In this document: positions 1 through 64,000 of the stretch, in pieces
How positions within the stretch are numbered: the first letter of the stretch is position 1
Layout: every line of letters begins with the position of its first letter
Position numbers and translations under genes: made by a program
The notes under the pieces: model-generated
Databases searched by the model: none
What the model saw: the letters and a program-made list of their open reading frames with translations, nothing else
What the model was told of the DNA's origin: nothing
NCBI GenBank assembly: GCA_964486045.1
Contig: CAZALK010000002.1
Span: 1-64,000 of the forward strand
Source of the DNA: an uncultured archaeon
GTDB lineage: Archaea > Asgardarchaeota > Lokiarchaeia > Sigyniarchaeales > SOKP01
Direction: 5' to 3'
Length of the DNA stretch: 64,000 bases

Positions 1-188
1 ATAGAGCTAAAAGAGGTTTCAAATTCATTTACATACTTAATTCGAAAATAAGCCATATTTTTATGCTCAATTGTATAAAATCCCCACAACCAGATATTTA
101 TATCTCCATATAATGAAAATGCAGGGAAACATAAACCGACCAGAATTACAATAACACCTACCAATGGAAAAATGTACATTTTCTTCAT
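1..188 (-). CDS. Partial membrane protein, runs off the window edge
   Basis: ATG at 188 opens MKKMYIFPLVGVIVILVGLCFPAFSLYGDINIWLWGFY..., with a hydrophobic N-terminus and no stop before base 1. Confidence 0.65.
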   Translation of the reverse strand, partial: MKKMYIFPLVGVIVILVGLCFPAFSLYGDINIWLWGFYTIEHKNMAYFRIKYVNEFETSFSS

Positions 189-501
189 TATAAAACACTA
201 TGATTAGTGTCCATATTTAAAAGAAAAATAGTTGTTGAGTTAAATTTCCTAAATAAAGAGAGATTTTTTTAGTGATAAGTCACCTTTTAAATAATTGCCA
301 ATTTGTAATAAAAAAATCTCATAACCAATCAAGCCTATATGGAATAGGAAATTTTTTTTGGCTCATATTTCAATTGTAATAAATCAATTAACAAGCCTTT
401 AATACTCTCTTTTAAAAGTCATTTATGCCTAAAATTATTAAAACTTAGTTATGCTAAACGCTAAATGAAATGCTTTCATTTTTGATAATTTTCCCTTCGA
501 T

Positions 502-1554
502 TTGCGTGCCTATTGGAATGATTGGATATTTAAAACTTGGAGAAAAAGGTTATCACTTTTAGAGAAAATGAGTCTAATCTTTAATGTTTTTAATAAAAAA
601 AGATATTTTCTACATTTTAATGGTTTAAGGTATAGTTTTAGAAAAGCAGAAATGAAATCAATAGAAGGGGATGTTAATAAAGAATATGAAAAGTATTTCC
701 ATTTAGCCACTGAAATTTTATTTTTCGCAAAAAATGGCTATAGAATACTTGAACAAATGGAAATGCTAAATGATGCAAGTATTCTTCAATTTAGCTATTT
801 GAAACCATCGCTTTGTTTAAAATGTAAGCGTTTTGTTTTTCAATCATCAATAGTAGAGGAATATTTATCACTGCTAATGCCTTTTTTGAACACAATATAT
901 ATACTCCAAGACCGAATAATACCTATAATTGCAAAAGTAAGTAATATTTCTCTTAAGCCAAGAGATAAAGAAAAAAGTGAAACTGAAAAACAATATAAAA
1001 ATTATAAATACAAGTTTAAAAAATCTAAAAATTCATTTTATAATTTTGCTACAGATGAAAAATATCTTTTATCGAGATTATCTCCAGAGATACGAGAAAT
1101 AGTAAAAGGATATTGGAAAAGTAACGGTGAATTGATTCGAAAGTATAGAAATATTGAACAGCATATTTTCAATTTAGTTATTCATTCTTATTTCCAAATA
1201 AAGCCTGAAGAAAAATTACTAATTATTTTACCAGATAACCCAAAAGCCCCACCACAAAATTATAAATACAGAAATAGAGATGCTTATGTTTTTTTTAAAA
1301 AAGCATTTCGAGAATTTAACTTTTTTGTAGAAAAAATAGCAAAGGTGTTAGAATTTGAGGAACTTAAACATACTCTTGAGGTAACAGATTTAAAGAGAAT
1401 AAAGCTTGAAAAAATACCACCTTATTCTACAATATGCGTAGCAATTTCAAATAATAATGGATTTGAAGTATGTAAAGGCTCTGGTTTTCCAACACAGCCA
1501 ACAATTAAAAATATAAAAACAGATAAGAATATACAAGTTATAAAAAAATATTGA
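502..1554 (+). CDS. Hypothetical protein, candidate HEPN-domain RNase
   Basis: 350-aa ORF (true start may be ATG 568); Rx4H motif YRNIEQH in a helical context. Confidence 0.55.
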   Translation: MRAYWNDWIFKTWRKRLSLLEKMSLIFNVFNKKRYFLHFNGLRYSFRKAEMKSIEGDVNKEYEKYFHLATEILFFAKNGYRILEQMEMLNDASILQFSYLKPSLCLKCKRFVFQSSIVEEYLSLLMPFLNTIYILQDRIIPIIAKVSNISLKPRDKEKSETEKQYKNYKYKFKKSKNSFYNFATDEKYLLSRLSPEIREIVKGYWKSNGELIRKYRNIEQHIFNLVIHSYFQIKPEEKLLIILPDNPKAPPQNYKYRNRDAYVFFKKAFREFNFFVEKIAKVLEFEELKHTLEVTDLKRIKLEKIPPYSTICVAISNNNGFEVCKGSGFPTQPTIKNIKTDKNIQVIKKY

Positions 1555-1568
1555 AGGTTAGTTATTCT

Positions 1569-2186
1569 TTATTTAATCTTATTTCCTATTTTTTTGTATA
1601 AGCTTTTAAGCAATTTCAGAATTAATTCAAGAATATAAACCGTATATGATAAAGCACTAAAAAGGTTGAATAAATACATATTTCCTTCAGTTTTCTCTCT
1701 TTTTAAAAGAGAAATAAGTTCTGATTCCCATTTCCCACTTCTATGTATTATATCTCCATACCATAACAAGTCGAAGACTTTCTTAACAGTGTCGATAGAA
1801 TAGTTCTTTTTTTTTCCTATATTAAATTTCATAGGAAATGCTGGACTATTATATAAAAAATTATTAAATACCTCATATATTTCACAAAATTGTTTTTTTT
1901 CCTCTTTATAATCAACAGATAATTTATCTATTATATTATCTTTAATGTATTTAGTAGAGCTAACATTACTTCTCTGTATAAATTTTCTCAAATGTACGGC
2001 AATATGAGACATATCTGCATCAGAGGGATAAAACTCTGTATGAGTTAATGACTTTCCCTTTTCAGCTATAAATCTAAATTCTGTTGTATTTTTTGCTTGT
2101 TTATACATATCTGTATTTTTAATTCTGTTAAGGTCTTGTTCAAATCCTTTTAATATGGCATTAAATTCCATAATTAAAGTTAACAA
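1569..2186 (-). CDS. Hypothetical protein, possibly HEPN/Abi-like
   Basis: 205-aa ORF, likely start ATG 2171; HLRKF...WYGDIIH motifs; family assignment weak. Confidence 0.5.
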   Translation of the reverse strand: MLTLIMEFNAILKGFEQDLNRIKNTDMYKQAKNTTEFRFIAEKGKSLTHTEFYPSDADMSHIAVHLRKFIQRSNVSSTKYIKDNIIDKLSVDYKEEKKQFCEIYEVFNNFLYNSPAFPMKFNIGKKKNYSIDTVKKVFDLLWYGDIIHRSGKWESELISLLKREKTEGNMYLFNLFSALSYTVYILELILKLLKSLYKKIGNKIK

Positions 2187-2218
2187 AACGAGCTTTATAA
2201 ATATTTTTGCCTCAAAGA

Positions 2219-3265
2219 TTATAGATTTAATAATAGATTTAGCGTTAGTTCAAAGTCAGCATAGAAATTTTTTATTGAAATTTCATCCAATGGACTCCCT
2301 TCCTTGACCAACTTTGAGATATGTATATAATTTCTCCAATCCCTTAAGACATTTTGCACTCTTTTCCATGTTGCTTTATATTGTGAATTGAAAATACCAT
2401 CTGAACTTGATAATGGATTTTCAAGAATTATACTCAATTTTTTACTAAATTTATAGAATAACTTCCCATCTTTATCAAAAAACTCTTCTAGTTTCTTATT
2501 TTCAATATAATGAACAATACAATATTCTATTATTGCTCCCATATTAATAGCAACATCAATCCAGCGTTCTTTAGAAAGCCAAAAACTTAAATCGTCATAA
2601 AGTTGAGTAACACGATTTCTCCCGTAATTATTTCCAATGTTTTGAAATTTCTCAATAAGAAAGACTTCCTTCAAGAAATTATTTCCATTTCCATTTAAAG
2701 AAAAAGAGTTTGGATTAAAAAACGATAATTTCTCATTACTTATACCAACACCATTAAATCCCATAATAAACTTACTTAAAAATCGAGTATATTTTAAAAG
2801 ATTCCAATTCAAACCATTTAAATCGTAGTTATAATCGTTCTTTAGTATCTCTTCAATATCAGATAATGATATTTCCACCTTTTCAACCCTTGAATCACTT
2901 TGAACAACATATTTCCTTAAATCATACTTATTATTTCCTAAATCTCTAAAAAAGGATAAAATTTTTGATACTAAGATAGTATATTTCCTTTCATCACTAG
3001 TGAGAATATGATTTTTTTCATAATAAACAAGTCCTTCCCCTGTTATTTCAAGAATAGGGGGATTTCCAGAGTTTACATTTTTCCCATAAAGAAGACCGTC
3101 TTGAATTAACTGTTCTCTAGCTATTTTAAAATTTGTTGTATCATTTACATTACTGAATACAACAAAAATATCTGCGTTGGTGATTTTATTAAGCGGATTG
3201 CTCATAAAACCATTGTAAAGTTTTTCCAAGATGAGTTTTTGATAAGATTCTACAGTATCCTTCAT
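2219..3265 (-). CDS. Hypothetical protein with N-terminal wHTH-like region and C-terminal HEPN-like domain
   Basis: 348 aa; 'LEITGEGLVYYE' wing motif; C-terminal 'MGAIIEY...LRDWRNYIH' HEPN-type signature. Confidence 0.6.
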   Translation of the reverse strand: MKDTVESYQKLILEKLYNGFMSNPLNKITNADIFVVFSNVNDTTNFKIAREQLIQDGLLYGKNVNSGNPPILEITGEGLVYYEKNHILTSDERKYTILVSKILSFFRDLGNNKYDLRKYVVQSDSRVEKVEISLSDIEEILKNDYNYDLNGLNWNLLKYTRFLSKFIMGFNGVGISNEKLSFFNPNSFSLNGNGNNFLKEVFLIEKFQNIGNNYGRNRVTQLYDDLSFWLSKERWIDVAINMGAIIEYCIVHYIENKKLEEFFDKDGKLFYKFSKKLSIILENPLSSSDGIFNSQYKATWKRVQNVLRDWRNYIHISKLVKEGSPLDEISIKNFYADFELTLNLLLNL

Positions 3266-3538
3266 AATTATATTATTTTTCTGTCTATAATGATACTTAT
3301 AGGCTTATTCTATTTGAATAATCATATTAAGGGATAGGTTATTAATCCGAGAATAAATGGAGTAAATAAATTATAAACTTTCTTTAAATGAACCTACAGC
3401 TCTTAAGCTATTAGTTTGAGAAAATTTTGCTTTTTAAAAAGTGTCTTTGAATAAACCCAATTTCACGAAATTGTTAAATATTAAATGTGAATCTAATCCA
3501 TACTATTAAAAATTATTTTTGTAAAATTCAAAAAAGTC

Positions 3539-3790
3539 TTGATGTCTATGAGTGAAAAAGAAATAGCGTGGGATTTAACAGAAATATTTACCGGATGTGA
3601 TGATCCTAACATTTCAAAAACTATGGATTCCTTAATGGAAAAAGCGGATGAAATAATTAACCAATTTAAGGGTAAAATCAATGAACCAAACTTTACAGAG
3701 TCTGATTTCAATGAAAATTCCTTTGAAAAAATAGATAAAAAAATCTTGAAAAAAATAACTCCCCAGTGCAACAAAAGTGATAATTTGTAG
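3539..3790 (+). pseudogene. 5' fragment of oligoendopeptidase F (M3B family)
   Basis: N-terminal 'EIAWDLTEIF...DDP' motif typical of PepF; ORF stops after 83 aa and has no HExxH. Confidence 0.6.
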
Positions 3791-3854
3791 GAGAAAGGGA
3801 AAAGATTTTTCTTTCCTTTTCTAATAACGGGTTATTATCGGTATTTATATTTTT

Positions 3855-4184
3855 ATGGGCATATTCTTTGATATGCGAAGGATTTTTGAAATTGGTATTA
3901 AACTGCACAAGTGTTGTTTAGAGATTCCAGAATTGACATTTGTATATGAAATATTATTCGATGGATATAAATTCACTGGGAGTAATATGGAGTTATTAGA
4001 TGATGATAACAATGAAGGTGCCAGTTTTCTGGTTCAAGGAAAAATTCCATTATCATATTATAACAAGATTCGAAATGAAATGATGAAACAAGGTAATTGG
4101 GCTGATATAACAGAGGAAGTTCATGAATCTCGACCAGAAAAGCATTTTTTAATTGATATAGATGAAGATGTGGATGACTTATAA
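3855..4184 (+). CDS. Hypothetical acidic protein
   Basis: 109-aa ORF with protein-like composition. Confidence 0.5.
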   Translation: MGIFFDMRRIFEIGIKLHKCCLEIPELTFVYEILFDGYKFTGSNMELLDDDNNEGASFLVQGKIPLSYYNKIRNEMMKQGNWADITEEVHESRPEKHFLIDIDEDVDDL

Positions 4185-4339
4185 GTCTATAAATCAAACG
4201 CAAACAAAAGGCAGAAACCCTTTCTATCTTGTTACATTTCTTTCAGCATTTTATTATTTTGAATATTTGTTCTTGGTCCTCATATTCCTATAAATCCAAA
4301 AATTAGTATATTTAACAAGTAAATCAAGATGTAGAAACT

Positions 4340-5395
4340 ATGAAATTACCTAAAGAACTCCAGAAGAAAAAGAAAAAAAATATCATAAAACCCAAGATTC
4401 CTCTGAAAAAGAGAATTGAATGGAGTAAACAAATCTCGAAAATGAATGAAAAGTGTAGATTTAAAGGATGTCTATTCCCCGATAAAAGTTCTTGTTCATC
4501 TCAAAAACCTGTTAAAGCTCATTCAATACAGAAGAGTACGATACTTAAATCAATATCAGACTCAGGAAAAGTTTTGTCATTTGATGTTCGAAATTCGTTT
4601 TTTAATCGTGATTTTGAAGAATTTGGAGTTGGTGAAGCATCAACTTTCTTTGGGTTTTGTGGTTATCACGATTCTGTAGTATTTTCAGATATAGAAAATA
4701 AAACATATAGTAATGAAAAAAAGCAGAACTTTCTATTTGCCTATAGAGCATGCGCTTTTGAATATGCGGAGTGTAAATATGCTGAATGCCATTCAAAAGA
4801 AATGAAAAAGCTAACGAATAAAGATGATGCAAAGGAATTTTACGAATCAAAAAATCTGAAAGATATAACTGATCTCAAAGACATTGAAATACAATTAGAT
4901 AAATTTTCTACAGAACTTAAAAAACCTGAAAATAAAAGAAATTATGATGTAATTTTTTCAAGACACTATGAGCTGAATAAAAAGGTATTAATCGCCGTGA
5001 ATTCCGTTTTTTCTCTATATTATGACTTTAATGGCAATCCGATTTACGATCCTTATGATTATTCAATTGAACTTCCATCACTCTTCTTAAATGTATTTCC
5101 ACAAGAGGATAAAACTCATATTATTCTATCTTGTTTTTCTAAGGATAAAAAAAAGTATGATACAGTATTTAACACACTTGATTCTCTAACTGATTTAAGG
5201 ATTGAGGAAGTGATATCTCAAATAATCGTAGTTCATTGTGGAAATTTATTTATTTCCCCCTCTAAGTGGTTAAGAATTTCGAATGCGAAACGGAAAGTGT
5301 TTGTTTCAAGATTTATCAATACAATGGGACCGATACCGGAGAAATCTTATTTAACCAATAAATCCCCTCTGAATATATTCACAGTTCTAAACTAA
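4340..5395 (+). CDS. HNH-like/Zn-binding putative nuclease (family often fused to SEC-C motifs)
   Basis: C..C-x-AHSIQ and ASTFxGFCxxHDxxxFxxIE motifs. Confidence 0.6.
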   Translation: MKLPKELQKKKKKNIIKPKIPLKKRIEWSKQISKMNEKCRFKGCLFPDKSSCSSQKPVKAHSIQKSTILKSISDSGKVLSFDVRNSFFNRDFEEFGVGEASTFFGFCGYHDSVVFSDIENKTYSNEKKQNFLFAYRACAFEYAECKYAECHSKEMKKLTNKDDAKEFYESKNLKDITDLKDIEIQLDKFSTELKKPENKRNYDVIFSRHYELNKKVLIAVNSVFSLYYDFNGNPIYDPYDYSIELPSLFLNVFPQEDKTHIILSCFSKDKKKYDTVFNTLDSLTDLRIEEVISQIIVVHCGNLFISPSKWLRISNAKRKVFVSRFINTMGPIPEKSYLTNKSPLNIFTVLN

Positions 5396-5585
5396 TGATC
5401 ATAAATAAGAGAGATCAAAGCATCATATTCAATCATTATATTCATCGATGTCTTTCTTTAGATAACTTTAATTTTGAAATTGTTATATTTTAGTGTTTCC
5501 TATTTAATAATAAAGTAAAGTCTATGTAATAGACAGGACGTCTTTTGTCTTAAAAAAATAAATATTTGATATTTGGTTTTATTTA

Positions 5586-5870
5586 ATGAAATTACACGAA
5601 TCGGATTTAAATAAAATTAAAGAAAATGATCAAGATTTAACAGAACTCCTTAGTATTGAATTTGACGTATCAAGTAAACTTAAAGATATCCTCAAAAAAA
5701 TCAGAACTTCTGGAGAATCTGATTATCGACTTATTTCTTACCTATTCCTTCTTGATAATTTATCAAAAGAATTTAGAATAAATTGGATGTACATTGGAAA
5801 TCAAATAGTTCGAAGTATAGACAGATTGGAGAAATCTCATCAAATTCTAACGGGAAGTAGATTTATTTAA
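5586..5870 (+). CDS. Hypothetical helical protein
   Basis: 94-aa ORF with ATG start and amphipathic helices. Confidence 0.5.
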   Translation: MKLHESDLNKIKENDQDLTELLSIEFDVSSKLKDILKKIRTSGESDYRLISYLFLLDNLSKEFRINWMYIGNQIVRSIDRLEKSHQILTGSRFI

Positions 5871-6054
5871 TAGAGAACTCTACGTTAGATTTATTAGATA
5901 TATTTCTCATAATAAAAGTTTGTTGTCGAATTTTGTTATATATACGAAAGATAATTCAAAAGTTTGAGTAAACTTTTTGAGGATTATAAAAATATAATTT
6001 CTTTATATATAGACAAGAATTAATTAATATAACTGAAATTTAGGTACTTATTAT

Positions 6055-6912
6055 TTGAAAGACAAAAAAAAAAGATTTTCTTACGATTCCACTTCCTTTA
6101 TAAATCATCTTTACAAGAAAAGCAGTAAGAGAAATAAGAACAATCATTTCATTAAGTTGGAATCTGGATATGATGTATTTTTACCTGAAAATGTTTATTG
6201 CTCTTTGGTGAGTACAACATTAAGCGTTGTGAATAAGACACTTTCTCTATCAAAGTGTGGATTTGTCATGGGTTTAATTGGTGGCTGCACAAAAGGAAAA
6301 AACACTTTTGTAACTGAAATGAGAACCTTCATTGTATCTGGACCAGAAAATAACTACGAGGGAGGATCTAGTGATAATTCTTCAAATACTTTTAAATTTA
6401 AAGACGAAGATTATGAGAAACTTTATATTTGGAATGAGGAATTATATAAAAAAAAGAATTTTATTGTAGGGTGGTTTAAAGGACTTAATTCTGAATATAC
6501 CCCACATGGAGTTGATTTTAAAACACTCCATAGCTATCATATACAAAATCCATTAGCCTTTATGATAATTTGCAATCCACTTAAACTGTCAGTATTGGAT
6601 CCTGGGATTTTATTAATAAGATTGGCTGATATTGAGGAGACTGATGGAAGTGGAGAATATCCTTTCGAATATTTAAGCTTTAAAATTGAACTTAGATCTG
6701 AATTTCAAGAGAAACCATTTAACCTGATCTTTCAAGAAAAATTTCCGAAATACTTTGGAAAAAAATTTGAGATTAACGAGTTCATCACTTTAAAATTAGA
6801 ATATGGAAAAACTAATATCTATGTGAAAAGTCAGCTATTTAACCAATGTAAATTTCTACTGTTGAACATTCCAATAGAAAAAGTTATATTTTTGAAAAAG
6901 AAATCAATGTAA
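6055..6912 (+). CDS. Inactive JAB/MPN-like domain fused to a Loki-type LRR-protein N-terminal domain; probably truncated
   Basis: VMGLIGG...IVGWFKG...PxGVD...Q.NP.A...I.NP MPN pattern lacking the HxH metal ligands; C-terminal 'FEINEFITLKLEYGKTNIYV...FNQCKFLLLNIP'. Confidence 0.6.
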   Translation: MKDKKKRFSYDSTSFINHLYKKSSKRNKNNHFIKLESGYDVFLPENVYCSLVSTTLSVVNKTLSLSKCGFVMGLIGGCTKGKNTFVTEMRTFIVSGPENNYEGGSSDNSSNTFKFKDEDYEKLYIWNEELYKKKNFIVGWFKGLNSEYTPHGVDFKTLHSYHIQNPLAFMIICNPLKLSVLDPGILLIRLADIEETDGSGEYPFEYLSFKIELRSEFQEKPFNLIFQEKFPKYFGKKFEINEFITLKLEYGKTNIYVKSQLFNQCKFLLLNIPIEKVIFLKKKSM

Positions 6913-6960
6913 TTAAGGATTGTTATTTTGATAGGAGCTATCGAAAAATTGATAAAAGAA

Positions 6961-7602
6961 TTAGATAGAATTGTAATATTCTTTAAAATACTGAATCAAT
7001 AAAATACCTTCTACCCCCTTATTAGTTAAGGTATATACAGTAGGTCTTTTAGTTTTATCAATCTCTACATATTGTTTCATTACAACTCTATTCCTTTTGA
7101 AAAATCTACTAATTACTCCATAAACTAATATCGATAATTCATTAGCTAAAGCTTTGTTGGTAACTAAACATCCTGATTTTGAAATTCTGTTAATTGCAGT
7201 CAAATATTTTTCAAAACTATCACTTATTCTCATTGATTGTTTTAAAGGATCTTTGATTTCTGAACTTTTATAGATTGGAATAAATTTTTGAAGTACACGA
7301 TTGCGATCCTCTAAAACCTTTTTGATCATATTTTTATCTTCATAGATTTGATCTAATAAATGAATATGCTTGTCATAATGAATGACTCCATGACAATTTG
7401 CACAAGTAAAATCCCCCCCTCCCTCTTGTTCAACTAGGATTTGAACAATTTCAGAGCATGTAAGATATTTAGATAATTTGGTAAAAGTCACTGTCTTCTT
7501 ATCTTTATATACATGATTGAAATGAAATGCATTTAAATATTTTCTTGTGCTAAACTCTCCACAGGTATGACAATAATCTCCATAAAAATGAGATAAAAAC
7601 AA
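6961..7602 (-). CDS. HNH-type Zn-finger endonuclease-like protein with C-terminal wHTH; likely 5'-truncated
   Basis: CxxC...FHFNH...CANCHxxIH; C-terminal 'YTLTNKG' wing. Confidence 0.6.
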   Translation of the reverse strand: MFLSHFYGDYCHTCGEFSTRKYLNAFHFNHVYKDKKTVTFTKLSKYLTCSEIVQILVEQEGGGDFTCANCHGVIHYDKHIHLLDQIYEDKNMIKKVLEDRNRVLQKFIPIYKSSEIKDPLKQSMRISDSFEKYLTAINRISKSGCLVTNKALANELSILVYGVISRFFKRNRVVMKQYVEIDKTKRPTVYTLTNKGVEGILLIQYFKEYYNSI

Positions 7603-7809
7603 AGTATTCTATATCAATATTGTGCAGATGCATAATTTTATTGTACTTAAAAATTATTTTTGATTATTAATCTCAATGAAAAATATATTCAAAATTGTCT
7701 AATTGACAGGGATTGCTGCCAATCGTAATATGATTTTGGTTTCTCCATCAGGAAAAACAAAATTAGCCTATTAATTAAATTTATTAATAATTCAGAGGTA
7801 TATAAGTAA

Positions 7810-8850
7810 ATGAAAAAATTTAATTTAAGAAAGATTGTTTTGACTGGGTTATTTAGTATGGTTTTATTATCAGGATTTTTGACTCCTGGGGTTACAGCTC
7901 AAGTATGGACGTACAATGGCGCAGATACAGAAAAGATTCCAAATCATTCAGTCTATCCATCTGAATGGTATATCTACAACACGACGGGGGTGGTTGATAA
8001 ATTTTATATTATAGAAATATCCCATGGCAATGTATCAGATCCCGGTTTAGGAGACAGTAACTGTGTATGGGGAAACCTTTTTTATCAAGATGTAAACACA
8101 GGTGAATTACAATTTATAGACTCTGAACTCTTTAGTTCTTGGAATAATTCAATTGGGTATCATGGCAATGGTTTTATGGCTCCTGTTGGGAATGATGGTA
8201 AGATTTCACAGCAGATTCTTGACGATGTTAAAGATTTTGTTGGATCTGAGATGACTCCTGGTTCCTTTGAATACAATCAATCATATCTTAGCACTTACTC
8301 TTTTACTTATTGGAACGAAACTAGTGACGATTCTTATTTACACTACAATTTTACATCTGACGGCATCATTACTAAAATAACATGGTACTATACATCTAAT
8401 CTATTCATCCCCAACTCGACACTGGTATCAAGACCAGTTCAATTGCCACCAGTATTCAGCTTTAACACCGTAGACGGTAATTTAGATATTAACTCAGCTG
8501 ATATTAAATTCAACGTCAGTATTATCGAAGTTGATAACAATAATGATGGAACCACAGATACCGACTATCAATATCGCATACTCATCGGCTCAACATGGAC
8601 AAACTGGACCACGCTCACTGGGCTTATCGACTACGATTTAAGAGGGATTCCTTCGGGGGTCCATCAAATTACTCTAGAAGTTAAAAATATGTACGGAACA
8701 ACTCAAGAACAGATCACAATCCAATATACCCCACCCCCCACCACTGAAGGCATCCCGGGTTATTCTACTATGCTTATTACCGGATTCTTAGCCCTTAGCG
8801 CCTCGATCATAATGGTTTGTTACTATAAGAAATCCAGATACCGAAAGTAA
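7810..8850 (+). CDS. Secreted surface protein with IPGY (Loki-CTERM-like) sorting tail
   Basis: Signal peptide, N-glycosylation sequons, then IPGYS + TM helix + basic tail. Confidence 0.8.
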   Translation: MKKFNLRKIVLTGLFSMVLLSGFLTPGVTAQVWTYNGADTEKIPNHSVYPSEWYIYNTTGVVDKFYIIEISHGNVSDPGLGDSNCVWGNLFYQDVNTGELQFIDSELFSSWNNSIGYHGNGFMAPVGNDGKISQQILDDVKDFVGSEMTPGSFEYNQSYLSTYSFTYWNETSDDSYLHYNFTSDGIITKITWYYTSNLFIPNSTLVSRPVQLPPVFSFNTVDGNLDINSADIKFNVSIIEVDNNNDGTTDTDYQYRILIGSTWTNWTTLTGLIDYDLRGIPSGVHQITLEVKNMYGTTQEQITIQYTPPPTTEGIPGYSTMLITGFLALSASIIMVCYYKKSRYRK

Positions 8851-9169
8851 TCGAAGATAATCCAGGTAGATTCAGTCTTTATTCAATTTTAGAGAGTCCC
8901 CATGCAATAGGGTAGTGAAGTGGTGTTACTGGTATTAATCATCACCTTAAACAATTATAAATTAATTAAACTAAGTGTAAATAGTTATTTAAGTTAATTC
9001 CATTTAATTGCTATTTGTTTATAAGATACCAGCTGCCTATGATAATCAGAACTTATCCAATTCCTTTTAAGTAAATTTCTTTATTAAATAGTGTTCATTA
9101 AAATATTAAGACAAAAATTTAACAAAAAACAAAATTCAATCTAAATAAGTACCAAAAGAAGAAAAAGAA

Positions 9170-11452
9170 ATGAAATCAAATACAAAAATAAAAATAATTT
9201 TAGGGATCTTAGTGATCATTTTTCCTTTATCAACTATAATTTATAATAATCCCTCTTTCAATGGAGGAAATATTGAGGAAAGTTATGAAAATTTGAAACA
9301 TTCAAAAGTATCAGAAAAAATTCATATAGTAGGTAATCAAGGTTGGGTTGATTTTAAAAATGATGGAAATTGTACTGGTTCGGGAATTTCTACGGATCCA
9401 TATGTTATTAGCGATTTGGAAATTGATGCAGGAGGATCAGGAAGCGGGATTATTATTGAAAATTCTGATCTGTATTTTAAAATCAAAAATTCTACAATTT
9501 GGAATTCAGGAGCGAGTTTTGGAGATGGTGGTATCAGTTTAAAAGGTGTTGTGAATGGATTAATTGAGAACAACACACTTTACGACAATTGGCATGCTAT
9601 TCGGTTGGACAATTCAGATAACAACCTTATTTTGAATAATACCATTCTTGGTAGTTATTATATTGGTATATATTTTTATGCAAATTCTCAATATAATAAC
9701 GTTTCTAAAAATATTTTAAAGAATGGAGTTAGGGCAGTACGCTCTCTCTTTACAAATTCTAATATTACAATTTATAATAATACGATGATATCAAATACTT
9801 ATGGAATTTATCTTTCAGGTGTTAATCATACTATTACTGATAATATAATAAAAGAAAACTCATATGGGATTAGGATAGATGATAGCCACGATTCGAAGAT
9901 CTTTAGAAATATAATTAATGGGAGTGAATTTTATGGATTGTATGTATTAGATTCTGATAATGTTAAAATTGTTAATAATGCAGTAAAATATGGAAAATCC
10001 ACTGCAATTAGAGTGGTACGTTGTGATTATAGCGAATTAATTAATAATACATTATCTTTTAATGGGCTTAATGATAATAATCATGGTGTTTTTATTGCTA
10101 GTAGTAACAATGTCTCAATACTGAACAATAAAATTGATTCTAATACAGGTTCTGGTGTATATATAAGTGGAGAATATGGTACAACAGACTACAACAAGAT
10201 AATAAATAATAAAATTCGTAGCAATGGATTTAATGGTGTATATTTATACTTATCAAGTCATAATAATATCTCAGAAAATACTTTAGAGGACGATTCTGGG
10301 ACAGAATTTTTTTTGGAAGGTAATAATAATTTAATTTATGCAAATAACTTTATTAATTCACTGTACACATTAGCAGTAGACTTAGGAAATAACAATAAGT
10401 GGAATAGTTCTTCTATAGGAAATTATTGGTCATCATATACAGGTGTGGATGCAAATGATGATGGAATTGGTGATACTTCATACTATATTATTATCGGATC
10501 ATATGATTTTTTACCAATTTGGTGGGATTCACCGCAGATATTAATAAACTCTCCAACTGAAAACGATACATTTGAATTAAGTCCCACTTTTAATATTTCA
10601 GTAAGTCGAGGAAATGTAAATAGCTCTTGGTATACTTTAAATAAAGGTATTAAAAATATTACATTTACTGGATTGAATGGTGTAATTGATAAAGTAGAAT
10701 GGAATAAAAAAGGAGTTGGACCAGTATTAATTACTTTCTATGTGAATGATTCTAAAGGATACCTAAGCTTTAAAACAGTACAGGTTTTCAAATATCATGA
10801 TAGACCACAGATAGCTATTATTTCACCAACTATTAATCAAGTATATGGATTCAATGCTCCAGATTTTGTTATTGTTATAAATGATTCATCATCAATAAAT
10901 TCAACCTGGTATACAATAGATGGAGGATCAACAAATTATACTTTTTCAGGATTAACAGATTTTATTAATCAATCAAGATGGGGGCAAAAGGAAGATGGAG
11001 CCTTAACGATAAGGTTTTATGCAAATGATTCATTAGGAAATTTAGGATTTGAAGATGTAAATGTTATAAAAGATACAACTGCTCCAAAAATTACTATACA
11101 CGCGCCTACCATAAATCAAACATTTGGTAGTATGGCCCCAGATTTTAATATTTCTATTGTTGAAGAGAACCTATATTTAACTTGGTATATAATCCAAGAG
11201 AATTTAACTGAATATAATTTTACAGTATTAGATGGAACATTTGATCAAAACGCATGGAATACCACTCTTGAAGGACAGATTACTATTACATTTTATGCTC
11301 AAGATAGCGCAGGGAATATTGGAACTGAGATTGTTATCGTTATAAAAAGAATACCATCTCAACCATCTATTCCGGGGTATAACATATATCTTTTATTTGG
11401 TATTGTTTTCTTTAGTCTTATTATTGCCTTAAAAAAGAAACAGAAATCTTGA
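9170..11452 (+). CDS. Surface protein with right-handed parallel beta-helix (NosD/CASH) repeats, Ig-like repeats and IPGY sorting tail
   Basis: GIxLxxSxxNxIxNN repeats; GNYWS..Y.G.D.NDDGIGD motif; C-terminal IPGYN + TM + KKK. Confidence 0.88.
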   Translation: MKSNTKIKIILGILVIIFPLSTIIYNNPSFNGGNIEESYENLKHSKVSEKIHIVGNQGWVDFKNDGNCTGSGISTDPYVISDLEIDAGGSGSGIIIENSDLYFKIKNSTIWNSGASFGDGGISLKGVVNGLIENNTLYDNWHAIRLDNSDNNLILNNTILGSYYIGIYFYANSQYNNVSKNILKNGVRAVRSLFTNSNITIYNNTMISNTYGIYLSGVNHTITDNIIKENSYGIRIDDSHDSKIFRNIINGSEFYGLYVLDSDNVKIVNNAVKYGKSTAIRVVRCDYSELINNTLSFNGLNDNNHGVFIASSNNVSILNNKIDSNTGSGVYISGEYGTTDYNKIINNKIRSNGFNGVYLYLSSHNNISENTLEDDSGTEFFLEGNNNLIYANNFINSLYTLAVDLGNNNKWNSSSIGNYWSSYTGVDANDDGIGDTSYYIIIGSYDFLPIWWDSPQILINSPTENDTFELSPTFNISVSRGNVNSSWYTLNKGIKNITFTGLNGVIDKVEWNKKGVGPVLITFYVNDSKGYLSFKTVQVFKYHDRPQIAIISPTINQVYGFNAPDFVIVINDSSSINSTWYTIDGGSTNYTFSGLTDFINQSRWGQKEDGALTIRFYANDSLGNLGFEDVNVIKDTTAPKITIHAPTINQTFGSMAPDFNISIVEENLYLTWYIIQENLTEYNFTVLDGTFDQNAWNTTLEGQITITFYAQDSAGNIGTEIVIVIKRIPSQPSIPGYNIYLLFGIVFFSLIIALKKKQKS

Positions 11453-11489
11453 AAATTAAATCAAATCCATATCCTGCTTTATTATTTGT

Positions 11490-11925
11490 TTAAATAGATT
11501 CAGCAGAGTCTAGTAAAACATCGACAATATGATCCTGTAGTAAATTAATTTCATCTACATATAAAATACCACGATTTGCTTTTGCTAATAATCCTGGATG
11601 TAGTGCTCTTATGCCCTCAGTAAGGACTTTATCAATAGATATCCCTGAACTCAGTTTCAACCTCTCTTTTCTCCTTCTTCTCAATACAATTCTCACATAA
11701 ATCATCAATATCAGAATTAGGGTCACATGAAAATTCACAACGTTTAAACACTTCAATTTGGGGCATTAATTCTACGAGACTTCGGACTGCAGTGCTCTTT
11801 CCTGTTCCTTGATGGCCTGTAAGAAGAACTCCACCGATTTGAGCATCTATAACATTCAATACCAATGCCATCTTCATTTTGTCTTGACCAAGAATTGCAG
11901 TAAAAGGAAAATTTAGTTTTTTCAT
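11490..11925 (-). pseudogene. chlI: Mg/Co-chelatase subunit I-like AAA+ ATPase fragment with an internal deletion/frameshift and 3' truncation
   Basis: FPFTAILGQDKMK...GHQGTGKS (Walker A) in one frame; [20 protein letters not shown] (Walker B) in another; the intervening LPLGATED segment is missing. Confidence 0.85.
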
Positions 11926-12158
11926 GATATAAGATGTTTTCTTAAGCTCTTAAGAATTAACTATCTAAAATCGTAGTTTTCTTAATCAAACTAACGCTTA
12001 ATCACATAAAAATTTATCAAAATTAAGAATACGAGTTCAAATATACTTTTAAATTCAAAAGCTTAAAATTTCTTTGATAATTCTTTTAGTTTTTTGTCCA
12101 AATCCGCTACAGTTTCGTCCCACTTCGATAAAATCTTATTTACTTGTGGAACAACTGT

Positions 12159-12656
12159 TTACTTTTCTTTATATTCAGTGAACTCCATGAATTCTCTAAT
12201 AAAATTTATTCGTATACTTGTCTCTTTAACATACTTTTGTATCTCTTGAGTTTGGTTTTCTAAAACTTCAGGAACACGTTGAGTTTCTCCACGTCGGGTC
12301 AAAGTTGTTAAATATTCTTCCGTTCCTAATAATAGTGAATTTAACTGTTCAATTCGATCATTAACTATCTTTTCATAAGTCTGGGGTACCTTATCCTTTG
12401 GAAATAAATTAGTGACATCTACAATAAATTTTTGGGTTAAACTTAAGAGTTGTTCCATGCTATCATAACCCTCAATTTTGTATTCGGCAGCAAGATAAGA
12501 AGCTTCTATCCCACTAGACACATCATCCAACCGGAATATTTTAAAACCTGGATCGTTTTTTAATGGTTTATCAGGATTGCCTTTCTTATCGGCAACTTCT
12601 ACTTGACGGATTAATCTCATAAGGTTAAATACAAGAGAAATTAGGAACGATAGCAT
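12159..12656 (-). pseudogene. C-terminal part of a JAB/MPN-like protein (5'-truncated) or hypothetical protein
   Basis: 'ISLVFN...DPGFKIFRL' resembles the MPN C-terminal segment 'MIICNP...DPGILLIRL' of ORF 6055; followed by coiled coil. Confidence 0.45.
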
Positions 12657-12679
12657 TTAAAACACATAAAGATAGTATT

Positions 12680-13367
12680 TCTGGTAAATGGACAAGTTGA
12701 AGGTGAATCTGGATCTGGTATTGTTCCATATTTCTTTTCTCCTAAAGTTGCCGTAAATGCAGTTCAATGGGCAATTGGATTAGAATTATTACTATTGACA
12801 AAGAACCCATGGCAGGTTTTCATGACCACAGACCATCCAAACGGAGGACCTTTCACATCTTACCCACAAATCTTCAGTTGGCTTATGGATAAGAAAACTA
12901 GAGATGATGTTCTTTTGAATAAATGCTCCAAAAGAGCGTCAGAGAAAACACAATTGAAGGATATAGATCGCGAGTTCACATTGAATGAGCTTTGCATTGT
13001 CACTCGAGCAGGTACTGCTAAATGCTTGGGCATGACAGATAGAGGTCATATTGGGAAAGGTGCTATTGGAGATGTAGCTATCTACAAATTAGATCCAGAC
13101 AAAGCGGATGGACATGCGATTGAGAAAGCATTTTCTCTTGCTGCATACACGATAAAAGATGGTCAGATTGTTGTCAAAGACGGAAAAATTACAGCCACAC
13201 CAATGGGAACGACTATTTGTGCAGAAGGAAAAGTTAAAGATGAATTGATGGAATCAATGCTAGCTGACGTTAAATCCCATTGGAGAGATCATTATAGTAT
13301 TAATTTCAATAATTACGGTGTAGAAGATGCTTACGCTCCGAAAATGAAAGTTGTAAGTGGAATATAA
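12680..13367 (+). pseudogene. fwdA: 3' portion of formylmethanofuran dehydrogenase subunit A
   Basis: GQVEGESGSGIVPY...NAVQWAIGLEL...TTDHPNGGPFTSYP...YTIKDG; roughly the N-terminal 60% is absent. Confidence 0.85.
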
Positions 13368-13372
13368 ATCCT

Positions 13373-13743
13373 TTATTTCTTATTATTCTTTTCTGACTCT
13401 TTAACCAAATCACTAAAAATACTTTTAATAGATTGTTTATTTTCAGGAATGTCTTTAGTAATAATATCCCAAATAATAGTAAGATCTAATCTAAAATAAC
13501 CATGAGTGGCCAGATTCCTCAATCCAACCATTTCAGACCAAGGGACATTCGAGAATTTCTTTTTAATGTTAGAAGGAATATTTTTTGAAGCTTCTCCGAT
13601 TAACTCCAAATTTCTTATAACCGCATCGATCACCAATTAATTTTCTTTAAAACTCTCAAAGTTGAAATATGAATATAAGATTCAATCCTTTTAATAAATG
13701 TGATTATATCCTCAAAATAAATTTTAGTTGTCCTTTCTTTCAT
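13373..13743 (-). pseudogene. HepT/DUF86 HEPN RNase toxin, disrupted
   Basis: ATG 13743 overlaps the MNT stop (ATGA); frameshift plus in-frame TAA before LVIDAVIRNLELIGEA; RNLATH motif retained. Confidence 0.8.
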
Positions 13744-14030
13744 ACGAAGATCATATCTTTTAATACATCTTCTTTCATCTGAGGTCTTAATGAATTTCTT
13801 GTTGCTAAATCAACCTTCATTCCTAAAATGTTTTCAAGAAATTCTTTTAATGTGAAGAACTTCCATCCAATTGGCTGAAAAAATTCTACAAAAATATCTA
13901 TGTCGCTTTTATCTTTCTGAGTACCTTTTGAATATGACCCAAAAACACCGATTTTTTCTATATAGAATTTGTTCCTCAAATATTCCCTATGCTTTTTTAA
14001 GATTTCTTCTACTTTTTCTAGCTTCTTCAT
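13740..14030 (-). CDS. Minimal nucleotidyltransferase antitoxin (MntA)
   Basis: GSx10DxD motif (FGSYSKGTQKDKSDIDI); start probably ATG 14030. Confidence 0.88.
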   Translation of the reverse strand: MKKLEKVEEILKKHREYLRNKFYIEKIGVFGSYSKGTQKDKSDIDIFVEFFQPIGWKFFTLKEFLENILGMKVDLATRNSLRPQMKEDVLKDMIFV

Positions 14031-14359
14031 AAGACTTAACTTAAGATTTAAAAATTTGATTTTCAAGATAGATAAAAACTTTTTTATATAAATAATTTCA
14101 TTATATATTGCAATTTAGTAGAGATTGAGTTAAATTTTTTCAAATGACATTTTTCTAAAGCATTTTCATTAAATTAAAATCCAAATTTTTGTCCTTTTAA
14201 TTTATAACAAAAATTTAAATATATTTTCTTTTTGATGTAATAAGTTACATAAATATGATAACTACCTTTATTTAATTTCATTTTAAAAGTAAAAGAGGTG
14301 AATGGGATATCCTAGAGAAGGAACAAATTCCAAATTGTTTTAAAAGAACTAAAGCAGAA

Positions 14360-16246
14360 TTGAAAGAAGTTGAGAGTAATCGAAGAGAGAGAGTTAAAGA
14401 ACTTAATTGTCTTTATGGAATTTCTCAACTTGTTGAAAAACCTGAAGTATCATTAGAAGAGATTATACTTGGAACTCTTGAGTTGATCCCACCTGCTTGG
14501 CAATTTCCAGAAGTGACCAGTGCAAGAATTACATATGATAACAAATTGTATAAAACGGAAAATTTTAAAGAAACTGAATGGAAATTAACAACTCGAGTTG
14601 AGGTCAATGAGAAACAAATGGAAATAGAAGTTCATTACCTCGAAGATAACTCATTTCTTAAAAAAGAAGTAAATTTGCTAAAAAATATTGGAAAGCGGTT
14701 AAAGAATATTTTAGAGCATATGGAAGCTGAGCAGAAATTAAAGGAAACCGAAGAAAAACTAATACGTGATATAACTGAAATAAAGAAAACAGAAAGACAA
14801 TCAAAAGAATCAAAGGAAAAACTTAGCTATGTAAAAAATAATATTTCTATAATTTTAGGTTTTGTTTTTTCAGCTTTTTATTTACTTATAGAGGGATTAC
14901 TTGACAACTATATTTTCCTTCATACTGAGTTCCTCTTTCAGGATATATTTACAATTGATCCTCACGAGATTCTTGTGCATCTAATCCCAATCAGTTTAAT
15001 GGTATTTGCTAGTATATTCAGCCAACATTTGATCAACGCACAAAGAAAAACTGAAGATAAATTAAAAGAATCTAAAGAGGAATTAAAAAAATTAAACTTA
15101 GAACTGGAACAAAGAATAGAGGAAAGAACTAAAGATTTAAAAAAATCTGAACAAAAATATCGAGAATTATATGAAGATGCCCCAAACGCATATTTCACAA
15201 TTAAACCAGACAAATCTATAAAGAGTTGTAATCAAGCTGCGGTAGAGCTTTTAGGTTATTATAAGGAAGAATTTCAAAACATTAAGTTTTTTGATTTATA
15301 TTATAATTCACCAGAGGATTTACAGAAACCCAAAAGGTTATTTAAACAATTCTTAGAGGGGAAAAATATCCAAGATGTAGAAATTCAAATGAAACATAAA
15401 AATGGAAATCCTATCTGGGTAAGCTTAACTGTAAAACCTGTGAGAAATCAGAAGGGTCAGGTTGTAGAATCTCAATCAATGGTGATAAATATCACCGAGC
15501 GCAAGAGAACAGAAGAATTAATCATCGAAGAAAACAAAAAATTAGCAGAACTTAACAAAATTAAAAAAAATCTAATAACACGAGTCTCACATGAATTAAA
15601 AACCCCTTTAAATTCAATTTATGGTGCCATCCATATTCTTATGAATTTTTATCGAGATAGAATAGATAAAGAGATCTTAGAATTTAATAATATTATCTAT
15701 AAGGGATGTATTAGGCTAAAAAAATTAATAGAAGATTTAATGGATATCTCAAAATTAGATCATGGTAAAATAACATTAAAGATGAAAAAAGAAAATATCA
15801 TTAATACGCTGATGAGTTGTGTTTCAGAAATTAACCATATGGCTACACGACGAAATCTTAATATAAATATTGATCTTCCGAAAGTATTATTTGTAGATTT
15901 CGATAAAATAAGAATCGAACAAGTCTTTATAAATATTTTATCAAATGCTATAAAGTTCACACCTCCCAACGGCTCAATATTCATATATCTCAAAGAAAAA
16001 TACAAAAATATCGAAATATCCGTAAAGGATACCGGGATTGGGTTAACTAAAGATGAAATGAAACATTTATTTAAACAATTTGGAAAAATTGAAAGATATG
16101 GTGAACAAATGGAAGTAGATATTGAAGGTTCAGGATTAGGTCTATATATTGCGAAACAAATCATTGAACTACATAGTGGGGATATAATCGTTGAATCAGA
16201 AGGTAGGAATAAAGGTTCGACTTTTACAATCAGATTAAATAAATAA
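14360..16246 (+). CDS. Membrane PAS sensor histidine kinase (GAF-like N-terminus, 2 TM, PAS, HisKA, HATPase)
   Basis: RERVKELNCLYGIS; H-box SHELKTPL; NAIKFT, DTGIG, GSGLGL boxes. Confidence 0.92.
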   Translation: MKEVESNRRERVKELNCLYGISQLVEKPEVSLEEIILGTLELIPPAWQFPEVTSARITYDNKLYKTENFKETEWKLTTRVEVNEKQMEIEVHYLEDNSFLKKEVNLLKNIGKRLKNILEHMEAEQKLKETEEKLIRDITEIKKTERQSKESKEKLSYVKNNISIILGFVFSAFYLLIEGLLDNYIFLHTEFLFQDIFTIDPHEILVHLIPISLMVFASIFSQHLINAQRKTEDKLKESKEELKKLNLELEQRIEERTKDLKKSEQKYRELYEDAPNAYFTIKPDKSIKSCNQAAVELLGYYKEEFQNIKFFDLYYNSPEDLQKPKRLFKQFLEGKNIQDVEIQMKHKNGNPIWVSLTVKPVRNQKGQVVESQSMVINITERKRTEELIIEENKKLAELNKIKKNLITRVSHELKTPLNSIYGAIHILMNFYRDRIDKEILEFNNIIYKGCIRLKKLIEDLMDISKLDHGKITLKMKKENIINTLMSCVSEINHMATRRNLNINIDLPKVLFVDFDKIRIEQVFINILSNAIKFTPPNGSIFIYLKEKYKNIEISVKDTGIGLTKDEMKHLFKQFGKIERYGEQMEVDIEGSGLGLYIAKQIIELHSGDIIVESEGRNKGSTFTIRLNK

Positions 16247-16259
16247 AGTAGGAAATTTT

Positions 16260-17108
16260 TTATTTTTTAGATAAATAATTTAACAGAATATCAAATTCAG
16301 GAAAATTGAAAGGTTTTAAAAAATAACCGTCAGCCTTAGTCTCATCCATATTTTCTTCTAATTCATTACCTGGTATTGCTGTTATGTAATAAATTAGTAC
16401 ATCTCTCAAATTATCATTTGATTTTATCATTTTACAAATTTCATATCCATTTGTTTTAGGTAAAATTATATCCAATAATATTATTTTAGGAATATGGTGT
16501 TTTAATTCTATCATTGCTTTAGATCCTGATTTTACTGATTTACTCGAATAACCCCTTAGGTTAAAATATTTAACCAATACTTTGTTCGTTGCCTCGTCGT
16601 CATCCACAATCAAAATATCATATTTTAAGTCTTTAGGTTTATAATTTACTAAAGTATCGTTTATTATACTTTCAAGAGTTTCACTTTGATCGAGAATATC
16701 CTTTAGAATAAATAAAATATTAGCATTTAAATTATCTCTATAATTTTCAATTAATATGTAGGTAAGACCCTTTATAGATGTTAAAGGCTCCTTCAAATCA
16801 TGGGAAAGATTTGATTTTGTCTTCTTAGAGACAACCATTGAAAAAAAATCTATATAAAAATCTACAGCTTCTCTAATTAGTTTCGATTTTGTCGTAAATT
16901 TTTTTTCTCTTTCTAGAAATTCTTCCCATTTATCCAGTGTTACTTCAGAAACTATTAGTGTAATTCTTTTTTTATCTTTCTCATAAATTTTTTGACTTTT
17001 TTCCCATTTTTTAATAACTTTAGTCCCAGAACCATTTGAAATAACACTTTTACCACTCTTCCTATTATTTTGGTTTATTTCTTTCGTTTTTTTACGATTG
17101 TTAGAGAT
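16260..17108 (-). CDS. Response regulator: ribbon-helix-helix + HisKA + receiver
   Basis: Frame stays open 90 codons upstream of ATG 16838 and encodes KKRITLIVSE..LDKWEEF..TKSKLIREAVDFY (RHH); SHDLKEPL; ILIVDDD...LLDIILP...FLKPF; start inferred at ATC after SD AAGGTGAT. Confidence 0.8.
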   Translation of the reverse strand: MSNNRKKTKEINQNNRKSGKSVISNGSGTKVIKKWEKSQKIYEKDKKRITLIVSEVTLDKWEEFLEREKKFTTKSKLIREAVDFYIDFFSMVVSKKTKSNLSHDLKEPLTSIKGLTYILIENYRDNLNANILFILKDILDQSETLESIINDTLVNYKPKDLKYDILIVDDDEATNKVLVKYFNLRGYSSKSVKSGSKAMIELKHHIPKIILLDIILPKTNGYEICKMIKSNDNLRDVLIYYITAIPGNELEENMDETKADGYFLKPFNFPEFDILLNYLSKK

Positions 17109-17816
17109 TTACATCACCTTAAACATGAAATTTTTTAAAATTATTTTAAGACTAAATTAATTTTTGGCTATTAAAATATTTTTTAAAAATCTGTTAATAA
17201 TTTATCTATAAATTAAAAGAATCTTTAACAAATTAAATTTTTATATTAATATATTTTTGATTAATTATAATTTTTAAAACAATAGAATTTAGGCTCTTAA
17301 TTTTACTTAATGTCTTAAGTGTATAAATTTCATTCTCTACTATTAATAAACATATTAAAAATTTTTTATTTCTTCAAAACCACAATATTTTAACTCATTA
17401 TTCAAATCTTTTTCCTAATCTCACTTAATTATTCCAAAAAATATATAGAGTTTATATATTATTTGATAAACACCTGAAAATCTAAAAAGTGTATCGAATT
17501 TGCATAAAAATGCTTTATTTTTAAAAATATTATCTAAAACTTAAAGATTGCTTTAATCTTCCTGTAATTAATTTTCTAATAATATCAATATATTTATTAT
17601 AAATATCTTTATTTATTGTGTATAAATAAATATTATTTTAAATATATTGTAATATTTATTGTTTTTGTTATAATAAAGATTTAAATATAAAGTCTTTGTT
17701 GGTATAAATAAGTAATTATTATGACTTTTTTTATTAATATTCTAAAAAAAAACATAAAGTTAAAAAAAAAATCATGATAAGAAATTAGCTTTACTGAAAT
17801 AAAGGTTTAAAGAAAA

Positions 17817-19667
17817 ATGAAAATAAGAGATAAATTACTTATTGGGTTTACAGTCCTAATTGCAATCACAAGCGTTTTGGGCGTAGTAAGTGTCGTTCAG
17901 CTTAACACTATGAATGGCTATTACACTGAATTAGCAAATGTGGACTCAAAAGCCATGGAATTAATGCAACAAATGAAATTAGAAGTAGATATTATAATTC
18001 GAGATATGTTCATGTATATAGATGGTGAAACAACTGGTAAAAAAACCGACATCAACGAATCTGTTCAACAATTTGATGATTATTATACTGAAGTCAGAGC
18101 TTTGCTTCCCGCATTTGCCGATCGACTAGATGAACTTGAGGATGACCATAATTTAATAGTGGGTTATATCATAGATCCAGGCACAGGAGTGCTTGTAGAG
18201 CAAGATTCTATTTGGGCTCAAATACTTAATCTTCTTGCATTACATGCAGAGCTCGATGGAGATATAGATGTTTTATTAGGTATGATAACTGATGCAACCA
18301 TGAAACTGAATGTAACTGAAATGGGGTATTATCTCGCAATGCAAATGTTTTATGTATACGAATACATTTCGAATCCTGATGATTTGACCAAGAGTGAGTT
18401 CGCCGCTGCAGAGGCTGGTTTTGATGCCAGTGTTACTAATTTAACGGCGTTTTATGATCCAGTAAATGATTCTGTTATATACGATGCGGTTATAGAGATG
18501 GATGCTGATCATGCTGAATTTGCGGGTAACGTTACAGACGCAAGTGTTGGGATTTTCTCTCTGAAGGATTCTATAGAAGTTAAGCATATAGTTATCGGTG
18601 ACCTACTTGATGAATTAACAAACGATTTACTTTTAATAGACATTGATATAGAAGCTGAAGTAGATGCAAATAAAGTAGGTGCAGCTGCTGCCATGTCATC
18701 AGCGTTAATTATAACTATAACAATGATTGTAGTCGCAATCGTGGCAGGATTAGCTATTGCGTTCCCAACAATTAGGAGCATTACAAAGGCGATTGGTGGT
18801 TTAGTTAAAACAGCAGAATTTATAGCTAAAGGAGATCTTACAAACGAAATTGAAATATCAAAAAAAGTAAAAAGTGAAACTGATTTATTAAAAAATTCTT
18901 TCGGAGTAATGCAAGAGAATTTAGTCAAAGTAATCTCTAGTACCCAAACTGCAAGCATAAATGTGGCAAACATAGCAACAGAATTAGCTGCAAGTTCTAG
19001 CGAAGTAAACGCAGCTTCCGAAGAAATTTCTTCCAGTACACAAGAAGTTGCAATGACGGTGCAAACCCAGGTTAAAGCCCTTACTGATATTAGTTCTATG
19101 GCCAATGAAATTCAATCTCTATCACATGAGGTTAAAAGTTCCGGCAATGATATAGATAAAGTCATGGAAATTATTGTAGGAATTTCCGAACAAACCAATT
19201 TACTCGCTCTTAATGCAAGCATTGAGGCTGGGCGGGCTGGTGAATACGGAAGAGGCTTCGCAGTTGTAGCGGATGAAGTACGAAAACTTGCTGAAGAGTC
19301 TAAGGTATCAGTTGAAACTTCTAGTAATAAAATCGCGGAAATTCTTTCTCGAATAGATAGAACAGTTGAACTTATAGGAAATATTACAAATGATATTCAA
19401 GGAACTTTAGCGGGGCTTGAACAGACCTCTAGTGCAGTTGAAGGAATTAGCTCATCCACGGAACAACAAACGGCTTCAATGGAAGAAGTTACATCCACAG
19501 CTAACAAATTGGGCTCGTTGGCAGAAGAGTTGAAAAGTGAATTAGAGATGTTTGTAATCGAGCAAGAAGGCATAAGAGGTCAAAGTAGAGAAGCTAAAAG
19601 TAGACCTCGAAGATTCGCGGAAAAGAAATCAAGCGTCGAAAAAGAAGTAGTATTAATTAATAAATAA
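17817..19667 (+). CDS. Methyl-accepting chemotaxis protein, copy 1 (double four-helix sensor, HAMP, signalling domain)
   Basis: Two TM helices; [35 protein letters not shown]. Confidence 0.95.
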
Positions 19668-19678
19668 TTTTTTTTTTT
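19668..19678 (+). terminator. Oligo-T archaeal terminator after MCP1 (similar tracts follow MCP2 and MCP3)
   Basis: T-run immediately after the stop codon. Confidence 0.55.
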
Positions 19679-19742
19679 AAATTTATACAAAATAGTAATA
19701 AACATTTAAAAAATTAGGATAGTCCGTACGCCTTACGAGCTC

Positions 19743-19790
19743 ATTACATACATAGGGTTTATCTATTAGAGATAAACTCTTGTATGTAAT
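19743..19790. repeat. Conserved long hairpin, copy 1
   Basis: ATTACATACA/TGTATGTAAT outer stem and AGGGTTTATCT/AGATAAACTCT inner stem. Confidence 0.75.
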
Positions 19791-19817
19791 CTAAATTATG
19801 AGAAGGATGCAAGAAAT

Positions 19818-20171
19818 ATGAGTGAAAATTTTGCTGATTGTGAAGTATGTGGTGAATATTGCGGGGATAAAAAGTACAAAGCAAGACTCTTAATTGAGTT
19901 GCCAGAAGAATTACAAGAGAAGTTAGATAAATCCCAGGCATGGCTTTGTTTTAAATGGGTTAGAAAACATTGCTTTGAAACTATAGGTAATATAATGTAT
20001 GATAATCAAAAAAATTATTCATCGATAAACGATAACTATTTAGCAAAATCTGATAACGGCCTTCACACTTGCGGGTACACAATAAAAGATGGTCTGATTG
20101 TTGTTAGAGACAGAAAAATTACAGTTACACCATTAGGTACAAAAATTTGTGGAGAAGGGAAAACCTTTTGA
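19818..20171 (+). CDS. Chimeric small ORF: CxxC zinc-finger-like N-terminus fused to a decayed fwdA segment
   Basis: CEVCGEYC N-terminus; C-terminal YTIKDGLIVVRDRKITVTPLGTKICGEGK matches FwdA at 13140-13230. Confidence 0.5.
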   Translation: MSENFADCEVCGEYCGDKKYKARLLIELPEELQEKLDKSQAWLCFKWVRKHCFETIGNIMYDNQKNYSSINDNYLAKSDNGLHTCGYTIKDGLIVVRDRKITVTPLGTKICGEGKTF

Positions 20172-20295
20172 AATAGCACTTTTACCACTCTTCCTCTTAT
20201 ATTGGTTTATTTTTTCTGTTTTTCTAAGATTGTTAGAGATTTATATCACCCTGAATACAAAATTTTCTGAAATTATTTTAAGATTAAATTAATTT
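20172..20295 (-). pseudogene. Duplicated 5' end and SD region of the RHH-HisKA-REC gene
   Basis: Near-copy of 17039-17165. Confidence 0.75.
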
Positions 20296-20524
20296 AATAA
20301 AATATTTGTTATAAATTTCTTTATTTATTCTGTAAAAATAAATATTATTTTAAGTATATTGTGATATTTATGGTTTGTGTTATAATAAAGATTTAAATAT
20401 CAAATCTTTGTTAGTATAAATAATTATTAAGACTTTTTTTATTAATTTGCTAAAAAAAAACATAAAGTTAAAAAAAAAATCTAGATAAGAAATTAGCTTT
20501 ACTGAAATAAAGGCGTATAGGAAA

Positions 20525-22375
20525 ATGAAAATAAGAGATAAATTACTTATTGGGTTTACAGTCCTAATTGCAATCACAAGCGTTTTGGGTGTAGTAAGTG
20601 TCGTTCAGCTTAACACTATGAATGGTTATTACACTGAATTAGCTAATGTGGACTCAAAAGCAATGGAATTAATGCAACAAATGAAATTGGAAGTAGATAT
20701 CGTAATTCGAGATATGTTCATGTATTTAGATGGTGAGATAACTGGTACAAAAACTGAAATTAACGAATCTGTTCAACAATTTGATGAATATTATACGGAT
20801 GTCAGAGCTTTGCTTCCCGCATTTGCCGAGCGACTAGATGAGCTTGAAGGTGACCATAATGAAATAGTTGGCTATATCATCGATCCAGGCACAGGAGTGC
20901 TTGCAGAGCAGGATGCTATATGGGCTCAAATTAATAATCTTCTTGCACTACATGCAGAACTCGATGCGGATATAGATGTTTTATTAGGTATGATAACTGA
21001 TGAAACTATGAAATTGAATGTAACTGAAATGGGGTATTATCTCGCCATGCAAATGTTTTATGTATATGAATACATTTCGAATCCTGATGATTTGACCAAG
21101 AGTGAGTTCGCCGCTGCAGAGGCTGGTTTTGATGCCAGTGTTACTAATTTAACGGCGTTTTATGATCCAGTAAATGATTCTGTTATATACGATGCGGTTA
21201 TAGAGATGGATGCTGATCATGCTGAATTTGCGGGTAACGTTACAGACGCAAGTGTTGGGATTTTCTCTCTGAAGGATTCTATAGAAGTTAAGCATATAGT
21301 TATCGGTGACCTACTTGATGAATTAACAAACGATTTACTTTTAATAGACATTGATATAGAAGCTGAAGTAGATGCAAATAAAGTAGGTGCAGCTGCTGCC
21401 ATGTCATCAGCGTTAATTATAACTATAACAATGATTGTAGTCGCAATCGTGGCAGGATTAGCTATTGCGTTCCCAACAATTAGGAGCATTACAAAGGCGA
21501 TTGGTGGTTTAGTTAAAACAGCAGAATTTATAGCTAAAGGAGATCTTACAAACGAAATTGAAATATCAAAAAAAGTAAAAAGTGAAACTGATTTATTAAA
21601 AAATTCTTTCGGAGTAATGCAAGAGAATTTAGTCAAAGTAATCTCTAGTACCCAAACTGCAAGCATAAATGTGGCAAACATAGCAACAGAATTAGCTGCA
21701 AGTTCTAGCGAAGTAAACGCAGCTTCCGAAGAAATTTCTTCCAGTACACAAGAAGTTGCAATGACGGTGCAAACCCAGGTTAAAGCCCTTACTGATATTA
21801 GTTCTATGGCCAATGAAATTCAATCTCTATCACATGAGGTTAAAAGTTCCGGCAATGATATAGATAAAGTCATGGAAATTATTGTAGGAATTTCCGAACA
21901 AACCAATTTACTCGCTCTTAATGCAAGCATTGAGGCTGGGCGGGCTGGTGAATACGGAAGAGGCTTCGCAGTTGTAGCGGATGAAGTACGAAAACTTGCT
22001 GAAGAGTCTAAGGTATCAGTTGAAACTTCTAGTAATAAAATCGCGGAAATTCTTTCTCGAATAGATAGAACAGTTGAACTTATAGGAAATATTACAAATG
22101 ATATTCAAGGAACTTTAGCGGGGCTTGAACAGACCTCTAGTGCAGTTGAAGGAATTAGCTCATCCACGGAACAACAAACGGCTTCAATGGAAGAAGTTAC
22201 ATCCACAGCTAACAAATTGGGCTCGTTGGCAGAAGAGTTGAAAAGTGAATTAGAGATGTTTGTAATCGAGCAAGAAGGCATAAGAGGTCAAAGTAGAGAA
22301 GCTAAAAGTAGACCTCGAAGATTCGCGGAAAAGAAATCAAGCGTCGAAAAAGAAGTAGTATTAATTAAGAAATAA
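20525..22375 (+). CDS. Methyl-accepting chemotaxis protein, copy 2
   Basis: Same motifs as copy 1; 616 aa. Confidence 0.95.
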
Positions 22376-22454
22376 TTTTTTTTTTTTTAAAATTTATACA
22401 CAATAGTAATAATCATTTAAATAATTAAGATAATTCGTACACCTTACCAGCTTT

Positions 22455-22500
22455 TTACATGCATAGGGTTTATCTATTAGGGATAAGCCCTTACATGTAA
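22455..22500. repeat. Conserved long hairpin, copy 2
   Basis: TTACATG/CATGTAA and AGGGTTTATC/GATAAGCCCT stems. Confidence 0.75.
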
Positions 22501-22569
22501 TCTAATTTAACCAAAAGAATTATTCATTGATAAACGATAACTATTAAGCAAGATCTGATCACGGCCTTC

Positions 22570-22692
22570 ACACTTGCATCGTATACAATAAACGATGGAA
22601 AAATTATCACTATATCAATGGGAACGACAATCTATGCCAAAGGGAGTATAAAAGATGAAAAAATGGAATCATCGTTAGTAGATGTAAAATCT
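22570..22692 (+). pseudogene. Decayed fwdA 3' relic
   Basis: Reads LASYTINDGKIITISMGTTIYAKGSIKDEKMESSLVDVKS versus FwdA LAAYTIKDG...KITATPMGTTICAEGKVKDELMESMLADVKS. Confidence 0.75.
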
Positions 22693-22873
22693 AAAATAGT
22701 CATAAAAAGGGTTATTTTAATGAAATTTGAAGATAAAAGTTTGAAAAGAAAATAATAATTAAAAGAGTTAATAAAAACGATAAAGTAGTTAATATTGGGA
22801 TATAGTTAATGAAAATTACGCAAATATTAATTTAACATGTAAAAATCTAGAAAAATTAAAACACAATTTATTA

Positions 22874-23080
22874 ATGGATACAAACATGATAACTGAAAAT
22901 TTAAAATCATACGCAATTACTAGGAAGAGAATAATTGATGATACTGTTGCTAATTTAAAAGAAACAAAGTACAATCTTAAAACAGCTAAAATTAATAACT
23001 CTTCACTTAAAAGAACTATACATGTGGTTAATGACAATTCAAAAAAAATCCCTGGTTTTTCACTTAAATTACCAAATTAA
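22874..23080 (+). CDS. Small hypothetical coiled-coil protein
   Basis: 68-aa ORF only. Confidence 0.3.
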   Translation: MDTNMITENLKSYAITRKRIIDDTVANLKETKYNLKTAKINNSSLKRTIHVVNDNSKKIPGFSLKLPN

Positions 23081-23338
23081 ATAAAAAATTTTAGTAGAAC
23101 TATTTAGATAGTTTTTTTTTATTTCCTCCAATCTGATGTATAATTGGTTTAAATTTAATTATTTTCTAGTTATGTAATATCTAAATTTGTCATCATCGAT
23201 TTATTTTTCCAACAACATTTATAGCTTGATTTTATATTAATATCATAAAATTTAATATTTTAAGACTAGTTCAGAATCTTATCTTCTTGAATTAAAAAAA
23301 GTATTTAGTTACACCCCTCAGGCAGGGATTGAAGTCTC

Positions 23339-24715
23339 ATGATAGCTAACCTGAAAAAGAAAAAATTCATCAATTCAAATAATGTTTCTATAATTTTAGG
23401 TTTGGCTTCATCAGCTATTTACTTACTTATAGAGGGATTAATTGACACCTATATTTTAAATGAAACTCTTGTCCTTTTTCAAGATATATTTACAACTGAT
23501 GCTCGTGAGATTTTATTGCATCTAGTTCCGACCGGTTTAATTTTATTTATTGGGATATATAGACAAGAATTGATCAACGGACAAAAAAAAGCGGAAGAAA
23601 AATTAAGAGATTCTGAAGAAAAGTATCAATTATTAGTTGAAACGTCCCCCATTTCAATAATTCTACTCAATACTAAAGGAATTATTGTTGATTGTAATAA
23701 AATTACAGAAGAAATTGCTGCTCTTCCAAAGAGCAAAATTATTGGTAAAAAAAATTTTGAAATCTACAAACTCACTGGTGAAAACCATCACAAGGAATTA
23801 AATTTTTTTACGAAAGCAATGAGTGATGAATTTAGTAAACCTTTTGAACTAAATATTGTAAATAGGAATGGCAAAAATATATGTTTGGAAATGTCAATAT
23901 CATCCATTAAAATTGAAGGAGAAATATTTTTTCAAATAGCATCAATAGATATATCTTCTCGTAAAAAAGCAGCCCTTCTTATTAAGGAAGAAATCGAAAA
24001 ATTACATGATCTAGATAAACTTAAAAATAATTTAATAGTCAGATCTTCATATGAAATAAAAAACCCATTAACAGCAATATGTAATGCATCGGAAATCCTA
24101 TTGCTTGGTTATAAAAATGATTTAGATGAAAGAGCTAATGAATTACTAAAAATTATAAATAATGGGGGCAAGAGATTAAACAAATTATTAACAAAGTTAA
24201 CCGAAATCTCAATAATTAAATCTAAAAACAAGAGGTTAGAATTTAAATTTTCAAATATAACTAAAATAATTCATGAATGTGTTAATGAATTATCTTACTT
24301 AGTTTTAGAACGTGAACAATTTCTAAACCTCCTTATAGATGAAACAGTGTATCTTTATATGGACAGCTTAAAAATTAAGCAAGTTATTTCGGAAATAATT
24401 TTGAATGCAATACACAATACACCTACAAAAGGGATGATATCTATTAATTTACAAAAACATTCTGATTTCATAAATATTATTATAAAAGACACTGGTGTTG
24501 GATTTACTGCGGAAGAAAATTTAGTAATATTTAGGGAATTTGGGAAAATCGAAAGATATGGGAAGGGTATGGATGTTGTTACAGATGGCATAGGAATGGG
24601 ATTATATTTTTCTAAGAAAATAATAGAATTACATGGTGGAAAAATTTGGATGGAATCTGAAGGAAGAAATAAAGGTTCTATTTTTATAATACAGTTCCCT
24701 ATAACGATAGAATAG
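23339..24715 (+). CDS. Membrane PAS histidine-kinase paralog lacking the phospho-accepting His
   Basis: TM region paralogous to 14360; H-box reads RSSYEIKNPL; ATP-binding boxes NAIHNT, DTGVG, GIGMGL retained. Confidence 0.88.
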   Translation: MIANLKKKKFINSNNVSIILGLASSAIYLLIEGLIDTYILNETLVLFQDIFTTDAREILLHLVPTGLILFIGIYRQELINGQKKAEEKLRDSEEKYQLLVETSPISIILLNTKGIIVDCNKITEEIAALPKSKIIGKKNFEIYKLTGENHHKELNFFTKAMSDEFSKPFELNIVNRNGKNICLEMSISSIKIEGEIFFQIASIDISSRKKAALLIKEEIEKLHDLDKLKNNLIVRSSYEIKNPLTAICNASEILLLGYKNDLDERANELLKIINNGGKRLNKLLTKLTEISIIKSKNKRLEFKFSNITKIIHECVNELSYLVLEREQFLNLLIDETVYLYMDSLKIKQVISEIILNAIHNTPTKGMISINLQKHSDFINIIIKDTGVGFTAEENLVIFREFGKIERYGKGMDVVTDGIGMGLYFSKKIIELHGGKIWMESEGRNKGSIFIIQFPITIE

Positions 24716-24740
24716 AAATTCAACAAGATTGTTTAAGGAT

Positions 24741-25583
24741 TTATAAATAATGAAACACACTTTTTAATTTTGCTAAATCAAAAGGTTTTAAAAAATATCC
24801 CTTTGCACCTGTAACATTGGTAATCTTTTTTGCTTCTTCTTCTGACATAACGGTTATGAAGAAAATTGGAATACCCTGAAAAACTTTCTTGGATTTAATT
24901 TTATGGTATACATCATTTCCCTTTATGTCTGGTAAAATTATACTTATAAGAATCAATTTGGGGGTTGCTCTAGTTAACTCTTCTAATCCTTTTGTACCAT
25001 TTGTTACACCCTTACTTGAATATCCATTTAATTCAAAAAAATCTTTAAGAACTGTAATTGTTGGTACGTCATTATCAATTATTAAAATATCATATTCCTG
25101 CTTGTATTGTTCAGGTTCTATTACAGAAAGGATCTCAGTTATTTTATCTTCGAGTTTTTGACTTTGAGAATATATTTCTTTAATCTTTAATAAAATTTCA
25201 GTATCCAGCTTATCTGAATAGTTATCTATGATAATTTGTGAAAAACCCTTAATTGGAGTTAAAGGAGATTTTAAATCTTTAGTTAGATTTGAAACATCTT
25301 TTATATAAGATAATTTTGGTTCTAACTCTACATAATTTTTCACAGCAGTTCTGATTAACTGTGAAATTGTCGAGATTTTATGTTTATCAACATATTCCTG
25401 CCAAAGTTTTTTGGTCTCAGGAGAAACTAAAGTCGTAATTCTTTCTTTTTCCTTAATGGAGCCTGATGTTCTTCTTCGCCACTTTTTGAAACTCTCAGTA
25501 ATGATCCCATTCCAAATGGCATGTTTTCCAGTTTTTTTTTCATATTCCTTCATATCTGCTGTTTTTTGTACAAAAATACTCAT
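24741..25583 (-). CDS. RHH-HisKA-pseudoreceiver regulator
   Basis: RHH (ERITTLVSPETKKLW..TISQLIRTAV); HisKA with H->K (TKDLKSPL); receiver with D->S (LILISIILP); start probably ATG 25583. Confidence 0.85.
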   Translation of the reverse strand: MSIFVQKTADMKEYEKKTGKHAIWNGIITESFKKWRRRTSGSIKEKERITTLVSPETKKLWQEYVDKHKISTISQLIRTAVKNYVELEPKLSYIKDVSNLTKDLKSPLTPIKGFSQIIIDNYSDKLDTEILLKIKEIYSQSQKLEDKITEILSVIEPEQYKQEYDILIIDNDVPTITVLKDFFELNGYSSKGVTNGTKGLEELTRATPKLILISIILPDIKGNDVYHKIKSKKVFQGIPIFFITVMSEEEAKKITNVTGAKGYFLKPFDLAKLKSVFHYL

Positions 25584-25789
25584 CCTAGTAAACCTATAAA
25601 ATTTAATGATTGCTATCACATATTATGAAAAAAATATGAGGATTTTTCATCATATATTTTATTTATCATTAAAATAATTATCCTTCTATTTAAATTTTCG
25701 ATAATAAATTATAATGATGGAATAAGTTTCAACAATCATCATAATTTTATTATTACTTAGTATTATTGGTTCCTATAATGTTGCTTATT

Positions 25790-26110
25790 TTAATCGAGAG
25801 AAAGTAAGTAAACGTATTTTGAAATGTCAAATTTCTCAGTTTTTAAAGATTGAAAATCTTCCTCTAATATTTCATTTCTGATGTTTTCAAGAATTTTATT
25901 ACCATTATTTAATGAAGGAGTTATTGCTATTTTTATGACCGATTTGGATCTGTTGAGATATAGATTATAATAGAAAGTTTTTTGGGGAGTGTCGAAATCA
26001 ATAAACATTTTAATTTCCAAATCTGATTCTCTTCCCAAATTTTTGTTAACTAACTCTTGCTTTCCATAATAAGATAATTTCATATATGTAGGATTATTAA
26101 CTTCCTTCAA
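25790..26110 (-). CDS. Hypothetical protein
   Basis: 106-aa ORF with a purine-rich upstream site. Confidence 0.55.
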   Translation of the reverse strand: MKEVNNPTYMKLSYYGKQELVNKNLGRESDLEIKMFIDFDTPQKTFYYNLYLNRSKSVIKIAITPSLNNGNKILENIRNEILEEDFQSLKTEKFDISKYVYLLSLD

Positions 26111-26453
26111 TTATTTTATACACTTCCTTTATTTGCTGTTCGTTCTGGAAAAAAGTTTATTTTTAGACTATATATTTAAAAATATTGTACATAAATTTAA
26201 AGATATGTATTTTTATTATAACAATTTAGGTAATAATATGGCTTTATTATAACAAAATCTAGCAAGTTATGCTCTATGACAAATAAAATATGTTATAACA
26301 AAGATTTAAATATAACTAATTTGATAATAAAATCAAAATATTATAATAAAAAATGTTGAATTGATCTTATTTTTGATAACAAATCGTAAAACTCTAAAAA
26401 TTGTTATAAAAAAGATCTTTTCGAAAGTACTAAAATATAAGTGACAATAAAAA

Positions 26454-28304
26454 ATGAAAATAAGAGATAAATTACTTATTGGGTTTACAGTCCTAATTGC
26501 AATCACAAGCGTTTTGGGCGTAGTAAGTGTCGTTCAGCTTAATACTATGAATGGTTATTACACTGAATTAGCTAATGTGGACTCAAAAGCCATGGAATAT
26601 ATGCAACAAATGAAATTGGAAGTAGATTATGTAATTCGAGATATGTTCATGTATTTAGATGGTGAGACAACTGGTACAAAAACCGACATCAACGAATCTG
26701 TTCAAGAATTTGATGTTTATTATACTAAAGTCAGAGATTTGCTTCCCGCATTTGCCGTTCGACTAGATGAGCTTGAGGATGACCACAATGAAATAATTGG
26801 TTATATCATAGATCCAGGCACAGGAGTGCTTGCAGAGCAAGATGCTATTTGGGCTCAAATTACTAATCTTCTTGCACTACATTCAGAACTTGACGCGGAT
26901 ATAGATGTATTATTAGGTTTGATAACTGATGCAACCATGAAATTGAATGTAACTGAAATGGGGTATTATCTCGCCATGCAAATGTTTTATGTATATGAAT
27001 ACATTTCGAATCCTGATGATTTGACCAAGAGTGAGTTCGCCGCTGCAGAGGCTGGTTTTGATGCCAGTGTTACTAATTTAACGGCGTTTTATGATCCAGT
27101 AAATGATTCTGTTATATACGATGCGGTTATAGAGATGGATGCTGATCATGCTGAATTTGCGGGTAACGTTACAGACGCAAGTGTTGGGATTTTCTCTCTG
27201 AAGGATTCTATAGAAGTTAAGCATATAGTTATCGGTGACCTACTTGATGAATTAACAAACGATTTACTTTTAATAGACATTGATATAGAAGCTGAAGTAG
27301 ATGCAAATAAAGTAGGTGCAGCTGCTGCCATGTCATCAGCGTTAATTATAACTATAACAATGATTGTAGTCGCAATCGTGGCAGGATTAGCTATTGCGTT
27401 CCCAACAATTAGGAGCATTACAAAGGCGATTGGTGGTTTAGTTAAAACAGCAGAATTTATAGCTAAAGGAGATCTTACAAACGAAATTGAAATATCAAAA
27501 AAAGTAAAAAGTGAAACTGATTTATTAAAAAATTCTTTCGGAGTAATGCAAGAGAATTTAGTCAAAGTAATCTCTAGTACCCAAACTGCAAGCATAAATG
27601 TGGCAAACATAGCAACAGAATTAGCTGCAAGTTCTAGCGAAGTAAACGCAGCTTCCGAAGAAATTTCTTCCAGTACACAAGAAGTTGCAATGACGGTGCA
27701 AACCCAGGTTAAAGCCCTTACTGATATTAGTTCTATGGCCAATGAAATTCAATCTCTATCACATGAGGTTAAAAGTTCCGGCAATGATATAGATAAAGTC
27801 ATGGAAATTATTGTAGGAATTTCCGAACAAACCAATTTACTCGCTCTTAATGCAAGCATTGAGGCTGGGCGGGCTGGTGAATACGGAAGAGGCTTCGCAG
27901 TTGTAGCGGATGAAGTACGAAAACTTGCTGAAGAGTCTAAGGTATCAGTTGAAACTTCTAGTAATAAAATCGCGGAAATTCTTTCTCGAATAGATAGAAC
28001 AGTTGAACTTATAGGAAATATTACAAATGATATTCAAGGAACTTTAGCGGGGCTTGAACAGACCTCTAGTGCAGTTGAAGGAATTAGCTCATCCACGGAA
28101 CAACAAACGGCTTCAATGGAAGAAGTTACATCCACAGCTAACAAATTGGGCTCGTTGGCAGAAGAGTTGAAAAGTGAATTAGAGATGTTTGTAATCGAGC
28201 AAGAAGGCATAAGAGGTCAAAGTAGAGAAGCTAAAAGTAGACCTCGAAGATTTGCTGAAATAGAATCAAGCGACGAAAAAGAAATAGTATTAATTAAAAA
28301 ATAA
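26454..28304 (+). CDS. Methyl-accepting chemotaxis protein, copy 3
   Basis: Same motifs as copy 1; 616 aa. Confidence 0.95.
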
Positions 28305-28402
28305 AATATTTTTTTTTATTATTTAAAAAATCATTATAAATTTATACAAAATAGTAATAAACATTTAAAAAATTAGGATAATTCGTACGCCTTACGAGCT
28401 TT

Positions 28403-28448
28403 TTACATGCATAGGGTTTATCTATTAGGGATAAACCCTTACATGTAA
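28403..28448. repeat. Conserved long hairpin, copy 3, followed by an fwdA relic (~28520-28580)
   Basis: TTACATG/CATGTAA and a perfect AGGGTTTATC/GATAAACCCT stem; downstream EYTIKDG*IILKDGEIT. Confidence 0.75.
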
Positions 28449-28723
28449 TCTAATTTAACCAAAAGAATTATTCATTGATAAACGATAACTATTAAGCAAG
28501 ATCTCATAACGGCCATCACAATTGTGGAGTACACAATAAAAGATGGCTAGATCATTTTGAAAGATGGAGAAATTACCTGAAATAAAGTGAAGAAATATAT
28601 GATTGGGAATTCCTATATTCTAAGTGTTAAAAAGAGAAATATTAATTTTTAAAATACTTTTATATTATTGTTTTTTATGAGTTCACTTATTTCTCTAACA
28701 AGTTGTGTATACACGGTTATATA

Positions 28724-28807
28724 TTATTCCAATGGCTTAGATTCTCTTAGTTTTTTATTTTTCTTTATTAATTTTATTTCTCTTTTTAAAATTTTTTCTT
28801 TTTTCAT
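28724..28807 (-). CDS. Small basic peptide (27 aa) or remnant
   Basis: Strong SD AGGTGA before ATG; MKKEKILKREIKLIKKNKKLRESKPLE. Confidence 0.3.
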   Translation of the reverse strand: MKKEKILKREIKLIKKNKKLRESKPLE

Positions 28808-29016
28808 TCTTATTCACCTAATTTAAAATGAAATCTTCTATGTAACTAGATTTCAAACTCCTCTTTTTAAGGAATATGGTAAATTTATGAAACACAGAAT
28901 TCCCTAAATTAATTTTCGAGAAAAGTTTAAAAACTTTTTTGATAAATTGGGAGAAATTTTAATTTAAAATTGAAAGTTGGCGTTAATTCAAATATTTCAT
29001 GAGCTATTAATTAAGT

Positions 29017-29679
29017 TCAAAAAGTATTTTCCATAAATTCTTCATTTAAAAAGTAGATTATCTTTTTTGACAAGCGTTTTCGAGTAATTACATTAAAATC
29101 TTCAAGAAAATCAAGGTATTTTGTTGTAGTGTTTATGTGAATCTTCAAATCTGTTGAGATTTTAGTCTTTGTAATTCCAATATCATTATTTTTAAGGTAA
29201 TCTATTATCATTCTACTTTTATCCTTGGAAGTAAAATAATTGAACTTGATATTTTTTAAATTAAAGTTAAAATGAAAATAAATCTCATGGTTGTCAATCC
29301 TTTCAGTTTTGATATATTTGAATTTCAATAACATACTCAGGTGCCAAATTACGACATGATTACTCATTTCTAATCTCTTTACAATTCTATTAAAATAAGT
29401 TCCTGGATTCTTTACAATAAAATCATATATCTTCTTACGTGTTAAATTTTTTAATATATCATTTTTAGTAAACTTGGAACCTTCTACAATTAGATTTTTG
29501 TTAACTAAAACTCTAAGCACATCTTCAATTCCTCTAAGATTAATGTTAATTGAAGCCATTTTAAACCTGGCGTGTATAAACGGGAGTATTTCTTTCATAT
29601 TGAAGTACCGGTTCTTATTAAGATACTCTTGAACAACGTTTAAAACAATTATTTCTTGTTTATGTATCTCATCTGGCAT
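29017..29679 (-). CDS. Double winged-HTH transcriptional regulator, cassette 2
   Basis: IYDFIVKNPGTYFNRI..HLSML plus a second wHTH; paralog of 32548. Confidence 0.85.
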   Translation of the reverse strand: MPDEIHKQEIIVLNVVQEYLNKNRYFNMKEILPFIHARFKMASININLRGIEDVLRVLVNKNLIVEGSKFTKNDILKNLTRKKIYDFIVKNPGTYFNRIVKRLEMSNHVVIWHLSMLLKFKYIKTERIDNHEIYFHFNFNLKNIKFNYFTSKDKSRMIIDYLKNNDIGITKTKISTDLKIHINTTTKYLDFLEDFNVITRKRLSKKIIYFLNEEFMENTF

Positions 29680-29711
29680 CTAAATACTGAATCCTTAATA
29701 ATTTACAATGT

Positions 29712-31034
29712 CTAATTACTAGTTTTGTTTAATCTTTTTAGCATCTTGGTTAGTATTGATTCTCGTTCATATGGAGTTAATGAGAGCATTTCTGTTATAA
29801 AATCATCCTTATCGTTTGCTTTCCATTCAAATTGATTGATTTTTTCCATAAAATCATCAGAAATAGCCGTAATGTTTAAATTTTCTAATTCTATCAAGTT
29901 TTCGATTACATTTTCTTCTTCAAACATTTGATGAAGGTTTAGTAGGTTTGTTTTCTCATCATGAGAAATTTTTTTTCTGCTTAATTTCCTTCGATAATTT
30001 TTGTTGTCATCTTCTAGAATTATAGTCGAATGAGTGTAGTGATAAACTGAATATACTAAACTTGCACTTATAGCCCCTATTATTAAAATTAAGACGATAA
30101 TCATGGTTAAAGGAAGAAATGCTCCTTTTAATCTCCAGAGACCTTCGATCCCAACTTTTGGATCATGAAAGATATGATCTCCACGCTGATAATTGATATA
30201 AATTTTCTGCTCATCTTCATCGTAATCATCTACTTCTAACATGCTAATTAATACTTCCTGTGATACATCATCTATAGTCGCATTTTCTTTCCAGGAGAAA
30301 AAACCAGTATATTTATTAATTGTCGTTGATACACTTTGTTCATCAAAAGTGTAACCTTCTTTTTCATCTTCAGTTTCTTCATCATTCTCGAATTCTAATC
30401 CTGAATTCAATTTTGTATATAGGGCAAGTTGGGAACTATTGTCTAAAAAATTAAATTCATTAATTTCGATATTAATTTTTATTTGATTGGGAGTAATTAT
30501 TGTTTCATTTATCACAGAAAATTCTTCCGAAATGTAAATATGAGTTGTAAAATTGTTGTCCTTTGTAGCAATCCTTAAATAACTTAAACTAGTTTCATTC
30601 GTAATGTCTATAATTGAATAATTAATTGGAGAGAAATCATCCAATAAAAGAATTTGGACTGTGAAATCTCTTTCAGAATCGAATATTCCGTTTTCATTAG
30701 TATCCACATATTCAACAATTTCTTGAAATTCTATACTAAACTCTAATTCAAATTCTGAACCAGAATCATAAACTGACTCATATCTAAATTCTACTCTAAA
30801 TCCATTTTCATCGTATTTAATATTATACCTTATTGCATCAATATTATCCCCGTTTTTCAAAATAGAAGTAATTTCAGTTTCATTCGCAAGAAATTCAATA
30901 TTCACATTTCTTTTATTTAATTCTTCAAAATCGTCATTAATCCCATCATCATCGTCATCAGAAGCAGTAACAAATCTCAAATTGAAGGAAAAAAGAAGAA
31001 TCATTAGAACCGGAAGGAAGTATTTTTTTCTCAT
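29712..31034 (-). CDS. Single-pass membrane protein: acidic ectodomain plus ~100-aa cytoplasmic tail, cassette 2
   Basis: Signal peptide; DDDGINDDFE; HDPKVG; TM; tail EMLSLTPYER. Confidence 0.85.
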   Translation of the reverse strand: MRKKYFLPVLMILLFSFNLRFVTASDDDDDGINDDFEELNKRNVNIEFLANETEITSILKNGDNIDAIRYNIKYDENGFRVEFRYESVYDSGSEFELEFSIEFQEIVEYVDTNENGIFDSERDFTVQILLLDDFSPINYSIIDITNETSLSYLRIATKDNNFTTHIYISEEFSVINETIITPNQIKINIEINEFNFLDNSSQLALYTKLNSGLEFENDEETEDEKEGYTFDEQSVSTTINKYTGFFSWKENATIDDVSQEVLISMLEVDDYDEDEQKIYINYQRGDHIFHDPKVGIEGLWRLKGAFLPLTMIIVLILIIGAISASLVYSVYHYTHSTIILEDDNKNYRRKLSRKKISHDEKTNLLNLHQMFEEENVIENLIELENLNITAISDDFMEKINQFEWKANDKDDFITEMLSLTPYERESILTKMLKRLNKTSN

Positions 31035-31271
31035 TTTTATTTATTAGATTTTGTTCTATTTGTATAAAATTTCAATTTTTTTTAAATTAATGCATAATAA
31101 TATATCTAATTTTAAATTTGAATAGTAATAAGATAACCTTGATTTAATGCTAAAATTAATAGTTTTGATAAACATCATCCACTTTTTTATAAGTTATGTA
31201 AATTTTTTTAATCAATTTTTGTGTTCCCTTCTACCTTACAATATAAAAAAAAAAAAAATATTTAAAATAAT

Positions 31272-32306
31272 TTAAGCAATTCTACGTTTTTTAACTACTA
31301 TTATTGCGACAACAGCAACTCCTATCAAAGAAACCACTACACTAGTAAGAACAATTGGCAAGATTGATTGTACATCCTGACCAACATTAATCCCAACTTT
31401 GGGATCATGATAGATATGATTGCCTCGTGGATAATTAAGAATCATTTTTTGCTGTGTTTCATTTTCATCATCTACTTGTAAGGAACTAGCTAATACATCC
31501 ATTATTACCCCATCAACAGTAGCATTTTCTTTCCAAGTAAAGATTCCAGAATATCCACCAAATTGAGTATAAACTCCTCTCTCATCGGTAGCGTATCCAT
31601 CATCTTCATCATTAGTCACTCCGTCTTCAGTATAATTAGCTTCAGAGTTAAGTTTGACATATAATGCAAGTTGTGAATCAACATCGGTATAATTGAAGCC
31701 ATTAATTTCAATGTCAATTTTTACTTGATTGGGTGTCACTAATATTTCATCAACGTATACAAATTCTTCTACAAAGAAAATGTGAGCTGAAAAAACATTA
31801 TCTGTAGTATTAACTACGAAATAATGTAAGGTAGTATCAGCTGAAATAATTGATGTCGTATTTTCAACAAGTTGAAGTGAGTTCAGTGTAAATTCTTGAA
31901 CGAATTGATCTATTGAATCTTCATACATACCATTATCGTTAAGATCAACGAATTCAATAAGTTTCTTAAACTCAACTTCAAATTCTACTTCCCATTCGGG
32001 AGTAATAGAAGAAACTTCAGGAATGGATTCAACTTCCGATCCATAAGAGACTTCAATGGATAAATCAGTGTCGTACTTAACTTTTAATTCTATTTCATCA
32101 ACCTTATCCCCATTCCTTCTGTGAGATTCAACTTTTATCTCATCAATCCCATATTCAACACTAATGTCTCTCTTATTTGCTTCTTCAAAATCGTCATCTA
32201 CACCATCGCTATCATCATCAGACTCAACTGCTACAACAGATCCTATAGTTGTTATTAGTAGAATGCTTAATAAAAAAAATCCTAACAAATTATATTTTTT
32301 ATTCAT
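31272..32306 (-). CDS. Membrane-anchored acidic surface protein, cassette 2
   Basis: Signal peptide; DSDGVDDDFE; HIYHDPKVG; C-terminal TM + KKRR. Confidence 0.85.
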   Translation of the reverse strand: MNKKYNLLGFFLLSILLITTIGSVVAVESDDDSDGVDDDFEEANKRDISVEYGIDEIKVESHRRNGDKVDEIELKVKYDTDLSIEVSYGSEVESIPEVSSITPEWEVEFEVEFKKLIEFVDLNDNGMYEDSIDQFVQEFTLNSLQLVENTTSIISADTTLHYFVVNTTDNVFSAHIFFVEEFVYVDEILVTPNQVKIDIEINGFNYTDVDSQLALYVKLNSEANYTEDGVTNDEDDGYATDERGVYTQFGGYSGIFTWKENATVDGVIMDVLASSLQVDDENETQQKMILNYPRGNHIYHDPKVGINVGQDVQSILPIVLTSVVVSLIGVAVVAIIVVKKRRIA

Positions 32307-32375
32307 AATAATATATCCCCTAAATAAGCTAAATTTTCATTAAATTGTTCTATTCTAGTGATCTTATTGTGAATA

Positions 32376-32401
32376 TATAAAACAAGTTGGTAACAGATTG
32401 A
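32376..32401 (-). promoter_or_regulatory. TATA box with conserved upstream element (TCAA-N4-TTACCA-N6-TTTATA)
   Basis: Same motif and spacing at 36116-36141. Confidence 0.55.
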
Positions 32402-32547
32402 GGTATATAATTTTACAAATTATATTTGTACTAATTTGTTAGAAAAACTTTAAAAAAGGGGTTCAATTTTATTCCAATTTATTATTATGGGTTATTAACT
32501 TCTTTTATCATTACTGAAGATAAAGAATTTGAACTAGTGAAATACTA

Positions 32548-33246
32548 TTATCTAGCTTCATCTGTATTGAGATAATTTTTCATATAAACATCACTCAAAA
32601 AATAGATGACTCTTTTTGATACTTTTTTTTTAACAACTATGTTGAATTGTTCAAATAATTTTAAGTATTTTGAGATAGTATTTGGATGCATTTTGAGACT
32701 TTTTGAAAGCTGAGTTTTGGTTATCCCGAAATCGTTGTTTTTTAAATAGTTAATAATTTTCTTACTTTTATCTTTTGATGTGATATAGGCAAATTTGGAG
32801 TTCTTAACCTCAAAATTCGAATCAAAATAAACATCATGGTTATCAAATTTCTCCTTCTTAATGAAATTAAACTTTAGTAAAACATTAAGGTGCCATACTA
32901 CTACATGATTAGATATATGCAATTCAGTCAATAACCGGTTGAAATAAATTCCAGGATTTTCTAAAATATAATCATAAATATGTTTTCTCTTCGAATTTAT
33001 TAATATATCACTACTAATTAACTTAGAACCCTCAACAATATGTTTCTTTTTTACTAACGATCTTAAAATTTCTTCAATTCGTCGAATATTTATGTCTACT
33101 GAGGCCATCCTAAAACGAGAGATTATAAATGGAAGTATTTCACTCATGTCAAAATATCTGTTCTTATTTAAATACTCTCCAACAACACCTAAAATGAGTT
33201 TTTCTTGTTCTGGTTGTTCAAATTGCATTATTTTAAGAAGCCTCAA
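32548..33246 (-). CDS. Double winged-HTH transcriptional regulator, cassette 1
   Basis: IYDYILENPGIYFNRL..HLNVL; likely start ATG 33228. Confidence 0.85.
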   Translation of the reverse strand: MRLLKIMQFEQPEQEKLILGVVGEYLNKNRYFDMSEILPFIISRFRMASVDINIRRIEEILRSLVKKKHIVEGSKLISSDILINSKRKHIYDYILENPGIYFNRLLTELHISNHVVVWHLNVLLKFNFIKKEKFDNHDVYFDSNFEVKNSKFAYITSKDKSKKIINYLKNNDFGITKTQLSKSLKMHPNTISKYLKLFEQFNIVVKKKVSKRVIYFLSDVYMKNYLNTDEAR

Positions 33247-33259
33247 TTACTTACCCATT

Positions 33260-34597
33260 TTACGACACAGATTCAGATTTTTCGACCATCTCATCAAGGA
33301 TTAATTTTCTTTCATAGGGAGTTAAAGCTAACATTTCTTGAATGAATTCATTTTTTTCGTTTCCTTTCCAATTAAAATGGTTCACAGTTTCGTAGAATTC
33401 TTCAGTGACTACTGTAATATTGAGACTTCCTAACCGGGCAAGCTTCTCAACAGATTTTTCTTCAAAAAATAACTGAAGTGGTGAGGGTTCTTCATAACGA
33501 TCTTCAACTTCATTTTCCTCAAAAATTTCATTAAAATATTCTTCTCTATCTTTCCGAATCTTTTTTAGAGGAGATTTTTTAATCCCAAAATGGTAAACAG
33601 AATAAACTACGCTTACGCTTACAGCCCCGATAATTAATACCCCGACCACGAAAGGAATTGGGGAAATCGGCTCTGTTAATGCAATTAATAAATCTTCAAT
33701 ACCAACTTTGGGATCATGATATATGTGATCTCCATGTTGATAATTGAGATATATTTTTTGTTCATATTCATCATGATTATCTAACGTTATATCACTTATT
33801 GGTATTTCATGAGTGTTTTCATCAATCGTGGCAAATCGCTTCCATGTAAGATAACCTGTTTTACCTTCAAAAGATGTGATCACACCTTGTTCATTCTCAG
33901 CATAACCATTTGTTTCATCTTCTGTTTTCTCTATATGTTCATAATTTGTCTCAGATTCTAGTTTTGTATACAACGCGAGATTTGAACTAGTATTAATATA
34001 ATCAAAGTTTGAAATCTCAATATCGATTTTTAATTGTGTAGGGGTGATTAATGAATCATTAACAATTGTGAATTCTTCTGCTAAATAAATATGAGTAGTG
34101 AAAGTATTATTGATGGTACTTATCTTGAAGTAGTGTAAGGAACTTTCATCTGATATCGATAATATCGTGTAATTTGCAGGTTGGAAGTTTCCAATTGAAA
34201 AATTTTGAATCTTTTGATCAACTTCAGGATCATAAATTCCATTCTTCTCTTCTTCACTGTCAATAAACTCAATTATTTCTTGAAAAACAATACTAAATGT
34301 AAATTCCGGGGGTGCTTCTAAGTTTGACCTATAGGCAAAGCTAATACTAATTCCATCTTCGTTATATCCTATATTTATTCTTATACGGTCTTTATTGTTA
34401 TCAGTTCGCCTAATTGAGTCTATTTGGATTTCATTAGCAAAAATATCCGTTTCTACGTTTCTCAAATTAAGTTTTTCAAATTCATCATTTACTTGATCAC
34501 CATCCTCATCAAAAGCTTTAACTGAATTGAGATTAAAACTTAAAAGTAAGATCCCAAAAAAGAAGATTCCTATCAAATAATACTTTCTTTTCATCAT
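33260..34597 (-). CDS. Single-pass membrane protein: acidic ectodomain plus cytoplasmic tail, cassette 1
   Basis: Paralog of 29712; tail EMLALTPYER. Confidence 0.85.
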   Translation of the reverse strand: MMKRKYYLIGIFFFGILLLSFNLNSVKAFDEDGDQVNDEFEKLNLRNVETDIFANEIQIDSIRRTDNNKDRIRINIGYNEDGISISFAYRSNLEAPPEFTFSIVFQEIIEFIDSEEEKNGIYDPEVDQKIQNFSIGNFQPANYTILSISDESSLHYFKISTINNTFTTHIYLAEEFTIVNDSLITPTQLKIDIEISNFDYINTSSNLALYTKLESETNYEHIEKTEDETNGYAENEQGVITSFEGKTGYLTWKRFATIDENTHEIPISDITLDNHDEYEQKIYLNYQHGDHIYHDPKVGIEDLLIALTEPISPIPFVVGVLIIGAVSVSVVYSVYHFGIKKSPLKKIRKDREEYFNEIFEENEVEDRYEEPSPLQLFFEEKSVEKLARLGSLNITVVTEEFYETVNHFNWKGNEKNEFIQEMLALTPYERKLILDEMVEKSESVS

Positions 34598-34824
34598 ATC
34601 AATCTAATTTGTAAATAATCCTTTTCTGTATTGGTTTTTATTTTAGATAACTTTTTCACAAAACTTTTTTTACCTATTTTTATTAAATGAAACTTATCAG
34701 AAACATACCAATAATGATAAATAAATTTGATTTAGTCTGGTGTTATTTTCTAGCATTTTTTGAATTTTTTTTTGATAATTAAAATAAAAAAAAATTTTTT
34801 ATATATTTAGGGATTCTGTGTACA

Positions 34825-36051
34825 TTAAATTATTCTACGTTTTCTCATCATGACTAAAGCAACAGTAGTAATTCCAACAATAGAAGCAAAGCTACCTGTA
34901 ATAATAATTGGAATCAATATACTTGGTGTTTGAATTACATTAATATATATTCCAATTTTTGGATCATGATAAATATGATTTCCTCTGGGGTAGCTGATAT
35001 ACAGTTTCTCTAGATGTTCATCTTCTCCATCCATTATTATTCTATTCGTGAATACAGGCATTTCGACACCATCAATAAGAGCAGTCTCTTTCCAACTAAA
35101 AATTCCAGTATATTCCTCATTATGAATGTATACTTCTTTTTCTTCGGAAGCATACCCGTCCTTTTCATCCTCTGTTTCTTCTTTCTCCTCGTAACTTATT
35201 GCTTCAGACCATAATTTAGTATATAAAGCTAGTTGAGAATTAGTATCAACATAATTATAATTAGTAATTTCAATGTCTACCTTTACCTGGGTTGGAGAAA
35301 TGAGTGTCTCATCAATATAAACGAATTCTTCTACGAAATAAATGTGAGTAGCAAAAACACCATCTGTAGTATTCAGTAAGATATAATGTAAATTAGTGTC
35401 TTCAGAAATACTTATTAAAGAATATTCTACTGGTTGAAAGGAATTAAATCCGTAATCTTCTATTATCTCATCAATTTCAAAGTCTAAAATATCGTTGTCA
35501 TTAAGATCTACGAATTCTATAAGTCCTCGAAACCATACTTCAAATTTCAACTTATGGAGAATTATTTCACAGTCATTTACCCAATGCAGTTCACCCTCTT
35601 CACCATCAGATTCAGGTTCTTCTTGAGGTTCCTCGCATTCAGGATTTTTAATAATTGTTCCAAAGGAGACTCGGACAGAAATACCCCCCTCACCAAAACC
35701 TACCCTCATATCAATTATATCTTTTTGATCGCCATGTCTTCGAATTGAGCCCATTTCAACAACGTTTTCTCCAATCCATATGGATATGTCTCTCTTATTA
35801 TCATCTTCAAAATTGTCGTCGACTCCATCATTATCATCGTCTGGTATATCTGGTTCTTCATCATCAGGGTGATCAGGTTCTTTTGGTTCTTCATCAGGTT
35901 CATCTGGTTCTTCATCACCAGGGTGATCAGGTTCATCTGGTTCTTCATCACCAGGCAGGTCATCTTCAATAGCAAAAGAATTACTTAGACTTGCCGATAT
36001 AAATAGCATCCCTAATAAAAATACTCCAATTAAAAAAATTTTTCTTTTCAT
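34825..36051 (-). CDS. Membrane-anchored acidic surface protein with D/E/P repeats, cassette 1
   Basis: Paralog of 31272; HIYHDPKIG; TM + RKRR. Confidence 0.85.
   Translation of the reverse strand: MKRKIFLIGVFLLGMLFISASLSNSFAIEDDLPGDEEPDEPDHPGDEEPDEPDEEPKEPDHPDDEEPDIPDDDNDGVDDNFEDDNKRDISIWIGENVVEMGSIRRHGDQKDIIDMRVGFGEGGISVRVSFGTIIKNPECEEPQEEPESDGEEGELHWVNDCEIILHKLKFEVWFRGLIEFVDLNDNDILDFEIDEIIEDYGFNSFQPVEYSLISISEDTNLHYILLNTTDGVFATHIYFVEEFVYIDETLISPTQVKVDIEITNYNYVDTNSQLALYTKLWSEAISYEEKEETEDEKDGYASEEKEVYIHNEEYTGIFSWKETALIDGVEMPVFTNRIIMDGEDEHLEKLYISYPRGNHIYHDPKIGIYINVIQTPSILIPIIITGSFASIVGITTVALVMMRKRRII
35848..35955 (-). repeat. Intragenic tandem repeats encoding (G)DEEPDEPDHP
   Basis: Repeated TCTGGTTCTTCATCA/CAGGGTGATCAGGTTC units on the + strand. 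Confidence 0.8.
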
Positions 36052-36115
36052 TATAAAACCTTATTTTAAATAATTTTTCATAGATTGACTTATAATTATA
36101 ATTTCTACGCCCTAA

Positions 36116-36141
36116 TATAAACTAAAATGGTAAAAATTTGA
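36116..36141 (-). promoter_or_regulatory. TATA box with conserved upstream element, cassette 1
   Basis: Matches 32376-32401 with identical spacing. Confidence 0.55.
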
Positions 36142-36311
36142 ATATTTATTCGTTTTGAAAAGGCTTGCGACTTTAATCCTAATTAGCTTTTCTATGTATA
36201 AATATTAAATAACCCAATTTTGCTTATAGGGTTAACTATTTAAAATTTATATTTAAAAAATATGAGAATTGCCCCATTTTTAAAGATTGAGAATTTGTTA
36301 AAGAAATTTAG

Positions 36312-36421
36312 AGCCAGTGGTGGGATTTGCACCCACGATGCTGAATAGCAACGGCTCTGCGTCGGCTAAAACTTGTAAAAAGTTTTAAAGGCCGCCCCCT
36401 TAACTACTCGGGTACACTGGC
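36312..36421 (-). tRNA. tRNA-Cys(GCA) with a 28-nt BHB intron at 33/34 (36361-36388) and a long variable arm
   Basis: Acceptor GCCAGTG/CACTGGC, discriminator U; anticodon stem GCGGC/GCCGT; BHB (CT|T, CGGC/GCCG, AC|G) yields loop CT-GCA-GA; T stem GTGGG/CCCAC. Confidence 0.9.
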
Positions 36422-36563
36422 TAATCTTTATTAAGAATTCATCTTAACTATTTTATAAAACTTCTATAAATAAAAGAAATTCATTTAAAAATATATTATT
36501 TATGTGTTAAATACGATTAAACAAATAATTAAGTCATTTGAATTTCGCAGAAGATTTTTATGT

Positions 36564-36851
36564 TTATCCCCCTGCAATTGCTGGTATAAATGACAATTCA
36601 TCATCCAATTGAACTTTTGTTTCAATACCATTTAAAGATCTGATGTCTTTTCCATTTATAGTAATTATAACGTATTCACTGAGATTCGATGACGTTTTAT
36701 AAATCATTTCCTCAAATTTTTCCCCGAACTTTTTAGCCAAAATTTCCAAAACAGTTCTAATTGTTGAATTATCATCGATTGGTAGATCTAATTCCTCTAC
36801 TTCGGTAATATCTGTTAATAAAGATAAAAATACTATTTTAATATTAATCAT
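36564..36851 (-). CDS. MoaD/ThiS/SAMP ubiquitin-like sulfur carrier
   Basis: C-terminal PAIAGG; likely start ATG 36851. Confidence 0.88.
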   Translation of the reverse strand: MINIKIVFLSLLTDITEVEELDLPIDDNSTIRTVLEILAKKFGEKFEEMIYKTSSNLSEYVIITINGKDIRSLNGIETKVQLDDELSFIPAIAGG

Positions 36852-36997
36852 ATCAATCTTGTTTAAATTAGTTCTGCTTAAAATTTTAAATTTTTTATTA
36901 TCGGAAAAGTAATTAATTGAATTACCACTTAACATTATAATTATTGAATATTAATTTGTCTTTTACTTATATTAAATAAACAAAATCAGCGAATTTT

Positions 36998-37945
36998 ATG
37001 ACCGTAAATGAGTTAAATCTAGGTCACTTATCAACTGCGTACCACAGTAATTGGATTTTGATGGGAAATGATGAGTTAGAAAAAGCACTTGGGAAAAAAA
37101 TAAAGTGGCATTTGTTCGGTACCGGTCCATTAATGGTAGAAGCTTTTAATAAGGGTAAGTTAGATATCGGTTATATGGGATTACCCCCTGCAATAATTGG
37201 AATAGATGACGGAGTACCAATAAAATGTGTTTCCGGGGGTCACGTTGAAGGAACAATTGTGATTGGTAAAAAAAACCATCAGACCATTTCACAACTAAAT
37301 GACGATATGTACAGAGTCCTTATACAATTTAAAGGATGTACAATAGGGACTCCTAGTGTTGGCTCTATACATGATGCAATTTTAAATTATTACCTAGAAA
37401 AATATGATTTGAAAGAAGATATCAAAGTTAAAAATTATAAACAGGCAGAATTTATAGCTATAGACATGAAAAACGGGATTTTAGAAGGAGGGGTAGGAAC
37501 TCCTGCATTAGTTGTTTTTGCTAAGACTATTTTAGATTCTCATCTAGTTGTTCCGCCAAATTATTTATTACCAAATAACCCTAGTTATGGAATATTTTTT
37601 CATGAGAATTTAATCGAAAATAATCCAGATTTTGTTTTAAAATTCCTTGAACATCATAAAAAAGCTTCCCATTTACTCAGAAATTCACAAGATGAAGCTG
37701 CAGAGATTATTTCAAACACTTTTACAATTCTGAATAACAATACGCAATATGCTAAATCTGTACTTGAAATTTCACCAAAATATTGTATCGCACTTTCGGA
37801 AGGATATATAGAATCAACTGAAGGTTTCGTAAGTACAATGCATAAATTAGGGTATATTAATAAAAAGCTAACAACTGAAAAAATTTTTACCTTTGATTTT
37901 GTCAATAAGGTGCATCCGGAAAAAGAACACTATTCTCAAATATAA
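36998..37945 (+). CDS. NitT/TauT/Thi5-like substrate-binding-fold protein without a signal peptide
   Basis: FGTGP.M.EAF..G.LDIGYMGLPPAI and IGTPSVGSIHD motifs. Confidence 0.8.
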   Translation: MTVNELNLGHLSTAYHSNWILMGNDELEKALGKKIKWHLFGTGPLMVEAFNKGKLDIGYMGLPPAIIGIDDGVPIKCVSGGHVEGTIVIGKKNHQTISQLNDDMYRVLIQFKGCTIGTPSVGSIHDAILNYYLEKYDLKEDIKVKNYKQAEFIAIDMKNGILEGGVGTPALVVFAKTILDSHLVVPPNYLLPNNPSYGIFFHENLIENNPDFVLKFLEHHKKASHLLRNSQDEAAEIISNTFTILNNNTQYAKSVLEISPKYCIALSEGYIESTEGFVSTMHKLGYINKKLTTEKIFTFDFVNKVHPEKEHYSQI

Positions 37946-37964
37946 ACAAGATTAATAAAGTGTG

Positions 37965-38330
37965 TTATAAAGAAAAAATTAGTTGTCCCTCTTCCTGATA
38001 CTCAAGCAATAAATCCGCAACTTTAAAAGATTGAACCAACTCGATCCCGTCAATTAGCTCTGATTTATCCAACCCAATAATGCTAGCCGCCAAATCGCAG
38101 CACCTAAATTTAACTCCCAATTCGATACACTCCACCACTTCATCGTCATATTGCATTCTCCCCTTTTTATTTTTTTTTCCCAGGAGAATTCCCATTGGCC
38201 CCCACAACACTACAGTAACTTCAAGCCCTCTACTTCTGTAATATTTAGCAAAACGTATTGTTTCTAGCGGACTAGTTGATTCATAAATCATATGTTTTAA
38301 AAGTAATAATACTTTCGTAACTTTTCCCAT
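37965..38330 (-). CDS. DsrE-family sulfur relay protein
   Basis: DsrE pattern with GVKFRCC conserved Cys. Confidence 0.8.
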   Translation of the reverse strand: MGKVTKVLLLLKHMIYESTSPLETIRFAKYYRSRGLEVTVVLWGPMGILLGKKNKKGRMQYDDEVVECIELGVKFRCCDLAASIIGLDKSELIDGIELVQSFKVADLLLEYQEEGQLIFSL

Positions 38331-38537
38331 TTACTCAACTCCATGTTATCCTTACTATACTCTTAAATAATCTCTCTTAATAATTGCGAAATTCATGTAA
38401 TTCTTATGATATTATAAACCAAATTTAAATTTTTCTGTAATAACTATTAAAATTGAGTTGAAAATAAGTTCATTCGGAAAATTATCTGAATTAAACCTTT
38501 TATTAGTAATTTTTGCATTTATTTATTTTATGTTAAA

Positions 38538-39467
38538 TTATGCTTTAAACAAGTCGGTTGTTAAATATCTTTCTCCTGTGTCGGGTAAAATAGTAACAAT
38601 GTTTTGCTCTGAATTAAATTCTTTATGCACAACATTTAAAGCTGCCCACGAAGCTGCGCCAGCCGATATACCAACAAATATTCCTTCTAATTTAGCTAAA
38701 TTTCTTGCAGTTTCTGCTGCATCCTCATATTTGACTTTGATTATACAATTATAAATTTCAGTATTTAAGACATCTGGCACGAATCCAGCACCAATACCTT
38801 GAATTTTATGCGGTCCTGGTTGACCTCCAGATAAAACAGGAGAATCTACAGGCTCTACTGCAAAGATTCTAACTTGTTCTCCAATTTTTTCTCTAAGAAT
38901 TTCTCCAACTCCCGTGATTGTACCACCTGTCCCTATTCCAGAAACAAAACCATCAACTTTATTATCTAAATCTTCTAATATTTCTAAAGCAGTAGTTGTT
39001 CTATGAATTTCAGGATTAGCTTGATTTTTAAACTGTTGAGGAATAAATACTTTATTATTATCTTTAGATAATTCTTCTGCTTTTTGAATTGCTCCTTTCA
39101 TTCCACCTGAAGCCGGTGTTAAAACTAATTCTGCTCCATATGCCTTTAAAATCTTCCTTCTTTCTATTGACATACTTTCAGGCATAGTCAAGATTAATTT
39201 ATAACCTTTAACAGCACAAACTAAAGCTAACCCAATTCCTGTATTTCCTGATGTAGGTTCAACAATTATCGTTTCTTTATTTATAATTTTTGCTTTTTCG
39301 GCAGCATCTATCATAGCCATGCAAATTCTATCTTTAACGCTCGAACCAGGATTAAAAGCTTCTATTTTAGCATAAATAGTTGGTTCAATATCTCTTGCTA
39401 TTCTATTTAATTTTACTAAGGGTGTCCTTCCTATGGTCTCGATTACATTCTTGTATATTCTTCCCAT
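38538..39467 (-). CDS. cysK: Cysteine synthase A
   Basis: NPGSSVKDR, EPTSGNTG, GIGTGGT, HKIQGIG. Confidence 0.95.
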   Translation of the reverse strand: MGRIYKNVIETIGRTPLVKLNRIARDIEPTIYAKIEAFNPGSSVKDRICMAMIDAAEKAKIINKETIIVEPTSGNTGIGLALVCAVKGYKLILTMPESMSIERRKILKAYGAELVLTPASGGMKGAIQKAEELSKDNNKVFIPQQFKNQANPEIHRTTTALEILEDLDNKVDGFVSGIGTGGTITGVGEILREKIGEQVRIFAVEPVDSPVLSGGQPGPHKIQGIGAGFVPDVLNTEIYNCIIKVKYEDAAETARNLAKLEGIFVGISAGAASWAALNVVHKEFNSEQNIVTILPDTGERYLTTDLFKA

Positions 39468-39503
39468 TGTTTATCATATGTTTTTTATTGTAATAAAAAT
39501 GTC

Positions 39504-39526
39504 TAGTTAATAAGTCAAGAAGACAA
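39504..39526 (-). promoter_or_regulatory. Candidate Rrf2 operator just downstream of the cysK TATA box
   Basis: TTGTCTTCTTGACTTATTAACTA; 19/23 identical to the site at 40082. Confidence 0.6.
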
Positions 39527-39588
39527 GTTTTAAAAATGTTTTTTTTATAACATATATGAAGGTATCGAAATGAATCTAGAGGTAAAAT

Positions 39589-40002
39589 ATGAAAATATTC
39601 TCTGAAAAAATTAAGTATGGTCTTGCAGCTTTATTTGAATTGGCAAAAAACCACAATACAGGGCATATTCAGATAAAGGATATCGCAGAAGCTCAAAATA
39701 TTCCTCAGAATTATTTAGAACACCTCCTCATTAAATTAAAAGAATCGAATCTTGTTGAAAGTATTCGAGGTAGCAAGGGAGGTTATAAATTGAAGTTACC
39801 CCCTAATTCAATAAAGGTTCTAAATGTTATTGAGAGTTTAGAAGGTAACATTACTGTTTTTGAAAATCAAGAGATGAATGAAACTTTAAACATTTATTGG
39901 GATAAAATTAAAGCTAGTTTTAGAAATATATTTAACACTACTTTAGATGACTTAATTAATGAAGATGATATAATCCATAAACGTTTATTTTTTCAGATAT
40001 AG
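39589..40002 (+). CDS. Rrf2-family regulator (CymR-like, no Fe-S cysteines)
   Basis: IAEAQNIPQNYLEH...SIRGSKGGYKL; no Cys. Confidence 0.9.
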   Translation: MKIFSEKIKYGLAALFELAKNHNTGHIQIKDIAEAQNIPQNYLEHLLIKLKESNLVESIRGSKGGYKLKLPPNSIKVLNVIESLEGNITVFENQEMNETLNIYWDKIKASFRNIFNTTLDDLINEDDIIHKRLFFQI

Positions 40003-40081
40003 CTAAAGAGTTTGTGAAACAAGTTCATCTAGGTTTAGAGTTGTGGTTATATAAGAAATTTTAAAAACAAAAAGTTTAAAA

Positions 40082-40104
40082 TTGTCTTCATGATTAAGTA
40101 ACTA
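40082..40104 (+). promoter_or_regulatory. Candidate Rrf2 operator just downstream of the sat TATA box
   Basis: TTGTCTTCATGATTAAGTAACTA directly after AAAAGTTTAAA. Confidence 0.6.
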
Positions 40105-40159
40105 TAGATTAAAATTTCGTATTGTTGAGTATACAAGTAAAGATTAACGAGGGAATAGA

Positions 40160-41326
40160 ATGGCTATAAATGGTAATATACCGAACCCACATGGGGGAAG
40201 ACTCATTAATAAAGTCATGTCTGATAAGGAAAAAAACAAGATTCTCGGTCAAATTTCTGAATTCGATAAAATTATAATAGATTCAGAAACCTGGAAGGCT
40301 GTTAAAAATATATGTTTTGGAGTTTTTAGTCCTTTAGAGGGTTTTATGATTGAAAACGAGATGGAAAGTGTGTTAAATAATATGAGGTTAGAAAACGATA
40401 TTCCTTGGCCCTTTCCTATAACATTAGACATTAGTAGTGAGAAAGCAGAGAAAATTAGAATTGGGGATAGTGTAGTATTAACCACTAAGTCAGGATCCAT
40501 AATCTCATTATTGAGAGTAAATGATATTTACCATTATGATAAAAAAAGTTTAGCAGAAAAAGTTTACGGTACATTAGATCGCAACCATCCAGGAGTTGAC
40601 AAAGTTTTAAATCAGCAAGATATACTAATTGGAGGAGACCTCTTCTTAATAAATGAACTCCCGGCTATTTTCCCAGAATTAGATCTAAAACCAATTGAAA
40701 CAAGAAAAATTTTTAATGAAAGAAATTGGAAAAAAGTCGTAGCATTTCAAACAAGGAATCCCCCACATAAGGGGCATGAATATGTTCAAAAAACAGCCCT
40801 TACGCTTGCCGATGGACTTTTTATCAACCCAGTAATTGGTAAGAAGAAACCAGGAGATTTTTTGGATGAAGTTATAATAAGAGCTTATCAAGAATTGATA
40901 AAAGAATATTATCCTGAGCATCGAGTCTTATTAAGTACTTTTGAGACAGAAATGAGATATGCTGGACCTAAAGAAGCTATTTTTCATGCTATTGCTAGGA
41001 AAAACTTTGGTTGCAATTTTATTATTATTGGGAGAGACCATGCTGGAGTAGGAGATTTCTATGATCCCTTTGAGGCTCACAAAATCTTTGATGAATTCCC
41101 AGATTTGGGGATTGAGCCTATTTTTTTCAGATCATTTTCATTATGTAAGGTATGTGAAGACATTGTAAACGATAAAACATGTCCCCATTTACCAGATTGT
41201 CATACAAATTTTAGTGGCTCTGATATCAGGAATCTACTCTGTGCTGGTAAAGAACCACCCAGAGAAGTTATGCGGCCGGAAGTATCAAAAATAATTTTAG
41301 AATATAAAAATCCATTTTCCGAATAA
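40160..41326 (+). CDS. sat: Sulfate adenylyltransferase
   Basis: AFQTRNPPHKGHE, MRYAGPKEA, GRDHAG. Confidence 0.95.
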   Translation: MAINGNIPNPHGGRLINKVMSDKEKNKILGQISEFDKIIIDSETWKAVKNICFGVFSPLEGFMIENEMESVLNNMRLENDIPWPFPITLDISSEKAEKIRIGDSVVLTTKSGSIISLLRVNDIYHYDKKSLAEKVYGTLDRNHPGVDKVLNQQDILIGGDLFLINELPAIFPELDLKPIETRKIFNERNWKKVVAFQTRNPPHKGHEYVQKTALTLADGLFINPVIGKKKPGDFLDEVIIRAYQELIKEYYPEHRVLLSTFETEMRYAGPKEAIFHAIARKNFGCNFIIIGRDHAGVGDFYDPFEAHKIFDEFPDLGIEPIFFRSFSLCKVCEDIVNDKTCPHLPDCHTNFSGSDIRNLLCAGKEPPREVMRPEVSKIILEYKNPFSE

Positions 41327-41362
41327 GAGACTTTAATTTTTAAAATAAAGAGGTAAAAAATT

Positions 41363-42103
41363 ATGACATTAGATATTGAAAATATCAGAATTGATAATGT
41401 AAAAGAAAACATCGAAAAACTTAATGAAGAATTTAAGGTGATGAGCTCAAAAGATATTTTAAATTGGGCTTTTAAGACTTTTGGTGAGAGAATTGTATTA
41501 GCAAGCAGTTTAGGCTTAGAAGACCAAGTATTAACTGATCTATCTGTGAAATTATTCTCAAAAGTTCGGGTTTTTGTATTAGATACTGGAAGACTCCACC
41601 AAAAAACTTATGATGTACTTGAAGAAAGTATGGAAAAATACCACATTAAATATGAGATACTATTTCCTAAACTTGAGGATGTACAAGCTCTAGAAGAAGA
41701 ACATGGTCCTAACCCTTTTTACAAATCTTTGGAATTGAGGCATCGTTGTTGTAGAATTAGGAAAGTAGAACCATTACGGAGAGTTTTAAGTCGCTATGAT
41801 GCATGGATCACAGGACTTAGGCGAGCTCAGTCTGTTACAAGAACTGAAGTTAAGAAGCTAGAATGGGATGATGTAAACAATATAATCAAACTTAATCCGC
41901 TTTCAGATTGGACTGATAAGGAAGTAGAAGATTACATTTACGAAAATGATACCCCTTATAATAAATTATTCGATGAAGGCTTCACCAGTATTGGTTGTGC
42001 TCCATGTACTCGACCTACAAAAGTTGGTGAGCATCCTAGAGCAGGTAGATGGTGGTGGGAGAATCCTGAAAAGAGAGAATGTGGATTACATGAAAGTCAT
42101 TAA
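41363..42103 (+). CDS. cysH: Fe-S APS reductase (CysH family)
   Basis: LDTG, CCRIRK, GCAPCT, ECGLH. Confidence 0.93.
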   Translation: MTLDIENIRIDNVKENIEKLNEEFKVMSSKDILNWAFKTFGERIVLASSLGLEDQVLTDLSVKLFSKVRVFVLDTGRLHQKTYDVLEESMEKYHIKYEILFPKLEDVQALEEEHGPNPFYKSLELRHRCCRIRKVEPLRRVLSRYDAWITGLRRAQSVTRTEVKKLEWDDVNNIIKLNPLSDWTDKEVEDYIYENDTPYNKLFDEGFTSIGCAPCTRPTKVGEHPRAGRWWWENPEKRECGLHESH

Positions 42104-42161
42104 TTAAAATTAGAATTTTTTTTATTTTTATTTTGAATTATACTAAGAGAATGATTATCGA

Positions 42162-42941
42162 ATGTCTGAAGCTTTCATATACTTACAAATAACAGTTGGT
42201 ATAATCGCGTTTGGGAGTGCGCTAATTAATTCATTTGCCGGTGGCGGGTACGGCACCCTAGCAACACCTTTTTTATTATTTACAGGATTGGAGCCAATTC
42301 AATTTATCCCATCAATATTATTGAGCCATGGTCTTGTTAGTTTATTTTTGATAATAAAAGTTCGTCGAAATCCAGAACGCATAGGGATCTGTGAAGTAAA
42401 TGAATGTGTATATGAAAAGACAACGTTAAAGTATATTCTCTCATTCGGTATATTAGGATTAATTTTATCTTTTCTGGTAATGACCTTTTTAAATAGTTTT
42501 TTTATAAAGTTATATATTGGGGTATTAACTGTCTTTTTAGGAGTTCTCCTTCTATTTTTTAGGAAGAGGCAATTTTTATATTCCCGCAAAAAGATAATTG
42601 GTACATCTATAGTTGCCGCATTTAATAAAGGAATTACTGGTGGAGGATATGGGAGCATTATTTCTTGTGGTCAAATATTTTCTGGAATTGATTGTAAAAA
42701 AGCAGTCTCGACATGTTTTCACGCAAATACGGTTATTAGTTTGTTAGGTTTTGCATTTTATGTCATCCTTCTCCAAAATTTAATCACCTTTGAAATTACA
42801 ATTCCGATGGTTATTGGTGCTTTGTTAGCTGTCCCTGTCGCTGTGAAATCATTGGAAAAGGTCACAAGTTTCAAATTAACAATGATAATAGGATTATTAT
42901 TAATAATAATAGGAGTTTTTACATTTATTCAATTATTTTAG
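42162..42941 (+). CDS. TauE/SafE (TSUP) sulfur-compound permease
   Basis: Two GGGYG repeats and multiple TM helices. Confidence 0.88.
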   Translation: MSEAFIYLQITVGIIAFGSALINSFAGGGYGTLATPFLLFTGLEPIQFIPSILLSHGLVSLFLIIKVRRNPERIGICEVNECVYEKTTLKYILSFGILGLILSFLVMTFLNSFFIKLYIGVLTVFLGVLLLFFRKRQFLYSRKKIIGTSIVAAFNKGITGGGYGSIISCGQIFSGIDCKKAVSTCFHANTVISLLGFAFYVILLQNLITFEITIPMVIGALLAVPVAVKSLEKVTSFKLTMIIGLLLIIIGVFTFIQLF

Positions 42942-42977
42942 AGATTTTGGAAAACTGAGAAAAATGAGAGAAATCAA

Positions 42978-43985
42978 ATGAAGTTATCAATAAAAAATGA
43001 GAAAAACAGGGCATTACCATTAGATAATAAACTAAAAGTCTATAATAACATAGAAGAGTTAATATCATCATTAGATAATCCAACACCAATAGTAAAACTA
43101 AATGAAAGGATTAATCCTAACCATAGATTCCTAATTTATTTAAAATTAGAACGATTTAATCCATTTGGATCAATTAAAGATAGAATAGCTCTATTAATGA
43201 TAAATAATCTTGATCTTAGAGAAAATAAGACAATATTAGAGCCTTCATCAGGAAATACGGGTATCGCATTAACTGCTATAGCAAATTCAAGAGGAATTCC
43301 TATTGAAATAGCTGTGCCTAGTAGGATCCCAGAGGAGAAAAAATCCCTCCTACGATTTCTTGGAGTTGATTTATTATGGGAGGCTGAAGATGAATTATGT
43401 CCAGCATACCCTAATGAAGGTGCGAGAGGTTTGGTGAATGGTATCCTTGAAAGTGCAGGAGGAGAGAATTATTCGAGTCCAAATCAATATGAGAATAAAC
43501 TAAATGTACTAGCACATTATCACACTACTGGACCTGAGATATGGAAGCAAACAAGAGGGAAAATTGAATATTTTTTTTCGGGTTTAGGAACGTGTGGTAC
43601 AATCACTGGAGTAGGGAAATATCTTAAGGAAAAAAATCCTTCCATAAAGATAATCGGGATAGAACCAGACGTTCCAAATCATAATTTACCAGGAATGAAA
43701 AGAATTACGAACCTCAGAGAAGATTATATTCCAAAAATCTTAAATAAAAACGTAATTGATAATATCATAGAAATTGATGATGATACAGCGTATAGGACTG
43801 GGATAGAAATAGCACGGAAGACCGGAATATTAGTTGGTCCAACAACGGGTGCTATAGTCGCGGGGGCATTAGAATATTCAGAACTATCAGAGGGAATAGC
43901 AGTATGTATCTCTCCGGATGATGCCTTTAAGTATATGAGTTCATATGCTTCTTACGTAAAAGATGATGGTAAATTAATACTTTAA
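42978..43985 (+). CDS. Second PLP-dependent cysteine synthase family enzyme (CysM/O-phosphoserine sulfhydrylase-like)
   Basis: NPFGSIKDR, EPSSGNTG, GLGTCGT; lacks the CysK HKIQGIG motif. Confidence 0.85.
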   Translation: MKLSIKNEKNRALPLDNKLKVYNNIEELISSLDNPTPIVKLNERINPNHRFLIYLKLERFNPFGSIKDRIALLMINNLDLRENKTILEPSSGNTGIALTAIANSRGIPIEIAVPSRIPEEKKSLLRFLGVDLLWEAEDELCPAYPNEGARGLVNGILESAGGENYSSPNQYENKLNVLAHYHTTGPEIWKQTRGKIEYFFSGLGTCGTITGVGKYLKEKNPSIKIIGIEPDVPNHNLPGMKRITNLREDYIPKILNKNVIDNIIEIDDDTAYRTGIEIARKTGILVGPTTGAIVAGALEYSELSEGIAVCISPDDAFKYMSSYASYVKDDGKLIL

Positions 43986-44066
43986 GGAAATTAGAATTTT
44001 TATTAAAGTGAAAGTAAATACAATCGTGCTTAAAGGAAGATTACAAATATAAAAAGGTGTAAAAAA

Positions 44067-45569
44067 ATGACAAATGATGACATCCTTCGATTTGTAGGAA
44101 GATATTCACTGGGTCGAGACAGTAATCCAAGGAATTATAAGGATTCACTTCATTTTTTAAGATTTAAAGTGCCTGGTGGCTTTATTTCTTCTGAACAATT
44201 ACGAGGAGTAGCAGAGCTAACACAAAAATTTAGTCAAAATTTAGCAGAAATAACTGATAGAGAAGATATTCAACTACATTGGGTAAGATCGGAAGATTCT
44301 ATGGAGATATTTAAAATAATGGAAAATTTAGGGTTTACTACAGATATGTGTGGTCAAGGTTTTGGTGGAGCAAGATATGGTGATGCCCGAAATATTATTT
44401 TATGCCCAGCCTCCGGTATAGAGAAGAATGAGCTAATAGATGGTAGACCTCTTATGGAGAAACTGACAAAATTTCTTATTGGAAACCCAGATTTTCTAGA
44501 TATGCCTAAAAAGTTTAAGTTTTCAATCTCAGCTTGCGGTTCTGATTGTGTAAGAGGCATAACAAATGATCTTGCTTACGTTGGAGTGAAGAAAGGAGAT
44601 GATATTGGCTATACACTTTTTATTGGAGGGAGTGCTGGGAGTACTCAACCAGGTCCTAGGTTAGCAAAACGATTAAATGTGTTTGTAAGACCAGAAGATG
44701 CATTTGATGTAGGTATTGCGATGATAAAAATTCATAGAGATCATAGTAATCGTGAAACTAAAGTCAAAGCCAGATTTAAATGGTTGGTCAATGAATGGGG
44801 TGCTAAAAAGATCCAAAGTATGGTGGAAGAAAAGCTTGGAAGAAAATTTGAATTCTTTGACGGTCCGGCGTTCACAGAAAATAGTAATCATGAAGGAATT
44901 CATCCACAAAGTCAAGAAGGAAAATATTATATCAATGTTCCTATTCAAGGAGGTAGATTGTCCAACGATGAGATGATTTTTTTTGCAGATCTCGCAGATA
45001 ATTATGGATTGGGTGAATTAAGGTTAACTCCTACTCAAAATATTATAATACCTGATGTTAAAGATAGAACAGAAGTGGTAAAAGTCCTTAGTGAAAAGAA
45101 TTTTTCTATGGAAGGTCCAAATTTAAAATGGTCAAGTATTGGATGCTCTTCTGATTTTTGTGGAAAAACTATTGAACCCCACGTCAAACAAATAACTGCT
45201 GATTTAGTTAATTATCTAATTAGAAATTTTAAACTCGAATTACTTAATGAGTCAGGTATAATTATTCAGGCTAATGGATGTCCAAATCACTGTTGTGCTA
45301 GCAGTCTATCTGAGATCGGTTTGAGCGGTGTAGTCGTTAAAATTGAAGGAGAACCAATACAAACATACAATATCGTGTTGGGAGGCGGAGTCGGTCCTGA
45401 TGCGATTTTAGGGAGAGTAATAGAAAGAATTATCCCTCATAATCAAATAAATGAGAAGATTGCTTCCTTGATCAATAATTACATTACGATTAGGCAAGAA
45501 TCTGAAAGATTTCGAGATTTTTGTAACCGCTTTTCAGAAGAAGAATTAATGAATTATCTAAAAGTGTAA
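44067..45569 (+). CDS. sir: Ferredoxin-type sulfite (or nitrite) reductase, siroheme/[4Fe-4S]
   Basis: TDREDIQLH, PKKFK, RLTPTQN, CSSDFC...GCPNHC; sulfur-gene context. Confidence 0.88.
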   Translation: MTNDDILRFVGRYSLGRDSNPRNYKDSLHFLRFKVPGGFISSEQLRGVAELTQKFSQNLAEITDREDIQLHWVRSEDSMEIFKIMENLGFTTDMCGQGFGGARYGDARNIILCPASGIEKNELIDGRPLMEKLTKFLIGNPDFLDMPKKFKFSISACGSDCVRGITNDLAYVGVKKGDDIGYTLFIGGSAGSTQPGPRLAKRLNVFVRPEDAFDVGIAMIKIHRDHSNRETKVKARFKWLVNEWGAKKIQSMVEEKLGRKFEFFDGPAFTENSNHEGIHPQSQEGKYYINVPIQGGRLSNDEMIFFADLADNYGLGELRLTPTQNIIIPDVKDRTEVVKVLSEKNFSMEGPNLKWSSIGCSSDFCGKTIEPHVKQITADLVNYLIRNFKLELLNESGIIIQANGCPNHCCASSLSEIGLSGVVVKIEGEPIQTYNIVLGGGVGPDAILGRVIERIIPHNQINEKIASLINNYITIRQESERFRDFCNRFSEEELMNYLKV

Positions 45570-45584
45570 AATAGGTGATAATAA

Positions 45585-45851
45585 ATGTCAGGAAACCAGA
45601 TAAAATTGCAAAAAATTGATGATAATCTTTACGAGTTAGATGTGCGGGGACTTGTGTGCCCATTTCCACAAGTTATGGTTACAAGAGCATTAGTAGACAT
45701 GGAAGAGGAAGAAGTCTTGGAAGTAATTATTGATAATCCACCTTCTATTAGAGATATCCCCCTAGCTTTAGAGAGAAAAGGATATAAATCAGAGGTAATA
45801 AAAGTCGATAAAATCACATCTAAAATCGTAATTCAAGCAAAAAAGGAATAA
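45585..45851 (+). CDS. tusA: TusA-family sulfurtransferase
   Basis: LDVRGLVCPFP; SD AGGTGA. Confidence 0.9.
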   Translation: MSGNQIKLQKIDDNLYELDVRGLVCPFPQVMVTRALVDMEEEEVLEVIIDNPPSIRDIPLALERKGYKSEVIKVDKITSKIVIQAKKE

Positions 45852-45912
45852 TTTGAAGTAAATTTATTAAAAAAAAGCCCCTTAGGATATTGAATACTTT
45901 ACTACTTATACT

Positions 45913-47127
45913 TCAAACTATTTTTATTTCATCATCTGTCAAATAGCATGCAGGATCTGGACCCCAAACATCACCTACTAATGCTAACGATCTAACTCTC
46001 GAGCCACCCTTACAAATTTCAAAAAATCGACAATTATTCACTGAACATCTTCCTTTAATATACTGTGCTTTATTTTTTAATCCCTTCATTATTGGGTCTG
46101 AAGTATCCTCCCATATCTCACGAAAAGATCTGTCCTTTATATTACCAAATGAATAGTCGTTCCAAAATTGATTAGCATGAACATTTCCAAGAAAATCTAT
46201 TGAAGCAATAGTCTCACCTGTGCCATCTCCCCCATTTCTTTTTAAAAGTTCATACGCCCATTCTGCTTTGGCTGGATCTTCTTTATGTAAGTAATGATAG
46301 AGAAAGCCCGCATCACAATAATTACCAACAAGCAGAGATTCAATAGGATAACCTTTTTTATGGTGCATTTTAGTTAATTCAAAATACTTTGTAATTGCGT
46401 TCCTCCATTGGTTAGGTGGTAGATCGCTATTTAAAATGTCCCTTCCTCTTCCGGAATAATCAAGGTGATACACACAACATCTATTTACTCCAATATCTCG
46501 AAGTTTCAGCAACACACCTGATAAATCCAAATAATTATATTTAGTGAGTGTAAATCTTAATCCAGTTTTAATATCAGCATTTAATGAATTTCTCATTCCA
46601 TTAATTGCTAATTTGAATGCACCTCTTACACCTCTAAATTTATCATTTATTTCAGCTAAACCATCTAAAGAAACACCGATATATTTAACACCCGCTTTTT
46701 TGGCAGTTAAAGCATTCTCCTTGGAAATAAGTGTCCCATTTGTCGAAATGACAGGTCTTAAATTTAATCCATCCGCATATTCAATTAATTCAAATAAATC
46801 CTTTCTCATGAAAGGTTCTCCACCCGAAAATAGGACAACTGGACATCCATAATTTGCTATGCTTTCTAATAGTGCTTTACCTTCTTCTGTACTCAACTCA
46901 CCTTCAATAGGTTTAGTTGACGCGGAAGCATAACAATGAACACATTTCAAATTACACTGTCTAGTGGAATTCCATACGACTATAGGCTTGTTTGATTTTA
47001 CATCATGTTTATTATAACTAATCTGCTTTGGACTGCCTACGTATGCTGCCCTGTATCTTAATCCATCGGACTCGCTAAGAGCCCCCAATAAAAGTTTTGA
47101 TACTCCAATCATTAATTCTAACTCCAT
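45913..47127 (-). CDS. ahbC: Radical SAM Fe-coproporphyrin III synthase
   Basis: PIVVWNSTRQCNLKCVHCY; NirJ1-like N-terminus; SPASM cysteines; heme-operon context. Confidence 0.85.
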   Translation of the reverse strand: MELELMIGVSKLLLGALSESDGLRYRAAYVGSPKQISYNKHDVKSNKPIVVWNSTRQCNLKCVHCYASASTKPIEGELSTEEGKALLESIANYGCPVVLFSGGEPFMRKDLFELIEYADGLNLRPVISTNGTLISKENALTAKKAGVKYIGVSLDGLAEINDKFRGVRGAFKLAINGMRNSLNADIKTGLRFTLTKYNYLDLSGVLLKLRDIGVNRCCVYHLDYSGRGRDILNSDLPPNQWRNAITKYFELTKMHHKKGYPIESLLVGNYCDAGFLYHYLHKEDPAKAEWAYELLKRNGGDGTGETIASIDFLGNVHANQFWNDYSFGNIKDRSFREIWEDTSDPIMKGLKNKAQYIKGRCSVNNCRFFEICKGGSRVRSLALVGDVWGPDPACYLTDDEIKIV

Positions 47128-48554
47128 AGATAATTTAAATATGTGTTAAACATTCCTTGGAAAGTATACTCCCTTGCGGTTAAATGAGGGATCGAAAGAT
47201 GTTTAGAGGTTTCTGGTCCAATTGAAATGATTATAGGTTTTTCCAAGACTTTTTTATCTAACAGCTCAATACCTTTTGCACACGAAGCTGACATGACGAA
47301 GATCGCATCAGCATCTTTCACAATATTAGGATCTGCTGGCAGTGGTTTTATATCATATAAATAAACTGAGGAAACGATAAAAATTGATTTAAGCATATTT
47401 TTTAATTCATTTGTAGCTGCTGAAGATCGGAGTAAGAGAACCTTATCTCCTTTTTGAAGATTTGTTAAAATTTGCTTCCCTAGACCTTCAGAATTGTATT
47501 TTTTCCCCATATGAGCGTTAATTTGAAATTTTTCAAAAAGTAGATTTCTTGTTTTAGGGCCAATTGCGAAAACTTTTCCTTTGAAGGTACTTAAATCTAC
47601 CTTCTCACCAACCCTATTTACTCCTTCTACAGATGTGAATACGATTGCATTAAAATCATCTAATCTTGGAATATCAAATTTTCTGGGAACGACTTCTATA
47701 AGGGGCATAGATATTGATTCAATCTTATATGCTTTAAGCAATTTCTCACTTTCTTTTGAATGTTTTTTAGCACGTGCGATAACAATTTGCTTGTCTTTCA
47801 ATTCTTTTATTTTTCTTTCAAACCAATTTAATTTACTATGTAAATTTGTAATTACTCCTATAACGAAAATTGTGGGGGGTGTTATACCCTCCAGTCCTTC
47901 AGCTAATAGTCCTAACGTTGTAAGTTTTGTATTTTGTTTAAGCGTTGTTCCCCAGTTTATAGCAGCTACAGGAGTAGATTTCTTCCTTCCTACTTTTATG
48001 AGTTTTTGAGAAATTTCTTGAATTTTCGATGCCCCCATTAGAATAATAATGGTTTCTGGTAAAGCTGACCAATTAATTGCTGCTTTTGCTTTAGTTGATT
48101 CATGCCCCGTTAAGACTGCAAATACAGAATTATACTCTCTATGAGTAATTGGAATGCCGGCATATGCGGGTGCGGCAGAAAATGAAGATATACCAGGTAC
48201 TACTTCAAATTTAATGCTTGAAGCTTCACATAGTAAAGCCTCTTCTCCACCTCTACCAAAAATAAAAGGATCTCCCCCTTTAAGCCTTACTACTTTATAA
48301 TCACGACCATACGTTATAATCGCAGAATTAATTTCATTTTGTCTTTGTTGGGATGATATAGATTCACCGTCTCGTTTTCCCATATATATGATTTTACATT
48401 CTGCCTTCGCCCAATTTAGAATTTCTTCATTAATCAATCTATCATAAATAATAACTTCAGCTTCTTCAATTAAGCGTTTAGCTTTTAAGGTAACTAACTC
48501 CATATCACCAGGACCAGCACCAACTATATAAACAACCATGATTTTATTCATCAC
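47118..48554 (-). CDS. cobA: Uroporphyrinogen-III C-methyltransferase / uroporphyrinogen-III synthase fusion (CobA-HemD)
   Basis: VGAGPGD, RLKGGDPFIFGRGGEE; C-terminal HemD motifs (FTS..GV, AIGPKT). Confidence 0.92.
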   Translation of the reverse strand: MMNKIMVVYIVGAGPGDMELVTLKAKRLIEEAEVIIYDRLINEEILNWAKAECKIIYMGKRDGESISSQQRQNEINSAIITYGRDYKVVRLKGGDPFIFGRGGEEALLCEASSIKFEVVPGISSFSAAPAYAGIPITHREYNSVFAVLTGHESTKAKAAINWSALPETIIILMGASKIQEISQKLIKVGRKKSTPVAAINWGTTLKQNTKLTTLGLLAEGLEGITPPTIFVIGVITNLHSKLNWFERKIKELKDKQIVIARAKKHSKESEKLLKAYKIESISMPLIEVVPRKFDIPRLDDFNAIVFTSVEGVNRVGEKVDLSTFKGKVFAIGPKTRNLLFEKFQINAHMGKKYNSEGLGKQILTNLQKGDKVLLLRSSAATNELKNMLKSIFIVSSVYLYDIKPLPADPNIVKDADAIFVMSASCAKGIELLDKKVLEKPIIISIGPETSKHLSIPHLTAREYTFQGMFNTYLNYLWS

Positions 48555-49456
48555 TTTCTAATATTTTCAAGAATCTCATTACCACCCATAGATAAAAGGT
48601 TTTTGGCTAATTTAGAAGCTATTTTGACGGAATCTTGTATTTTTGAATTAAGCTTGTCCTTTATAAACTGTTTACCGTCGATTGATGAAATAAATCCAAG
48701 TATCTCATATGTATCATTTTCAAAATTTAAATTAGAATAAGCTCCCGCAGGTACTTGACATCCTGCTTCTAGATTAGTTAAAAAAATTCTTTCAGCTTCA
48801 CATGCTATTTTCGAAGGAGGATCTTCTAATTTTGAGATAATTTTTAATACCTTTTTGTCGTCTTTTCTCGCAGTTATTCCCAAAGCGCCTTGACATACGG
48901 CTGGAATAAATTCTTTTGGGGGAAGAGGTGAATAATTATTATATCCTAGTCGGATTAATCCAGCTTCTGCGATTATGATTGCATCATATTGTTTTTCATT
49001 TAACTTCTTAAGTCTCGTATCAATATTCCCCCTTAGTTCAGCGACATTTAAATCTGGACGAAAATTGAGAATTTCAGCCCTCCTTCGAAGGCTTGAGGTT
49101 CCAATCTTTGCATTTTTCGGAATAGAATTTAGATTTTTATAAGTTCCTACTAAAGCATCATTAGCAGATTCTCTCTTAGGGATTGCTGCTATTATTAGTC
49201 CTTCGGGAAGATCTGTTGGTAGATCTTTAAGAGAGTGAACAGCAAAGTCAATTTCACCAGCAAGTAATGCTTGATCTAGCTCCTTTGTAAAAAAACCTTT
49301 ACCTTCAATTTTTGCAAGGGCTATATCAGTTATTTTATCACCTTTAGTTGAAATTTTATTTATTTGTACATCACAATCTAACTTATCTATAATTAATTTC
49401 GTCTGTACTAATGCTAACCTTGATCCTCGAGACCCTGCTATTAAAAGTTTCATCAA
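48551..49456 (-). CDS. hemC: Hydroxymethylbilane synthase
   Basis: GSRGSRLALVQ, AVHSLKD, GTSSLRR, LEAGCQVP. Confidence 0.96.
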   Translation of the reverse strand: MMKLLIAGSRGSRLALVQTKLIIDKLDCDVQINKISTKGDKITDIALAKIEGKGFFTKELDQALLAGEIDFAVHSLKDLPTDLPEGLIIAAIPKRESANDALVGTYKNLNSIPKNAKIGTSSLRRRAEILNFRPDLNVAELRGNIDTRLKKLNEKQYDAIIIAEAGLIRLGYNNYSPLPPKEFIPAVCQGALGITARKDDKKVLKIISKLEDPPSKIACEAERIFLTNLEAGCQVPAGAYSNLNFENDTYEILGFISSIDGKQFIKDKLNSKIQDSVKIASKLAKNLLSMGGNEILENIRK

Positions 49457-49463
49457 ATTTGCC

Positions 49464-50729
49464 TCAGCTTTGATTGGAGGGTAGATCTCTATATCCCATG
49501 AATAGGTTTGTAAATTTTTCTAATTCTTCTGCATCCAACGGATTTTCTCGAACTTGTGATAAAAAGTTATGCATTAATTTCTTCATTAAAGATTTTGAAA
49601 AACCTTCAAGAACTTGCTTGATCTTAGGCTCAATAACACCATCTAACATATAAATAGCTTTTTCAAGTTCTTTATTTCTTATAGATTCTGTATATTTATT
49701 GAGATTTGCAAAATATTTTTCAATATGCAACTGCCGTAATTTTTTCATAAAATTCTCATTTTCTCTGTTAATTATCTTCTCAACTTTGCACACTTCGCTC
49801 AAACGAGCTTCTAGGTTCTTATTTGCGATTTCTCTAAGATCTTTATATGAATAGATATGAACATTATTGATTTTTGAAGCTGATGGATCAATATCTCGAG
49901 GTACTGCAATATCCATAAAATATAATGGGTGTTTACGATAACGCATTACTTTTTTTACAAGTTTTTTTTTAATTAACACTTTAGGAGCTGATGTCGCTGA
50001 TAATACCACATCCACAGATTTGAGAATCTCTGGTAAATAATAGAAATCTGCTGCTTGAGCGTTAAATAGTTTACAAAAGTTGAATAGCTTTTCAGGTGTG
50101 CGACCTATTACTATCATATTAGAAATCTCGAATTCTTTAATATACTCCGCTATTAAACTTGCCATTTTACCATTTCCAAATAAAAGAATCTTCTTGTCTT
50201 TTAATGGGCAAACCTTATTAATCATATCTACCGCTATGGAAGCGATTGATACTTTCCCTTTAGAAATTTGAGTTTCAGATCTTACAAGTTTTCCAAGCTT
50301 AATAGCTTTCTCAAAAGCCAATTCAAGCACACTATCTGTAAAACCATGCTTTTTTGAATAATTATAAGCCTCCTTACATTGAGAGAGAATTTGATTTTCA
50401 CCTACAACCATACTCTCTATAGAAGTTACAACTCTAAATAAATGATTCAGGGTATCAAGATATGTCTTTACTGATAAGAAATTCTTGATATCTTCTCCAA
50501 ATCTTGTGAGCAAAACATTTTTTGCTTGTTTTAATCCTTCAGATTCGGTGTTATCGGTAAAATTGATCTCGAATCGATTACAAGTTTGAATAATTATTAC
50601 GGCATTAATGTTTTTCTTGCTAAGTAACATTTTATGTAGATCTAATTTATCAGACTCGTTTAAAAAAAACCTATCCGGAAATCCTACTGGTGGATTTTTA
50701 TAATCTATACTAATGCTTGCTAAGTACAT
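49464..50729 (-). CDS. hemA: Glutamyl-tRNA reductase
   Basis: TCNR, SMVVGENQI, DIAVPRDI. Confidence 0.93.
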   Translation of the reverse strand: MYLASISIDYKNPPVGFPDRFFLNESDKLDLHKMLLSKKNINAVIIIQTCNRFEINFTDNTESEGLKQAKNVLLTRFGEDIKNFLSVKTYLDTLNHLFRVVTSIESMVVGENQILSQCKEAYNYSKKHGFTDSVLELAFEKAIKLGKLVRSETQISKGKVSIASIAVDMINKVCPLKDKKILLFGNGKMASLIAEYIKEFEISNMIVIGRTPEKLFNFCKLFNAQAADFYYLPEILKSVDVVLSATSAPKVLIKKKLVKKVMRYRKHPLYFMDIAVPRDIDPSASKINNVHIYSYKDLREIANKNLEARLSEVCKVEKIINRENENFMKKLRQLHIEKYFANLNKYTESIRNKELEKAIYMLDGVIEPKIKQVLEGFSKSLMKKLMHNFLSQVRENPLDAEELEKFTNLFMGYRDLPSNQS

Positions 50730-51831
50730 TATATATCTCCAAAGCTTTGATTTTTGCTAATTCTATTTCTTTTTTTAAAATATGAGACTGGACTTCTGTA
50801 TTCTCATAGATTTTTGATAATACACGATTTTTTTCTTCGATTCCAACTAATTCATTCCGAAATGGAGAGAGCAAGCCCAACCAATCTGTCCAAGGATCAG
50901 TTATTGAATCCAAATATTCTCTTAATTTTTTAGATAGAAATGGACATTTACCTCCTGTCGAAATTGTTATGTTAAGATCTCCATTTTTAGATAATGCTGG
51001 AAAAATTACAGATGAAAGTGCTGGATTATCGACAACATTTACAAGGATATTATGAGTTCTGCAATAATCTGAAATTTTTGAATTTAATTGTGAGTCCGAA
51101 AGTGCCCCTACAACCAAAGATGTATTTTTTGGAATATATTTATAAAATTTTTTTGAATCTAAGTTAATTAAATGAAGTTTAACATATTTTGGTAGATCTA
51201 AAGATTCCTTTGAAATAACTGAAATATTCTTGGTGAATTTTGAAAGAAAATTAACTTTCCTTCTCCCAACTAGGCCTCCTCCAAAGATTATAACAGGTCC
51301 AGATAAGTTCAGAACAATAGGAAGTTGGAATGTACTTTCAATTATTTTTTCATGGTCTTGATGTTCTCTTTTGGGAATTTCGAATGAAATTTTTTTAAAT
51401 TCACGTGTTGAAAACATATGCTTGTATTCAGTTATTCCAAGATCTTCCATAATCTCTTTAGCTCGCGTTATTACCTCTTCTTTAGTTTCGGAATGTATCA
51501 TAAAGAAGAGGTTATAATCCCAACCTACTCGGTAATAACAGTGGGTGACTCCTTCGATCGTTGCAATTTTTTCTCCAATTTCATCTACTAAATCTTCAGC
51601 AATGTTTGCGACAACCATCAAGTTTGCACTAATTCCTACCTTTCTATGATTAACTGAAATTCCAAACCTTCTAATAAGCCCTCTGTCGAGTAAATCCTTA
51701 CAAATATCTATTACTTTTTCTTCCTTCATCCCTAAACGTTTTGCTATTTCTGCAAAAGGTTCTGAGACAAAAGGTAACCTCTGGACTTCCGCCAGAACGG
51801 CTAATTCTTCATCTGAGATCAAATTTAACAC
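50710..51831 (-). CDS. ahbB: Siroheme decarboxylase beta subunit fused to precorrin-2 dehydrogenase/ferrochelatase (AhbB-SirC/Met8-like)
   Basis: N-terminal VTHCYYR..WDYNLFFMIH...REFKK; C-terminal GGGLVGRRK, VNVVD, ISTGGKCP. Confidence 0.87.
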   Translation of the reverse strand: MLNLISDEELAVLAEVQRLPFVSEPFAEIAKRLGMKEEKVIDICKDLLDRGLIRRFGISVNHRKVGISANLMVVANIAEDLVDEIGEKIATIEGVTHCYYRVGWDYNLFFMIHSETKEEVITRAKEIMEDLGITEYKHMFSTREFKKISFEIPKREHQDHEKIIESTFQLPIVLNLSGPVIIFGGGLVGRRKVNFLSKFTKNISVISKESLDLPKYVKLHLINLDSKKFYKYIPKNTSLVVGALSDSQLNSKISDYCRTHNILVNVVDNPALSSVIFPALSKNGDLNITISTGGKCPFLSKKLREYLDSITDPWTDWLGLLSPFRNELVGIEEKNRVLSKIYENTEVQSHILKKEIELAKIKALEIYNVLSKH

Positions 51832-52267
51832 CTATTTTATATATTTTTTCTGCGGGAAGACGAATAACTTTACTTTGTAATTTATTCTCAATTTCTTCAA
51901 GGCTAGCAAACAAAGTTTCCTCATCTTGCTCTGTTAAAGTGAACCAAATATTTGGAGTACCCTCTCTAAGATAATTATGAGTTACTCCCCGGTAAGAATT
52001 GATAATACTTGCGGCTTTTTCAATACATTCATCGGGAATAGAAACTGCTGCGAGTATTGATTTAAAACCGATTTTATTAGCAGCAATAATAGCTCCAACT
52101 TTACGAATCAAACCCTTCTCAGTAAGATTTTCTAGTCTTGAAATTACATTATTAGATTTCAAACCTAATCTCTTCGCAATATCATCATAAGGATGTCGAG
52201 ATAAGGGAAAATAGTTTTGCATTAAATTAATCAATTCTTTATCTGTTTTATCTAATCCTTCAGTCAT
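51809..52267 (-). CDS. ahbA: Siroheme decarboxylase alpha subunit
   Basis: GVTHNYLR...NIWFT...YKIGVKF. Confidence 0.9.
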   Translation of the reverse strand: MTEGLDKTDKELINLMQNYFPLSRHPYDDIAKRLGLKSNNVISRLENLTEKGLIRKVGAIIAANKIGFKSILAAVSIPDECIEKAASIINSYRGVTHNYLREGTPNIWFTLTEQDEETLFASLEEIENKLQSKVIRLPAEKIYKIGVKFDLR

Positions 52268-52271
52268 TTTT

Positions 52272-53279
52272 TCACCTATTTAACTCAACATATTTAAATT
52301 TATACATGCACCAAGGTTCTTGTGCCATATAATCATCATTATAGAAATAAGCTCTTGCCCGACACCCACCACAGGTTTGTTTATATTCACAAATCCCACA
52401 TGCACCTGAATAATTCATAGTTCTTAGCTTATCTAAAATAGGATTTCTTTTCCAAATTTCACTAAATTTTTTTTCACGTATATTTCCTAGTTTTAAGGGC
52501 AAATAGGGGCAGGGCCATACATCTCCGTTTGGTATAATAGAAATATAAGATATTCCGGCAAGACACCCTCTTGAATATCTATGCATTGGGATATTTAGTT
52601 GTTCTGCTATTCTTTTGAAATGAGGGGCACATGTGGGTTTGATATCAAAATTTAATTCCTCTCGTTTTTTTAGTAATCTTCGGATTAATCTCTCATATTC
52701 AGCAGCACGCAGGGAACTTTCCTCTAAGTCTTTACCCCTTCCTGTGGGTACGAGAAAGAGAACATGATGTGATTTAGCACCCATTTCCTTGGCTAATTTA
52801 CATATTTTTTCTATCTCTTCAATATTAAAATTAAAAACTGTAGTATTAACTTGAAAGGGTAATCCTACTTCATTACAATTCCTCATAGCCTTTAATGACA
52901 TATCGTATGCTCCTTGAACTCCGCAAAAATTGTCGAGTCTTTCTTTATCAATCATATGAAGAGAAATAGCAACCGCTGCCCCTCCCGCTTGTTTAAGGCT
53001 TTTTGCTGTTCTTGAATCAAGATAATACCCATTTGTCCCATAAACGGGTCTAAGACCTAAAGAAAATGCGTACTCTGTCAATTCTAAAATATCTGAGCGC
53101 ATTAAAGGTTCACCCCCTGAAAAAACCATCAGTTTAAAGTTAGCTTTTGAGATCTCATCTAGAAGAGCAAACCCTTCTTCTGTAGTTAATTCATTTTGAA
53201 ATTCTTTTCCAGCATCTCGGTAACAGTGTTTACACTGGAGATTACATTTGTTGGTTACATTCCAGGAACATATATTCAT
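52272..53279 (-). CDS. ahbD: Radical SAM heme b synthase (NirJ2-like)
   Basis: SWNVTNKCNLQCKHCY, FLVPTGRG, KPTCAP, GCLAG, CGGCRARA. Confidence 0.87.
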   Translation of the reverse strand: MNICSWNVTNKCNLQCKHCYRDAGKEFQNELTTEEGFALLDEISKANFKLMVFSGGEPLMRSDILELTEYAFSLGLRPVYGTNGYYLDSRTAKSLKQAGGAAVAISLHMIDKERLDNFCGVQGAYDMSLKAMRNCNEVGLPFQVNTTVFNFNIEEIEKICKLAKEMGAKSHHVLFLVPTGRGKDLEESSLRAAEYERLIRRLLKKREELNFDIKPTCAPHFKRIAEQLNIPMHRYSRGCLAGISYISIIPNGDVWPCPYLPLKLGNIREKKFSEIWKRNPILDKLRTMNYSGACGICEYKQTCGGCRARAYFYNDDYMAQEPWCMYKFKYVELNR

Positions 53280-53315
53280 GCTTTTTTAAACCTTATTTTG
53301 TATCCTATTATTTTT

Positions 53316-54611
53316 TTAACTTATTTTATTTAAAGCTACATCCATCGCCTCTATAGTGGATTGTATATCATCATCCGAATGAGCTATTGATAAGAAACAT
53401 GTTTCAAATTGAGAGGGAGGGATAAAAATATTATTATTTAACAATTCTAGTTGATAAGCTCCAAATTTATCTCTATCACATAGTTGAGCACTTTCATAAT
53501 TATCTACGATCTTGTCTGTCATAAAAATCTGATACATTGATGCTATGGAATTAACCTGAGCAGATATCTTTTTGTCTTCAATAAGGTTCTTTAATCCTTT
53601 TACAATTTTTAAACATTGCTCCCTAAGACGTTTATAGAGACTATCACCACCCTGTATTAGAATTTTGATGGTTGTTAATCCTGCTGTTACTGAGATAGGA
53701 TTCCCACTCAATGTACTTGCTTGATAAATCTTTCCAAGTGGGGAAATATTATCCATAATTTCCTTTCTACCTCCATAACACGCAAGAGGAAGTCCTCCAC
53801 CCATTATCTTTCCAAGGGTAGTTAGGTCAGGAGAAATCCCAAAAGTCTTTTGAGCTCCTCCCAAACCTAATCTAAAGCCGGTTATCACCTCATCAAAGAT
53901 TAGAAGAATTCCATCCTCTTCTGTTATTTTTCGAACCTCTTGAAGATATCCGGATTCTGGAAGAATTAAACCAGCATTACCAATAACAGGCTCTATTATA
54001 ACAGCTGCAATTTTCCCCTTGTTTTTATTGATTTCTCCACTCAAAGATTCAATATCATTATATGGCAAGACAATAGTATTCTTGGTAGTATCAGCAGGAA
54101 TCCCTAAAGAATTTGGAGCACCGAAAGTTGTAGCTCCAGAACCCGCTTTAACAAGGACATAATCATGTGCGCCATGGTAACACCCTTCAAATTTTATAAT
54201 TTTATCTCTTTTGGTAAATCCTCGAGCAACTCTTATTGCATGCATAGTAGCTTCAGTTCCTGAGTTTACTAGCCTTAATTTATCCATGGATTTATATAAT
54301 CTTGAAATTGTTTCAGCTATGGTTATTTCGAGTTCGGTAGGAGTACCATAAATAACTCCTTTGGATAATTGATTTTGAATTGATTCCATTACTCGTTGAT
54401 TGGCATGCCCTAATATTAACGGACCATATGCAAGACAATAATCAATATAGTAATTATTATCTACGTCATATAGTTTAGAACCTTCAGCTTTCAAAGTAAA
54501 AAAAGGAAATGGACTAAATGCTCGAACAGGACTATTTACACCCCCAGGCATAAGGTTTTTGGCTTTTTCATATAACTTTTTTGAGTTCTTTCTCACCTTT
54601 CTTTCAACCAC
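53316..54611 (-). CDS. hemL: Glutamate-1-semialdehyde 2,1-aminomutase
   Basis: PGGVNSPVRAF, NSGTEA, FDEVITGFR, LGKIMGGG. Confidence 0.96.
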   Translation of the reverse strand: MVERKVRKNSKKLYEKAKNLMPGGVNSPVRAFSPFPFFTLKAEGSKLYDVDNNYYIDYCLAYGPLILGHANQRVMESIQNQLSKGVIYGTPTELEITIAETISRLYKSMDKLRLVNSGTEATMHAIRVARGFTKRDKIIKFEGCYHGAHDYVLVKAGSGATTFGAPNSLGIPADTTKNTIVLPYNDIESLSGEINKNKGKIAAVIIEPVIGNAGLILPESGYLQEVRKITEEDGILLIFDEVITGFRLGLGGAQKTFGISPDLTTLGKIMGGGLPLACYGGRKEIMDNISPLGKIYQASTLSGNPISVTAGLTTIKILIQGGDSLYKRLREQCLKIVKGLKNLIEDKKISAQVNSIASMYQIFMTDKIVDNYESAQLCDRDKFGAYQLELLNNNIFIPPSQFETCFLSIAHSDDDIQSTIEAMDVALNKIS

Positions 54612-55582
54612 CTCGCAACTTCCTTGGCAAAATACGTTAATATCATATCTGCTCCTGCACGCTTCATAGATAGTAGGGATTCTAACACAACTCCTTTTTC
54701 ATCTATCCACCCCTTTTCTGCGGCAGCTTTAATCATAGAATATTCACCACTCACGTTATATACCGCAGTAGGAAATCCAAATTTCTTTTTGATTTGATAA
54801 ACTAAATCCAGATATGCGAGTGCTGGTTTAACCATAATAATATCAGCGCCTTCATTTATATCAAGAAGTACTTCCCTAACTGCCTCATTACCATTCGAAG
54901 AATCCATTTGATAACTTTTTCTGTCTCCAAATGAGGGGGCAGAAAATGCAGCATCTCTAAATGGACCATAAAAATTGGAAGAAAATTTAGCCGAATACGC
55001 CATTATACTTACAGTTTCAAACTTATTATCGTCTAGAGCCTTTCTTAATGCTTGAACTTGCCCATCCATCATGCTGGAAGGTGCAATCATGTCGGCTCCA
55101 GCAGTTACATGACTTACAGCAATCTCCTGCATTCTTTTAAGTGTAGGGTCATTTAATATTTGATTATCCTGTATTATCCCACAATGTCCATGGTCTGTAT
55201 ATTGGCAAAGGCATAGGTCAGTAATTACAAGAAGTTGATCTCCAAATTGTTTTTTGATTAATTTGACAGCTAATTGGACAATTCCTTTTGAATCTGAGGC
55301 TAATGACCCATTACTATCTTTTTCTAAGGGAATTCCAAACAAAATAATAGCCGGTATTCCTAGAGAGATTAATTGCTCACATTCTTTAATAAGATCATCT
55401 AGAGATAAACGGAACTGTCCAGGCATAGCATTTATTGGTTCAGGTTCATTTATACCCTCCTTAACAAAGATTGGATAAATAAGATCATTTATAGATAGTT
55501 GAGTTTCTTTTACAAGAGATCTAATTAGAGGGGTATATCTTAATCGTCGCATACGCGAAATTGGGAACTTAGTTTTTATCAT
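54593..55582 (-). CDS. hemB: Porphobilinogen synthase (Zn-type)
   Basis: DLCLCQYTDHGHC, MAYSAK, MVKPA, YNVSGEY. Confidence 0.96.
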   Translation of the reverse strand: MIKTKFPISRMRRLRYTPLIRSLVKETQLSINDLIYPIFVKEGINEPEPINAMPGQFRLSLDDLIKECEQLISLGIPAIILFGIPLEKDSNGSLASDSKGIVQLAVKLIKKQFGDQLLVITDLCLCQYTDHGHCGIIQDNQILNDPTLKRMQEIAVSHVTAGADMIAPSSMMDGQVQALRKALDDNKFETVSIMAYSAKFSSNFYGPFRDAAFSAPSFGDRKSYQMDSSNGNEAVREVLLDINEGADIIMVKPALAYLDLVYQIKKKFGFPTAVYNVSGEYSMIKAAAEKGWIDEKGVVLESLLSMKRAGADMILTYFAKEVARWLKER

Positions 55583-55837
55583 TTTTGATCATTATTTCAT
55601 TGATTTTTATCGGATTCAATAATTATATTTTGATGATATGTAAGAAATTTATTGCTTTTTTTAATTACGCTACTTTTTTTACTGCTTCTAATTTTAAATA
55701 TCATCTTAAGATTTAATCAATTAATATAGGGCTTATCATAGATAACGAATAAATTTGTTTAAAAGTTTCGGTTTTTTAAAAAAAAAAGCTGATCTGTTAC
55801 GAATTCAGTAACATTATAATGAATTAATCTCTATAAA

Positions 55838-56299
55838 TTACAGTTTAAAACTTGGTTCGATCTTAAGAAGTCGAGTTGTTGCCAAAATCTCGAGATCCTT
55901 GATTCCACTGATTAATTTTATCTTTTCTTTAAGATTCTCAAGTTTTTCCATATTCTCAACATTCGCTACGGCAAGAAAATCATATCTTCCGGTACATTGA
56001 AATATATGTAGAAGCTCATCTAAATTACCAAGTTCCTTAAATATGTTTTTGAATTGTCGGGGATTAACCGTCGCCATAATGATCCCTGTTACAGCAAGCC
56101 CTATTTTACGAGGATTTAATAACGCAGAAAAATGCATTATCACTTCTTTATCAAGTAACTTTTTAACACGAAATCTTACTGTAGCTTCATTCATATTAAG
56201 CTCTCGAGCAATTTCTGCAAAAGACCTTCTTCCATCCTCTTGTAAAATATTCAAAACCTGCCTATCAATTTTATCTAAATCTTTAACCAAATCTATCAC
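55838..56299 (-). CDS. Lrp/AsnC transcriptional regulator
   Basis: LDKIDRQVLNILQEDGRRSFAEIA HTH plus RAM domain. Confidence 0.9.
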   Translation of the reverse strand: MIDLVKDLDKIDRQVLNILQEDGRRSFAEIARELNMNEATVRFRVKKLLDKEVIMHFSALLNPRKIGLAVTGIIMATVNPRQFKNIFKELGNLDELLHIFQCTGRYDFLAVANVENMEKLENLKEKIKLISGIKDLEILATTRLLKIEPSFKL

Positions 56300-56666
56300 C
56301 CAATTTTATTAATTACGTAGAAATTTTAGAAGCCTTACTAATATTGTAATCATTTTAGTATTATTAATTTTGTCAAGATGATTTAATTTAATCTAAGAAA
56401 TCGCAACCGATACATATTCCCTTATTGACGTCATAATCTTTTAGGCAGATTCTCCCACAACTGGTAGATTCAACATCTATCTTTAAATAAAAGTACGATC
56501 ACCGTAATTAAACCTATTACTCAAAAAACACTTTAAGACATTAATGTTAAAGTTAATATAATACCCGAAGAGTACCTAATTGAGACAATGATAGATTCGC
56601 TCATAGAATTTTTAAACCATGAAAGAGAAAAAATTTGATAACAAAAATTGATCTAAAGCGAAGATT

Positions 56667-57506
56667 TTAAATTCCTGAACCGTGTTCTTCAAAATAAATC
56701 TTAATATCTTGGTTTCTAGGATTTTTATCATAAACTAACTTATTTTCTAAATATTCAATTCTAGCATTTAAAGTAGATAGAGTAATTGCTAAAGGATCAG
56801 GTAGATTACCGTGTCTTAAGTCTATTTTTTCAATTTTTTCTCCCTTTCGAGAGACAATCTTACCTGGTACACCAACTACTAGAGAGTTAGGAGGAACATC
56901 AATTACAACTACAGAATTCGCCCCAATCCGGACATTATCCCCGATTGTAATCGGACCTAGAAGTTTTGCTCCTGTTCCTACAACTACATTATTTCCCAAA
57001 GTAGGATGTCGTTTAATTGGGTCCATCGACACACCACCTAAAACAACTCCTTGATAAACAGTGACATTATTTCCAATTATAGAAGTTTCTCCAATAACAA
57101 CACCCCCGCCATGATCAATAAAAAATTCATTCCCAATGTCTGCTCCTGGGTGGATTTCAATCCCGGTTAATTGCCTACTGATTTCAGAAAGATATCTTGG
57201 GACATAAGGCATACCCAATTTCCAGAAAAAATGTGAAATTCGGTATAACAATACTGCTTTAATACCGGGGTAACTAGTGAGCACCTCTATAAGAGAATGC
57301 GCAGCAGGATCCTTCCTAAAGGCTGAAGTTACATCTGATACAAAAAAATCCAGAATTTTTTGTAGATTTCTATCTATTTCCTCGTGATCTAGATCTTTAG
57401 ACCTATAATTTAAGTCTAAAATACATTCAGCACAATAATTATAATGCTCTTTTTCCTTTGAATCTAAACACTTCCCGCAATTCAAACATTTAACTAATTC
57501 TTCCAT
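56667..57506 (-). CDS. cysE: Serine O-acetyltransferase with an N-terminal CxxC...CxxC extension
   Basis: [23 protein letters not shown] hexapeptide repeats. Confidence 0.93.
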
Positions 57507-57774
57507 TTTAAAAAATTTCTAATTTTATTGTGTTTCTATAGGATTGGAATGATAAAATAAATTTAAAATTATTTATAATATTTTGAAAATGTTTTCTCTT
57601 TCTTTACAGTTTACTGTTTGATATTCTCGTTAAATAAAATAGTTTTTACCATAAACTAATTACTTATTAAATTTGGTATAGACTCTACCACAAATTTTTT
57701 TAGGTTTACTACAATATCAGACAAAATACTAAATTTTTAACATAGTTACATGGTGATTTAATTTTTTCAGCGAT

Positions 57775-58878
57775 ATCCTAAATAAAATTCCAGATATCAA
57801 GTATTTTGTTTGGGATAAAGATTTCAAACTTGAATCTGGTAAAACTTTGAATGGTTTTCAACTTGCATATGAAACCTATGGAAAATTAAATGACACTGGT
57901 TCAAATGTAATAATAATTTTTCATGCTTTATCTGGAAGTTCTCATGTGTATAATAATGAGACTGGAATTGGAGGTTGGTGGGATAAAATGGTGGGTATTG
58001 GAAAACCGTTTGATCCTTCAAAATATTATATTGTGTGTGCTAACATTTTAGGTGGCTGTTATGGATCTACAGGTCCATCTTCAATTAATCCTGAAAATGG
58101 AGAAAAATTTGGCCTTACTTTTCCAATTATCACGGTAGGCGACATCGTAAAATCCATAAAGTTATTGATCGATTATCTTGGAGTTAAAAAAATTGTAACC
58201 GTTACTGGGGGAAGTCTTGGTGGGTTCCAAGCACTGGATTGGGTTGTAAAATATCCACAAATAACTCAATCAGTAATTCCTATAGCAACAGCGTCATACG
58301 CTACGACTTTTAATGTAGCGTTCAACGAAGTACAAAGGCAAGCTATCTACTCCGATCCGAACTGGAATAATGGGAGCTATTATGAGGGAGAGCTTCCAAA
58401 TGTGGGATTAAAATTGGCTAGAGAAATAGGTCACATCACCTATCTAAGTGAAGATTCAATGAGAGAAAAATTTGGAAGAGAATTACGTTATAACCCGGAA
58501 TATATATTCCAATTTAAGGAAGAATTTGAAGTAGAGAGTTATTTACAACACAAAGGAACTACTTTTACTAAACGATTCGATGCGAATTCATATTTATACA
58601 TAACAAAAACTATAGATTATTTTGATATAAGAAGGGAAGGAGATTTAGCATTGACATTTTCTCCTTTAGAAAAAGTTAAATTCTTAGTAATCTCTTTTTC
58701 ATCAGATTGGTTATATCCTACATCTCAATCAAAAGAAATTGTTTATGCTTTAAAATCAAGTGGTATTGAAAGTAGTTTTGTAGAGATTAAGACAAATTAT
58801 GGACACGATTCATTTTTAGTTGAATGTGATGATTTGCGTGTAGTAGTATCCAATTTTCTGAATAACTTTATACTTTGA
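57775..58878 (+). CDS. metX: Homoserine O-acetyltransferase; start uncertain, upstream of the TTG at 57847
   Basis: FKLESGKTL..LAYETYG, HALSG, GGSLGG, GHDSFL. Confidence 0.9.
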   Translation: MLNKIPDIKYFVWDKDFKLESGKTLNGFQLAYETYGKLNDTGSNVIIIFHALSGSSHVYNNETGIGGWWDKMVGIGKPFDPSKYYIVCANILGGCYGSTGPSSINPENGEKFGLTFPIITVGDIVKSIKLLIDYLGVKKIVTVTGGSLGGFQALDWVVKYPQITQSVIPIATASYATTFNVAFNEVQRQAIYSDPNWNNGSYYEGELPNVGLKLAREIGHITYLSEDSMREKFGRELRYNPEYIFQFKEEFEVESYLQHKGTTFTKRFDANSYLYITKTIDYFDIRREGDLALTFSPLEKVKFLVISFSSDWLYPTSQSKEIVYALKSSGIESSFVEIKTNYGHDSFLVECDDLRVVVSNFLNNFIL

Positions 58879-58902
58879 TAATCCAAAGGGAGTTAGTAAA
58901 AT

Positions 58903-59499
58903 TTGTTAGAACGAAAGGATCTAGGAGCTATCTATGAAATTATTAAAATTAATAGCAGAGTTTTAGATTTGGGGTGTGGTGATGGATTATTATTAAGAGA
59001 GTTAGTTTTAAATAAACAAGTTAAGGGTCTTGGTATAGAAATTTCAATTGGAAAAATAAAAGCCTGCCTTAGTAATGGAATTTCGGTTATCCAAGAAGAT
59101 TTGAATGAAGGTCTTAAAGATTTTAAGAATAGATCATTTGATTATGTAATTTTAAGCCAAACTCTTGAATATATCGCTAATCCCGTTTATTTAATTCAAG
59201 AAATGTTGAGAGTGGGAAAAAAAGTTGTAATAAGCTTTGAAAATCTCTCGTATTGGAAGAATAGAATCACGTTTTTATTAAAAGGTGAGCTTCGAAGAGC
59301 CAGAACTAATAATATTTCATTGTATTTTAGAAAAAAAATTCAAATTCTTACAGTAAAAAAGTTCTTTGATTTTTGCGCCTATTATAAAATTCATACTTCA
59401 CATCAAATTTATCTTCCTGCTAGAAAATTAAATTTAAATCGAAAATTTCCTAATCTTTTAAGTAAAATAGCTATTTTTATATTGCAGGGAGGAAATTAA
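58903..59499 (+). CDS. metW: Methionine biosynthesis protein MetW
   Basis: RVLDLGCGDG, FDYVILSQTL; adjacent to metX. Confidence 0.88.
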   Translation: MLERKDLGAIYEIIKINSRVLDLGCGDGLLLRELVLNKQVKGLGIEISIGKIKACLSNGISVIQEDLNEGLKDFKNRSFDYVILSQTLEYIANPVYLIQEMLRVGKKVVISFENLSYWKNRITFLLKGELRRARTNNISLYFRKKIQILTVKKFFDFCAYYKIHTSHQIYLPARKLNLNRKFPNLLSKIAIFILQGGN

Positions 59500-60660
59500 A
59501 TGGGACCAAACTGGACTAAAATAAGAGAGGAGGAATTCCCATCTCTTAAAAATATCATTAATTTAAAGGCTGCGGGAGGTTCACCAATAAGTAAAAGTAC
59601 GTATGATTCTGGAGTTAAATATTTTAATGATATGCTAAATTATGGTGATATTTATTGGGATGAATATTTTAGAGAATTAAATTCAATTCGAGAAAAACTA
59701 GCTATTTTATTTAATTCGAAGCCATCAGAGATCGCGTTCTTAATAAATACCTCATCATGTATGAATACAGTAGCAAGAATATTAAAAAAAAAGGGTGTAA
59801 TTTACCCTGAAGGTGAATTTCCTGCTTCAATTCATATATTTAAAAGGTTAGGATTTAACTGCGAGAAAATTCAACACAAAAATAATAGATATTCAATAAA
59901 TGAAATTAAAAAGAGCATCAAAGAAGAAACCAAGTATCTGATTCATAGTCATATTCAGTATTTAACCGGTTTTAAACAAGATCTCGAAAAATTAGGAACA
60001 TTATGTAGAAATGAAAGCTTAACGAATATAATCAATGCGACCCAATCATTTGGAGCATTCCCACTTGACATTCAACGATTTAAAATTGATATTTTAGTTG
60101 CTTCGGCTTTAAAATGGGCTTGTTGTGGCTATGGAATCGGAATCCTTTTCATAAAGGAAAAGATTATTATGGAAAATGAAATACCATTTTCGAGTTGGTT
60201 AAGTGTGTCAGACCCGATGTCAATGAATAATGATAACCTTCAGATCGGTAAAGAAACGAGGTTTATTGACGGAATGGGTGAAACTCCACACTTCCCTGCT
60301 TTATTAGCATTAAAAGGGGGATTAAATCTAATTGAAAGAATAGGTGGTGGAGATCCTCAAACAGGTCTTAAAAGGATCAGTGGAAGAATCATTGAACTCA
60401 CAACTGAGTTGGTTAAACATCTCAAAGAGCTTGAATTTAAAATAATTACCCCTTTAGAAATAGAAAATAGATCAGGGATTATAACTCTTGAGCATTTAAA
60501 TGCTGAGGAGATTTATAGAGAACTACTTATAAATAATATACACATTTCATTACGAAATTATCCTACCACAGCTAAAAAAACTTTGTTAAGATTTTCTCTT
60601 AATTATTATAATAATTATGAAGATATTGAAAAATCCATTACTATTTTAAAAAAAATTTAA
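59500..60660 (+). CDS. Class V PLP-dependent enzyme (C-S lyase/desulfurase-like)
   Basis: NATQSFG, ASALKW (PLP Lys), RSGI, LRFS..YYN. Confidence 0.82.
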   Translation: MGPNWTKIREEEFPSLKNIINLKAAGGSPISKSTYDSGVKYFNDMLNYGDIYWDEYFRELNSIREKLAILFNSKPSEIAFLINTSSCMNTVARILKKKGVIYPEGEFPASIHIFKRLGFNCEKIQHKNNRYSINEIKKSIKEETKYLIHSHIQYLTGFKQDLEKLGTLCRNESLTNIINATQSFGAFPLDIQRFKIDILVASALKWACCGYGIGILFIKEKIIMENEIPFSSWLSVSDPMSMNNDNLQIGKETRFIDGMGETPHFPALLALKGGLNLIERIGGGDPQTGLKRISGRIIELTTELVKHLKELEFKIITPLEIENRSGIITLEHLNAEEIYRELLINNIHISLRNYPTTAKKTLLRFSLNYYNNYEDIEKSITILKKI

Positions 60661-60730
60661 TTAAAAACCAAAAAATTAGCACAAAACCTTTTTGTAGGGA
60701 TAATTGAGATAACCATTAATTTACGAAATA

Positions 60731-61294
60731 TTAGAACTTACCACAGCCTTTGCACTTACCATCCAAAAATGCTGAACAGTCCTTACAAATGTTACCACAT
60801 TCACTTTCTTTACTATCCTGGCTGAAAAGATTAAGAGGAAGATATTTTGGTGCTATTAATTCAGACACGAAAATAGTTGCAGAGTGTAATATTCCTTGCT
60901 TATTCGTGGGTCCACAAAAATTCAGATATCTGTGCAAGATATCAATATTTTGTCCAATTATTCCCAAAATCAAGTTATATTGCCCTGTCACTTGAGCTAA
61001 TAAAAATACTCTTGGACAGTCTTCATATGCTTCAATGATTTTTTGTACTTCCTCATAATTGCGCATTTCCATCAGTAAAAATAGAGACTTGTATTGAAGT
61101 TTACTAACATTTGTGTTCGCTTGTACTTTGAGGACCCCAGAATTCTCTAATTTTGAAATTCGCTTAGCAATTCCAGTATGACTCATTGTATCTTTATCAG
61201 ATTTAAATATTACTTTTTCCAAATTTGTTAAGCTTTCCCGCCCATTTTGAAATAAAGTTCTTAAAATTTGCTTATCAATATTATCTAATTCCAT
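60731..61294 (-). CDS. Lrp/AsnC regulator with Cys-rich C-terminus
   Basis: HTH + RAM + CxxxCxxC...CxxC. Confidence 0.85.
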   Translation of the reverse strand: MELDNIDKQILRTLFQNGRESLTNLEKVIFKSDKDTMSHTGIAKRISKLENSGVLKVQANTNVSKLQYKSLFLLMEMRNYEEVQKIIEAYEDCPRVFLLAQVTGQYNLILGIIGQNIDILHRYLNFCGPTNKQGILHSATIFVSELIAPKYLPLNLFSQDSKESECGNICKDCSAFLDGKCKGCGKF

Positions 61295-61643
61295 GATTTT
61301 GAAGATTTTGATGAACTATAATTAATATAAATTTGATTTACACTTTTTAAAATTTACTCTTTTAATTAATTTAAACTTTTTATTAAAATTTGAAACAAAA
61401 TTAGTAATATTTGTTTTTTAATGAATAAACACACTTCAAAAATGATAAAAAGGTAAAATTGTTTTTCACTGAAAATTGTTGAATTGTTCTAAGTATTAAC
61501 ATCACTTCGATTGGTTTTAAATTGCAATATTAAGCTAGAACATGTTTAAAAGCGAAAACAAATTCCAACAAATTTTTACAAGTATTCGTGTAAGCAAAAT
61601 ATAATGGATTCTTTTTTATATAAAAGTTTCTAATAATGTTACA

Positions 61644-62207
61644 ATGTCTTTAGATCAGATTGATAAACAGATTATTGATGCTTTATTTAAAAATGGGCGG
61701 GAAAGCTTAGCAAACTTATCAAAAGTAGTAATTAAGGCTCATAACGAAACCATGAGCCATACAGGAATCGCTAAGCGGATTACAAAATTAGAAAGTTCCG
61801 ATATTCTTAAAATTCAAGCAAATATTAGTGTGAAGAATTTAGAATTCAAAGCAGCATTCATATTAATGGAAATGAAAAATTTTGATGATGTGAAGAAAAT
61901 AATTGAAGCATATGAAGAGTGTCCTAGAGTTTTTCTGTTAGCCCCAGTAAATGGACAATACAATTTGATTTTTGGAGTAATGGGACGAAATAATGATGTT
62001 TTGCGAAGATATATTAATTTGTGCGGTCCAACTAACAAACCGGGAATGTTACACTCAACTATTTTATTCACATCTAATTTTCTGACGCCAAAACATCTTC
62101 CTCTTAATCTATTTAGTGAAGTTAGTAAAGAACATAAATGTAAAAATATATGTAAAGGGTGCCAAGCTTTTTTTGATGGTGATTGTCAAGGATGTGGAAA
62201 CTTTTAA
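61644..62207 (+). CDS. Lrp/AsnC regulator with Cys-rich C-terminus (divergent paralog)
   Basis: Same length and architecture as 60731. Confidence 0.85.
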   Translation: MSLDQIDKQIIDALFKNGRESLANLSKVVIKAHNETMSHTGIAKRITKLESSDILKIQANISVKNLEFKAAFILMEMKNFDDVKKIIEAYEECPRVFLLAPVNGQYNLIFGVMGRNNDVLRRYINLCGPTNKPGMLHSTILFTSNFLTPKHLPLNLFSEVSKEHKCKNICKGCQAFFDGDCQGCGNF

Positions 62208-62319
62208 TAATATTACATTGTTTAAACCAACAATATTTTGTAAACATTAAAACAAGTTCTTTGATTAATTAAATTAATTTAGTTTTCAAATTAAAAGTTG
62301 TCATTAAAGGACCTATATC

Positions 62320-62577
62320 ATGAATGTAAATGATATGTATTCATTAAAAGATTATTCAAGTCATAAAAAATTAATGTCATTACCCCCTTCCTGTAAATTT
62401 ATATTGTATCTACTAAAACGGAAAGGTCCTTTGAATCAACAGGAATTAATAAAAAAATCACTTCTTCCAAAAAGAACGGTTGTTTATTCATTAAAAAAAC
62501 TAAATGAAAGAGAATTTATACGAAAGTATGCTGATGGTAATGATAAACGGATTAGATTCTATGAAACTCTGATATAA
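62320..62577 (+). CDS. Small MarR-like wHTH protein
   Basis: LPPSCKFILYLL..GPLNQQEL...D.R.RFY. Confidence 0.8.
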   Translation: MNVNDMYSLKDYSSHKKLMSLPPSCKFILYLLKRKGPLNQQELIKKSLLPKRTVVYSLKKLNEREFIRKYADGNDKRIRFYETLI

Positions 62578-62689
62578 GATATGAATACCTCAAACTAATA
62601 AGTAAAAAATGTAATTTAAAAGACCTTTTCCCATAAAATGGAGAAATTAGAGTGTGATTCAGGATTATACTGATTTCATAAACTTTTAA

Positions 62690-63070
62690 ACAATCTTAAA
62701 AATTTAAAGAATTTATAAGTATGACCCATATATTCCTTAATAAGGATAGAAAATCTCGAAACATTAACCAGTTTAGAATGGTTAGTCATTACTGGTGGTG
62801 AATGGCTTGAGAAGATTGAAAAGATTGAAAACTTCAACAACTTAAGACATTTGGATGTGAACGAGAATGCATTAACTGAATTTAAGGGACTTAACTTAAA
62901 AATTTAGAGATTTTAAAATGCGATAGGAATAATATTACAGAAATAAAACCGCTTCGATTTCGAAGCGGTTGAAAATTTACCTAAACTAAAAGAGCTAAGA
63001 TTATCCAGAAATCTCCTTAGCTATGATTCAGTTAAAATCATTGGAAGCACCACCTTTAAAATAGAGTATT
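62690..63070 (+). pseudogene. Leucine-rich-repeat protein remnant
   Basis: IENLETLTSLEWL / NLRHLDVNENALTEF / NLEILKCDRNNITEI / ENLPKLKELRLSRN in shifting frames. Confidence 0.75.
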
Positions 63071-63717
63071 GAGATTTTCCTACCCTTGAAGACTTCCATC
63101 TGTTTACGTTTGATTTATGTATAAATTTACTTCCTGCTAACTTTAATAATTTATCGAAATAGATCAGGAAATTTTGGAATGTTATCGAATTTGATCATTA
63201 GATTTAGTATAGTATTGAAATAAATCATTTTTTTAAAAATAAGTATTAACTTAGATCATTTTGAATAAAGAGTCAAAAGAACCAAAACTCAAATAAATTA
63301 TTCAAATTTTAATCAGTTATTAAGATGGATCATAATTTCAGAAAAAAATATATGATATGGATCATATAACTATGAAAACATACCTTTTTAATATAAAAAT
63401 TGTCGGAAATAGTAAAATTAGTTGATAAAAACAGCTCAGTTTGATGTTTGAATTCATTAATGATTTTCGTCAACTATTTCAGTTTAAGACAATTTTTCAA
63501 GCAAATGTTTTAGATCTCTACTTTGTTTAAGCCTAATAGTTCAATTAAAGACTTGGTAAATTTTAAAAAGCATAAACAACATATAAAAGTTAAGAATTTA
63601 ATGTATTTTGTAAAATTGTAAAATTAAACCAAAAATTTATTAATAAAATTAAAGACTAAAAATACGATTTATTCTTACAGAAATTTACTAAAAAATAAAA
63701 AAAGAGTTAAAGACAAA

Positions 63718-64000
63718 ATGAAGAACAAAAAATTTAGCGCTATATTACTAGCCGTTATTGGCTTATCAATAGTTCTTTTCGTAGCAAAGATACCCCTCGT
63801 TGGAGCAACCTCAGCTGATCTTAACGCACCTGTTGTCACTGGAGCAATTACGGTTGATGGTATGGAAAACGAAGCGTTCTGGGCTGACGCTAACAGCCAA
63901 ACATTCTCGACTACACAAACTCCTGGTGCTGCCACTGTACCAGCAAGTCAACGATTTGTAACGGTAAAAGCTGTAATAACTGATACAGAAATTAGAATTT
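63718..64000 (+). CDS. Partial secreted protein, DOMON/CBM9 or ethylbenzene-dehydrogenase heme-domain-like
   Basis: Signal peptide, then AITVDGMENEAFWADA...VTVKAV; runs off the edge. Confidence 0.6.
   Translation, partial: MKNKKFSAILLAVIGLSIVLFVAKIPLVGATSADLNAPVVTGAITVDGMENEAFWADANSQTFSTTQTPGAATVPASQRFVTVKAVITDTEIRI

Follow-up and report, generated by a model that had tools for sequence, protein, structure and literature searches.

Kinase/regulator pairs interleaved with chemoreceptor genes in a Loki-type archaeon: candidate regulators of receptor expression

The archaeal DNA analyzed here carries three chemoreceptor (MCP) genes and, interspersed with them, two old two-component pairs that are paralogous to each other. 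It is almost certain that the receptors use ordinary chemotaxis proteins for signalling, whose genes lie elsewhere in the genome; the most likely role of the pairs is to set which receptors are produced. For this explanation as a whole, ordinary Che-coupled receptors plus separate kinase/regulator pairs controlling nearby promoters, we estimate a probability of about one half.

The window, the whole stretch of 64,000 nt that was analyzed, comes from a Loki-type Asgard archaeon with a genome of 5.18 Mb (99% complete). Genes were called from ORFs and Pfam domains (Table 1). These calls confirmed the arrangement given in a preliminary description, in which a kinase gene faces a regulator gene next to an MCP gene twice, with one extra MCP between: HK1 converges on RR1, MCP1 and MCP2 follow, HK2 converges on RR2, and orf106 and MCP3 close the row. 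The same description spoke of a duplicated module, and here a single recent duplication does not fit, as HK1 and HK2 are 38% and RR1 and RR2 41-43% identical, versus 96-97% among the MCP proteins. The 1,256 nt shared without a difference by MCP1-3 mark a gene-conversion tract, and gene conversion keeps the three MCPs identical over most of their length. The 87% copy of the RR1 5' end is the border of the tandem duplication that gave MCP2. In the MCP sensor regions dS was 0.19-0.28, against HK and RR paralogues that share approximately 40% identity at the protein level. The closest relatives of RR2 (L053 and L055) have a kinase and no MCP, so MCP3 looks recently arrived beside module 2 (HK2/RR2).

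Table 1. Features of the region, in window coordinates.
Feature	Position	Strand	Remarks
HK1 promoter: TTTATAACAAAAA box immediately 5' of TATA box TTTAAATA	14200-14222	+	~155 nt ahead of HK1 start
HK1, 628-aa membrane histidine kinase	14360-16246	+	Pfam: PAS-HisKA-HATPase_c
RR1, RHH-DHp(HisKA)-REC regulator	16260-17108	-	282 codons from ATC 17108
MCP1 promoter block TGTTATAATAAAGATTTAAATAT (box + BRE/TATA)	17666-17688	+	~150 nt ahead of ATG
MCP1, 616-aa chemoreceptor	17817-19667	+	Pfam: 4HB_MCP-HAMP-MCPsignal; TM; canonical tip
MCP1 core, 1,256 nt	18360-19615	+	DNA-identical to 21068-22323 (MCP2) and 26997-28252 (MCP3)
orf117, probably no gene	19818-20171	+	patchwork of remnants
Copy (87%) of RR1 5' end and upstream DNA (17030-17163)	20162-20295	+	repeat family D9
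MCP2 promoter block, same sequence as MCP1's	20378-20400	+	
MCP2, 616 aa, 97% identical to MCP1	20525-22375	+	4HB_MCP-HAMP-MCPsignal
HK2, 458-aa TM-PAS-HisKA-HATPase kinase paralogue	23339-24715	+	
RR2, RHH-DHp-REC paralogue	24741-25553	-	ORF extendable to GTG 25619
orf106, orphan ORF, TTG start	25790-26110	-	
Palindromic TTATAACA/TGTTATAA box cluster	26216-26409		between orf106/RR2 and MCP3
MCP3, 616 aa, 96% identical to MCP1	26454-28304	+	4HB_MCP-HAMP-MCPsignal

The linkage of kinase, RHH-DHp-REC regulator and MCP genes proved to be conserved among relatives. Within the genus, an MCP gene lay within 2.5 kb of the RR gene in 16 of 27 non-tandem RR copies, and an HK1-like kinase within the same distance in 16/27 (20/27 within 5 kb); these counts include paralogous loci, which are not independent observations. 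In most loci the HK1-like kinase stood tail-to-tail with the RR, approximately 10-120 nt apart, and the RR-linked kinases were 44-56% identical to the HK1 core, compared with about 30% for other kinases. It recurs in no fewer than three distinct RR clades, only 35-47% identical to each other, and the linkage was seen in at least seven genomes. The four closest relatives of RR1 (L054, L061, L062, and L065) are all MCP-linked. In one genome (G008), 6 of 8 RR copies were MCP-linked, where about 0.2 would be expected, and the archaeon's own genome holds a probable third triad divided between the ends of contigs C26 and C5. MCP-linked RR clades were present in 10 of the 11 Che-positive and in none of the 13 Che-negative genomes of the genus. 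Against our preferred explanation, only about one fifth to one quarter of the MCP genes in these genomes adjoin an RR.

A tblastn search with the genome's own CheA, B, C, D, R, W, and Y (E ≤ 1e-3) found no Che homologue in the window, in agreement with the preliminary description. Its view of the receptors as Che-less failed at the scale of the genome. Contig C10 holds a complete che operon (CheW, CheY, CheA, CheW-CheC, CheR, CheB, CheD, and CheC); its CheA (Hpt-P2-dimerisation-HATPase-CheW) is the only one in the genome, and CheW-domain matches in the profile search of the genome were confined to this contig. The MCP signalling domain (PF00015, E 4e-33) has a canonical tip that aligns with E. 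coli Tsr and TM1143 and retains the CheA/CheW-binding consensus. Across the genus, 13/24 genomes have MCPs and 11/24 have CheW, and these are largely the same genomes; in one (G002), a lone MCP is found alongside a full che set. Profile searches for archaellin (PF01917), FlaD/E (PF04659), and CheF (PF04283) yielded no match in the archaeon's own genome, which has just two weak T2SSE ATPases, one of them fused to a PIN domain. The CheF adaptor and the archaellum genes that mark archaeal F1-type chemotaxis with archaellum output were thus not found there. Among 41 genomes of the order, archaellin was found in none and CheF in one, although CheW was present in 16.

These data bear on the first of two options in the preliminary description, that the MCPs feed into a classical kinase and an RHH factor in place of Che. 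In the strong form of this option, the receptors would address the adjoining kinase and regulator directly, through membrane or receptor-tip contacts. The conserved linkage, the membrane location of HK1, HK2, and the MCPs alike, and the failure to find a motor for Che to steer would all suit such a bypass, which we nevertheless regard as very improbable. It fits the phyletic data poorly, as a complete che operon is co-distributed with the MCPs, one accompanies even the single MCP of G002, and the majority of MCPs have no such neighbor; the intact receptor tip also argues against it. Moreover, HK-RR pairs are also present where MCPs are lacking altogether (L058 in G012 and L064 in G005), indicating that the pair is an autonomous two-component system. 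The premise of the first option therefore fails. Of the two findings that together would have counted as refutation in the preliminary description, the che operon elsewhere was obtained, whereas the HK-RR-MCP linkage turned out to be conserved.

The second option, that the MCP genes are targets of the RHH factor, is compatible with the data and gains indirect support from the conserved linkage, the restriction of the linked clades to Che-positive genomes, and promoter elements of two kinds. At HK1, MCP1-3, and the che operon alike, a palindromic TGTTATAACA-like box adjoins the TATA box, and this common box points to co-regulation. At the HK1, MCP1, MCP2, and MCP3 promoters we counted nine TTATAACA/TGTTATAA sites in 16 kb where about 1.7 would be expected; since these promoters themselves served to define the boxes, the che-operon match and the genome-wide rarity alone are independent of that choice. 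Boxes precede MCP3 at 26216, 26247, 26291/26293, and 26402, the third adjoining the MCP3 TATA box, and the cluster is the only group of at least three such boxes within 130 nt in the 5.18-Mb genome. The pattern ATAACAA-N1-6-TTTA[AT]ATA had 10 matches genome-wide, including HK1, MCP3, MCP571 (on C26), and the che-operon promoter, and hand alignment of the HK1 and che-operon promoters (C10:80106) matched approximately 28 of 30 positions. The TATA-proximal box of the che promoter was seen in the archaeon's own genome and in G003 only. The 8-mer box is absent from the RR1 and RR2 promoters, and no k-mer was significantly enriched in 11 MCP upstream regions once multiple testing was taken into account. 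In a sister clade (MCP276->RR), triple TGTA[AT]AA repeats lie over the TATA box of the RR itself. Of the five such triple clusters in 640 kb of loci, four belong to this clade, and there is one in the whole of the archaeon's own genome. The first repeat (GTGTAAAA + TATA) recurs in the MCP-operon promoter of the clade, and this combination stood at RR or MCP-operon promoters in 2/5 genomic matches and 7/7 matches in the loci. We infer from these positions that the boxes are candidate operators of the RHH regulator.

Linkage could also have arisen without regulatory meaning, if fast-evolving HK, RR, and MCP genes amass in recombination-prone islands and are copied together. The region is indeed dynamic, with tandem MCP duplication, gene conversion, gene fragments, and a HepT/MNT pair nearby; copy number ranges between 0 and 8 among the genomes, the MCP is oriented differently to the RR in different loci, and MCP3 is recent at module 2 when judged by its sensor dS and the HK/RR identity. 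We consider a purely historical origin unlikely. Adjacency has been kept across the divergent RR clades and the genomes counted above, presence or absence tracks Che exactly except in one genome (G006), and rare elements are common to RR and MCP-operon promoters on the one hand and to HK1, MCP, and che promoters on the other.

In our preferred explanation, each pair consists of a membrane PAS histidine kinase and a lineage-specific response regulator with a putative N-terminal RHH, a DHp helix pair, and a C-terminal receiver. The receptors would dock to the single CheA/CheW core, with CheY, R, B, C, and D co-encoded on C10, and the pairs would form a separate, self-sufficient signalling path. 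The kinase would sense a cytoplasmic or membrane cue via its PAS domain and phosphorylate the RR receiver, and the RHH dimer, held by the DHp, would then bind differently to operators at promoters close by. Likeliest as targets would be the neighboring receptor genes and HK1 itself, possibly also the che operon. If the receptor genes are indeed targets, the cell tunes its receptor repertoire to conditions.

Phosphotransfer from HK1 to RR1 is predicted from the conserved tail-to-tail adjacency of HK1-like kinases and RRs. HK1 combines an N-terminal domain without Pfam match, two TM helices, PAS, HisKA, and HATPase_c, and carries the class I kinase motifs (H-box SHELKTPL, NAIKFT, DTGIG, and GSGLGL). 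RR1 retains the H-box His (SHDLKEPL) and, in its receiver, the acidic pocket DD, the phospho-acceptor Asp (LLDIILP), and the conserved Thr and Lys. None of the three phospho-acceptors survives in module 2, neither the His of HK2 nor the His and receiver Asp of RR2. The HK2 H-box reads SYEIKNPL, with Tyr for His and with intact N, G1, and G2 boxes, making it the sole RR-linked kinase without the His among those compared. RR2 has Lys in place of the H-box His (TKDLKSPL) and Ser in place of the receiver Asp, and its acidic pocket has changed from DD to DN. The H-box His is present in 50/53 and the receiver Asp in 52/53 members of the RR family, and RR2 is the only member without both. Module 2, if functional, would act without phosphotransfer.

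DNA binding by the regulator is likewise inferred, through its putative RHH. The preliminary description assigned the regulator an RHH, a stand-alone HisKA, and a receiver; HisKA and REC stand by Pfam, while RHH_1/3/5/9 matches were obtained in 7/10 N-terminal fragments, all below the Pfam cut-offs (E 0.005-0.14). The AlphaFold model (pLDDT 80) shows RHH, DHp, and REC elements, with a DHp helix pair that would hold a dimer and, at the N-terminus, an extended segment (45-54) followed by helices 55-68 and 74-93. The RHH assignment thus combines the below-threshold matches, this strand-helix-helix pattern, and a published classification (PMC5847659). A motif in this part (KERISLYVS...STLSKLIREA) is conserved in the regulator family. 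RR1 as an ATG ORF covers 16260-16838 (- strand) and comprises HisKA and REC. An RHH-like N-terminus extends this frame to 17108, just upstream of which the ancestral ATG (17114-17112) is followed immediately by TAA (17111-17109). No ATG, GTG, or TTG lies ahead of the RHH part, and initiation at the first canonical start, ATG 16838, would leave the RHH out. The RHH part of RR1 without a canonical start codon thus counts against our explanation, as does the conserved DHp His of the regulator, for which a plain HK-to-Asp scheme has no need.

That His, present in nearly all members without an ATPase domain, suggests a phosphorelay step beyond simple HK-to-Asp transfer. It is one reason to consider the RHH-DHp-REC protein as the transcriptional output or feedback arm of the chemosensory array, exchanging phosphoryl groups with CheA, or through a relay via its DHp His to or from CheY/CheB. 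In a cell for which no motor is known, at least part of the receptor signal would then lead to gene regulation. The missing archaellin, FlaD/E, and CheF in the archaeon's own genome, the order-wide counts for archaellin, CheF, and CheW, the restriction of MCP-linked RR clades to Che-positive genomes, and the che promoter box at HK1 and the MCPs all agree with this possibility, although divergent archaellins could be missed by PF01917. We judge it decidedly unlikely. A dedicated tail-to-tail kinase so close to the RR usually indicates a cognate pair, members of this RR family, including tandem pairs and an HK-only clade, occur in Che-less genomes, and no CheA or CheW gene was found in the triads. 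A dedicated CheA/CheW of the ACF type was likewise absent from the window, and the CheW places in relatives fall outside the RR-centered loci (L044-L083), which were screened with HK, MCP, and RR queries only.

In chemosensory pathways of the Myxococcus Che3-CrdA type, which serve alternative cellular functions and have a transcriptional output, the clusters encode their own CheA and CheW. The likeness lies in receptor genes near a phospho-regulated transcription factor and a motor output that is perhaps absent; the triads differ in having no CheA/CheW and, instead, a classical kinase beside the regulator. The bacterium Borrelia offers a case with the logic of our preferred explanation: the two-component system Hk1-Rrp1 is reported to control the chemoreceptor gene for MCP5 (PMC11723614), and the receptor then uses the normal Che core. 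The protein families are unrelated to ours and genomic linkage is not required in that case, whereas here only synteny and promoter boxes suggest the link.

An earlier paper lists the RHH-HisKA-REC architecture for the archaeon GC14_75 (Galperin et al. 2018, J Bacteriol, PMC5847659). Both RR1 and RR2 belong to that family, with the same lineage and the same Loki-type domain order (RHH, HisKA/DHp without HATPase, C-terminal REC), and we found the family in 37/40 sampled genomes of the taxonomic family and 24/24 of the genus. That listing gives the architecture only; the partner kinase, the tandem core pair, the MCP linkage, the promoter boxes, and the phospho-dead pair are not part of it. FilI/FilR1 of Methanosaeta and LtrK/LtrR of Methanococcoides are archaeal HisKA-type systems with a DNA-binding regulator (PMC5847659). 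Both resemble the present pairs in having a PAS-HisKA-HATPase kinase beside a DNA-binding protein with a receiver, which is also C-terminal in FilR1 and LtrR. The output domain is RHH here and (w)HTH there, the present regulator contains a DHp of its own, which has the conserved His but lacks an ATPase, the genes converge instead of sharing an operon, and module 2 is without any phospho-acceptor.

Pfam assigned no family to the orphan orf106, and tblastn matched it nowhere else in the genome and in none of the fetched loci. We rejected orf117 as a family gene, as parts of it match an amidohydrolase fragment at 13146-13232 and remnants 3' of MCP2 and MCP3. The HepT/MNT genes next to the region form a toxin-antitoxin pair.

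The order of a kinase gene, a regulator gene convergent with it and a receptor gene divergent from that regulator was recovered twice in the window by ORF listing and Pfam, with one receptor gene between the two copies. The kinases (HK1 and HK2) are of the PAS-HisKA-HATPase_c type, the regulators (RR1 and RR2) belong to a family with ribbon-helix-helix (RHH), DHp (HisKA) and receiver (REC) parts, and MCP1, MCP2 and MCP3 are chemoreceptor genes. HK1 carries before its transmembrane helices a cytoplasmic N-terminal domain of ~130 aa (ELNCLYGIS... motif; coding span 14360-14830), which had no Pfam match, was absent from HK2 and recurred at 53% identity in a kinase of genome G008 (L075:11436-11816). 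Directly upstream of HK1 lies a toxin-antitoxin pair, a HepT-like ribonuclease and an MNT nucleotidyltransferase (13373-14066), and beside this pair a truncated amidohydrolase gene (12795-13367).

Features of the two modules in the window, and the che locus elsewhere in the same genome
Feature	Positions	Strand	Domains or basis
HK1	14360-16246	+	PAS, HisKA, HATPase_c (ORF listing, Pfam)
RR1	16260-17108	-	HisKA + Response_reg (Pfam)
MCP1	17817-19667	+	ORF listing, Pfam
Identical 1,256-nt stretch of MCP1	18360-19615		
orf117, patchwork ORF	19818-20171		
MCP2	20525-22375	+	ORF listing, Pfam
Identical 1,256-nt stretch of MCP2	21068-22323		
HK2	23339-24715	+	ORF listing, Pfam
RR2	24741-25553/25619	-	HisKA + Response_reg (Pfam)
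orf106	25790-26110	-	
MCP3	26454-28304	+	ORF listing, Pfam
Identical 1,256-nt stretch of MCP3	26997-28252		
che locus (L012)	C10:66900-80150		

With RR2 as query, full-length relatives were found in 21 of 24 genus genomes and also in a sister family; G010, G014 and G020 gave weak partial matches only. A query restricted to RHH and DHp detected members in 37 of the 40 genomes sampled from the taxonomic family and in 0 of 160 other sampled genomes of the phylum. Forty loci around regulator matches were fetched, the selection being blind to neighbours, HK1-like kinase cores and MCP signalling domains were mapped on them, and a maximum likelihood tree of 53 regulators distinguished slow from fast clades. 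The slow clades contained a tandem regulator pair in nearly every genome, with neither a kinase nor an MCP nearby. Among the fast-clade copies of the genus, 16 of 27 had an MCP within 2.5 kb, and an HK1-like kinase was present within 2.5 kb in 16 of 27 and within 5 kb in 20 of 27, counts in which paralogues and related genomes are non-independent observations. These kinases mostly stood tail-to-tail with the regulator, at gaps of 10-120 nt. MCP linkage was seen in at least three separate regulator clades, and in G008 (21 MCPs, 4.9 Mb) it applied to 6 of 8 fast-clade copies against about 0.2 expected. Regulator neighbours accompany only some fifth to quarter of the MCP genes. We consider it unlikely that the linkage has no function at all.

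The four nearest relatives of RR1 (L054, L061, L062 and L065) were all MCP-linked. The nearest relatives of RR2 (L053 and L055) had a kinase and no MCP, which fits MCP3 as a recent arrival. Another clade (L056, L058, L064 and L067) had a kinase but never an MCP, and was found in G012 and G005, two genomes devoid of MCPs. MCP-linked clades were represented in 10 of the 11 genus genomes with a Che system (not in G006) and in none of the 13 without. Fast-evolving kinase/regulator pairs travel with receptor genes and the Che system. The preliminary description had set its proposal against two findings, a che operon elsewhere in the genome and an absence of conserved linkage in relatives; the former was found, whereas synteny showed the kinase-regulator-receptor linkage to be conserved.

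A probable third triad in the same genome is split across two contig ends. C26:1-6620 (L085) carries a 912-aa triple-PAS kinase, an orf119-MCP276 operon and MCP571, C5 opens with a regulator (C5:1-931, L086), and the same order lies on a single contig in L045, L068 and L070. The genes orf119 and MCP276 are translationally coupled, with a stop/start overlap (TAAATG/TAAGTG). The tandem RHH-DHp-REC pair, slow-evolving and kept across the taxonomic family (also L077-L083), is located at C1:428103-430224 (L084:8098-10273), near genes for TFB (TFIIB) and an LRR protein, and its promoter has a conserved block, AATAAAAAAACATTAAATA...GTTCTTTTATTA.

The window itself is devoid of che genes, as first described: used as tblastn queries, CheA, B, C, D, R, W and Y of this genome gave no match there. 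Genome-wide the description of a system with no Che proteins fails, since a complete operon on contig C10, to which CheW-domain matches were confined, encodes CheW, CheY, CheA, a CheW-CheC fusion, CheR, CheB, CheD, CheC and a second CheB. Genes for a Ras-like GTPase and a DUF11 protein and three unannotated ORFs lie in or beside this operon. Its CheA, the only one in the genome, has the domains Hpt-P2-dimerisation-HATPase-CheW, and the genome has 10 MCP-domain matches. In alignment, the tip of MCP1-3 closely resembles the one by which Tsr binds CheA/CheW; as to heptad class, the alignment suggests only a shorter bundle. Among the 24 genus genomes MCPs were detected in 13 and CheW in 11, in essentially the same genomes; the mismatches were G013 (broken MCPs only) and G019 (79% complete). 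The C10 operon, the canonical tip and the co-occurrence of MCPs and CheW together make a Che-independent receptor unlikely, and the receptors are almost certainly ordinary chemoreceptors using the C10 Che core. Direct signalling from receptor to neighbouring kinase, one of the two routes initially offered, is highly improbable. Because the kinase/regulator pairs are also found without MCPs, we regard them as an autonomous two-component path.

Searches of this 99%-complete genome for archaellin (PF01917), FlaD/E (PF04659) and CheF (PF04283) gave no match. Of 41 genomes in the order, 16 had CheW, but none gave a match to archaellin and one a match to CheF. T2SSE ATPases were ruled out as archaellum motors, one being a PIN-ATPase and the other having unannotated neighbours only.

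Among archaea, response regulators that bind DNA are rare. RR1 and RR2 matched no Pfam families beyond the two listed in the table. Their shared, conserved N-terminal stretch (KERISLYVS...STLSKLIREAV) follows the strand-helix-helix order of RHH proteins, and 7 of 10 N-terminal fragments matched RHH_1, RHH_3, RHH_5 or RHH_9, all under the curated Pfam cut-offs. RR1 was modelled with AlphaFold on 44 relatives (pLDDT 80); the model has an extended segment at 45-54 and helices at 55-68 and 74-93, followed by a long helical hairpin at 95-154, corresponding to the DHp, and a receiver at 165-281. Foldseek with the whole model was dominated by receiver domains and uninformative on the RHH, as was a PDB profile search. 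Two parts of the architecture given in the preliminary description, HisKA and receiver, were confirmed by Pfam, and the RHH part is suggested by the sub-threshold matches and the pattern seen in the model. The architecture itself is not new, as RHH-HisKA-REC proteins were already published by Galperin et al. (PMC5847659). In 17106-17117 the RHH-coding part of RR1 has no ATG, GTG or TTG start: an ATG (17114-17112) is followed by TAA (17111-17109) and then by ATC at 17108, and the closest relatives of RR1 (P0001-P0003) begin MSSITNN. Possible explanations of this 5' end are a non-canonical start, a nonsense codon just past the ancestral start, and a sequencing error.

The DHp histidine was retained in 50 of the 53 family members and the receiver aspartate in 52. 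RR2 is the sole member lacking both (His to Lys, Asp to Ser, and also DD to DN), and HK2 is the only regulator-linked kinase in which the H-box histidine is replaced (by Tyr), its ATP-binding boxes being retained. No other such phospho-acceptor-less pair occurs among the 53 regulators and about 25 linked kinases. With these three residues replaced, module 2 is phospho-dead at all three sites while its ORFs are intact, and so is a natural example of two-component partners that gave up phosphotransfer with both genes kept. A simple scheme from kinase to receiver leaves the conserved DHp histidine unexplained, which is the main reason for retaining a reading with a CheA-coupled or phosphorelay role for the regulator. 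It would then be a node joining chemoreceptor/CheA and the PAS kinase to transcription of a chemosensory regulon (MCPs, HK1 and che operon). The full Che system without a recognisable motor in these Loki-type archaea also speaks for this reading, which if true would give a pathway from chemoreceptor to gene, not from chemoreceptor to motor; we hold it to be improbable.

One recent segmental duplication of the whole module was ruled out, because the identity of the kinases (38%) and regulators (41-43%) is far below that of the receptors (96-97% pairwise). Nucleotides 544-1799 of the three 1,851-nt receptor genes were identical without exception, and gene conversion, or a mosaic, is the apparent origin of these cores, which cover the HAMP and signalling part. 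Such identity over 1,256 nt indicates concerted evolution of the signalling part, or an assembly effect. Nucleotides 66-543 had 59 variable sites (pairwise dS 0.19-0.28, dN/dS 0.15-0.31); the sensor part is the older one, has diverged to a moderate extent and evolves under purifying selection. These dN/dS values, and substitutions of all base types, gave no support to positive selection there or to a mechanism that generates diversity. By repeat analysis, 17030-17163, the 5' end of RR1 with DNA upstream of it, was copied at 20162-20295, showing MCP2 to be the product of a tandem duplication whose unit began inside that 5' end. The adjoining orf117 is composed of remnants, among them a piece of the amidohydrolase fragment (13146-13232).

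We propose, at a probability of roughly 0.5, that the kinase/regulator modules form a two-component path by which the cell adjusts transcription of the adjacent receptor genes and perhaps also that of HK1 and the che operon. The kinase would phosphorylate the receiver, the RHH dimer held by the DHp would shift its operator occupancy, and transcription of these genes would be adjusted as a result. Receptor genes as targets of the RHH system, the other route initially offered, are the best-supported though still inferential reading; the preliminary description's headline of absent Che was not borne out. To our knowledge, almost nothing is known of signal-responsive gene regulation in Asgard archaea. 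With no motor recognisable for the Che system in this lineage, a handle on the inputs and outputs of the network helps to make Asgard signalling testable. These results place the lineage-specific RHH-DHp-REC family in a context: it has a cognate kinase subfamily and candidate operators, is persistently linked to chemoreceptor genes and is distributed together with Che. In the literature searched there appears to be no description of the conserved kinase-regulator-receptor linkage, the Che co-distribution, the candidate operators or the phospho-dead pair.

Candidate operators were found as follows. A block, TGTTATAA(T/C)AAAGATTTAAATAT, lies ~150 nt upstream of the ATG in all three MCP genes, and is retained at MCP3 despite diverged flanks; its core, (T)TGTTATAACA(A), is palindromic. 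The 8-mers TTATAACA/TGTTATAA occur 555 times genome-wide. Nine sites against about 1.7 expected fall in 13500-29500, every one upstream of HK1 or an MCP gene, and the one place in the genome where at least three cluster within 130 nt is between orf106/RR2 and MCP3. The stricter pattern ATAACAA-N1-6-TTTA[AT]ATA had 10 matches in 5.18 Mb, including HK1, MCP3, MCP571 (C26) and the che operon (C10:80106), and when aligned by hand the che and HK1 promoters agreed at some 28 of 30 positions. Among relatives, four genomes keep an ATAACA box ~22 nt ahead of the TATA box of che, and a TATA-proximal copy at the che promoter was seen in two genomes only. In the clade with the order MCP276 to regulator, the regulator's own promoter has its TATA box overlain by three direct TGTA[AT]AA repeats at a spacing of 18-20 nt. 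The 640 kb of loci contain five such triple clusters, four of them at these promoters, and the whole of this genome has one. The first repeat with its TATA box is also found within the orf119-MCP276 operon promoter; this combination was at regulator or MCP-operon promoters in 2 of 5 genomic matches and 7 of 7 in the loci. Since the box patterns were defined partly on these same promoters, and an unbiased search for k-mers enriched in the upstream regions of 11 MCP genes yielded none surviving multiple testing (best 8-mers p 1.5e-4 to 4e-4, 1,729 tests), these elements are leads toward co-regulation and not proof.

The HK1, MCP and che promoters with the box have leaders of 140-185 nt. An Rfam scan of 13500-29500 gave chance-level matches only, so a known riboswitch is absent from the long MCP leaders. 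The TGTTATAA boxes were dropped as operators of the tandem regulator pair, whose promoters had no consistent site. A block nearly identical to the MCP1/2 promoter, TGTTATAATAAGATTTTAAATA, was observed at C1:153783 (L091:3714-4284), where it adjoins, just upstream, the gene for a 174-aa Arf/Rag-like small GTPase.

Follow-up and report, generated by a model that had tools for sequence, protein, structure and literature searches.

Two tandem three-gene cassettes

The 64,000-nt stretch of Asgard archaeal DNA analyzed here (the window) carries two tandem A-B-C cassettes whose six genes all lie on the minus strand (Table 1), which confirms the earlier observation of their arrangement. A is a type I membrane protein (pI 4.1) with a signal peptide, one membrane helix near the C terminus, and a short basic tail of 6 residues, while B, likewise type I, repeats the layout of A and adds a cytoplasmic tail of about 110 residues. 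The ectodomains of A1, A2, B1, and B2 are 41 to 49% identical in our alignment, and all of the ectodomain motifs named in the original prediction fall into its invariant or near-invariant columns; C1 and C2 are 59% identical. The B-C intergenic gaps measure 32 and 31 nt, and each contains a ribosome-site-like word (GGA/GAGG). The sequencing runs listed for this region comprise three DNA runs from marine sediment metagenomes, one of them perhaps the origin of this DNA, and no RNA run.

Table 1. Genes and candidate control elements of the two cassettes
Feature	Position	Strand	Description
Composite element TCAA-N4-TTACCA-N6-TTTATAT	36115-36141	-	Candidate operator plus TATA box, ~70 nt before A2 start
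A2	34825-36051	-	408 aa; signal peptide, acidic Pro/Asp/Glu-rich N-terminal stretch, GLMP-like ectodomain with insertion, membrane helix, tail RKRRII
T9 run	34786-34794	-	30 nt past A2 stop; likely terminator between A2 and B2-C2
B2	33260-34597	-	445 aa; signal peptide, GLMP-like ectodomain ~30-310, membrane helix 316-334, cytoplasmic tail 336-445
B2 cytoplasmic tail domain	33263-33592	-	Residues 336-445; conserved helical core ~372-441, predicted dock for C
C2	32548-33228	-	226 aa; basic triple winged-helix protein: WH1 5-70, WH2 79-136, WH3 153-211; start is the ATG of the database gene call (ORF lister begins at TTG 33246)
Composite element TCAA-N4-TTACCA-N6-TTTATAT	32375-32401	-	Candidate operator plus TATA box, ~75 nt before A1 start
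A1	31272-32306	-	344 aa; signal peptide, GLMP-like ectodomain, membrane helix, tail KKRRIA
T14 run	31245-31258	-	13 nt past A1 stop; likely archaeal oligo-T terminator between A1 and B1-C1
B1	29712-31034	-	440 aa; B2 paralog with the same architecture; tail 29715-30044
C1	29017-29679	-	220 aa; triple winged-helix paralog of C2

A recent duplication or an assembly artifact could be ruled out, since the two copies are only 41 to 59% identical at the protein level and a relative shares both cassettes together with their context. Other genomes contain separate orthologs of each window cassette, so the tandem duplication is an old one. In a midpoint-rooted FastTree tree of the A and B ectodomains, the A and B proteins do not separate into two clean clades, which is why we leave the order of the duplications aside.

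The ectodomain of A and B resembles GLMP

The predicted model of B2 has a pLDDT above 90 across residues 45 to 306, and both structural searches place the glycoprotein GLMP first, Foldseek with an E value of 2e-10 and VIA with a Z score of 21.3 (257 residues aligned, rmsd 7.8, the aligned range extending into the membrane helix), against 13.1 for the runner-up. GLMP, also called NCU-G1 (Pfam PF15065; PDB 6NYQ and 8R8Q chain B), is thus the best structural match of the ectodomain, and its overall layout is that of A, namely, a signal peptide, a luminal or external beta-supersandwich, a single C-terminal membrane helix, and a short tail.

At the sequence level, identity in the structural alignments is only 9 to 10%. 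No protein of the window's own genome matches PF15065 (gathering score, 27 bits) at an E value of 10 or below, and none of the six window proteins does so at 1 or below; among Pfam families, PF15065 is nonetheless the one matched by the largest number of B homologs (9 of 60, all below threshold, best E value 4.8e-4). Unlike GLMP, the archaeal proteins carry DxDxDG-type acidic loops and come as A/B pairs in which B has a cytoplasmic docking tail. GLMP serves the lysosomal dipeptide uniporter MFSD1, an MFS transporter, as an accessory subunit and has no signaling role (PMC11252000), whereas no transporter gene, of the MFS or any other type, adjoins the cassettes among the neighboring genes checked. 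GLMP is densely N-glycosylated; the four archaeal ectodomains contain 1, 5, 6, and 7 N-glycosylation sequons each, and only A1 and B1 exceed shuffled sequence, weakly (P = 0.02 to 0.04). Our literature search found no paper joining GLMP and Asgard archaea.

C is a triple winged-helix protein

The C proteins had been read as double winged-helix regulators with an extra N-terminal domain. That domain proved to be a winged helix itself, so that C is a triple winged-helix (WH) protein and the number of such domains rises to three. WH2 and WH3 have sequence-level matches to HTH_24 (PF13412; 31.1 bits for C2 and 25.4 bits for C1, both above the cutoff of 21.9) and to HTH_HVO_0163_N (PF24266; 34.5 bits for C2, above the cutoff of 31, and 30.6 bits for C1, just under it), as well as sub-threshold matches to ArsR, SdpR, and MarR families. 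Scores against the ArsR/SmtB and SdpR models (NCBIfam NF033788 and NF033789) are 34.4 and 32.2 bits, below the respective cutoffs of 55 and 100; the SdpR match lies in WH3 (E value 7e-8, 32 bits). Single WH domains of C superpose on the ArsR/SmtB repressors SmtB, CzrA, and CadC (TM score by target, ~0.7). Neither Pfam nor NCBIfam finds a sigma domain in C, which falls outside the sigma-70 family. With a pI of 9.7 and, in C2, a WH3 domain of net charge +13 that lies outside the predicted interface described below, C looks like a DNA binder, as far as sequence and model can tell.

The tail and C form a portable module

The original prediction coupled B to C, and in other genomes the two are strictly linked. 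By our definition, the module pairs a membrane protein whose C terminus is the conserved tail domain with a triple-WH gene that follows it immediately in the same orientation. Both window cassettes are so arranged; in all, 70 of the 70 tail/C pairs from the loci that were fetched conform, with 27 to 173 nt between domain ends. Among the GLMP-type tail-bearing B genes of these loci, C lies directly downstream on the same strand in 41 of 41 cases and A directly upstream in 38 of 41, and the A-B-C order occurs in three distinct genomic contexts. A further 29 C paralogs, chosen by C profile alone where upstream DNA was present, each have a membrane protein ending in the tail domain immediately upstream. 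The ectodomains of these other tail-bearing proteins are of other kinds (NosD/beta-helix, GH9 cellulase with CBM3 and fn3, LamG, Kelch, and SBBP propeller). The tail and C are therefore a portable module for many unrelated ectodomains, and the system is wider than first described: the family at large serves receptors with carbohydrate-active or carbohydrate-binding ectodomains, and the window cassette is its GLMP-type member.

The window's own genome encodes exactly three tail proteins, each adjoining a C-like gene, and many receptors elsewhere carry two tandem tail domains. Within the Asgard phylum, the tail and C family was seen only in the taxonomic order to which the window belongs. Two single-contig genomes encode fused forms (G143, 550 aa; G138, 561 aa) in which a GLMP-like ectodomain and its membrane helix run straight into WH2-WH3, the tail and WH1 being absent. 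Some C paralogs bear membrane helices of their own, in some cases anchoring all three WH domains, and in paralogs from the window's own genome a WH2-WH3-type pair comes after two N-terminal membrane helices (C3:68367-69104). The B tail has no match in Pfam or NCBIfam, and a protein-atlas feature search gave no usable match. When the B profile was compared with PDB sequences, the BRCT domain of PARP1 aligned over the NIT..SEDF stretch only, at a chance-level E value of 0.37, and was rejected as a relative.

The B tail is predicted to dock C

Modeling of C with residues 336 to 445 of B2 gave an ipSAE of 0.84 in all three runs, compared with 0.00 for the best of three controls. Among solved complexes, 58 of 80 reach that mark, and among mismatched pairs, 2 of 110, although these counts are rough for the custom alignments used here. 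The runs share at least 83% of their contacts, and the partner pLDDT is at least 73. The predicted interface comprises WH1 and the recognition-helix side of WH2 (residues 106 to 119), leaving WH3 free; we know of no similar solved complex.

Covariation across the 70 tail/C pairs points in the same direction. The top interprotein pair, C111-B436, is one of the 25 contacts listed from the model and shows a charge swap, V/I occurring mostly with E/D, and E with N/K/R in 11 of 11 cases. The listed contacts, which are not independent because they share residues, have a mean covariation of 0.053 against a background of -0.007, and none of 20,000 random sets was as high. Past the top pairs the enrichment is modest (4 of the top 20, with 1.5 expected).

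An interaction between the B tail and C is thus predicted, as had been proposed, and is backed by covariation and by natural fusions; judging from sequences and models, the tail very probably holds C at the membrane. Together with the strict linkage, this leaves standing, on computational grounds, the core of the original prediction, that B tethers C in the manner of an anti-sigma factor or of ToxR.

A promoter element shared by the A genes

The one observation that bears on the proposed control of A by C is a composite promoter element, which hints at such control. It occurs twice in the 5.18-Mb genome, before A1 and A2 only, and is conserved in relatives, the N4 spacer being cassette specific. 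The TCAA-N4-TTACCA core by itself occurs at chance frequency (20 seen and 22 expected in the genome) and was rejected as an enriched operator; only the composite joined to the TATA box is unique.

Proposed mechanism and alternatives

We consider it moderately probable that each cassette is a kinase-free transmembrane unit in which B docks C, a change in the ectodomain frees or re-orients C, and C then acts at the promoter of A. B would be a single-pass receptor that turns an acidic, probably Ca2+-binding, GLMP-like beta-supersandwich outward, and its helical tail domain would dock WH1-WH2 of the cognate C, which is probably cotranslated with B from a shared mRNA, starting 31 to 32 nt downstream. 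Docking would keep C at the membrane and cover the recognition-helix side of WH2. Upon a change in the ectodomain, possibly triggered by a glycan, a surface ligand, or the state of the anchored paralog A, C would be released or re-oriented, and its freed basic WH3 and WH2 surfaces might target the unique element that flanks the TATA box of A, which would be transcribed separately from B-C. Such a system looks like an undescribed kinase-free route from outside signals to genes.

B and C could also form, permanently, a membrane-resident transcription factor, a noncovalent relative of ToxR or CadC that would bind the chromosome at the membrane and whose ectodomain would alter oligomerization or DNA affinity, a reading that we regard as rather unlikely. 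It would be in keeping with the covalent ectodomain-membrane helix-WH2-WH3 form in relatives, with the paralogs that anchor three WH domains via their own membrane helices, with the tandem tails, which would set two C molecules side by side as in a dimeric DNA binder, and with a WH3 that stays free in the complex model. However, the recognition-helix side of WH2 lies within the predicted interface, so that docked C would have one DNA-reading surface blocked, and reversibility would be the simplest account of a split, noncovalent design. Within the docking-and-release reading that we prefer, the release of C is itself a guess, because relatives with covalent fusions show that the tether does not have to be reversible.

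It is quite improbable, in our view, that C is instead a tandem-WH adaptor that does not bind DNA and couples receptor tails to a shared partner, such as basal transcription factors or ubiquitin-like or trafficking machinery. The best fold matches of whole C are indeed tandem-WH scaffolds (RPC34 of Pol III, TFIIIC, ESCRT-II, ScpB, and UFL1/DDRGK1) and not a specific repressor, and Pfam adds a weak RNA_pol_Rpc34 match (E value 0.033). A C-like gene is also paired with a conserved protein of 264 aa that combines two membrane helices, the tail, and a ubiquitin domain. Moreover, the WH2 and WH3 recognition helices hardly vary among C paralogs paired with different receptors. Going by the alignments, such constancy would not be expected of regulators that each have their own targets, and a protein partner common to all would fit it as well. 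Against an adaptor speak the matches of WH2 and WH3 to DNA-binding HTH families, the strong basicity of C, and the unique, conserved element that adjoins each A gene's TATA box.

That B and C have no physical link at all, A and B being structural or accessory surface proteins that, for example, protect or assist a transporter, and C an ordinary local repressor sharing the operon, would suit the nonsignaling role of GLMP beside MFSD1 (PMC11252000) and the frequent failure of operon neighbors to bind one another, but it is highly improbable, as it leaves unexplained the recurrence of one tail domain on receptors that are otherwise unrelated and have separate C paralogs, the fusions, the gap between the complex score and that of the controls, and the covarying contact pair.

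Comparison with known regulatory systems

The docking-and-release unit that we favor resembles the RsgI/SigI systems of Clostridium thermocellum and Bacilli, in which paralogous single-pass proteins, each beside its cognate transcription factor, combine a cytoplasmic docking domain with extracellular carbohydrate-binding or glycoside-hydrolase sensors and no kinase is involved (PMC6582324, PMC10328401). The Asgard tail family, for its part, has GH9+CBM3, beta-helix, LamG, and Kelch ectodomains. In contrast to RsgI/SigI, the Asgard partner is a triple winged-helix protein and not a member of the sigma-70 family, the topology is inverted, with the sensor N-terminal and the docking domain C-terminal, and there is no relation in sequence or fold. 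Archaea lack sigma factors, and we know of no autoproteolytic or intramembrane proteolysis step for the Asgard module.

In Bacillus subtilis, the membrane protein SdpI sequesters SdpR, an ArsR-type winged-helix regulator encoded in the same operon, at the membrane (PMC2910880). The likeness extends to WH3 of C, whose match to the SdpR model stays far under the 100-bit cutoff, but SdpI is a polytopic protein that lacks a large ectodomain, whereas B is a single-pass protein with one, and in place of the single WH domain of SdpR, C has three, of which WH1-WH2 are predicted to form the docking part.

ToxR and CadC place a sensor outside and a DNA-binding domain inside, joined by one membrane helix, exactly the design of the G143 and G138 fusions. 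In the window, by contrast, this design is split over two genes and not contained in a single polypeptide, the WH domains are ArsR/MarR-like and not of the OmpR type, and the orientation is reversed, the DNA-binding domain of ToxR being N-terminal. WH2-WH3 of C match both models (PF24266 and PF13412) that characterize the archaeal membrane-anchored double-HTH proteins of the HVO_0163 type; unlike these, C has no membrane helix, has an added WH1, and would, according to the complex model, come to the membrane by way of the B tail. Our literature search found no functional study of HVO_0163 and no paper on an Asgard receptor-tail/triple-WH system, membrane-bound transcription and winged helices in Asgard archaea included.

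Implications for Asgard signaling

Asgard archaea are the closest known relatives of eukaryotes, and their signal transduction is, to our knowledge, almost unstudied. The cassettes offer a concrete, testable receptor-to-gene pathway built from parts that had no described function, and those parts are a new docking domain of about 70 residues, a triple winged-helix partner, and an ectodomain nearest to a eukaryotic lysosomal glycoprotein. Since the module recurs with glycan-active ectodomains, it may explain how these sediment archaea sense polymers or their own surface.

A bolder reading, unlikely when all of its parts are taken together, is that the tail and the triple-WH protein serve this Asgard order as its main receptor system without a kinase, that the C proteins are membrane-held RPC34/TFIIE-like factors acting via the basal transcription machinery and not classic repressors, that they read extracellular glycans through carbohydrate-active ectodomains, and that the A/B ectodomain is the prokaryotic ancestor of lysosomal GLMP. 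If true, it would constitute an archaeal counterpart of sigma/anti-sigma signaling. The likeness to GLMP adds a further candidate to the eukaryote-like membrane proteins with archaeal roots.

Cassettes and transcription signals

We found that the six minus-strand genes listed in the table form two A-B-C cassettes, an upstream copy (2) and a downstream copy (1), which bears out the tandem three-gene duplication of the original prediction. The four A/B ectodomains are 41-49% identical in alignment, with all of the motifs first proposed for them in invariant or near-invariant columns, and C1 and C2 share 59% identity; copies that have diverged this strongly cannot stem from a recent duplication or be an artefact of assembly. 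The genome (5.18 Mb in 45 contigs, including the window) carries the ectodomain only in these four genes and in one distant paralog outside the cassettes (C4:91464-92663, +; 399 aa; ectodomain-profile E 1.6e-16), probably a member of a more widespread branch, the source of the weak matches (E about 1e-10) seen in many of the phylum's genomes. The flanking chemoreceptor, ThiS/Urm1-like, NMT1, DsrE and PALP genes appear unrelated to the cassettes. A methyl-accepting chemotaxis protein gene (MCPsignal, HAMP, 4HB) at 26454-28304 lies on the opposite (+) strand and stops some 700 nt past the end of C1; no link between it and the cassettes was seen.

Upstream of both A genes and of relatives' A genes, alignment revealed a composite element, TCAA-N4-TTACCA, 6 nt and TTTATAT(A), about 70 to 75 nt before the start codon. 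It occurs only twice in the whole genome, while its core TCAA-N4-TTACCA alone turns up about as often as chance predicts (20 seen against 22 expected). Each cassette has an N4 spacer of its own, and each version is retained in a relative's orthologous cassettes. Downstream of the A stop codons there are T14 and T9 runs, and B-C spacers of 31 to 32 nt contain a GGA/GAGG word. Judging from sequence, A would be transcribed on its own, with a candidate operator, and B-C as a second unit.

Genes and elements of the cassettes and of the pairs formed by a 264-aa tail protein and a C-like gene
Feature	Coordinates	Strand	Remark
A2	34825-36051	-	upstream cassette
B2	33260-34597	-	upstream cassette
C2	32548-33228	-	upstream cassette
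A1	31272-32306	-	downstream cassette
B1	29712-31034	-	downstream cassette
C1	29017-29679	-	downstream cassette
Composite promoter element	32375-32401		before A1
Composite promoter element	36115-36141		before A2
264-aa protein / C-like gene	C5:167529-168323 / C5:168408-169076	-	own genome
264-aa protein / C-like gene	1530-2324 / 2409-3077		locus L026

Ectodomain and C protein

In A and B alike, a signal peptide precedes an acidic ectodomain (pI about 4.1-4.2) that is followed by a single membrane helix. After the helix, A has only six more residues (KKRRIA in A1, RKRRII in A2), while B extends for about 110 residues, on a side marked as cytoplasmic by a Lys/Arg-rich stretch. Modelled with AlphaFold2 from a 60-sequence alignment, B2 residues 45-306 form an all-beta domain (pLDDT >90) whose top Foldseek match is GLMP, a lysosomal protein of eukaryotes, through its luminal domain (8R8Q_B and 6NYQ_C, E about 2e-10). 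A second search, independent of Foldseek, also returned GLMP (Z 21.3, 257 residues, rmsd 7.8), in an alignment extending into the membrane helix; the matches that follow, with Z of at most 13.1, are generic and comprise galactose-mutarotase-like supersandwich domains of glycoside hydrolases, polysaccharide lyases and YidC. The Pfam model of the GLMP family, NCU-G1, has no match in the window's own genome, yet no other family is matched by as many B homologs, if below threshold (9/60, best E 4.8e-4). Because GLMP ranks first by fold but its sequence matches stay below threshold, we describe the modelled ectodomain as GLMP-like by fold; homology to GLMP is plausible. Two acidic loops are invariant, DxDxDGxxDxFE near the N terminus and D-x-N-x-N-G after an EF(V/I)D motif, and we take both to resemble DxDxDG-type calcium sites. 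The ectodomain family, annotated in databases only as "hypothetical," comprises 215 clusters at 90% identity, each of them from an Asgard assembly, and 1253 representatives at E<=0.001 in a 50%-identity library whose entries carry no taxon names, with strong matches across many families of the phylum.

C had been read as a double-wHTH protein with an extra N-terminal domain, but in the structure model (pLDDT 90.4) this "extra" domain is itself a winged helix, giving three in succession (WH1, 5-70; WH2, 79-136; WH3, 153-211). WH2 and WH3 match HTH_HVO_0163_N and HTH_24 and, below threshold, ArsR, SdpR and MarR models. Single domains superpose on SmtB, CzrA and CadC, and whole C is closest to the tandem-WH proteins Pol III RPC34, TFIIIC, SelB, ScpB and ESCRT-II (E about 1e-4). 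C is basic (pI 9.7; net charge of C2 WH3, +13), in contrast to the acidic B tails. At E<=1e-30, the C family is confined to the window's own order, with members in three of its families (114/134, 9/14 and 1/4 genomes), and absent from all other sampled genomes of the phylum.

The tail as a portable module

The A-B-C order recurs in three different genomic contexts, and public locus tags of the cassette genes are consecutive. The anticipated linkage of B and C in other genomes emerged from our synteny survey: among loci fetched from the phylum, C lies directly downstream, on the same strand, of 41/41 GLMP-type tail-bearing B genes, and A directly upstream of 38 of them. Further C paralogs were selected by the C profile alone and counted where upstream DNA was present; in all 29 such loci, the C paralog is immediately preceded by a gene for a membrane protein with the tail domain at its end (core consensus, roughly, N-h-T-A-h-S..F..h..F.W...EK.EFI.EML.LTP.ER). 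There are exactly three tail proteins in the window's own genome, and a C-like gene lies beside each. Ectodomains in the tail family include NosD/right-handed beta-helix, GH9 cellulase with CBM3 and fn3, LamG, Kelch propeller and SBBP propeller types, as well as others without a Pfam match; the tail is thus a portable module. Many receptors carry two tandem tail copies, which could recruit two C molecules; non-GLMP receptors of this kind occur at loci L029, L070, L072, L075, L076, L077, L079 and L080. One 1038-aa membrane-anchored GH9 cellulase with CBM3 and fn3 (L085, 712-3828, -; genome G161) ends in a tail, is followed by its own C paralog and appears to be an enzyme doubling as a receptor.

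A 264-aa protein has two N-terminal membrane helices and a tail domain (E about 1e-7 to 1e-8), and it ends in a domain of the ubiquitin family (PF00240, E 3e-5); its gene lies directly downstream of a C-like triple-WH gene. Asgard assemblies contain dozens of clusters of this 264-aa family, which may connect ubiquitin-like signalling with the tail/WH module.

Predicted B-C interface

The predicted interaction of the B tail with C is supported by complex models of C with B2 residues 336-445, in which ipSAE was 0.84 in 3/3 runs versus 0.00 for the best of 3 controls; 58/80 solved complexes and 2/110 mismatched pairs reach this mark, a rough benchmark since we used our own alignments. At least 83% of contacts are shared between runs, and partner pLDDT is at least 73. 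The tail core (372-441) is predicted to pack against WH1 and the recognition-helix side of WH2 (106-119), with WH1 wing residues 62-70 facing the tail NIT strand (393-396), and WH3 is left free.

Covariation across 70 paired tail/C sequences, independent of the input to the complex model, ranks C111-B436 first of about 24,000 inter-protein pairs, and this pair is among the 25 lowest-error modelled contacts: V/I occurs mostly with E/D, and E with N/K/R in 11/11 cases. Mean corrected mutual information is 0.053 for the 25 contacts versus -0.007 overall, a value matched by 0/20,000 random sets; beyond the top pairs the signal is modest (4 contacts in the top 20 versus 1.5 expected), and contacts share residues. 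Between the window's cassettes, interface positions differ less than others in both C (11/41 versus 45/99) and the tail (24/44 versus 49/64). At the covarying site the cassettes do differ (E436 in B2, K in B1), so a cognate B-C preference is possible.

In single-contig genomes G143 and G138, of a sister family, a long paralog is a natural fusion of ectodomain, membrane helix and WH2-WH3 that lacks the tail and WH1, exactly the two parts predicted to touch. In other paralogs, WH1-3 or WH2-3 are anchored by their own membrane helices. Two such proteins of the window's own genome have two membrane helices before WH1-3 (342 aa; C42:145-1173, -) or before WH2-WH3 (245 aa; C3:68367-69104, +; PF24266 and PF13412), neither with a tail-bearing neighbour; others occur at loci L030, L031 and L027.

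Mechanism and related systems

The most likely mechanism is sequestration and release, in which B would hold C at the membrane via its tail, covering the reading surface of WH2, until a change at the ectodomain lets C go and act on the A promoter. The main competing model is a B-C complex that stays tethered permanently in the manner of ToxR, a reading favoured by both the fused relatives and the tandem tails. Alternatively, as a second rival, C might be an adaptor and not a DNA binder, in line with recognition helices that are near-invariant across paralogs, the scaffold-like fold matches of C and the conserved ubiquitin-domain protein paired with a C-like gene. The ligand may be a glycan or a surface component, given the supersandwich fold of the GLMP-like ectodomain and the carbohydrate-active ectodomains of other tail-family members.

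Membrane proteins that tether or sequester a transcription factor are a kind already known. Closest in logic, with unrelated parts, are the polysaccharide-sensing RsgI/SigI pairs of clostridia (PMC6582324, PMC10328401) and SdpI/SdpR (PMC2910880), and our literature search found no paper on the A-B-C tail/triple-WH system. New here are the parts and the lineage, the tail shown systematically as a predicted docking module shared by receptors of many types, the controlled complex score, the contact pair that covaries and the promoter composite unique to the two A genes in this genome.

The NIT..SEDF stretch of the tail (33380-33445, -; B2 residues ~385-405) resembles the end of the PARP1 BRCT domain no better than chance would allow (E 0.37). 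The A2 N terminus (35840-35970, -) bears an extra acidic, proline-rich low-complexity stretch after the signal peptide (repeats of the type PDEPD/HPGDEEPD), and the A2 ectodomain carries an insertion of about 20 residues; both are retained in A2 orthologs.

Follow-up and report, generated by a model that had tools for sequence, protein, structure and literature searches.

The window, which is the whole stretch of DNA that we analysed (64,000 nucleotides of contig CAZALK010000002.1), carries a gene for tRNA-Cys with the anticodon GCA on its minus strand. The host genome belongs to Promethearchaeota (Lokiarchaeia), has a size of 5.18 Mb and is 99% complete, and the sequencing runs that contain the stretch are marine sediment metagenomes. 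The gene and its parts were assigned as follows.

36312..36421, minus strand: tRNA-Cys(GCA) gene, 110-nt precursor body, 82 nt when spliced, CCA not encoded
36389..36421, minus strand: 5' exon with the 5' strand of the acceptor stem, D arm, 5' strand of the anticodon stem, C32 and U33; abuts the 3' exon in intron-less orthologues
36361..36388, minus strand: 28-nt intron at position 33/34 with a relaxed bulge-helix-bulge motif (BHB, form HBh'); assigned from its absence in intron-less orthologues and from the BHB geometry
36312..36360, minus strand: 3' exon with G34-C35-A36 (36360-36358), G37, variable arm, T arm, 3' strand of the acceptor stem and U73 (36312)
36337..36350, minus strand: 14-nt variable region with a 4-bp stem TGCT/AGCA, loop ATTC, then UC; assigned from the minimum free energy (MFE) fold and covariation
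36404..36405, minus strand: A18-G19 of the D-loop, where GG is usual; assigned from orthologue comparison
36330, minus strand: G55 of the T-loop, where U or pseudouridine is usual; the T-loop TGCAAAT occupies 36325-36331
36451..36460, minus strand: TTTTATAAAA, resembling a TATA box and lying 30-39 nt before the mature 5' end; read from the sequence

Sulfur-assimilation and cysteine genes form a block (window positions 36564-45851) with the tRNA-Cys gene at one end. Of these genes, the MoaD/SAMP-like one lies 143 nt upstream of the tRNA gene, and cysK is about 2.1 kb away. This block encodes the MoaD/SAMP-like protein, an SsuA-like binding protein, a DsrE-like protein, CysK (445 bits), an Rrf2 regulator, ATP sulfurylase (sat), an APS/PAPS reductase, TauE, a second CysK/M-like enzyme, sulfite reductase and TusA. 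Within it, cysK is divergent from the gene of the Rrf2 regulator, and the presence of a MoaD-like carrier near cysteine synthase recalls, by analogy, protein-thiocarboxylate-dependent cysteine synthesis. Upstream of the tRNA-Cys gene, the element TTTTATAAAA has a putative TATA-box function. We found that the MoaD and SsuA neighbours are retained beside tRNA-Cys in nine genomes of the same genus, and that in other parts of the family tRNA-Cys has cysS as its neighbour. An earlier note, made from the letters of the window, had placed the gene at the head of a cysteine-biosynthesis cluster. This holds in part, as to its position at one end of a sulfur and cysteine block; the linkage is real and lineage-specific, but nothing in it points to a functional role.

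The Rfam tRNA model RF00005 matched the minus strand from 36421 to 36312 with 46.2 bits (E 1e-6; gathering score 29). Our covariance model R1, trained on nine intron-less orthologues of this tRNA-Cys, scored the gene at 91.6 bits and gave a strong tRNA-Cys match in 150 of the 151 genomes sampled from the class. ARAGORN with default settings reported zero tRNAs in the window. When introns were allowed (-i), it called the gene tRNA-Stop(tta) with a 20-nt intron. Across the genome, ARAGORN -i put introns at wrong positions and gave spurious Stop and Pyl anticodons, and it was therefore not used for tRNA identity. The intron-bearing tRNAs at contig 1:126761, 527548 and 626229 and at contig 5:9034 were likewise labelled tRNA-Stop(tta) or tRNA-Pyl(cta); the loop of the tRNA at contig 1:527548 is CUUUUAA, that of Lys (UUU). 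Such labels seem to result from introns put in the wrong place and do not seem to indicate suppressors.

Intron position and splicing motif

Read on the minus strand, a 35-nt stretch occupies the place of the 7-nt anticodon loop. When the 110-nt gene was used as a BLAST query on 60 related genomes, three matches covered its full length. In at least nine genomes of the same genus, query positions 1-33 and 62-110 were contiguous, giving intron-less genes of 81-82 nt whose 7-nt anticodon loop, CU-GCA-GA, is that of the spliced window tRNA. Because the exons abut in these orthologues, the intron comprises nucleotides 34-61 of the pre-tRNA (36388-36361) and lies between positions 33 and 34. The orthologues thus give exact borders to the 33/34 intron that the earlier note had proposed. 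An intron at this position splits the loop just 5' of the anticodon and therefore hides the anticodon from standard tRNA finders. A 37/38 intron with the anticodon UUA was also considered and ruled out, as neither helix nor bulge supports such a splice.

The central helix of the BHB is CGGC/GCCG, paired at 4/4 bp, with the 3-nt bulges CU|U and AC|G and an inner helix of 8 bp. The outer exon-exon helix has only 1 bp, short of the 2 bp or more of the strict hBHBh' form, so the motif is a relaxed HBh' and not the 'perfect' BHB that had been described before. Two orthologous introns of 28 and 34 nt, whose sequences are divergent and whose inner helices have 5 and 12 bp, retain the same BHB geometry. 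The true introns of this tRNA-Cys gene in the family range from 12 to 35 nt and are variable in sequence. Family-wide, they occupy at least five positions (near 9, D loop, 33/34, 37/38 and T loop), and some tRNA-Cys genes have two introns at once (loci including L097, L103-L105, L115, L122, L141 and L144).

The host genome encodes two EndA-family proteins (PF01974; 102 and 67 bits). They fit what an alpha/beta-type splicing endonuclease requires, as candidate subunits; PMC5829648 names the alpha/beta-type and epsilon-type endonucleases as those that cleave non-canonical introns. Non-canonical tRNA introns are abundant in other Asgard lineages (PMC11291895). Compared with the non-canonical BHB introns of Thermoproteales and Asgard archaea (PMC4090602; PMC11291895), the intron described here shares the HBh' form at a position other than 37/38, two EndA-family genes are likewise present, and we found no essential difference.

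Variable arm and elbow of the mature tRNA

The MFE fold of the mature 82-nt sequence is a cloverleaf with an extra hairpin, TGCT-ATTC-AGCA. The body has a 7-bp acceptor stem, U8, A9, a 5-bp anticodon stem, a 5-bp T stem and a discriminator U, and the D stem consists of 3 bp and a G13.A22 mismatch. G1-C72, U73 and GCA were invariant in all orthologues, U73 having been checked in 100 of them. Both U73 and GCA are established Cys identity elements, and U73 is the major determinant for CysRS (PMC9976931). The Cys identity given to the gene in the earlier note holds; GCA stands in the spliced loop.

We aligned 100 orthologues to the covariance model and found that 99% of the cells pair. Double-sided changes occurred in 16 of the 24 pairs, compared with 7.9 +/- 1.2 in shuffles (none of 500 shuffles attained the observed value), and the signal was lost when the partners were slid. 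As the alignment was fitted to its own model, these values carry some bias in favour of pairing, and a small independent MAFFT alignment agrees with them. All five helices showed compensatory changes. In the helix of the variable arm, 97.5% of the cells pair and double-sided changes were found in 3/4 pairs; a UA pair of this arm is replaced by CG in 8 distinct sequences of relatives. This degree of pairing, together with the compensatory changes, identifies the helix as a selected structural element. The fold and the covariation thus agree with the long variable arm, the 82-nt body and the 3-bp D stem that had been noticed earlier.

By its variable region of 14 nt with a 4-bp stem, the tRNA falls in class II (an arm of more than 10 nt that forms a stem-loop) and outside class I (a loop of 4-5 nt). 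It has the standard 7/5 cloverleaf, supported by covariation, and its GCA and U73 set it apart from Ser and Leu tRNAs, which combine a Ser or Leu anticodon with G73 or A73. With canonical archaeal class I tRNA-Cys(GCA) it shares GCA, U73, G1-C72, G37, the 7/5/5-bp acceptor, T and anticodon stems, G15/C48, the 13:22 mismatch of the D stem and a single copy for the UGY codons. It differs in having the 14-nt hairpin instead of 4-5 nt, A18/G55 instead of G18/Psi55 and an intron at 33/34 instead of 37/38. The arms of the class II tRNAs of the host (Ser, Leu) are alike in size and placement, with a 3-4-bp stem, a 4-nt loop and 1-3 unpaired flanking nucleotides. In contrast to them, the tRNA-Cys has U73 (tRNA-Ser candidates have G), GCA and a body orthologous to short-loop tRNA-Cys.

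A long variable arm combined with U73 and GCA is also known from the selC* tRNA-Cys of anaerobic bacteria (Mukai et al. 2017; review: PMC7609411). The selC* tRNAs have a tRNA-Sec-like 8/4 fold and a long D stem, are served by their own CysRS* without an anticodon-binding domain, and occur in addition to a normal tRNA. The window tRNA shares the arm, U73 and GCA with them, but it has a 7/5 fold, a 3-bp D stem and a full-length CysRS with a DALR domain, and it is the only tRNA-Cys found. Neither an 8/4 or 9/4 fold, nor an extended D stem, nor a dedicated CysRS* was found here.

The D and T loops of elongator tRNAs are linked at the elbow by the contacts G18-Psi55 and G19-C56. In the window tRNA-Cys, A18/G55 replace G18/U55, while G19 and C56 are retained and the T loop reads TGCAAAT. 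Genes with G55 had A at the first of the two D-loop 'GG' positions in 86/86 genomes, and genes with U55 had G there (GG or CG) in 28/28. Both elbow states occur within families f1 and f2. With no discordant case among the 114 typed genomes, the reciprocal change at 18 and 55 suspected in the earlier note is backed by phylogenetic covariation. We found no description of an A18/G55 elbow in the literature searched, which left out most subscription journals. Judging from these co-occurring sequence changes, A18:G55 is a candidate alternative tRNA elbow contact.

To place the arm among relatives, the tRNA-Cys arm and elbow were typed in 114 genomes of the class (G009, G013, G014, G018, G029, G105 and G142 were left untyped from their best model matches). 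The long arm, of 12-14 nt, was present in 51 of the 114 genomes, which belong to four genera and a second family (f4): most of the window genus g1, about two thirds of g20, parts of g22 and g23, and 3/3 genomes of f4. The remaining 63 have a short 5-nt loop, and these include species of the same genus (G030, G012, G089, G154) with a tRNA body that hardly differs in any other respect. Since the long arm occurs in 51/114 genomes, its pairs covary, and A18 and G55 always appear together, the hairpin and the A18/G55 elbow are lineage traits under selection, not one-off changes. No description of a long-arm tRNA-Cys in Asgard archaea was found in the literature searched, again mostly without subscription journals. 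That the arm might be normal for the lineage had been raised in the earlier note, and it is the genome data, not a published description, that make it so.

A third form of tRNA-Cys was observed in genus g1 (L179-L186, L355, L356, L369). It has a short loop, the D loop GAGTCGTAA, the T loop TTCAAAT and one or two introns, and its carriers are intermingled with long-arm species near the tips of the LeuRS tree. This pattern suggests gene replacement or reciprocal loss of paralogues.

Charging enzymes and alternative readings

In the 99%-complete host genome, no second tRNA-Cys was found by RF00005, by R1 (next match 36 bits) or by three scans of our own for the acceptor/T arm and the GCA loop. 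Not all tRNAs of this genome, which is rich in introns, have been recovered: ARAGORN and Rfam together give only about 30, so a second tRNA-Cys with a disrupted T arm or split halves may have escaped. A BLAST search of the host genome with three canonical 'type B' tRNA-Cys genes of f4 gave only a 17-nt match, at contig 3:232541-232557 (L178:742-758). The matching nucleotides are those at the 5' end of the canonical f4 gene, and a GC-rich hairpin comes after them. A 3' half to go with them was found nowhere in the genome, and Rfam gave no tRNA match at the site. The stretch could be a tRNA fragment or a chance match.

The host encodes one full-length CysRS (496 bits) with the catalytic domain and the DALR anticodon-binding domain. 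No SepRS was found in the genome (best match 68 bits, PheRS-like, versus a cut-off of 381), and no SepCysS (best match 31 bits versus 365). Charging by SepRS, one of the routes offered in the earlier note, is not supported for this host. CysRS is present in 131 of the 151 genomes of the class, and in many genomes of the family cysS adjoins tRNA-Cys, whether the tRNA has the long arm or the short loop. Comparison of the host enzyme (G000 contig 1:46736-48148, L055) with that of G015 (L028:1652-3088) separates two CysRS lineages with 39% identity to each other: the window genome has one, and the long-arm-rich genus g20 has the other. Because the long arm occurs with both lineages, there is no arm-specific CysRS. 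The idea of a special CysRS is not supported, given this, the ordinary full-length enzyme of the host, and the 5-nt loops carried by near-identical bodies in the same genus. Both CysRS lineages coexist in the genus, and one of them is usually found directly beside tRNA-Cys; G015 and G020 carry both, and the host has only the unlinked one. Outside the phylum, the nearest relatives of the host-type CysRS are in DPANN, Bathyarchaeia and bacteria, with 40-52% identity.

We conclude that this is very probably a housekeeping tRNA-Cys, apparently the sole one, which is spliced, keeps its arm and is charged by the canonical CysRS, the arm being a tolerated variant of the lineage. On this reading the precursor would be transcribed, the splicing endonuclease would cut the 28-nt intron out between U33 and G34 at the relaxed BHB, and the exons would be ligated. 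Ligation would restore the loop CU-GCA-GA, and CCA would be added afterwards. The mature 82-nt tRNA would retain the class-II-like hairpin and the A18/G55 elbow contact. The single canonical CysRS would then charge it directly with cysteine via U73 and GCA, and the tRNA would read UGU and UGC. The extra arm would thus be a heritable, structurally constrained variant tolerated by CysRS, with no new identity and no recoding.

Could the hairpin instead be a second, very short intron or a processing element, leaving an ordinary class I tRNA? The lineage does place introns at the many positions of tRNA-Cys given above, and sister species carry a 5-nt loop at the very site of the hairpin. However, the insert exceeds the short form by only 8-9 nt and has a loop of 3-4 nt, which is too small for two 3-nt bulges and a 4-bp helix, and its sequence and length (TGC...GCATC, 12-14 nt) are conserved across genera, whereas the true introns vary from 12 to 35 nt. 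For its shortness, its loop of 3-4 nt and its conserved sequence the hairpin cannot be a BHB intron, and we regard this whole explanation as quite improbable. A different proposal, also contained in the earlier note, is that SerRS charges the long-arm tRNA and that Ser-tRNA-Cys is converted by PSTK and a SepCysS- or SepSecS-like enzyme. As the arm is about as long as that of the host tRNA-Ser (15 nt), some recognition by SerRS would be possible on sequence alone, and enzymes of the Sec pathway exist in the host: SepSecS (contig 15:139056-140357, 494 bits), with the tRNA-Sec gene 1.1 kb upstream, and a single PSTK-like gene (contig 1:35108-35857) that aligns over its full length with 141 bits, below the 290-bit cut-off. 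Against this stand U73, where all tRNA-Ser candidates seen in the host end in G73, the absence of SepCysS, the presence of a full CysRS, and the fact that the sole tRNA-Cys would have to carry all cysteine decoding. The 7/5 body and 3-bp D stem are also nothing like the tRNA-Sec served by PSTK and SepSecS (contig 15:137829-137921), whose fold is 9/4, whose D stem has 7 bp and whose discriminator differs. Serylation with conversion on the tRNA is therefore highly improbable. The reading of the gene as an ochre-suppressor-like tRNA with anticodon UUA goes back to the tRNA-Stop(tta) call of ARAGORN -i, and it is refuted by the missing BHB for that splice and by the GCA of the intron-less orthologues. 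Against a decaying pseudogene, purifying selection acts on all five helices, in which the 100 orthologues show compensatory changes, and to a suppressor or a pseudogene we assign next to no probability.

The SepRS route among relatives

A further explanation would extend the tolerated-variant reading without excluding it. On this view SepRS would need a class I tRNA-Cys and the long-arm form would be a substrate of CysRS only; the arm might partition tRNA-Cys away from the SepRS/SepCysS route, or persist only after the loss of that route. SepRS was scanned in the same 151 genomes as the tRNA-Cys model. In family f1, SepRS was absent from 45 and present in 3 of the 48 long-arm genomes, and absent from 20 and present in 32 of the 52 short-loop genomes. 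The naive odds ratio, which ignores kinship, is 24, and the direction is the same in g1, g20 and g22. In one of the three SepRS-positive long-arm genomes of f1, SepRS is present only as a fragment containing an in-frame TAG. All three f4 genomes, which have SepRS, CysRS and the long-arm A18/G55 tRNA-Cys, keep a second, canonical class I tRNA-Cys (GTCGGGG...CCCCGGCT; L156 of G041, L164 of G043, L165 of G039) with GG/UUC elbow motifs. The counts also contain exceptions: 20 SepRS-negative f1 genomes are nonetheless short-loop, and in G129 and G134, which are 72-74% complete, a full SepRS and so far only a long-arm tRNA-Cys were found. In G143, a genome with long-arm tRNA-Cys, a SepRS fragment of 276 bits that contains an in-frame TAG is found at the edge of a contig (contig 13:4-870) and is perhaps a gene in decay.

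When kinship was taken into account, the association weakened. The LeuRS search scored 72 of the 151 genomes, and the tree was built from 67. This tree requires at least 11 changes of arm state and 6 of SepRS. Among 8 independent pairs that differ in the arm, SepRS differed in the same direction in 2-3, in the opposite direction in 0 and not at all in 5-6, and the tree-corrected sign test was non-significant (p ~0.25). The LeuRS of the host (contig 21:37802-40612, L279), together with those of G028 and G013, forms a long separate branch outside the other family members. By its placement it looks like a xenologous replacement, and for this reason LeuRS may not track the species tree. The link between arm and SepRS is thus suggestive and not established, and partitioning by the arm, or its persistence after loss of the route, is in our view an unlikely account, although clearly less so than the explanations rejected above.

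A mechanistic rationale for this idea can be inferred from published work. A variable-loop determinant of SepRS, A47, is named in PMC9976931, which also cites dual tRNA-Cys isoacceptors in Methanosarcina mazei, preferred either by SepRS or by CysRS. The f4 genomes are similar in having SepRS, CysRS and two distinct tRNA-Cys, whereas the host has one tRNA-Cys and no SepRS. A tentative and rather unlikely proposal for Lokiarchaeia would be that the extra arm marks a CysRS-only tRNA-Cys that class II SepRS cannot use. The arm would then be able to spread only in lineages that have lost the phosphoserine route or that, like f4, keep a second canonical tRNA-Cys for SepRS.

Long variable arms are the mark of Ser, Leu, Sec and bacterial Tyr tRNAs, and G18-Psi55 is near-universal. 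This Asgard family breaks both textbook rules in an essential tRNA-Cys. Standard finders miss or mislabel the gene, which may lead to false reports of absent tRNA-Cys or of recoding in Asgard genomes; we found no pointer to an altered genetic code. Orthologues with and without the arm on near-identical bodies, two CysRS lineages and a patchy SepRS together offer a natural test of the tolerance of class I and class II synthetases for an extra arm. If the proposal on SepRS were true, one amino acid would be served by two structurally insulated tRNA/synthetase channels, and A18:G55 would be a previously undescribed elbow pair.
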